Part shown: piece after piece, positions 1 through 20,000 of the stretch | Layout of the letters: each line of letters opens with the position of its first letter | Position numbering within the stretch: position 1 is the stretch's first letter | From: an uncultured virus (IMG/VR IMGVR_UViG_3300025132_000002) | Lineage: Duplodnaviria > Heunggongvirae > Uroviricota > Caudoviricetes | Length of the DNA stretch: 20,000 bases | Reading direction: 5' to 3' (one strand) | IMG/VR virus record: IMGVR_UViG_3300025132_000002 | Position numbers and translations under genes: made by a program | The notes under the pieces: model-generated | Seen by the model: the letters and a program-made list of their open reading frames with translations, nothing else | The model's database searches: none | Told to the model about the DNA's origin: nothing

Positions 1-2571
1 GACTTAAAAGATATTGACAGAGCGTTAGACGCTACGTCAGATATTGCTGTAAACCCTGAAGTTGTGTCTGTGCCAATGCCCAGAGCTATCATTGATATCC
101 TAGACTACACTCAGACAGATTACTTAGACACTACAACAGTAACGGTAGAAACGTTAACGCTGCTGCACACATTATTTAATGCAGGCCGTAAAGTTGACAA
201 CGCCGAAGAAGCTACTAAAGCTCTTATTCTGGGCATACAAAACGCTTACACAGCCGGAAGCGCCGCAGAATCATTAGAGCGTGGCCGCACGGCTATGCAC
301 CGAGCTTTGCCTATCTTAGCGGCTCACACAAAAGCCAGCGCGGTTATAAACGATATCGGTGATACTGGCTTGTCTTTAAGCGCTAAAGACTATAAATATT
401 GGCAAGCTTACGTAAACGGTCATACCGTTCCTTATGAATGGCGTACTACACGGCTTCAAGAGCTTATAGACCTTACCGGCGACTCGGTTATGTTCCGCGC
501 TATGGATGTTATGGGCGAACAACGGTTCATGCCCGAGCAGGCATTCACGGTTATGAACAGGGCCATAAACAGCGCTAAGGATAAGGCAGCATTCTTACAA
601 AAAGCTCCCGACACCAAAGAAGTTATCAACAAAGAGTACATAAAAAACATAGTCACAAAGACTATGGCTATTAGAGTGTACGGCGCGTTTTTCTTCCGCT
701 CGCGCTTTGGTATTGACTCTTTGTATGAAGGTACTTCTAACGCCATGCAGATTGGCGGTATGACGCCAGCATCCTTGTACTTAATACGGCAGTTTAGTCA
801 AGTACCTACTATGTTCCCCGGCGTTATTCAAGCGTCTCACTTTACCAATAGAATGGCTACGTGGTCGACAAAACTACTGGATCCCGGCGGTCCTTTAGAT
901 GGAGTGCCCGACATAGTTAGAACTATAGCAAAGGGTGTTGCTGATAACTCATCTCCAGAAGATGTACAAAGCTTCTTCCAGAAGATCGGAGACGCCGCAG
1001 CAAATAAGTTTGGGGAGTTTATCGGGGCCGGTCGCTGGCAGATGGACGTAAATAAAATGCTTGCGGGGTCTGATGAAATCGTAACACTGCCCGATGGCAG
1101 TATGTACACATACAAAACCCTAAGAGATATGGCTGTTGCAGAAGGAGTCCCTGGGGGCTCTATGCAGGCTAACTTCTTCGCGTCTAACATAAAGTCAAGG
1201 CTTACTGGATTTAGCGGTACCGCTGAAGCAGAAACGTATTTAGCCAAAACTCGCGGCTTATTAGGCGAAGAAGCTAGAAGTCTCACCGGTCTGGTAGAAA
1301 ACTACGCTAAAAGTTTAGGTGAACGCGAACGGCTTAGTATGTTCGCGGCGTTTATTGCTTCTGGCTACAAGCCTGTAGAAGCTTCTGAAATGGTTAGAAG
1401 ATCGCTGTTTGATTACCAACAAACTTTGTCTGAGTTTGATTACGGCCTGATGACCAGAATCATGCTGCCGTACTGGTCATTCCATAAGAACAACTCTCGT
1501 CTACAGCTAGACTCTATGCTCGACCCCATGACAGCGTACCGGGCGGGTATTGTTAGAAAAGGGCCTCAGTCCGCACTTGTTTTACTACAAGAAAGCGTTA
1601 ATGACTTTTACATAGATGACTTGGGCGTTCAGGTCAATATGCTGGATGAAGATCGTCAGATTGTGTATGAAGAATACAAAAAAGCTATTCTTACTGACTT
1701 AGGGCAAACTAGATTTACCGAAGAACAAAAGTCTGTTATGCGGTCTATTCTGCTGGGCATTAGCGCCGGGTATAAGGATAAGGGTAAGGAGTTTGGTACA
1801 GGCGCGGCTCTACTAAAGATAAACTACATTAAAGATGTGATTGGTGTGAGTGACGCCATGCAGGTTAATCCTTATGTGCAGGGTTACGTTAAGCCCTATC
1901 AGCAAGGCCGCCCTGTATTCTTCTTCCCTTCAGACCTTAAAGACCCTGATACAAACTTCAGAAAACAGGTAAACGCTCCGGCTTTATTTAACTATCTGGC
2001 TTTGCCTGAGTCTGGACAAGCTGCATTTGCTTCGCACATACTTGCATTGGGCACCGCTTCGGCTTCATTAGCCTTAGCTGGAACAAGTGATCTTACGACT
2101 TCCGATGCACTGCTTAAAAACATTCCAGAAGCATTAGAAACTACGCTCTCTCCTGAGTTTAACCCCGTAGCAAACCTAGCCTTAAAAACAGTTGGAGCGA
2201 CTACCAGAAGTGGGCAGGGCTCTATTAGAATATCCAGCGATGTCCATAAGTTGTTTCAGAATGTAGGCTGGGATGTTTCTTTTGAGGTTCCTGAGAAGAT
2301 AGTAGCAGGAAAAGTTGTTAGCCCTAAAAGGTACTATGCAAGTGCTTGGGCCGGGGCGTTAATAAATCTTGTTCCTACTGCTGCTCAGGGCTCTAAAGAA
2401 CTAGAGGTATTAGAGGCCGAAGGTGTGGGAGTTTCTGGAGATCCGGTGTTTGACCTCTCCCTAAACACCGCAAAACTGTTTGGCTTACAAATAGAGCGCG
2501 GAGACCCCGAAGCTGTTATGCGGCAGGTACAGCCGTCTGATACAATCAGAACCTATCGCCCCCAGAACTAA
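1..2571 (+). CDS. Large internal virion/ejection-type protein, C-terminal part (5'-truncated)
   Basis: Frame is open from base 1 with no stop before the track's GTG at 64, so the start is likely outside the window. The segment VRRSLFDYQQTLSEFD...RIMLPYWSFHKN resembles the FDY...PF/PY motif I recall from large phage internal virion proteins. Function is inferred. Confidence 0.55.
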   Translation, partial: DLKDIDRALDATSDIAVNPEVVSVPMPRAIIDILDYTQTDYLDTTTVTVETLTLLHTLFNAGRKVDNAEEATKALILGIQNAYTAGSAAESLERGRTAMHRALPILAAHTKASAVINDIGDTGLSLSAKDYKYWQAYVNGHTVPYEWRTTRLQELIDLTGDSVMFRAMDVMGEQRFMPEQAFTVMNRAINSAKDKAAFLQKAPDTKEVINKEYIKNIVTKTMAIRVYGAFFFRSRFGIDSLYEGTSNAMQIGGMTPASLYLIRQFSQVPTMFPGVIQASHFTNRMATWSTKLLDPGGPLDGVPDIVRTIAKGVADNSSPEDVQSFFQKIGDAAANKFGEFIGAGRWQMDVNKMLAGSDEIVTLPDGSMYTYKTLRDMAVAEGVPGGSMQANFFASNIKSRLTGFSGTAEAETYLAKTRGLLGEEARSLTGLVENYAKSLGERERLSMFAAFIASGYKPVEASEMVRRSLFDYQQTLSEFDYGLMTRIMLPYWSFHKNNSRLQLDSMLDPMTAYRAGIVRKGPQSALVLLQESVNDFYIDDLGVQVNMLDEDRQIVYEEYKKAILTDLGQTRFTEEQKSVMRSILLGISAGYKDKGKEFGTGAALLKINYIKDVIGVSDAMQVNPYVQGYVKPYQQGRPVFFFPSDLKDPDTNFRKQVNAPALFNYLALPESGQAAFASHILALGTASASLALAGTSDLTTSDALLKNIPEALETTLSPEFNPVANLALKTVGATTRSGQGSIRISSDVHKLFQNVGWDVSFEVPEKIVAGKVVSPKRYYASAWAGALINLVPTAAQGSKELEVLEAEGVGVSGDPVFDLSLNTAKLFGLQIERGDPEAVMRQVQPSDTIRTYRPQN

Positions 2572-2594
2572 GCGGCTAAACAATAGGATTAATC

Positions 2595-3065
2595 ATGTAC
2601 GAAGGTTGGTCACACACAGGTTTTGCTTACGCTTCGGCAGTAAGTTTGTCTGGTTCTGAGGCAACGGCGGAGCTTTTGCCTAATGGTGGTGTTGGGGCAG
2701 GCGGCTTTTCACGCACAGTATTTAAGCTTGCTTACATTACCGTGGATCTCAGTTCTATTGCTAACGCTCCGGCTGAAGTTGAAGTGTCCCTTACCTGGGA
2801 TGCTGGCGGTGACCACTTTATCACCGACGCTCCGTTAGTGGGAACCATACAGATTGGTAAGACTACGGCAACAGATGGTACGGCTGTTATCAATATCCCT
2901 AATGCCTACAACCTTGCTCACCCGCCTAAAGGTATTTACACCAACGCAACCACAGATAAAGCGGATAAAATCATAAAGGTGTGGGCACGGATTAAGCTGA
3001 ACGGTGGGTCTTCTCCGACCGCCACAGCAAACATTAGAGCCGGTTTCTACCATGGGGGCCTGTGA
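2595..3065 (+). CDS. Putative virion structural protein (beta-rich, 156 aa), paralog of next gene
   Basis: ATG preceded by TAGGA; A/G/T/S-rich with alternating hydrophobic pattern; ungapped similarity to 3065-3451. Confidence 0.6.
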   Translation: MYEGWSHTGFAYASAVSLSGSEATAELLPNGGVGAGGFSRTVFKLAYITVDLSSIANAPAEVEVSLTWDAGGDHFITDAPLVGTIQIGKTTATDGTAVINIPNAYNLAHPPKGIYTNATTDKADKIIKVWARIKLNGGSSPTATANIRAGFYHGGL

Positions 3066-3451
3066 TGACTAACTATTCCGAAGCACGGTTTACATTAGCG
3101 CGCACAAGCCGATCTGCCACTGATTCATTTAGTTCGCATGACTTGCAGCGGGTAGATAAAGATATTCACATTGAAAACTTAGACTTTAGGTTTTCTGCTA
3201 CGGCTAATGGTGCCACTTCGATTAGCTGGTACCTTTCGTTAGACGCTAACGGTGAGTACGCTATCACCCCAGTTAATACCGCTCAGGCTATCCAGACGGG
3301 TAAGTCGGGTTCGGTCAAGGTTGCTTCCGCCGCAGTAGCGCGATCTGTAGGCAATGACGTTAGAGCCAATACCTTGTATCTTCAGATCAAAGTAGAGCAG
3401 TCATCAGGCACCGCTACCTTTGATGTATTCTGCACGGGCGTGAGACTCTAA
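3065..3451 (+). CDS. Putative virion structural protein (beta-rich, 128 aa), paralog of previous gene
   Basis: ATG at 3065 overlaps upstream TGA (alternative GTG at 3062); stop overlaps next ATG (TAATG). Confidence 0.6.
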   Translation: MTNYSEARFTLARTSRSATDSFSSHDLQRVDKDIHIENLDFRFSATANGATSISWYLSLDANGEYAITPVNTAQAIQTGKSGSVKVASAAVARSVGNDVRANTLYLQIKVEQSSGTATFDVFCTGVRL

Positions 3452-4527
3452 TGAAAAAGTTAGGACCATTCGTAATAAATACTATCTGGAATCCAGCACA
3501 AAGCGTCACTGAGCCGTCTTTGTCCGTTTCAGGTAGGGCTAATGGTTCTGTCACAACCGTTTCTGCTGGAGCTAGATCGCTTAGCATAACGGTTGCCGCA
3601 GGTGCCACACTTGCGACTACGGTTAAAGATTCTTCCGGTACCGTAAGCGTTACCAACTCAACTGCTACAAATCCTTCGTGGACAGCCCCTAGCGGCAGCA
3701 CAACGGGCAACGCTACCCAGATTACCGTCATAGCTACAAAAGACGGCGTTTCTTCTGAAGTGTCTTTTACGGAGCTGATTTCAGGTAGTGGCGGCGCTGG
3801 TAGCTACGTAACACTGAAAGATTTAAACTTGACGGACTTAACTACCGTCAGCGCCATTACATCCGGCTCCAGCACCCTTCAGTTTGAAAGTAGTGACAAC
3901 ACCCTGGCTATGACCGTTACACGCTTCTCGGGTGCCAACGGGGACGTCACCCCTACAAATGGTCAGGGTATTTTAATGAATGGTGGCACGGGCAGTGGCA
4001 CCGTTACCGCTTCGTTTGACATAGACGCCCTACTGTCTAGCTACACTAGAGCTGATGTAAGTCAGCATGTTTATGCTGTGCATCTTGTTGTTACAAATGT
4101 GGTCTATCCAAACAGCGGCAACAGCGATATCTTTACCGGCTTAAATAAAGGTAACAATACCACACATAACGGAGGAGAAGCACGAGGCTTCTTTATTACC
4201 GATGATGGTGGTAATGGCGACGAAGAGACCCGCGTACGCAGTAACACGAGCAATAGCTCTATCCTGTCTACGACTACGATTAAGACCAGCCGGGTGTTTA
4301 CTTACATACTGCTCGGCGGCGCTGTCGTAGAAGTAATGGACACCAGCGGAACGACACCACCTACCCCAGCTCCCGGTGGGGGCTCAACCATTACTGTCGG
4401 TGGCGATTCAGTAGGCTTAAACGATACTACACCTATTTATCAAGGTGATGGGTTAAACATGTATTTTGGTGCGGGAGATAAAACAACCGCAAAACTAACC
4501 CGTATACTTGTGCAGAGGTTCCAATGA
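3451..4527 (+). CDS. Putative tail fibre/receptor-binding or decoration protein with N-terminal Ig/PKD-like domain
   Basis: 358 aa, very S/T/G-rich; VSVTNSTATNPSWTAPS...QITVIATKDG resembles PKD/Ig-like domains; GSGGAGS linker then a beta-rich C-terminal domain. Confidence 0.55.
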   Translation: MKKLGPFVINTIWNPAQSVTEPSLSVSGRANGSVTTVSAGARSLSITVAAGATLATTVKDSSGTVSVTNSTATNPSWTAPSGSTTGNATQITVIATKDGVSSEVSFTELISGSGGAGSYVTLKDLNLTDLTTVSAITSGSSTLQFESSDNTLAMTVTRFSGANGDVTPTNGQGILMNGGTGSGTVTASFDIDALLSSYTRADVSQHVYAVHLVVTNVVYPNSGNSDIFTGLNKGNNTTHNGGEARGFFITDDGGNGDEETRVRSNTSNSSILSTTTIKTSRVFTYILLGGAVVEVMDTSGTTPPTPAPGGGSTITVGGDSVGLNDTTPIYQGDGLNMYFGAGDKTTAKLTRILVQRFQ

Positions 4528-4808
4528 GCGATACTCTTAGATTAGTCGAGATTGCTTATACTGATTCGGGCGCTATCATAGCGCACACAGAAAGCTATAT
4601 CGAAGAAGCTATTGCCGATATGGAAACTATCACAGCACAAGCTAAAGAAGTCGCCGTTGTTGCTATGAATAAAACGCCAGAACAGGTAGCTGCGGTCAAA
4701 GCCGACATTAAAGAAAGAATTGATAACGGTAGCACCACACCTGTGTTAGCCTCTCACCTAGACCAACTGGGCCTGCGAAACGCTGTGCTTCAGTGGGCAT
4801 CCACCTGA
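4524..4808 (+). CDS. Hypothetical protein (94 aa), possibly a fibre-associated chaperone
   Basis: ATGA overlap with the fibre-like gene; function guessed from position only. Confidence 0.55.
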   Translation: MSDTLRLVEIAYTDSGAIIAHTESYIEEAIADMETITAQAKEVAVVAMNKTPEQVAAVKADIKERIDNGSTTPVLASHLDQLGLRNAVLQWAST

Positions 4809-4814
4809 TATACT
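4806..4814 (+). promoter_or_regulatory. Candidate extended -10 promoter (TGaTATACT)
   Basis: TGn plus 5/6 match to TATAAT at the start of a 35-bp intergenic gap, upstream of the TAGGAG RBS of the gene at 4844; no good -35. Confidence 0.35.
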
Positions 4815-4843
4815 CTACCTTACCGTAACTTAGGAGTCAAATC

Positions 4844-5107
4844 ATGTCCAAGCCGATTAAACCCATCGAAGTCGCATCCGGTCTTATCAAGTCCGCTTTT
4901 ACCACTGGCGCTGCTGCCGATACCAACATTCCTATTACCGGCATTAAGAAGGGCGATCACCTGATCATAGTTCTTGAATCTGCTGTCACGTCTGCCCTTC
5001 TGACTGACCGCACCGCTCAGACAACGATTACAGCAGATGGGGTTATTCAGATTAGCGTCACTACCGCTAGCGACAAGATCCTTGTCTTCTGGCAGCCGCT
5101 TCGATGA
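4844..5107 (+). CDS. Small beta-rich protein (87 aa), possible head fibre/decoration protein
   Basis: Strong RBS TAGGAG; T/I/A-rich (ITGIKKGDHLIIV...ITADGVIQI). Function inferred. Confidence 0.55.
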   Translation: MSKPIKPIEVASGLIKSAFTTGAAADTNIPITGIKKGDHLIIVLESAVTSALLTDRTAQTTITADGVIQISVTTASDKILVFWQPLR

Positions 5108-5604
5108 ATATAGCTGAAATCCTCAATGAGTGGCCAGAAGCGTCTAAGTTACTGGCCGTCGTTGGCACCCCATATTGTTGGGGTGCGGGCGATCTAGTCA
5201 ATGTTAAAGACATTAAGCCTTCTGTGTCCTCTACCTTTCCAAAGGGTAGTAAGGGTGGAAAAGGGCTAGATTGCTCAGGATTAGCTCAGTGGGCGTTGTG
5301 GATAATGGGCATTGTGAAGGCTGACGCCTGGAATGACCTGTCTGCCGATGCTTTGGCTTACGCCTGTGATGGCGTTAGTGACGCTGACGCTGCTGTTCCC
5401 GGCGATCTGTACTTTTACAAAAACGCCGGAGCGTCTAAGATTCATCATGTAACAGTCGCATTAGGTGGGGGTTTATGCCTTCATGCTAGTGGCGGCAGTA
5501 GTACGAATGGTGATGACCCTACCCGTTCTGTTCAAGTAGTCCATTACCGCAGAGCAGGCACGTTCTTAACTTGCGGTAGGCTGAAGGATAAGTTTCGCCA
5601 ATGA
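5104..5604 (+). CDS. NlpC/P60 family cysteine peptidase (probable endolysin)
   Basis: Motifs GTPYCWG, GLDCSGL (catalytic Cys), PGDLYFY, HVTVALG (His) and LHAS (third triad residue); no signal peptide; ATGA overlaps at both ends. Confidence 0.92.
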   Translation: MNIAEILNEWPEASKLLAVVGTPYCWGAGDLVNVKDIKPSVSSTFPKGSKGGKGLDCSGLAQWALWIMGIVKADAWNDLSADALAYACDGVSDADAAVPGDLYFYKNAGASKIHHVTVALGGGLCLHASGGSSTNGDDPTRSVQVVHYRRAGTFLTCGRLKDKFRQ

Positions 5605-5843
5605 GTAACAAAGCACTAAAAAGACTTGTCGTTCTTTTTATACAAAAGGATGTCAATGTTGAACTGCTGGCCACAGAAATAGACAACCTTATCAAATGGC
5701 GTAATGTTTCTTGGCTGCCTCCATTTATGGCTAAATGGTTAGAGCGTAACGATGACGGCTTAATTGGCGAGATAGCGGTGTTGCTGGTAGAGGTACGGCA
5801 AGAGTTGCTAAACAGGGGCGCGTTAATTTTAACGGAGCCCTAG
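5601..5843 (+). CDS. Hypothetical protein (80 aa) in lysis region
   Basis: ATGA coupling to the NlpC/P60 gene; no recognisable motif. Confidence 0.6.
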   Translation: MSNKALKRLVVLFIQKDVNVELLATEIDNLIKWRNVSWLPPFMAKWLERNDDGLIGEIAVLLVEVRQELLNRGALILTEP

Positions 5844-5875
5844 TATAGTCGACCGCAATAAAAGGCGTTTAAAAT

Positions 5876-6229
5876 ATGTTCGACGACGGTGAAATACCCA
5901 GAATGGGGGTAGGGGAAGGCGCCGGAATATCTGTAGCAATGGCAGTCTTAATCTGGACTGTGGCTAAGATAAAAACTGTTTTTGAGGCAGCTAAAAATAT
6001 AGCAGAAGTAATAACTACTATATTTAGATTTATGCTCAGGATTGTTACGTTTCTAAATGAATGGGAGCAGAGAGCTAAGTTACTGGCAGAACACGAAGAA
6101 AAGTTAGCCTACTTGGGTGAGCTGCTAGACTTAGATTTTGAGCAAACAGTAAACGACCCTCAAACCAGCACAGACTTGACTCCAGATGAAATAGCTTTAA
6201 TACGTCTATTTAGAGCAGAAAAAATCTAG
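5876..6229 (+). CDS. Putative single-pass membrane protein, holin candidate (117 aa)
   Basis: Hydrophobic stretch GAGISVAMAVLIWTVA followed by amphipathic/coiled-coil region; two genes after the lysin. Confidence 0.45.
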   Translation: MFDDGEIPRMGVGEGAGISVAMAVLIWTVAKIKTVFEAAKNIAEVITTIFRFMLRIVTFLNEWEQRAKLLAEHEEKLAYLGELLDLDFEQTVNDPQTSTDLTPDEIALIRLFRAEKI

Positions 6230-6237
6230 GGGATAAC

Positions 6238-6390
6238 ATGAAAGCGTCTCAACTAAACCAAAAAGAGCTAAGAGTTCTCAGAGACTTTAGAAAAGTCAGA
6301 AGAGAGCAACAGTTAAGGTGTAAGTTATACAACGCCGCTAAATACACCCCTAATGTTGTTGCAAGTGCTAAGAATCAATATGCAAAATAA
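6238..6390 (+). CDS. Small basic protein (50 aa), not in ORF track
   Basis: MKASQLNQKELRVLRDFRKVRREQQLRCKLYNAAKYTPNVVASAKNQYAK; GGGGA just upstream; fills the gap, and its TAA overlaps the next ATG (TAATG). Confidence 0.65.
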   Translation: MKASQLNQKELRVLRDFRKVRREQQLRCKLYNAAKYTPNVVASAKNQYAK

Positions 6391-6707
6391 TGAACCGCTA
6401 CAAGCTAAAAGCTGGGCACGAAACCCGGCAAGATGGATTAATTAGTCTGTACTCGGGGTTAGAAGTAGCACCGGGCTTAAAGCCCGGCTTTTTTGTTACT
6501 ACCGGGGACAGAAAGCTGCTTAATAGAAAGCAGTTCAAAAAGTTTGACGACACTATTAGATTTGGCGACGAGACAGAAGCTTTTATATTACTTACTTCAA
6601 ACGACTACAAATACTTTTGGCGCCGTCTAGCGGTTCAGATAAACCGCTGCTTTCCTAAACAGCGGGCGGTACAGCTTTTTATGGAAGCCTGGGCAGAAAC
6701 TCTGTAG
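6390..6707 (+). CDS. Hypothetical protein (105 aa)
   Basis: TAATG coupling upstream; stop abuts the stop of the convergent gene; contains a terminator-like hairpin. Confidence 0.55.
   Translation: MNRYKLKAGHETRQDGLISLYSGLEVAPGLKPGFFVTTGDRKLLNRKQFKKFDDTIRFGDETEAFILLTSNDYKYFWRRLAVQINRCFPKQRAVQLFMEAWAETL
6471..6494 (+). terminator. Intrinsic terminator-like hairpin inside ORF 6390-6707
   Basis: CCGGGCT-TAA-AGCCCGG perfect 7-bp stem followed by C-TTTTTT. Confidence 0.55.
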
Positions 6708-7238
6708 TCAGCTTTTGTGCAGCTTGCGTCTAAGCCATATTAGCCAGCCCAGTACAAACGTATACAGCTTTTTGTCTGCGGACAAACAATAGGCTAGCAT
6801 ATCATCTTCTTCTTCCTCTAGATATTGTAAGGCTTTATCCCAGCCCACAGTAAGCTTCGTGCCGTATTTAACTTCTCCCATGAGTAGCCGCCCCACCACA
6901 GCCGATTTGATGGATGGCGGCAAGGGAAAACTGCGTAACGATTGCTTGACAGTAAGTCCTTCATGGTAACAGCCGGGATCTTCGGGCCGCTTCAGGTTTG
7001 CGGCCTTCTCTAAGCAACACAGCAAGTCATAAAGATTAGTATACGCACCCCTAACTTCATGGTAGCTGTGACCTTCAGGGCTATCATACGTCGCTTCAGC
7101 GTTATCCCATAGATAGTTAGTAGTGCCGGACACTTCAATCTTCCAGCCAGAATACTGGTACTCTTTCCAGATTATCTGCTCTTTCAGATTTAAGCCTTCG
7201 TTAACTTCGTAAGGTTCAAGCCAGTGTGACTTAGGCAT
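6708..7238 (-). CDS. Protein with C-terminal MazG-like/all-alpha NTP pyrophosphatase-type motif (176 aa)
   Basis: RLLMGEVKYGTKL...ALQYLEEEEDDMLAY matches an R-x3-G-x2-KYG-x2-L...EE-x2-D-x3-Y pattern; ATG at 7238 with GAGG RBS overlaps the upstream stop. Confidence 0.5.
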   Translation of the reverse strand: MPKSHWLEPYEVNEGLNLKEQIIWKEYQYSGWKIEVSGTTNYLWDNAEATYDSPEGHSYHEVRGAYTNLYDLLCCLEKAANLKRPEDPGCYHEGLTVKQSLRSFPLPPSIKSAVVGRLLMGEVKYGTKLTVGWDKALQYLEEEEDDMLAYCLSADKKLYTFVLGWLIWLRRKLHKS

Positions 7239-9402
7239 CTTCACCCTCTATGAGATGCAATCTCTCTTCGGCGTCTTCAGCAGAAATCATATGCTTCCAG
7301 ATACGGCGCATTTTAGCCAATGGAATGTTATGATTGATTGGGTAGCCCAGGTGATTGGTAAGGTTGTCGGACAGCTTAATCTTCAGCATACGATTATCTA
7401 CAGCCGCTACAACAATGTGCCGATCGTAGGCGTTTGCCCCAGTGTCTTTTTTGATCGTGAAGGAAACCCCCTTTACAGTTGTCGCTGTGATACTGCTGGC
7501 GCTGACACGACTAACTTCACAGTCAAACACTTGGTCAACAAACTCTCGGCCATTACGAATGGCGTGTTTAATCTGAACGTGCGCTCCTTCAGGAATACCC
7601 ATCACAACACTTCTAAACAATGACGAAGCATAATCTTCGGGTCTCGGCGCCCACTCGATACTGTTGATAGCGGTAGAAAATAGCTTCTGTGCCTCCATCT
7701 TCGTATGGTGGGTAAGCTTCTCTACATCAACAATCTCTACGTTCTGGTTAAGCTTGGACCCTCTAATCTTAGCTGTGGTCTGCGCAATGACTTCACCCTT
7801 GTAGTTAGTCCAAGCATTCGCACAAGCCTCGAAAAGTTCAACTCCCCACCCCACGTCATCGAGAAACACGGTAGGAGGAGATGGGAACATGGAGCCCGCA
7901 GCAAGTGCCATAGCCATAACGATCGTTCTAAGTTCAGATCCAGAAGGCGCTAAGTGCAGCTTGCCGTTTCGGAGAAAGCCTACCTCTCGCCGTTCAAGGT
8001 TAATATGCAGCACTCCCCCTTTTAGGTGTTGTGGGGACGGCATAAAGAACCGAGTCTTCTCTAAGAAGTCATCGAAGCGGCTATCTACCAGTTCAGCCTT
8101 CTTCAGCTTGAACACCGTTAGGCTGGCTTTGATCTTCTCCAAGCTGTCTTTTGCCTTGTGCAGCTTCTCTTGGCGGCTCTGTTCCTGCTTGTATCGAAGC
8201 TTTTGCAGGTTGATACGAGAGATAACCGTCTGAGCCTGGCTGATCTCTACCTGACACTTCTCTACTGAATACTCGGGCTTAACGTCTACCTTGACATGAG
8301 AAGACATCACTCTCAGCTCAACTTGCCGCTTCTCTTCCTCTTTCATCACAGCTTCGATTTCTTGGTTGATCTGCCGCAGTAGCTCAGTGTCTACAGCGTT
8401 TTGGATCTTCCAGATCGCACCCTGAAAAGACAAAGCTTTATTCTTGAAGTAAGACTCACTGCTGTCGTTGCCTACAGCCTTTTTAATGTTTTCCGAAGAT
8501 TCGCAAATAGGGCATATGGGCAGCTCATGCTTAGCCGCAAAAGCACAAAGTATTTCTGCCGCACGGTAAGCCTCTAATCTGTCTTCGTCTAAACCAGGCA
8601 AATCCGCCCGTTGTTGTTGTAGCTCAGACAGCTTCTCTCTGAGATGGTGAATGTCGCTTTTGATAACGTCAATCGCGTGACTATCTACCTTCTTGGAGTT
8701 TTCCCAAGTCTGCCTTGCCACAAGCTTACCTTGCCAAAAGGACAAATCCTCTTCAGCCGCGTCTAACTGCATGGGATTAGGCGGAACAACACTCGAATCG
8801 GCCTGACTTAGCAGGGTGTTAATCTGATTCTTTGCGTGCTTCTCGTTGTCTTTTAGGTGCTTGATCGTAGAATTTAAAGCTTCGATAGGGGTAGCAGTCT
8901 TCTTTCTGAGGTAACTATTAAGTAATGTGAGGTTGTCCCCTAACAGCCCGCTTCTGATATCGGGGGCCTTTACGTTTCTCACAACAAATCGGACTAATTC
9001 ATCGACCATCTTTTCTGGGGTGCGCGCCAAAATCTGCTTAATGTCGGGCGCAATGTTTGCTCCCTGCGGCATTTTGTACCCAGACTGCCAGTTACGGGGG
9101 ATAGATCCTGACTTGCTCTCTACAATACTAACAGAAGACGTACCTTTGCTATGCTCCAAAGTAACGTGGATATCTTCTCCGGCATTAAGACGGTCTCGGA
9201 TTAAGCGCCCGTCAGTTACATGCTTGCCTAAAATGTCGATGAAACAGCTTTTGGTAAGGGCCGCTTCAATAGAAGATACGACTGAGCCCTTGCCCGCCCC
9301 ACTGCTACCCACAAATACCTTAACGTTTTTAGTATCGTCAAAGTCTATGGTAGTGGGCTGCGTTACAGCCATCATGTTTGTTGTAATAGTTTTAAGCTTC
9401 AC
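7231..9402 (-). CDS. Rad50/SbcC (SMC-like) ABC ATPase with zinc hook and C-terminal extension
   Basis: Likely GTG start at 9402 with GAGGA RBS (MKLKTITTN); Walker A GSSGAGKGS; coiled coils flanking CPIC (8503-8514); signature PSGSE; Walker B VFLDD. Confidence 0.8.
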   Translation of the reverse strand: MKLKTITTNMMAVTQPTTIDFDDTKNVKVFVGSSGAGKGSVVSSIEAALTKSCFIDILGKHVTDGRLIRDRLNAGEDIHVTLEHSKGTSSVSIVESKSGSIPRNWQSGYKMPQGANIAPDIKQILARTPEKMVDELVRFVVRNVKAPDIRSGLLGDNLTLLNSYLRKKTATPIEALNSTIKHLKDNEKHAKNQINTLLSQADSSVVPPNPMQLDAAEEDLSFWQGKLVARQTWENSKKVDSHAIDVIKSDIHHLREKLSELQQQRADLPGLDEDRLEAYRAAEILCAFAAKHELPICPICESSENIKKAVGNDSSESYFKNKALSFQGAIWKIQNAVDTELLRQINQEIEAVMKEEEKRQVELRVMSSHVKVDVKPEYSVEKCQVEISQAQTVISRINLQKLRYKQEQSRQEKLHKAKDSLEKIKASLTVFKLKKAELVDSRFDDFLEKTRFFMPSPQHLKGGVLHINLERREVGFLRNGKLHLAPSGSELRTIVMAMALAAGSMFPSPPTVFLDDVGWGVELFEACANAWTNYKGEVIAQTTAKIRGSKLNQNVEIVDVEKLTHHTKMEAQKLFSTAINSIEWAPRPEDYASSLFRSVVMGIPEGAHVQIKHAIRNGREFVDQVFDCEVSRVSASSITATTVKGVSFTIKKDTGANAYDRHIVVAAVDNRMLKIKLSDNLTNHLGYPINHNIPLAKMRRIWKHMISAEDAEERLHLIEGEDA

Positions 9403-9412
9403 TAGTTGTTCC

Positions 9413-9781
9413 TCACCGGGGGAAACCTGCCCCACGCTTTAATATTTTGTGACTGGTTATTTTTGCGCTGAAAGAGTTGGTTAGTTCTTTGATTGCTTTG
9501 TTGTGATCAAATGGCTTACAGCTAAATATGTCTACAAAGCAGTAACCTTTTTCTTGAAAGGTGTGAATAGAGCAATGACTTTCAGCTAACACTACTACTC
9601 CTGTAACCCCGCAATCTTCAGGTACCTTGCCTGAATACCTAAACACATTCGGCTCAGATATTCGGGTCATGCCAATATTTTCGGGAAGCTCCATGAGTAT
9701 ACTATGTATTAAGTCTATATCACCAAGCGCTTCGTTGTCGCACATACTTAAATCTAGTATTAGATGAGGCCCAAAAAACAT
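9413..9781 (-). CDS. speD: S-adenosylmethionine decarboxylase proenzyme family (pyruvoyl-dependent, short SpeD/SpeH type), 122 aa
   Basis: GPHLILD, GVTGVVVLAESHCSIHTF (E-S autocleavage site), VDIFSCK, C-terminal RG; probable start ATG 9781, 1 nt after the upstream stop. Confidence 0.93.
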   Translation of the reverse strand: MFFGPHLILDLSMCDNEALGDIDLIHSILMELPENIGMTRISEPNVFRYSGKVPEDCGVTGVVVLAESHCSIHTFQEKGYCFVDIFSCKPFDHNKAIKELTNSFSAKITSHKILKRGAGFPR

Positions 9782-9782
9782 A

Positions 9783-10319
9783 CTATTCCCAGTAAAGCTT
9801 GTATACAGTAAGAGTGCGGGGACGACCACGAGCAGTCATGTATGTCTCTTGCTCTTGTTCAGCCCTGATAATGGTTAGCGTCTTGTCGAAGTCAGGGCCG
9901 ATGACCTTAGCTACCCGGCCAGTCTCCAGGGCGGCGGACACAATTTGACCTGTGACTTTGCCCACCCGAATAGCGCCCGCAGAATGGTCTGTGAGGTTGA
10001 TGCCGCTGGCGTGGGGTAGATCCCTGCGCGGGTCGTCAGGATCCATTGTACGGTCCAAAATGGCCCCTTCAGCCGGCACCACGAACTCGGTGAAGCGGTA
10101 GGCGTCATACCCCTCTGGGCGACCCGTCACCCAATCCACATACATACTAAAGTTACGGCCACATTCAGACTGGGTAAAAGCATCTGAAGCCTTGATAAGA
10201 TCACATTGTCCGGCCCAGCTTTCTTTCAAGTGCTGGAAATAAGGGTCTTGGCAGTCTGCGTACTTCTGCCCCATTGGGTAAGAGCTAAGATAAAGTCTAT
10301 TAGGTGTGCTGGGTTCCAT
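9783..10319 (-). CDS. Hypothetical protein (178 aa); faint resemblance to nucleoside deoxyribosyltransferase-like fold
   Basis: ATG 10319 has GGAG RBS (alternative start 10331); RLYLSSYPMG and GKVTGQIVSAALETGRVAKVI loosely echo NDT/DUF4406-type motifs. Confidence 0.6.
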   Translation of the reverse strand: MEPSTPNRLYLSSYPMGQKYADCQDPYFQHLKESWAGQCDLIKASDAFTQSECGRNFSMYVDWVTGRPEGYDAYRFTEFVVPAEGAILDRTMDPDDPRRDLPHASGINLTDHSAGAIRVGKVTGQIVSAALETGRVAKVIGPDFDKTLTIIRAEQEQETYMTARGRPRTLTVYKLYWE

Positions 10320-10352
10320 TGTTTTCTCCATGAGATTAGGGCCTCTGCACCC

Positions 10353-10381
10353 CTATTATTGGGGGGCGTCGAGACTGTCAA
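10353..10381 (-). promoter_or_regulatory. Candidate sigma70-type promoter TTGACA-N17-TAATAG
   Basis: Perfect -35 hexamer in the intergenic gap after the polymerase, oriented towards the downstream four genes; -10 is a weak match. Confidence 0.45.
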
Positions 10382-10401
10382 GGGGTAGGGTTGAAGAATC
10401 T

Positions 10402-13386
10402 TCAAGTAACGTCTTTCAAGGTGCGCCCAGTTGAAGCTTCGCCCGATATTGGGAACTCCCACCCCGGTATGTTCAAGGTGAAAGCGTCTTCAAATATTTC
10501 TTCCATCTCTCGTATTTCTTTTGGTAAGTCTGAGCGTTTGTAGTATTTAACTTTCTCTGGTTTATACACATCTTGGGGTTTCCAGTATTTGTGCATACCA
10601 GCAGGTAACGCCCACTCCACTGCAATAGAATCATGGCACTGGTATATGATACCTGTTCCTGGCCCTGTCTGGTCTCGGGGAAAGCGCTTTTCAATACGGC
10701 CTTCTATCATAGCCATAACTTCCGGCTCAGTAGCCAAAACTCCAAAGTTAACTGCCTTGTTAACGTCGTCGCCCATGTTACCAGACTTTCTTTCGAACAG
10801 ATAAGACTGTACGTAGCCATTGTCTCTATAGAAGTCTTGCTCTTTTTGCCAAGCCATTTCCCATTCGGGCTGACCCCTAAGCCAAGCTTCGTGCAGCTTC
10901 ACAACTTCTAGCGGCTTCATGTGCATGTAGGGCATAGACTTCTGTATGATCTCAAATATGTTAAGGTCTATTGTACCTTCGGCTAACCCCTTGTGCCAAT
11001 CAGTCGGAAGGTCAAACTCCGTAGCTGTCAGCACGCGCCAAACGGTTGCGGGAGACGCACCGTATACGGAAGCATAGATAAATATCTTAATGGTATTCCG
11101 CATAGCATCAGCGGTACTGCCGGGGTCAGGCTTTTTCTCCAACCCATTATACCCCGTAGCCCCAGTAAACCTTTTACCGAATGTAGTATACGCATTGTAG
11201 TTATGCGGGTCATACCCTTTTCGGATCGCCTCGCACAGCGCGGGTATCTTCCACACATTCGCTATAATAAACAGGTGGGCCTGATTCACATCTGCCCCAT
11301 AGAATATTCTACCGGGAGGCGCTGCGAATACCTTTTTCAGCGGGCCTTGACCTTTCTTGTTGCCGATGTTCTGTACGTTGGGGCCTCTAGAAGAGTATCT
11401 TCCGACGTTAGTTAAATGCGCGGAGAAAGACGAATGTACTCTGTTGTCTGGGTATAAGAACGATTTAGTGAAGCCTTTGCTTCTACCGTTCTTACCGATT
11501 ATAGGTTTTTCGGGGGCCAAGGGTCTAAGCGTGGTGCCTACAATCTTACCCCTAATACGGCGGAAAACCCTAACAAGCTGCATAATCTCAGCTTGTTTCT
11601 GGTTCAATACACCAGAAGCAATGTAGTGCCTGTGTACAACATCGGATGTAGACAAGTCACCATTGGTAGTCAGAAAGTCTTTCTTGCTATATATGGGTTG
11701 GCCGTCATCGTCTTTAATGCCGGACTCCCAAAGTGGAGGTAAATCCCACTTATCGAAGTAAAGCCATCTTAGGTGACGGGTAGAGTTAGGGTTCATCTCG
11801 TCACCAGATATTTCTTCCTGGCTTAGATGAATGCCCTCCAGCATAAGTAACTGTTGTAGCCTGTTCCAGATGTAGGTATACTCCTTTACCCCGGCAGACT
11901 CTAAAGCGCCCCGCTTATGCTGGTCAATCCACAAACCTACCTTGGTCATCCTAACGCCACGATCTTGCCGCTCGTGGTCAATATCACAAAGAGATGGTAC
12001 CCCAGGATGAGGCCACCAGTCTAAGCCTAGATACTCTTTTCTAATCGGTAGAAAGTATCCGGTGGCCGCTGCCAATCTACGCAGCTCGGGCCAAATCTTC
12101 AGGTTAACTTGTGTATCGGTTCCGTTGTACTTTAACAGCTCGTCATCATTAGTCGACCCGGTTGCAATAGACTCTTCTTTATCGTCACTATCCCATTCCC
12201 CTACATCACAGTAGGTTCTACCAGTAGGTTTAAGGCCCTTTGGAATAGAAGGGTTAGCAGCACGAGCAGGTAAGATTGTGTCAATAAGAGGTGTAGGCGT
12301 TATACCAAAGTTGGCTTCTGCGTTTAGTCTATCGAACTGCCCCGCGTTATGCCCTATCTTTAGGATGTTGGGGTCTGTCAATAACTTTCTGCACAAATCT
12401 GCTATTTGCTTTTCTTCTTGCTCGGAATAAAAACGGGTAACACCATCAGTCGAAAGTAATGATACGCAAGCAAGCTCGATAGGACCATTCTCAATACCGT
12501 TTTCCCACCTAGCAAAAGCAATCGTACGTGTAGGTATCTGCGAGGGCCTGAGCCCTTGTCTATGCTTTGGGGTTTCGACATCGTAACACACAATGGGTTT
12601 TGTGTACTGGTGAGAGTTTCTATCAGAATGAAACGTAGGTCTTATGTCTTCAATCCATTGATCGAACTCCGCAGGTGTTGGCCGCCATAGTATGGATGAG
12701 GGTTCTTCCCAGTTTAGGCTATCTCCAAAAAAGCGCAACCCTTTTCTAAGATCGTGCATCCATCTATCAAAATAAGCCGGAGCCCTGTCTACATAGCCGG
12801 GGCTATACGTAGGCAGAACTTTCCGATGGGCGCCTGGGTAGTCTTCGCTAACCTTCTCCCAGTTTACGTCAATCTTCCAAGGACTGCCGCGAACCTTTTT
12901 TATGCCGCGCCGAATACCCGTTAATGCACGGGTTGATATCTTACCCAGCGTAATAATATTATCGTAATCAGCCGCAGCTTTTAATAACCTAGGGCGGCAG
13001 CATGTTTCAGGGTGCGGAAGAGAATCAAATCCCTCTGCGTTTCGCCTTTTGTTAAGGCGCTTTAGCTTATCTTCCATACGACGATAGGCCCCGTTAATAG
13101 GGCCTGGAGGACGACACGCCAAAACAGAAGTAACTGAGAAGCTATCTCTGCGTTCTTTTAGTTCCCACAACGCTCTAAGCCAAGGGCCGCCCACATCAGA
13201 CGAAGAGAAGTAATGCCCAGTACGGGCATCTTCTTTTGCAGGTGCGTCCAACACAACAATAGCATTAGCATTTTTGTGGTGTTCTGTTTTTAGGGGGCGC
13301 CAATCAAAGGCGAAAGCCCTTAGATCACCAGAAGGCCCGAGGGGGCATTTATCACAGTCGGCTCCATCACACCTTGGATCGTACAT
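10402..13386 (-). CDS. polA: Family A DNA polymerase with N-terminal family-4 UDG-like (Fe-S) domain and 3'-5' exonuclease
   Basis: UDG-like CDKCPL, LDAPAKED, ACRPP, ITLG, RG, PTYSP; Exo I YDVET, Exo II HNAGQFD, Exo III YNGTD; GRYSSRGPNVQNI; motif A ADVNQAHL; motif B RNTIKIFIYASVYG; motif C CHDS. Confidence 0.93.
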   Translation of the reverse strand: MYDPRCDGADCDKCPLGPSGDLRAFAFDWRPLKTEHHKNANAIVVLDAPAKEDARTGHYFSSSDVGGPWLRALWELKERRDSFSVTSVLACRPPGPINGAYRRMEDKLKRLNKRRNAEGFDSLPHPETCCRPRLLKAAADYDNIITLGKISTRALTGIRRGIKKVRGSPWKIDVNWEKVSEDYPGAHRKVLPTYSPGYVDRAPAYFDRWMHDLRKGLRFFGDSLNWEEPSSILWRPTPAEFDQWIEDIRPTFHSDRNSHQYTKPIVCYDVETPKHRQGLRPSQIPTRTIAFARWENGIENGPIELACVSLLSTDGVTRFYSEQEEKQIADLCRKLLTDPNILKIGHNAGQFDRLNAEANFGITPTPLIDTILPARAANPSIPKGLKPTGRTYCDVGEWDSDDKEESIATGSTNDDELLKYNGTDTQVNLKIWPELRRLAAATGYFLPIRKEYLGLDWWPHPGVPSLCDIDHERQDRGVRMTKVGLWIDQHKRGALESAGVKEYTYIWNRLQQLLMLEGIHLSQEEISGDEMNPNSTRHLRWLYFDKWDLPPLWESGIKDDDGQPIYSKKDFLTTNGDLSTSDVVHRHYIASGVLNQKQAEIMQLVRVFRRIRGKIVGTTLRPLAPEKPIIGKNGRSKGFTKSFLYPDNRVHSSFSAHLTNVGRYSSRGPNVQNIGNKKGQGPLKKVFAAPPGRIFYGADVNQAHLFIIANVWKIPALCEAIRKGYDPHNYNAYTTFGKRFTGATGYNGLEKKPDPGSTADAMRNTIKIFIYASVYGASPATVWRVLTATEFDLPTDWHKGLAEGTIDLNIFEIIQKSMPYMHMKPLEVVKLHEAWLRGQPEWEMAWQKEQDFYRDNGYVQSYLFERKSGNMGDDVNKAVNFGVLATEPEVMAMIEGRIEKRFPRDQTGPGTGIIYQCHDSIAVEWALPAGMHKYWKPQDVYKPEKVKYYKRSDLPKEIREMEEIFEDAFTLNIPGWEFPISGEASTGRTLKDVT

Positions 13387-13652
13387 TCAGCCCACCCACA
13401 ATCTGTATCATGTGCATTAAGTAAGTCTTCAGCTTCTATAAAACCGTTTACATATGCTTCCAACATAAAAGCTTGACGATTTCTGAAAGCCTTGAAATAC
13501 GCTTTATCATAGATGTGCGGAGTCGTCAACTCAACTATTCCGCCGATGGCGGCCCAAAACAGTTCTTCTGTTATTTTTACCCTCATAGTTCCGTACGTAA
13601 CTGTATTGGTGTTTACGCATGGTTCGGGGTAATCGTCAAATATTAAATCCAT
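13320..13652 (-). CDS. Hypothetical protein (110 aa)
   Basis: Fills the gap between 13661 and the polymerase; last 67 nt overlap the polymerase start. Confidence 0.55.
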   Translation of the reverse strand: MDLIFDDYPEPCVNTNTVTYGTMRVKITEELFWAAIGGIVELTTPHIYDKAYFKAFRNRQAFMLEAYVNGFIEAEDLLNAHDTDCGWAECTIQGVMEPTVINAPSGLLVI

Positions 13653-13660
13653 AGTGCCGC

Positions 13661-14047
13661 CTAAAAGGGTAACAGGTTGTTTCTTTTGACTGCTAAGTTA
13701 TACAAGCCGATAGCCCGACCAACAGTAGGGTGTTTGTTTAGTATTATATTATCTGCCGAGCCAACCATTATTGTATGCGTTTTGGTGTCTAAATCAAAAG
13801 AAGCTTTAATCTCGGGCCACCCTAAAGCTTCTTGCAGCATACCAACTAAAAAGTAATCAGACAAATCTGGTACTAACTGGGAGTTACTTTGAATAGAAGT
13901 TACAAATGCTGTATGACTCACCATAACTCGTTTCTGGTGTCCGTATTCAAGGTCAATAAATAGCAACCCTGTTCGACACACAAAGCCCGGCAATGACTTT
14001 ATCTTTCGGGCCACGGCTACTTCGTACTGATTTAACATAACAGCCAT
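13661..14047 (-). CDS. Hypothetical protein (128 aa)
   Basis: ATG with TAGGA RBS; in operon orientation; no recognisable motif. Confidence 0.6.
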   Translation of the reverse strand: MAVMLNQYEVAVARKIKSLPGFVCRTGLLFIDLEYGHQKRVMVSHTAFVTSIQSNSQLVPDLSDYFLVGMLQEALGWPEIKASFDLDTKTHTIMVGSADNIILNKHPTVGRAIGLYNLAVKRNNLLPF

Positions 14048-14070
14048 TAAATATCCTAATAATAAATCAG

Positions 14071-14097
14071 ATAAAACTAAGGGGGCAAAAAGCCCCC
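14071..14097 (-). terminator. Intrinsic terminator after the SSB-like gene
   Basis: Minus strand GGGGGC-TTTTT-GCCCCC followed by TTAGTTTTAT, intergenic, about 25 nt after the stop. Confidence 0.7.
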
Positions 14098-14121
14098 CAT
14101 AAATAAACTACTTAGCAGTGA

Positions 14122-14826
14122 CTAGAACGGAACGTCGTCGCCATCACCTTCGTCAGAACCGGCTTCATCTGCACCACCGGAAACCATTGCGTTGATCTTG
14201 TCGAAAGACGCAGGCTTAGACTTTGCGGAAGGCACCTTATCCTTCATATCGTCCCAGCTTCCAACAGGCACAAGCTTCGTGCGACCTGAGTAGTAACCGG
14301 AAAGATCTTTTTCCTGAAGGGTCTTAGCCATCTCTGCGTGGTCGTTAGTGATCTGGCCGTACCGAGCTGCCTGCTCAGTCATTGCAAACAGCTTACCCGA
14401 AGACGCAAGACCTTCTGCCATTGTTCCCATGATGTAGTCAGGAGTAAGGTTGGCGGCGGTTTCATTGCCTGCCTCTACCTCACCAAGCACAAAGCTGAAC
14501 AAATCCATGTAGCCGTTGTCAGTCTTAACGCCGGCACATTCCAGAAGACCCTTGAACTCGGACTCAAAGCGCGCAGTTTCTCGGGCCTTAAAGTCTTCCG
14601 TCAGTTCCTTCTTAGCTCGCTTAGCGGCACCAGCGGCATCTTCACCCCAAACATCGGCGCGATCTACCCACTGCTTGTTAAAACGGAACCCGTAAACAGC
14701 CTTACCGTTAGGGGTCGCAGTCTTGGCTTCGGTAATCTGTTCTACCTTATAGCCAGGAGTGAACCCACGACGAGCACCAGGGGTGCGGGCTTTACGATTT
14801 GCAAGACGAGAAAGAAAATCAGACAT
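14122..14826 (-). CDS. Putative single-stranded DNA-binding protein
   Basis: Acidic flexible tail ending SDEGDGDDVPF (SSB C-terminal-like); position after an AAA_24-like ATPase and before PolA is typical. Confidence 0.65.
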   Translation of the reverse strand: MSDFLSRLANRKARTPGARRGFTPGYKVEQITEAKTATPNGKAVYGFRFNKQWVDRADVWGEDAAGAAKRAKKELTEDFKARETARFESEFKGLLECAGVKTDNGYMDLFSFVLGEVEAGNETAANLTPDYIMGTMAEGLASSGKLFAMTEQAARYGQITNDHAEMAKTLQEKDLSGYYSGRTKLVPVGSWDDMKDKVPSAKSKPASFDKINAMVSGGADEAGSDEGDGDDVPF

Positions 14827-14843
14827 AATGTTTTCCTATTGCT

Positions 14844-16070
14844 TTACCAATTGGTTGTTGTTTGGCCAAAATTAGCCGAGGGGGAAACCCCTTGCTTTCC
14901 AGCCGACGCCCCTTTAACCGCCTCCATACTGCCCGGCAAGGGGAAACTAAAGGGATCGGCAGAAATTTCTCGCTGGTACCACGCCAGGGCAGCAGCTTGT
15001 TGATACACAGCTCGTATAGCTTGTGTTCTATTTGATGGTTCATGCTTGAAGGGCAAAACCTTAGAAGGTTTAAAGTACTCCCAAACATACATAGCTTGCT
15101 TTCTGGGATCGTACAGGCTTTCATCATTAAAGTGTTGGGCAAACATTTCTACAAGTCTGTCTAAGTCTTCTCTGCCCTTACCCCTGCGAGCCGCAATACC
15201 CGCCATTTTAAGCACTGCCCACATGCTCGCTGGACAATGCCCTGCAACAATACCTTGTTTAGACTTGGTACGGATTGCTTTGTCGGTACCTACAGCATAA
15301 ATAAACGGGGCGAACACACGATTCGGCTGACTGAAGCCGTCAATAAACTTGTGGGGGTTTTGGCCTACATAATACAGCTCTTGAAATAACTCGGTGAGCT
15401 GTTGCTCGGCGGTTCTAGACGGGGCTCTAAGATAGATACCCCGATCTCCCTCTGCGGGACGTACATGGAATACGAAGAATACGTTAACTCCAAGGGTCTC
15501 TGCCTGAGAAAACACATACGGTACATCTGTCTTCAAAGCCAGAAACATAGCCTGAGTATTTACGTTAATATCTTTGTTTGACACGAACCGGTGACTTGCC
15601 TGCTGCGTCTTCATCAGAAGCATAGGCTTCTTGGCATACTTCACCAACGCAGCCTTTTTCTTTTTTGCAAACTCTTCTGCGTCTACGTTCCACCTACGAA
15701 ACGTCTCATCGAGTGCGTGGGTGCACTCGTCAAACACAATAGCATCAAAATCTTTTTGCAGACGCTCGGTTACTTCAGGCTTTCTCAGCTCATCTACAAA
15801 TGCTTCCCAGGCGTCCATATGATAACCAGAAACAGATGGGGGCTGCCAGTTAGTATTACCAGCTTCCGCCTCTTTCTCCCGAATCATATCTACATAGTCA
15901 GACAAAAAGTCTTCGATGTGCGTAAGACTATAACCAATCATAGCTTCAATGGAAGTCATGTGTTTACGCTTGCCTATGTATAAGGTACGCTCGCACGCAC
16001 CAGCAGCCAACACACTCTTTCCTACGTTTTCTTCGCCCATTAACGCAATAGCAATATGCTTATTTGACAC
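14844..16070 (-). CDS. AAA_24/Sak4-like P-loop ATPase
   Basis: GTG 16070 with AGGAG RBS; Walker A GEENVGKS, Walker B AIVFDE, VNVFFVFH strand; between nuclease and SSB-like gene. Confidence 0.75.
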   Translation of the reverse strand: MSNKHIAIALMGEENVGKSVLAAGACERTLYIGKRKHMTSIEAMIGYSLTHIEDFLSDYVDMIREKEAEAGNTNWQPPSVSGYHMDAWEAFVDELRKPEVTERLQKDFDAIVFDECTHALDETFRRWNVDAEEFAKKKKAALVKYAKKPMLLMKTQQASHRFVSNKDINVNTQAMFLALKTDVPYVFSQAETLGVNVFFVFHVRPAEGDRGIYLRAPSRTAEQQLTELFQELYYVGQNPHKFIDGFSQPNRVFAPFIYAVGTDKAIRTKSKQGIVAGHCPASMWAVLKMAGIAARRGKGREDLDRLVEMFAQHFNDESLYDPRKQAMYVWEYFKPSKVLPFKHEPSNRTQAIRAVYQQAAALAWYQREISADPFSFPLPGSMEAVKGASAGKQGVSPSANFGQTTTNW

Positions 16071-16085
16071 CAATAACTCCTACAA

Positions 16086-17108
16086 TCAGAAAGGTAAATC
16101 TTCACCATGATGACAATGCTTGAAGTAACGACACGACCAACCCTCTTTGTTCTTATAGGTTGTAATGCAGTTACCACCAACTTCAAGGGCGCCCGTCATG
16201 GGCCACCCTTCTCGACCTATGTAGCCCGCCGCCTCTGCGGAGTCAAGGCGTGCGATGGTCTCGGCAGCGTTTAAAATAAGGTAAGGAAGGGCATTTGCAC
16301 GATTTTGAGAATAGCGCAAAGGAGTTACCTTAACTTTACCTGGGGACGAAGGGTTTACGCTAATACCATGAATGTCCACAGACTTCACGGCTCCCCGCCA
16401 TTTTTGTAGGGACAAGGACCAGATTGCAGTAAAGCCCATGTCAACGTTATACTTGTTAGGATCTGAGTATATGTAGTTCTGATGCTTATGGTCTATCACT
16501 GTTACGAAACCCGCATTGTCGGCTGACACTAAGTCAAGTCTGCGGGAAAGATAAATAGGCTTTTTGTGAAGCTTAGAGCCTTCCATATCCAATAGTGTGA
16601 GCTTTATTTTTTCCCCGTTACTCGAAGGCAGCTCGGTTACTTCTTCATCTAACTCATCCCAGGCGTCTTCTCGGACTAACCAGTAGCCAAACTTGCCGCG
16701 CTTCTTACCCAGTACCCCTACCAGCTCACACTCAACCATTATCTGACGGTCAATGATCGGCGGGCTTAGTTTATAGTTCTGGTAAGCTGTGATAATCTTT
16801 TCCGCAAAAGGCTCGTGATCGGGCTCTTTCTCACAATGATCCTTCACAGCATCTTCAGGTGATAGAAACAAATCTGTGTTATCATACATTTCGCCGTTAA
16901 CTAACACGCTACCGTAGTTTTCAATGGCTTCTATTGTATGGTGGTGCGCTTGAATATCGTGGCCCAGGGTGCCTGTTAATAGCGGCGCTATTGGAGGCAT
17001 GTTCTTTTTATCTCTATCCAGACGTGCCATGTACGCACATTGCAGCACAGGAGAATAGTAAGACCACCCTCTACGAGATTTGCCGGCGTCAATGCGCATC
17101 TTGTTCAT
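16086..17108 (-). CDS. Cas4/AddB-like PD-(D/E)XK exonuclease
   Basis: N-terminal Cys (LQCAY), GTLGH, VE, RLDLV, VIDHK and three C-terminal cysteines (NC...SCRYFKHC), consistent with an Fe-S staple. Confidence 0.8.
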   Translation of the reverse strand: MNKMRIDAGKSRRGWSYYSPVLQCAYMARLDRDKKNMPPIAPLLTGTLGHDIQAHHHTIEAIENYGSVLVNGEMYDNTDLFLSPEDAVKDHCEKEPDHEPFAEKIITAYQNYKLSPPIIDRQIMVECELVGVLGKKRGKFGYWLVREDAWDELDEEVTELPSSNGEKIKLTLLDMEGSKLHKKPIYLSRRLDLVSADNAGFVTVIDHKHQNYIYSDPNKYNVDMGFTAIWSLSLQKWRGAVKSVDIHGISVNPSSPGKVKVTPLRYSQNRANALPYLILNAAETIARLDSAEAAGYIGREGWPMTGALEVGGNCITTYKNKEGWSCRYFKHCHHGEDLPF

Positions 17109-17168
17109 AATACTTCCAATAACGGGGTTTAGCCCCTACCATAACGTAGTTACCAATATGCCGCAAGC

Positions 17169-19061
17169 CTAAAAGCAAAAAGAGAGTAGCGAGTCTATAG
17201 CATCATCAACTGATGCCTCTTCTTCTTGCAAAGCGTTTAAAATACTCTGGAAAGAATCGGACTTAATAAAGTCTCTGTAAAACTCAACCCCCTTACTAAG
17301 CTCTCTTAACTGGCTCTCCATGTGGGTACCTTCCACCAAGCAAACTTCTGTGCGGTGCCTAACCTTTCTGCCTTTCCTGTCCCACCTGAATCTAATCTGG
17401 TCGAATACAGCAGACTTTAGTATTAGTGTAATGATACCTAAAGTTGTTTGCTGCAAGCCGTCAACACCTCGTCCTGAAGACTGCCAAGTAGATACGATGA
17501 TACCGCCGTAGGGGTTAGTAGAATACTCTTCGATTACTGCGTACTTTTCTTCGGGAGTCATGGACTCACCCGTTACACAATATACCCCAGGCTTAGGCGC
17601 ACCTTTGTCCAACTTCTTAACTAAGGCCAAGTTAATCGCCTTAACCCAAGCATCAGCCTGAAACAGTCTACCAACCATTATATTACAGCGCCCACCTGAT
17701 ACCGCTTCCTCTACAGCTTTTTGCACTACTACCTTTCGGGCAAGCTCGCAGATATACGCCTCTCTCAGCTCATGCGCTGGAGGTAGATTCGGGTCTTTAC
17801 TTGCATTTCTAATCGCTTGGTTATAGGTATACTTATCATTGTAGCGCAGACCTGATTGTTGATCTTCCTTACGAATGACGAGCAAACCATACGAAATGGG
17901 CGGTAAATCCGCGAGGGCTTCTTCATACGTTACCCGGTGCATAAAGTGCAAGGTGCGCCATTTCAGCTCAGGTACATTTGTAGCTTTGGTAAATACCAAA
18001 CCCCACTCACCTTGTTTGCCCCCGCAGTAACGGCCCCTGTACTGATAAGATCCCAAACCAAAAGAAGCAGGCATAACCAAGTTAGCAACAGCCCAGAACG
18101 ACTCTGGCACACCCCGAGCAAACGGTGTAGCTGTCAGCCCTAAACAAAGCCTAACCGATTCAAGCTCACTTAACTCCTGAGCAGAAACGCCCCGCTTCTT
18201 ACGCCCTGTCTTTTCAGACCTAAGCTTTTTGAAGTTGTAACTACCTTTCTTGTCGATAGTAGCTTTGACTTTCTTTTCTGTGGCGATCACATCTACTTCA
18301 TCAAAGATGATGCAGGTAGGCTTAACAGACTTAATGATGTCAGCCCAGTACGAAAGATACTCGTGGCCCACTACTATTCTAATCGGCTTATCGTTTATCC
18401 TACAATCTTGTATGTAGTTTACTAAGTGGTCGGGGCCTACGCCCTTTGACTTAGGCATACACATAAATGCCGGCTCGCCGGTTGCCTCTTCTACAACACA
18501 AGCCACATTCGATTCTTTCGCCCAGCCGGGCCTAACGCCTGATGGCACTACGTATACTTTAGGCCCCGGCACAAGCTCAGCCGCTACAATAGCCGCGAGG
18601 GTTTTGCCACTTCCGCCGATCCAGTTCAACAGCAAACGAGTCCAACCGCTTGTGACTAATCCCGCTAACTCTGCTTGGTACGAAGCAAAATCTTTAGCCC
18701 AGCTATCTTTAACTGTAGGGCACACCGCAATATGCTCTCTGCCCTTTGCCTCAAACACATACTTGTCTTCTTTAGTTTGAGGCAAATCACCAGGGTGCCT
18801 AAAATCATTAACAGTTACGTTGCAATCAATCTTCTTAGCCGCCAGCCAGCGCTCAACATATTTCATACCGTTTAGAGGCACGCATATTGTAGAGGTGTCG
18901 GGCATGATCGACCCTCTTTTCCATGTACTTTGTCCTTTTATGTAGTCAAATCCTGCCCCATACACTAAGGCCCCAGGAACAGCCTGCATCACTGGTGCCA
19001 CCATCAGGGCTGGGGCACGGACATTGAAAAGCGCGTGAGGAAATCTAACGGGCAAAAACAT
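17169..19061 (-). CDS. SNF2-like superfamily 2 helicase
   Basis: YQ, GGSGKT, IIFDEVD, LTATP, SSGRGVDGLQ, QIRFRWDRKG; ATG at 19061 with GGAG upstream (track uses GTG 19091). Confidence 0.85.
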   Translation of the reverse strand: MFLPVRFPHALFNVRAPALMVAPVMQAVPGALVYGAGFDYIKGQSTWKRGSIMPDTSTICVPLNGMKYVERWLAAKKIDCNVTVNDFRHPGDLPQTKEDKYVFEAKGREHIAVCPTVKDSWAKDFASYQAELAGLVTSGWTRLLLNWIGGSGKTLAAIVAAELVPGPKVYVVPSGVRPGWAKESNVACVVEEATGEPAFMCMPKSKGVGPDHLVNYIQDCRINDKPIRIVVGHEYLSYWADIIKSVKPTCIIFDEVDVIATEKKVKATIDKKGSYNFKKLRSEKTGRKKRGVSAQELSELESVRLCLGLTATPFARGVPESFWAVANLVMPASFGLGSYQYRGRYCGGKQGEWGLVFTKATNVPELKWRTLHFMHRVTYEEALADLPPISYGLLVIRKEDQQSGLRYNDKYTYNQAIRNASKDPNLPPAHELREAYICELARKVVVQKAVEEAVSGGRCNIMVGRLFQADAWVKAINLALVKKLDKGAPKPGVYCVTGESMTPEEKYAVIEEYSTNPYGGIIVSTWQSSGRGVDGLQQTTLGIITLILKSAVFDQIRFRWDRKGRKVRHRTEVCLVEGTHMESQLRELSKGVEFYRDFIKSDSFQSILNALQEEEASVDDAIDSLLSFCF

Positions 19062-19133
19062 GGATCGTGGGCTCCCCTGGAGTATGGACACCCCGTAGGT
19101 AGCGGGTTAGGAGGGCCGATGCAAGGAGTTTAC

Positions 19134-20000
19134 ATGGACTTTTTCGGAAAAGTGAATAAGCTTGGTACAAAACAAGAAGCGGTTAGTTTTTATGATGAAT
19201 TAGTTGGTGACCCTAATATAGCCGTTGAGTACGCGGCAAGAAATCCTGGCAAGTTTCGTCAGGCAATGATTTATTGGACTAACTTAGCAGGGTACGGCTA
19301 TAAGCAAAAGTTTCAAGAACTAGAAAAACTAGTAGAGTCTTTAGCGGAGCCTTTGGCCGAGCACCTATTATTGAAAACGCCCACAGTTAATGTGGTGGAG
19401 TGTCTAAGTAACCTGCCTTCAGAAAGGCTGACACCTAAATCTGTACTCAACAAACTTAAAGTGCCTCGGGGTTTCATACTAAAGAATCGTGGTGTATTCA
19501 AACAAGTACAGCGCGGAGATGAAATTATGGAGGTGCCGGTTCTACCCGATCCGGTTCTTATAGTCGGTACGGCCCGACAAAATAAAGAGAACGTCCGTTA
19601 CTTGTATCTGGTATTCCGCGATGTCTCAATGAGATGGATTAAGATACTTATCACCCTTGAAGATATTGGAAGCCACCACAGACTGTTAGCTTTGGCCAAG
19701 TACGGCTTAGGTATTCATAACGACAACAAGCAAAAAGTTATGAAGTATCTGACCGAGTTCTGGAACATTAACCGTTACGACTTGCCCTCTTTCGAAGTAA
19801 CAGGCAGCATGGGCTGGACCGCAGATGGACGGTTCGTATGGCCGGATGAAGTCATGGCTACCCGAGAGCATGACTCTAAAATATTGTTCGAGCCCAAAAC
19901 CGGGTTTGAACGTCAGATGAAAGCATTTAAAAAGAAAGGCTCCTGGCCCGATACAATGCGAATATTAGAGGTTGTGCGTAAGTACGAAATACCCATGTTT
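19134..20000 (+). CDS. DUF927-domain (Cch-like) helicase, 3'-truncated; not in ORF track
   Basis: Open from ATG 19134 (AAGGAG RBS; in-frame ATG 19119 has GGAGG) to the window end, 289 codons: VPRGFILKNRGVF...PVLIVG...LALAKYGL...MKYL...SMGWTADGRFVWP...KKGSW, matching the DUF927 pattern as I recall it. Confidence 0.75.
   Translation, partial: MDFFGKVNKLGTKQEAVSFYDELVGDPNIAVEYAARNPGKFRQAMIYWTNLAGYGYKQKFQELEKLVESLAEPLAEHLLLKTPTVNVVECLSNLPSERLTPKSVLNKLKVPRGFILKNRGVFKQVQRGDEIMEVPVLPDPVLIVGTARQNKENVRYLYLVFRDVSMRWIKILITLEDIGSHHRLLALAKYGLGIHNDNKQKVMKYLTEFWNINRYDLPSFEVTGSMGWTADGRFVWPDEVMATREHDSKILFEPKTGFERQMKAFKKKGSWPDTMRILEVVRKYEIPMF

Follow-up and report, generated by a model that had tools for sequence, protein, structure and literature searches.

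A histidine in place of the steric-gate glutamate in the family A DNA polymerases of a clade of uncultured phages

Results

The window analysed here, a stretch of 20,000 nucleotides from an uncultured virus, carries on its minus strand a gene for a protein (P0001) in which a UDG-like domain is joined to an exonuclease and a family A DNA polymerase. The features on which the analysis draws are the following.

10402..13386, minus strand: P0001 gene, 994-aa UDG-like / 3'-5' exonuclease / family A DNA polymerase (open reading frame list and translation)
12748..13272, minus strand: N-terminal family-4 UDG-like domain, residues 39-213, without the canonical motif-B His, Ser195 standing there (PF03167)
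12115..12582, minus strand: Exo I D269/E271, Exo II N347/D352 and Exo III Y420/D424 (alignment A2)
11290..11292, minus strand: GAT codon of Asp699, the motif A catalytic aspartate, Klenow D705 (alignment to Klenow)
11275..11277, minus strand: CAC codon of His704, at the steric-gate position, Klenow E710 (alignment to Klenow)
11059..11100, minus strand: motif B (O-helix), R763, K767, Y771 (Pol I F762 column), Y775 (Y766 column) and G776 (alignment)
10735..10737, minus strand: TTG codon of Leu884, in the column of Pol I Gln849, KlenTaq Gln754 (MAFFT alignment)
10627..10635, minus strand: motif C, H918-D919-S920, for Pol I H881-D882-E883 with Ser for Glu (alignment)
About 570 bp downstream of the polymerase gene, with one 182-aa open reading frame between: S-adenosylmethionine decarboxylase gene (PF02675, E 7e-29)

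The P0001 reading frame is unbroken across its 994 codons, and its polymerase (PF00476, 69.8 bits against a cut-off of 34.3), exonuclease (PF01612, 28 against 23.6) and UDG-like domains (PF03167, 36.2 against 24.3, E 7.7e-9) all exceed their Pfam cut-offs; the PHROG match is phrog_17, 'DNA polymerase' (E 3.8e-60). A 5' nuclease domain is missing, and the UDG-like domain is an addition relative to Klenow, Taq and Bst Pol I. Aligned with the family-4 UDG chains of T. maritima and T. thermophilus, this domain places LDAPAKED over GEGPGEEED, the GEGPG of family-4 UDGs being LDAPA in P0001, and at motif B PTYSPGY over PTFHPSY. These pairwise alignments are weak (E 0.075-0.095), the profile search giving E 2.4e-14. 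The motif B consensus in alignment A2, LPTxxPxF, likewise lacks the His.

The steric-gate glutamate is regarded as a fixed feature of family A, and polymerase engineers target it to obtain enzymes that accept RNA or XNA building blocks. An earlier note on this DNA had placed a His at that position in P0001, and the placement holds. Klenow is the best solved-structure match of P0001 (E 1e-11 with the single sequence, 1e-22 with a 20-sequence profile); phmmer runs query residues 648-740 along chain positions 330-423 without a gap through motif A, with 'gadvnqahlfi' over 'sadysqielri' of Klenow, and the profile gives the identical register. Adding 323 to the chain index restores Klenow numbering and yields R663 = R668, D699 = D705 and H704 = E710, the last of these equivalences following from the gapless alignment between the anchors D, Q and L of motif A (G-A-D-V-N-Q-A-H-L-F in P0001). 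The coordinates previously given for codons 699 and 704 are exact, and CAC is, as claimed, two substitutions away from GAA or GAG. Five residues past the motif A Asp, where family A has its gate Glu, P0001 thus has His704; because all other features of the family are present, we keep it in family A as a variant. The gate Glu (position A2 of Czernecki et al., PMC10201439) is near-invariant in family A.

The other catalytic residues listed in the earlier note are present, and the absence of decay claimed there is borne out. With aligned proteins divided by gate residue into His-type and Glu-type, the motif A Asp column holds Asp in 101/101 His-type, 71/71 Glu-type and 17/17 Pol I-like rows; both catalytic aspartates, D699 and D919, are invariant over these three sets, and R763, K767 and Y775 are each invariant in 99/99 His-type rows. 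The residues of Exo I (DxE), Exo II (Nx4D) and Exo III (Yx3D) are all present and invariant across alignment A2, the profile alignment setting ayDvEtdG over AFDTETDS of Klenow at Exo I. The Y771 column is Tyr in 88, Leu in 7 and Phe in 4 of the 99 His-type rows, and neither this Tyr/Phe 'gate assistant' column nor Y775, which we take to be the counterpart of the Tyr pairing with the gate residue in Pol I, shifts between His-type and Glu-type proteins. We also considered the R841 column as a His-specific change and rejected it: it holds Asn or Gln in both types.

Motif C reads H-D-S and not H-D-E, a detail (S920) absent from the earlier note. With the E710 and E883 columns both changed, the active site of P0001 is without two of the four Pol I carboxylates, so its catalytic or metal-binding behaviour could differ. 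H-D-S is also the motif C of T7 RNA polymerase, a resemblance that would suit the reading of altered sugar selectivity put forward in the earlier note. On that reading the His would open the sugar pocket or alter its shape, and rNTPs or 2'-modified nucleotides would be accepted; the phage would then tolerate or exploit ribonucleotides in its genome. None of our computations supports that reading, and we regard it as unlikely. At the E883 column His-type proteins have Ser in 69, Ala in 11 and Gln in 7 of 93 rows, and Glu-type proteins have Ser in 35 and Ala in 28 of 70, which makes the change family-wide and not tied to His; as H-D-S and H-D-A are equally common in the Glu-type sisters, and H-D-S is present in phage SP-10, this motif is unrelated to the His. 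The unchanged Y771 and Y775 columns and the retained proofreading motifs likewise speak against an open gate.

His at the gate is conserved well beyond the window. The gate is His in 31/31 sequences (P0001 and 30 independent homologs from several sources, 40-94% identity), so that the close homologs, which might have carried Glu, include none that does. His-type proteins make up 101 of the 190 that could be aligned, the clade comprising about 100 clusters at 50% identity, and a small residue stands at the gate in 0/101 of them; this census of the gate and Q849 columns covered the best 150 of 315 representatives with E up to 1e-30. A scan of viral contigs returned no matches with a single-protein query and 80 related loci with an alignment-based one. 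Of these, 73 could be parsed, 62 encoding the His by CAC and 11 by CAT; as they were fetched by a pattern containing QAHL, codon turnover alone is informative in them. In an outgroup-rooted tree of 170 family members and 21 outgroups (Presley, at 48% coverage, was left out), the His-type proteins are monophyletic (99/99 tips, P0001 among them, support 0.977) and nested within a paraphyletic Glu-type grade, the outgroups all having Glu or Asp at the gate. D-x-x-Q-x-H therefore defines a clade, a point that the earlier note had put as a question. As judged from the tree, the His gate is of single derived origin in the UDG-PolA family, and its invariance together with the use of both codons indicates that it is under purifying selection. 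P0166 and phage Mel-JY34 have a natural Asp at the gate, which makes a GAR to GAY to CAY route plausible.

Errors of sequencing or assembly, or a gene in decay, have practically no probability left as explanations of the His; nothing was found in their favour, and they were considered only because the gate residue is described as near-invariant in family A. Two nucleotide substitutions separate the His from Glu, it recurs in 30/30 homologs and, with two codons, in 73/73 of the parsed loci (fetched by the QAHL pattern), and the uninterrupted 994-codon frame keeps every catalytic and exonuclease residue; homolog conservation and codon usage refute both versions of this explanation.

A second column, not mentioned in the earlier note, changes together with the gate. 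In the MAFFT alignment with Pol I sequences, where NKAVNFGVLATE lies over ERAAINAPIQGTAAD, L884 falls in the Q849 column, which is Leu in 93 and Ile in 6 of 99 His-type rows, with Gln in none. The same column is Gln in 67/70 Glu-type rows of the first alignment, in the 24-tip sister clade and in 20/20 outgroups. Two Glu-type Ile calls of the first alignment are gone in the second, where only P0083 (Ser) departs from Gln, and we treat them as alignment noise. Neither a His+Gln nor a Glu+Leu intermediate occurs in the UDG-PolA family rows and tree examined, and the pair that defines the clade in P0001 is H704 with L884.

In KlenTaq ternary complexes (PMC7155079), a water bridges Asn750, Gln754 and Glu615 to the minor-groove atom (O2/N3) of the nucleotide coming in, and the 3'-OH is bonded to the Glu615 backbone, a contact that would survive a side-chain swap because it is to the backbone. 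Since Glu, Gln and Asn there share one minor-groove water, the His704 and Leu884 changes are probably connected, and the coupled L884 change points at the minor-groove water network, not at the sugar alone. The Asn of this network is kept, as N880, in 99/99 His-type rows. A review (PMC4215692, citing Patel and Loeb 2000a) states that random mutagenesis of Taq tolerated only Asp at E615, as would fit a gate change that depends on a second, partner substitution. Being a single evolutionary event, the coupling is confounded with phylogeny.

Each of the five related viral records (completeness 90% or more in 3) has a single PolA and matches to neither PolB nor Pol III alpha (5/5), and the His-gate PolA, as the only DNA polymerase found, must therefore make their DNA. 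A PurZ-type adenylosuccinate synthetase (PF00709) was found in 0/5, TGT/DpdA (PF01702) in 0/5 and a ribonucleotide reductase (RNR, PF02867) above cut-off in 0/5, with one 14.9-bit match; a ThyA-type enzyme (PF00303) is present in 2/5, and the 100% complete relative G005 has ThyX (PF02511). The AdoMet decarboxylase gene, considered as a possible feature of the clade, was rejected as such, with homologs in 0/80 related loci.

These gene contents bear on a reading in which the His/Leu pair tunes minor-groove checking for an unusual base, such as a modified purine or pyrimidine of the phage genome, or for a changed fidelity regime, and the sugar is not concerned. Both changed residues do sit in the water network that, in KlenTaq, reads the minor-groove face of the incoming base; the UDG-fused PolAs of SPO1, SP-10, SP-15 and YerA41 serve T-modified phages (PMC10201439, PMC13697223); and the window holds an S-adenosylmethionine decarboxylase gene near the polymerase gene. 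Against it, no modification pathway travels with the clade (PurZ, TGT/DpdA and ThyA as counted above), the complete relative has an ordinary ThyX, the decarboxylase is confined to the window among the loci compared, and the motif-B His is missing from the UDG-like domain, whereas the SPO1- and SP15-like groups, which modify T, have an active UDG (PMC13697223). We consider this reading quite unlikely.

Discussion

Among the known systems close to P0001 is the N4-like UDG-PolA (cluster #17 of Czernecki et al. 2023, PMC10201439, exemplified by Acinetobacter phage Presley gp37). These enzymes share the order UDG-like / 3'-5' exo / PolA, a length of about 800-1000 aa, the role of replicase in a phage of about 70 kb, and unconserved catalytic UDG residues, as in P0001 (Ser195; LDAPA); they have Phe at motif B position B3, where P0001 has Tyr771. 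Presley, which matches P0001 at 24% identity over 42% of the query, also lacks the motif C Glu (IHDA), but its gate is Glu (GADFNSLED). The Glu-type sisters from the same uncultured UDG-PolA family (such as P0102, P0146 and P0148) show 32-35% identity over the full length and the same architecture; they have Asn at the R841 column and Ser or Ala at the E883 column as in P0001, and they retain, unlike P0001, the gate Glu and the Gln at the Q849 column. They represent the grade that gave rise to the His clade.

The SPO1-like and SP15-like UDG-PolAs (SP-10; YerA41, phiLo; Missoury et al. 2026, PMC13697223) are also fusions of UDG, exo and PolA. That paper describes conserved and active UDG residues in phages with T-modified DNA, whereas P0001 is without the motif-B His, and gives the SP15-like enzymes two large inserts (Insert 1, Insert 2) and a C-terminal domain of about 80 aa. 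SP-10 resembles P0001 in motif C (VHDS) and differs from it at the gate, which is Glu (ADYSQLELRI). The YerA41 enzyme has 1306 aa, P0001 being about 300 aa shorter, and the only PDB relative of such a size, 9qlh_A (1306 aa), matches P0001 at E 4e-4. Klenow, Taq and Bst Pol I belong to the same fold family and share motifs A, B and C with P0001, in which E710 is replaced by His, Q849 by Leu, R841 by Asn and E883 by Ser.

A His gate in family A has one further instance among the sequences compared. The divPolA1 of Flavobacterium phage immuto (gp001; Yutin et al., PMC11348598) has His at the gate column (EMDFDGYHLRL), in a weak alignment of 13.6 bits. It is a 441-aa protein described as thumb-truncated, with inactivated exonuclease and accessory to another replicase (PMC11348598), unlike the 994-aa P0001 with its intact exonuclease motifs, and it differs further in having Gln at the Q849 column and no UDG domain. 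On this alignment the His gate arose a second time, independently, in the divPolA1 of a cultured phage. Its His with Gln, one sequence in that same weak alignment, weakens the idea that the His-Leu coupling is obligatory.

Within the clade of P0001 itself, searches of cultured phages returned no such enzyme. A tblastn of P0001, P0074 and P0113 against 50,697 phage records gave nothing over about 27% identity, and of seven named phage records that we opened, Presley, SP-10, Rctr197k, Serbin, Kuura and Manatee ctUh1700 have a Glu gate and Mel-JY34 has Asp; no His-gate UDG-PolA of this clade occurs among the cultured-phage records searched. The scan of a genome collection returned only 2 loci, both within one MAG, and so offers no host lead. 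No natural His gate in family A is described in the literature text that we searched, although the figures of Czernecki 2023 and Missoury 2026 may show the residue, and no published report of E710H, E615H, E480H, E658H, E2335H or E895H; nor did we find a paper that describes the His-gate UDG-PolA clade.

Does such a gate still exclude ribonucleotides? His is bulkier than Glu, and no His-type protein has a small gate residue. His need not always be a tight gate: replacing the gate Tyr of PrimPol by His reportedly increases the use of rNTPs. An open gate would be in keeping with the loss of the canonical Glu in every member of the clade, with a small Ala at the column beside the gate (Pol I I709) in P0001 and in 57/101 His-type rows, and with the missing RNR match above cut-off in 3/3 near-complete relatives, for which dNTP supply may be tight. 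Variants of the equivalent Taq I614 are recurrent in directed-evolution screens, but the known change that opens the Taq gate is to Gly (E615G) (review, PMC4215692). The viruses are, moreover, DNA phages from DNA metagenomes in which the His-gate PolA is the sole polymerase found. A proven precedent for exclusion by His comes from PolD, whose steric gate is H931: the H931A change abolishes a discrimination of about 2,300-fold, and the His excludes 2'-OH, 2'-NH2, 2'-N3 and 2'-OCH3 (PMC7708050) and also helps to position the dNTP. In Pol III alpha, H760 is the modelled gate (PMC8485763). In both enzymes an imidazole is shown or proposed to clash with the 2'-OH of an rNTP. Because the folds and the elements bearing the His are unrelated to those of P0001, the likeness is functional and not structural, and implies no homology. 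On these grounds, we judge His704 more likely to be a substitute gate than an open one.

The explanation that we favour, and hold to be moderately probable, is that P0001 is the replicative polymerase of an uncultured tailed phage and belongs to a large, derived His/Leu clade of UDG-fused family A enzymes in which His substitutes as the gate, dNTP selection is kept and the sensor has been rebuilt. In one ancestral step the gate Glu (Klenow E710) would have become His and the minor-groove Gln (Klenow Q849) Leu or Ile. The imidazole ring of His704 would lie under C2' of the incoming sugar and stand in the way of a 2'-OH, in much the manner of the His gates in family D and family C polymerases, and this proposed block would account for dNTP selection and faithful copying by an enzyme with intact proofreading. 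The His/Leu pair probably rebuilds the minor-groove sensor, with the polar contact passing to His and the space being filled by Leu. The retained sugar discrimination and the manner of this rebuilding are the parts that we infer. At the level of sequence no compensating acidic residue was found, no column in 640-930 being conserved as Asp or Glu in the His-type proteins only. It is improbable, by comparison with this favoured explanation, that the His704/Leu884 pair alters what the pocket accepts (ribonucleotides, 2'-modified sugars or altered minor-groove bases) or acts as a pH-titratable gate.

Taken as a whole, a large clade of phages has long been running on His instead of Glu, and another residue of the water-mediated sensor to which the gate belongs is replaced as well. 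Among the cultured-phage records checked, a cultured His-gate PolA is available only in the unrelated divPolA1 of immuto. If discrimination is changed, these enzymes would be a natural start for polymerase engineering and would raise the question of what the DNA of these phages contains; if it is specifically the acceptance of the pocket that is altered, a whole clade of uncultured phages of about 70-100 kb would be copying its genomes with a substrate choice that is relaxed or can be switched, and the His/Leu pair would be a ready-made scaffold for modified nucleic acids. If discrimination is retained, the family A pocket would have two workable solutions, and family A would join families C and D as the third to have come independently to a His gate.

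Genomic setting of the polymerase gene

The window is phage DNA. Its minus strand carries a replication module made up of a DUF927 primase-helicase, a helicase, a conserved 340-aa protein, an AAA_24 protein and the polymerase, P0001; structural and lysis genes lie on the plus strand.

The polymerase gene and its domains (Pfam matches above cut-offs)
10402-13386 (-), polymerase gene P0001, 994 aa, matching three Pfam families
12748-13272 (-), UDG superfamily domain PF03167, residues 39-213 of P0001
within P0001 (-), 3'-5' exonuclease PF01612
within P0001 (-), family A polymerase PF00476

Downstream of P0001 comes an AdoMet decarboxylase-like gene (9413-9829, -; PF02675, E 7e-29; phrog_3125), and between the two a 182-aa ORF without family match (9783-10331) overlaps the start of the decarboxylase gene. 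The 734-aa (7231-9435, -) and 340-aa (16086-17108, -) proteins match nothing in Pfam, PHROGs or NCBIfam, and the latter ends in a Cys-rich stretch. On the plus strand, a 166-aa NlpC/P60-family protein (5104-5604; Pfam E 6.4e-10), also matched by tail-protein PHROGs, probably serves the virion or lysis module as a cell-wall hydrolase. A 5'-open ORF fragment (1-2571, +, 856 aa) has no Pfam, PHROG or NCBIfam match.

Histidine occupies the steric-gate position

An earlier note placed His704 at the steric gate and described the remaining catalytic and exonuclease residues as intact, and both statements hold for P0001. On the minus strand, codon 699 is GAT (11290-11292) and codon 704 is CAC (11275-11277). 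A phmmer comparison with Klenow chains sets 'gadvnqahlfi' over 'sadysqielri' without gaps and, with 323 added to the chain numbering, pairs R663 with R668, D699 with D705 and H704 with E710. A 20-sequence profile gives the same register (E 1e-22) and brings Exo I (ayDvEtdG over AFDTETDS) and motif C (QcHDs over QVHDE) into line as well. In P0001 motif C reads H-D-S, a detail absent from the earlier note.

With residues 500-994 as query, a word-indexed search gave 47 proteins, 30 of them close relatives (E at most 3e-88, 40-94% identity) and 17 distant Pol I-like proteins (E at least 6e-8). In an alignment joining the query and its 30 relatives to 5 of the Pol I-like proteins, all 31 clade rows read Q-A-H-L, and Glu took the place of His in all 5 Pol I-like rows. 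Close homologs thus have His and not Glu, and D-x-x-Q-x-H, raised in the earlier note as a possible clade marker, does define a clade. Searching 1.84 billion representatives exhaustively with phmmer gave 4,526 proteins at E ≤ 0.001, and 315 of them reached E ≤ 1e-30; the best 150 were listed. We aligned 194 proteins to an HMM of query region 640-930 and obtained the gate-column residue for 190: His in 101, Glu in 88 (71 of the UDG-PolA family and 17 Pol I-like) and Asp in 1. The family therefore comprises a His type and a Glu type. The retrieval pattern for the 80 related viral loci included the motif itself, so only codon turnover is informative there; the His codon was CAC in 62 and CAT in 11 of the 73 loci parsed by regular expression. 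The histidine at the steric gate is real and clade-defining.

A single origin, coupled to a second substitution

We built a FastTree phylogeny (LG+gamma) from 170 family members with at least 70% coverage and 21 outgroups, rooted on the Pol I-like set; 3 of 24 outgroup candidates (Presley, P0041, P0048) had been removed for coverage below 60%. The UDG-PolA family is monophyletic (support 0.848), and within it the His type is monophyletic (99 of 99 tips, support 0.977) and nested in a paraphyletic Glu-type grade, indicating that His was derived once and never lost in our sample. Midpoint rooting without outgroups gives an equally clean split with one change.

The sharpest contrast between the types is at the Q849 column (query L884), which holds Leu (93) or Ile (6) in the 99 His-type rows, Gln in 67 of 70 Glu-type rows and Gln in all 20 outgroups. 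This equivalence comes from MAFFT, which pairs NKAVNFGVLATE with Pol I ERAAINAPIQGTAAD. In a second alignment P0083 (Ser) is the only Glu-type row departing from Gln, and the 24-tip sister clade has Gln. Neither His+Gln nor Glu+Leu intermediates were seen among the aligned family rows. The R841 (query N876; Asn or Gln) and E883 (query S920; Ser, Ala or Gln) columns hold the same residues in both types, and are thus family-wide changes not tied to His. Lesser His-specific contrasts fall at I708, N710, L717, S868 and G869, and no column in region 640-930 is conserved as acidic in the His type alone, as a compensating residue would be.

In KlenTaq ternary complexes, Asn750, Gln754 and Glu615 make water-mediated contacts with a minor-groove atom of the incoming nucleotide, while the Glu615 backbone bonds the sugar 3'-OH and Arg573 the ring oxygen (PMC7155079). 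These four residues correspond to the Klenow N845, Q849, E710 and R668 columns. P0001 retains N880 and R663, and its gate Glu and Q849-column Gln are replaced together; the shared water contacts may be what links the two substitutions. In random mutagenesis of Taq, only Asp was tolerated at Glu615 (PMC4215692, citing Patel and Loeb 2000a), which fits both a substitution requiring a partner and a codon path from Glu through Asp to His. Asp is a one-step codon intermediate between the two, and is the natural gate residue of P0166 (GADANQIDLRV) and of the Microcystis phage Mel-JY34 DNA polymerase (L091:883-3315; ADLDRADLQV).

Related viral loci and genomes

An alignment-based scan of viral contigs gave 105 relatives, of which the best 80 were kept. 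All 80 loci have the polymerase; 63 have the 340-aa protein and 32 the 734-aa protein, both conserved beside the polymerase, and the helicase and primase are shared by 53 and 33. The AdoMet decarboxylase and the window's structural genes are not shared by any of these best 80 of 105; with homologs in 0 of 80, the decarboxylase appears specific to this phage lineage. Related records span ~65-96 kb. The 100%-complete record G005 (72.7 kb) encodes ThyX, a Sak4-like protein, a primase-helicase and a 2,985-aa giant ORF (L085:2150-11107) whose sole match is a PHROG of unknown function; residues 2168-2800 of the latter, in its C-terminal third, align with the window's 856-aa fragment (E 1e-30, 23% identity). 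Its replication region also holds a 681-aa ORF with weak AAA_23 and SMC_N matches.

In five related records, PurZ-type and TGT pathways were each found in 0 of 5 and RNR above cut-off in 0 of 5, with ThyA-type matches in 2; across these five, no modification pathway tracks the clade. Cultured phages hold nothing close (at most ~27% identity), and the gate residue is Glu in 6 and Asp in 1 of 7 named records examined. The bacterial and archaeal genome collection yielded two loci, both in one MAG.

Many homologs are longer by ~300 aa or more, their alignments breaking at shared conserved sites where the query has no insertion: after query residue 671 (P0006, P0007, P0008, P0010, P0026) or inside motif B (P0050, P0056, P0107, P0125, P0166, P0169, P0174 and others). 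The motif B split (...YAC / ...VFVHN(S/C)...) resembles candidate intein boundaries.

Comparison with described UDG-PolAs and divPolA1

The architecture of P0001 is that of the UDG-PolAs (PMC10201439, PMC13697223). Its UDG-like domain lacks the motif-B His, reading PTYSPGY over the PTFHPSY of family-4 UDGs (Ser195 for His), and has LDAPA where these read GEGPG; judged from sequence, it is probably inactive as a glycosylase. The clade also conserves Cys11, Cys14, Cys91 and Cys129/130, as would suit a putative retained Fe-S site. In lacking the motif-B His the domain is similar to that of N4-like enzymes, described as having an inactive UDG (PMC10201439), but P0001 has Tyr rather than Phe at B3 and matched an N4-like enzyme only weakly. 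P0001 is also unlike the SPO1- and SP15-like groups, where the UDG is active and the genomes are T-modified (PMC13697223). The main text of both papers, as distinct from figures and supplements, does not mention a non-Glu gate.

The accessory polymerase divPolA1 of the cultured Flavobacterium phage immuto likewise has His at the gate column (EMDFDGYHLRL), although its Q849 column, unlike that of the P0001 clade, still holds Gln (one sequence, weakly aligned). By its sequence, divPolA1 is an independent second His-gate family A lineage; the word 'steric' is absent from the paper describing it (PMC11348598).

Does the histidine open the gate?

The earlier note took His704 to alter sugar selectivity, which is possible but a minority reading. 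In family D polymerase, His931 is itself the steric gate, the wild type discriminating ~2,300-fold, H931A not at all, and the wild type excluding large 2' groups (PMC7708050); in Pol III alpha, H760 is a modelled, invariant gate (PMC8485763). His is bulkier than Glu, in contrast to the Taq gate-opening mutation E615G (PMC4215692), and 0 of 101 clade members have a small gate residue. Neither Y775 nor the Y771 'assistant' column differs between His and Glu types, and P0001 retains its proofreading motifs. We thus favor a histidine that probably does not open the gate. The five related viral records (three at least 90% complete) each match PolA once and neither PolB nor Pol III alpha; as the only polymerase found in all five, this enzyme must replicate a DNA genome.

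Follow-up and report, generated by a model that had tools for sequence, protein, structure and literature searches.

A family-4-type uracil-DNA glycosylase domain on a phage family A DNA polymerase keeps its predicted Fe-S cysteines and has very probably lost uracil excision

Results

The uracil-DNA glycosylase (UDG) domain at the N-terminus of the family A DNA polymerase (here called P0001) of an uncultured marine phage has very probably lost the ability to excise uracil, judging by mutants of a homologous enzyme, and it is under purifying selection. The four cysteines predicted to hold an Fe-S cluster and the glycosylase fold are retained, while the catalytic residues are replaced at five positions. 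Comparable losses recur in the family to which P0001 belongs, and we consider it probable that the domain of P0001 persists as a pseudo-enzyme scaffold and guides the template strand. The gene lies in the window, by which we mean the whole stretch of 20,000 nucleotides that was analysed; its features are collected in Table 1.

Table 1. Features of the polymerase fusion gene (window positions; residue numbers are those of P0001 unless Thermus UDGa or UdgX is named)
Feature	Position	Strand	Basis or remark
UDG / 3'-5' exonuclease / family A DNA polymerase fusion (P0001)	10402..13386	-	994 aa, translation 13386-10405
Family-4-type UDG domain, residues 1-222, catalytically degenerate	12721..13386	-	PF03167; TIGR00758 below cut-off; 1l9g Z 19.1
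CDKC, predicted Fe-S ligands C11 and C14	13345..13356	-	C in 135/135 representatives with N-terminus covered
Motif A LDAPAKED: D47 for E41, D53 for E47	13228..13251	-	alignment to Thermus UDGa
F60, equivalent of base-stacking F54, kept	13207..13209	-	alignment to Thermus UDGa
S87 for uracil-reading N80 (TS = residues 86-87)	13126..13128	-	alignment
C91 (in CRPP), third predicted Fe-S ligand	13114..13116	-	C in 145/145 aligned representatives
P96 at water-positioning N89 site (H109 in UdgX)	13099..13101	-	five residues after third cysteine
Basic helical insertion, residues 100-117, 8 K/R and 2 D/E	13036..13089	-	helix in AlphaFold2 model; family-wide
C130 (in CCRP), fourth predicted Fe-S ligand	12997..12999	-	C in 145/145
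Motif B SPGYVDR (in PTYSP): S195 for catalytic H155; R201 kept	12784..12804	-	alignment
3'-5' exonuclease domain	12064..12603	-	acidic residues D269, E271, D352, D424 present
Polymerase domain	10405..11991	-	D699, R763, K767, D919 kept; His704 at steric-gate position

Several lines of evidence place the N-terminal domain with the family 4 glycosylases. The Pfam UDG model PF03167 covers residues 39-213 (E 7.7e-9, 36.2 bits against a cut-off of 24.3), with Pfam exonuclease and PolA matches after it, the only NCBIfam matches are family-4 models, among them TIGR00758 at E 7.6e-8, which is under its cut-off, and close relatives of the domain carry family-4 motifs. TIGR03914 gave no match to the domain at E 0.1. 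An AlphaFold2 model of the full-length protein, computed with 102 sequences as input, has a mean pLDDT of 93.4 and a pTM of 0.92; a first model made from 5 sequences (pLDDT 54) was set aside. Residues 1-223 of the model superimpose on the family-4 enzyme 1l9g with Z 19.1 (rmsd 2.4, 175 residues aligned), on UdgX (6ail) with Z 18.3, and on 2d3y, which we take to be a family 5 UDG, with Z 15.1, below family 4. Presumably the APA and TS of P0001 resemble family 5 and its SP resembles family 6. The Foldseek PDB list for the full-length protein held polymerase matches only. The catalytic residues of the exonuclease and polymerase domains are intact.

The neighbourhood of polA is a phage replication module, comprising a helicase, a PD-(D/E)XK nuclease-like gene, AAA_24, an unannotated 234-aa gene, polA, an SMC-like gene and a SpeD-like gene, together with a divergent DUF927 gene. 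Its gene order is largely common to 36 IMG/VR loci, 35 of which show 35-40% identity in the best segment. The 90% identity cluster of P0001 has 21 members from several archives, and its longest contig spans 81,127 bases. The best holders of the gene are marine or aquatic metagenomes, and four other studies contain it at shares of 0.2-0.3. No cultured phage covering 80% of P0001 was found. Nor was a host or prophage of the family identified, since the best 80 of 205 GTDB matches were confined to residues 456-924, in the polymerase part. Searches of viral_contigs with the UDG domain, P0004, the helicase and the SpeD gene found no close relatives, and an ESM Atlas search with the 182-aa gene that follows polA gave no usable match.

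Five catalytic positions are altered in an alignment of P0001 to Thermus UDGa: E41D, E47D, N80S, N89P and H155S (Thermus numbering). LDAPA, residues 46-50, occupies the site of the GE(A/G)PG motif A, the position of the family-2 catalytic Asn or family-1 Asp is A48, and R166 and R201 are both kept. The motifs listed in an earlier note on this DNA (CDKC, LDAPA, TS, CRPP, the insertion, CCRP, PTYSP, and the AGC codon of S195 at 12802-12804, where the plus strand reads GCT) are all borne out by translation; the changes from E47 to D53 and from the N89 position to P96 are additional to those that it described. Sequencing error or strain-specific decay is ruled out, as the motifs are the same in nine cluster sequences and in the DNA of two further loci, L037 and L038; Y59, F60, S87 and S195 are invariant in all nine of the cluster sequences compared, a constancy that weighs against the pseudo-enzyme explanation given below.

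Mutants of Thermus UDGa indicate what such changes cost. Over five uracil substrates, cleavage fell to 0/4/0/9/0% of wild type in E41D, to 0/1/0/4/0% in E47D and to 0/1/0/0/7% in H155S (PMC5387724). H155S lowered k2 from 0.23 to 7.2e-5 per s and left Km approximately unchanged, and N80A reduced k2/Km about 40-fold, from 2.4e5 to 5.5e3 (PMC5387724). Because E41D, E47D and H155S each leave only 0-9% of activity, and five positions have changed together in P0001, uracil excision has very probably been lost; a caution is that the mutant data describe a free-standing enzyme of a thermophile. Loss of motifs is in itself no proof of inactivity, since UDG families differ in their catalytic sets and the YerA41 domain excises dU with the motifs VLIGY and MYSL and no histidine (PMC13697223).

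To survey the family we used a profile built from 5 sequences, which matched 38,072 proteins at E values up to 0.001. The sample consisted of the best 150 of the representatives of clusters at 50% identity, and is therefore biased to near relatives of P0001. We excluded three representatives in which the domain was not matched and two whose spans were very long, so that 145 remained. Each of the 135 representatives in which the N-terminus is covered has all four cysteines, and from these cysteines we infer that the P0001 domain binds an Fe-S cluster. The catalytic residues are far more variable. All four of E41, E47, N80 and H155 are kept in 78 of 142 representatives, three in 26, two in 22, one in 7 and none in 9, and only 40 of the 142 keep F54 and N89 in addition to the four scored residues. 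In the 16 most degenerate representatives C11, C14, P49, R80, C91, P126, C130, G148, G167, R218 and W226 are 94-100% conserved, while R166 is kept in 50% and R201 in 38%.

Catalytic residues were lost many times. A FastTree phylogeny with 187 tips, computed from 566 columns of the exonuclease and polymerase domains and rooted at its midpoint (several of its deep nodes are weak), divides the sequences that lack H155 into about 26 maximal clades (25 parsimony changes), in which the histidine is replaced by N (11 clades), S (9), A (4), D (3), E (2), L (2) or Q (1). All four scored residues are lost in nine clades, and two of these branch within the clade of P0001 itself. That dead clade is made up of P0036, P0037, P0034, P0004 and the P0001 group and has a support of 1.00. 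Of the changes at the scored positions, only E47D is common to its members; the N80 site is S, T or N and the H155 site S, N, D or A. Asp accounts for 23 of the 27 non-Glu residues at the E47 site; it occurs there in 12 representatives that retain the histidine and in all nine that have none of the four scored residues. We rejected the change from His to Ser as a specific signal, since N and S dominate the replacements. The bias towards N, S and D at the H155 site (21 of 31 replacements) would fit a helix N-cap before the helix at residues 196-201, together with the one-base step from His to Asn. GC3 showed no clear trend with the state of the pocket, dead members having values of 0.45-0.65. 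Had one new specificity arisen, the same set of residues should have become fixed; the varied residues across dead clades look like released constraint. The suggestion in the earlier note that the domain senses a base other than uracil is not supported by losses that recur across the family with varied residues and share only E47D within the dead clade.

The UDG domain of P0001 is nevertheless maintained by selection. Over residues 1-222, dN/dS (Nei-Gojobori) is 0.10, 0.11 and 0.056 in the three pairs that the window forms with L037 and L038 and these with each other, ratios that are rough because dS is near saturation in the dead clade (1.1-1.7). Values for the UDG domain in pairs with intact pockets are similar (0.085 for L022-L035 and 0.072 for L022-L032), and the polymerase domain of the same dead-clade pairs gives 0.02-0.04. 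Contigs from other runs differ from the window in this domain at 24 synonymous and 4 non-synonymous sites, with none at pocket codons (40 of 46 differences listed; contig depth below 5).

A basic segment, YRRMEDKLKRLNKRRN (residues 101-116), follows CRPP, as the earlier note had reported. It had placed the segment roughly where UdgX has its Arg-rich loop, and this part of the claim does not hold. The span from the third to the fourth cysteine (the equivalents of C91 and C130) is 27-64 residues in all 145 representatives, against about 17 residues in Thermus UDGa by what we take to be its numbering, C84 to C100. In net charge the insert has a median of +3 whether the histidine is kept (111 representatives) or lacking (31). 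We therefore reject a tie between insertion and catalytic loss; the insertion is a trait of the family, shared by intact and dead members and unconnected with inactivation. The R-loop of UdgX ends at H109, which takes over the role of N89 (PMC10359453). Asn stands at the N89 offset in 55 of the 78 representatives that have all four scored residues, so the insert of P0001 follows that site, and the motif [KR]RRxH was found in none of 110 representatives (78 intact and 32 His-lacking). Being a predicted helix, starting after the site equivalent to N89 and H109, and having no KRRIH, the insertion is not a UdgX-like R-loop. P0001 and UdgX of Mycobacterium smegmatis (6ail) have the fold in common, and each has a basic insertion in roughly the same segment, but P0001 has LDAPA, SPG and P96 and is without the GEQPG, KRRIH, H109 and H178 by which UdgX is defined (PMC10359453).

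Discussion

Inactive UDG domains on phage PolA have already been published. Czernecki et al. (2023) described an inactive family-4 domain on N4-like polymerases, from phages that their paper gives as not known to modify DNA, and proposed a role in processivity for it (PMC10201439). P0001 likewise has its catalytic residues replaced; the N4-like polymerases, however, show only about 25% identity to it, over residues 416-740 (about a third of the protein), and the domain of their cluster 17 also lacks a helix and a hairpin, whereas that of P0001 is complete, with four cysteines and an extra helix (PMC10201439). Klebsiella phage P184, the sole N4-like example examined, was unmatched by the family UDG profile and has no matching cysteine set. 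The active SP15-like UDG-PolA proteins of phiLo and YerA41 (9qhs, 9qlh) have the same domain order as P0001 and match it structurally with Z 12-13, but they carry large inserts of their own, come from T-hypermodified phages, and have two conserved motifs, UDG-A and UDG-B, that P0001 does not show; phiLo excises dU with E53 and H178, the equivalents of which are D and S in P0001 (PMC13697223). With the family 4 enzymes of Thermus (1ui0) and Thermotoga (1l9g), P0001 shares the fold, the four cysteines and F54; it differs in having D, D, S, P and S in the pocket, a stretch from the third to the fourth cysteine that is longer by about 20 residues, and the fusion to PolA.

Three other phage polymerases have altered UDG domains, none of which aligns with the basic helix of P0001. 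That of Twort has the same PTYS as P0001 and no cysteine in its first 260 residues, that of SP10 is degenerate and lacks the cysteine set, and that of PMBT14 keeps the four cysteines and the histidine but is altered in motif A and at N80. To our knowledge the DNA of Twort is unmodified. The earlier note had named as evidence against its own reading the routine occurrence of the same substitutions in phages with unmodified DNA, and the N4-like domains and the PTYS of Twort come close to this. We found no literature on the P0001 family or on repeated catalytic loss with cysteines kept; the supplements of both polymerase papers might include such sequences.

The most probable explanation is that the domain acts as a pseudo-enzyme scaffold and guides the template strand. 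Our data show the substitutions and how they arose repeatedly, the retention of the cysteines, the purifying selection and the fold; loss of catalysis and the position on the template are taken from homologues. The ancestor of the N-terminal domain would have been an active family-4 UDG fused to a replicative PolA, which has since lost uracil excision. The domain would be retained as a folded module, stabilised by an Fe-S cluster and packed on the exonuclease and polymerase domains, and its basic surface may hold and steer single-stranded template that lies ahead of the polymerase site, in processivity or in strand displacement. We infer cluster binding, the role in processivity or strand displacement and contact between the helix and DNA. 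A positive patch on the phiLo UDG domain binds nucleotides of the template ahead of the polymerase site, even without uracil, and strand displacement has been suggested for domains that have lost catalytic residues (Missoury et al. 2026, PMC13697223). The view in the earlier note that the domain is a non-catalytic DNA-binding module thus gains support, by analogy, from the Thermus mutants and the template position in solved UDG-PolA structures, and from the purifying selection.

It is less likely, and on balance improbable, that the domain still binds without cutting, as a read-ahead sensor that recognises template uracil or abasic sites and pauses the polymerase. Since H155S keeps its Km in Thermus UDGa, binding of uracil-DNA could persist in P0001, which keeps F60, R166, R201 and two acids, and the domain of phiLo lies ahead of the fork on the template. 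However, N80, which reads N3 and O4 of uracil, is Ser in P0001, E41Q abolished detectable binding in Thermus UDGa, and the two arginines are poorly kept in the most degenerate representatives.

Slightly less probable still is a pocket re-purposed as a replication-coupled reader of some non-uracil feature of the template. The shortened gate of E47D and the serines would admit a base substituted at position 5 or modified otherwise (hmU or polyamine-modified thymine) or a ribonucleotide, which the steric-gate His of the polymerase might let in, to be sensed or excised, with the Fe-S domain and basic helix pausing or redirecting the polymerase. E47 is the residue that excludes thymine, and Asp replaces it in every representative without the four scored residues; but Asp is the usual alternative at that site even where the histidine is kept, and the replacements elsewhere differ between and within dead clades. 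Strong degeneration is found in 11 of 52 representatives with a His gate and in 5 of 84 with a Glu gate, yet the His-gate members are mostly one large clade and 22 of the 52 keep all four residues. The P0001 clade has SpeD-like genes (window and L037) and a deoxyhypusine-synthase-like gene (L038), and SpeD matches none of five other family genomes; SpeD homologues are, however, common in marine phages as polyamine enzymes (PMC9992855). None of the 20 ORFs scanned in the window, which covers 20 kb of an 81-kb contig, was recognised as a base-modification gene. Degenerate domains do occur in SP10, a phage of the hmU pathway, and in PMBT14, which has pyrimidine-pathway genes near polA, but the PTYS of Twort stands, as far as we know, in a phage with unmodified DNA.

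It is very unlikely that a phage with uracil or hmU in its DNA was selected to silence a fused glycosylase. The degenerate domains of SP10, with a dUMP hydroxymethylase gene near polA, and of PMBT14, with dCMP deaminase and thymidylate synthase beside polA, would fit such a switch-off, and marine phages with dU-DNA exist; but dU-DNA resists common library preparation (PMC8323127), yet the P0001 gene was found repeatedly. ThyA, ThyX, dUTPase and dCMP deaminase matched none of five relatives (88-100% complete), a result that bears on the background of the family rather than on the dead clade because all five keep H155. A search for hmU-kinase families was uninformative, as no control genome matched. 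We think equally little of slow uracil excision persisting with the aid of template tethering, for although the fold, F60 and two shortened acids remain and the His-less domain of YerA41 is active, five catalytic positions have changed at once, three of the single changes are near zero in Thermus UDGa, and A48 stands at the family-2 Asn and family-1 Asp position.

Conclusion

Natural pairs of live and dead domains on otherwise similar polymerases (for example L035 or P0072 against P0001) would allow a direct test of the proposed role in processivity or strand displacement. Where a UDG domain is fused to a phage family A polymerase, its fold and Fe-S cysteines are conserved much more strictly than its chemistry, which argues for a structural role as the lasting job of the fusion, with uracil excision as an optional one.

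UDG domains of cultured-phage polymerases

In our alignment, in which either the alignment itself or the annotated start may be off, the UDG domain of the SP10 polymerase has E41 replaced by D, N80 by A and H155 by G (Thermus UDGa numbering) and lacks the set of four predicted Fe-S cysteines. This degenerate pocket differs from the grouping in PMC13697223, where SP-10 is placed among the polymerases with conserved catalytic residues. The Twort domain is likewise degenerate, contains no cysteine at all and carries the motif PTYS. The PMBT14 domain retains the four cysteines and the His and is changed in motif A and at N80; its polymerase gene adjoins genes for dCMP deaminase and thymidylate synthase.

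Features of the window and of related polymerase loci
Feature	Location	Strand	Remark
SP10 polymerase	L122 1207-3891		BAK53003.1
Twort polymerase	L121 2701-5904		
PMBT14 polymerase	L124 2486-4990		
His704 at PolA steric-gate glutamate position	window 11275-11277	-	
Three polA-flanking genes	window 9783-10331, 13320-13652, 13661-14047	-	
NlpC/P60 peptidase, small genes after it	window 5104-5604	+	
Class 1b S-adenosylmethionine decarboxylase homologue (SpeD)	window 9413-9829	-	second gene past polA
SpeD homologue	L037 4491-4949		
Deoxyhypusine/homospermidine synthase homologue	L038 1103-2062		PF01916, E 1e-40
QueC, radical-SAM (QueE-like) gene, 433-aa gene	L035 17850-20234		
MT-A70 methyltransferase	L007 18051-18620		
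C5-cytosine methyltransferase	L012 18801-20081		

Polymerase architecture

The His at the steric gate of the window's polymerase recurs in 52 of 142 family representatives and in 34 of the 38 loci scored. Many family polymerases, P0034 and P0038 included, are 1,200-2,000 aa long, with the match broken into two to four stretches, suggesting that inteins or other insertions are frequent. In one relative (L015) the polymerase gene occupies two frames, 1144-2121 and the next ORF, encoding 326 aa and then 576 aa; the break lies past the UDG domain, inside the exonuclease region, and may represent a frameshift, an assembly error or a true split.

Neighboring genes

Among the loci, the three genes flanking polA in the window are common only to L037, L038 or L039, and they had no family match in Pfam, PHROG or NCBIfam. 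The NlpC/P60 peptidase and the small genes after it probably form a lysis module that closes the structural arm. Polyamine genes occur in the window's clade (the window, L037 and L038), and no SpeD match was found in five other genomes of the UDG-PolA family.

Two methyltransferase genes of relatives, in L007 and L012, lie close to the replication module. The genome of a further relative, L035, whose polymerase retains E41, E47, N80 and H155, carries QueC, a QueE-like gene and a 433-aa gene without a match that we suspect encodes a DpdA-like transglycosylase; together, this set suggests 7-deazaguanine modification of its DNA.
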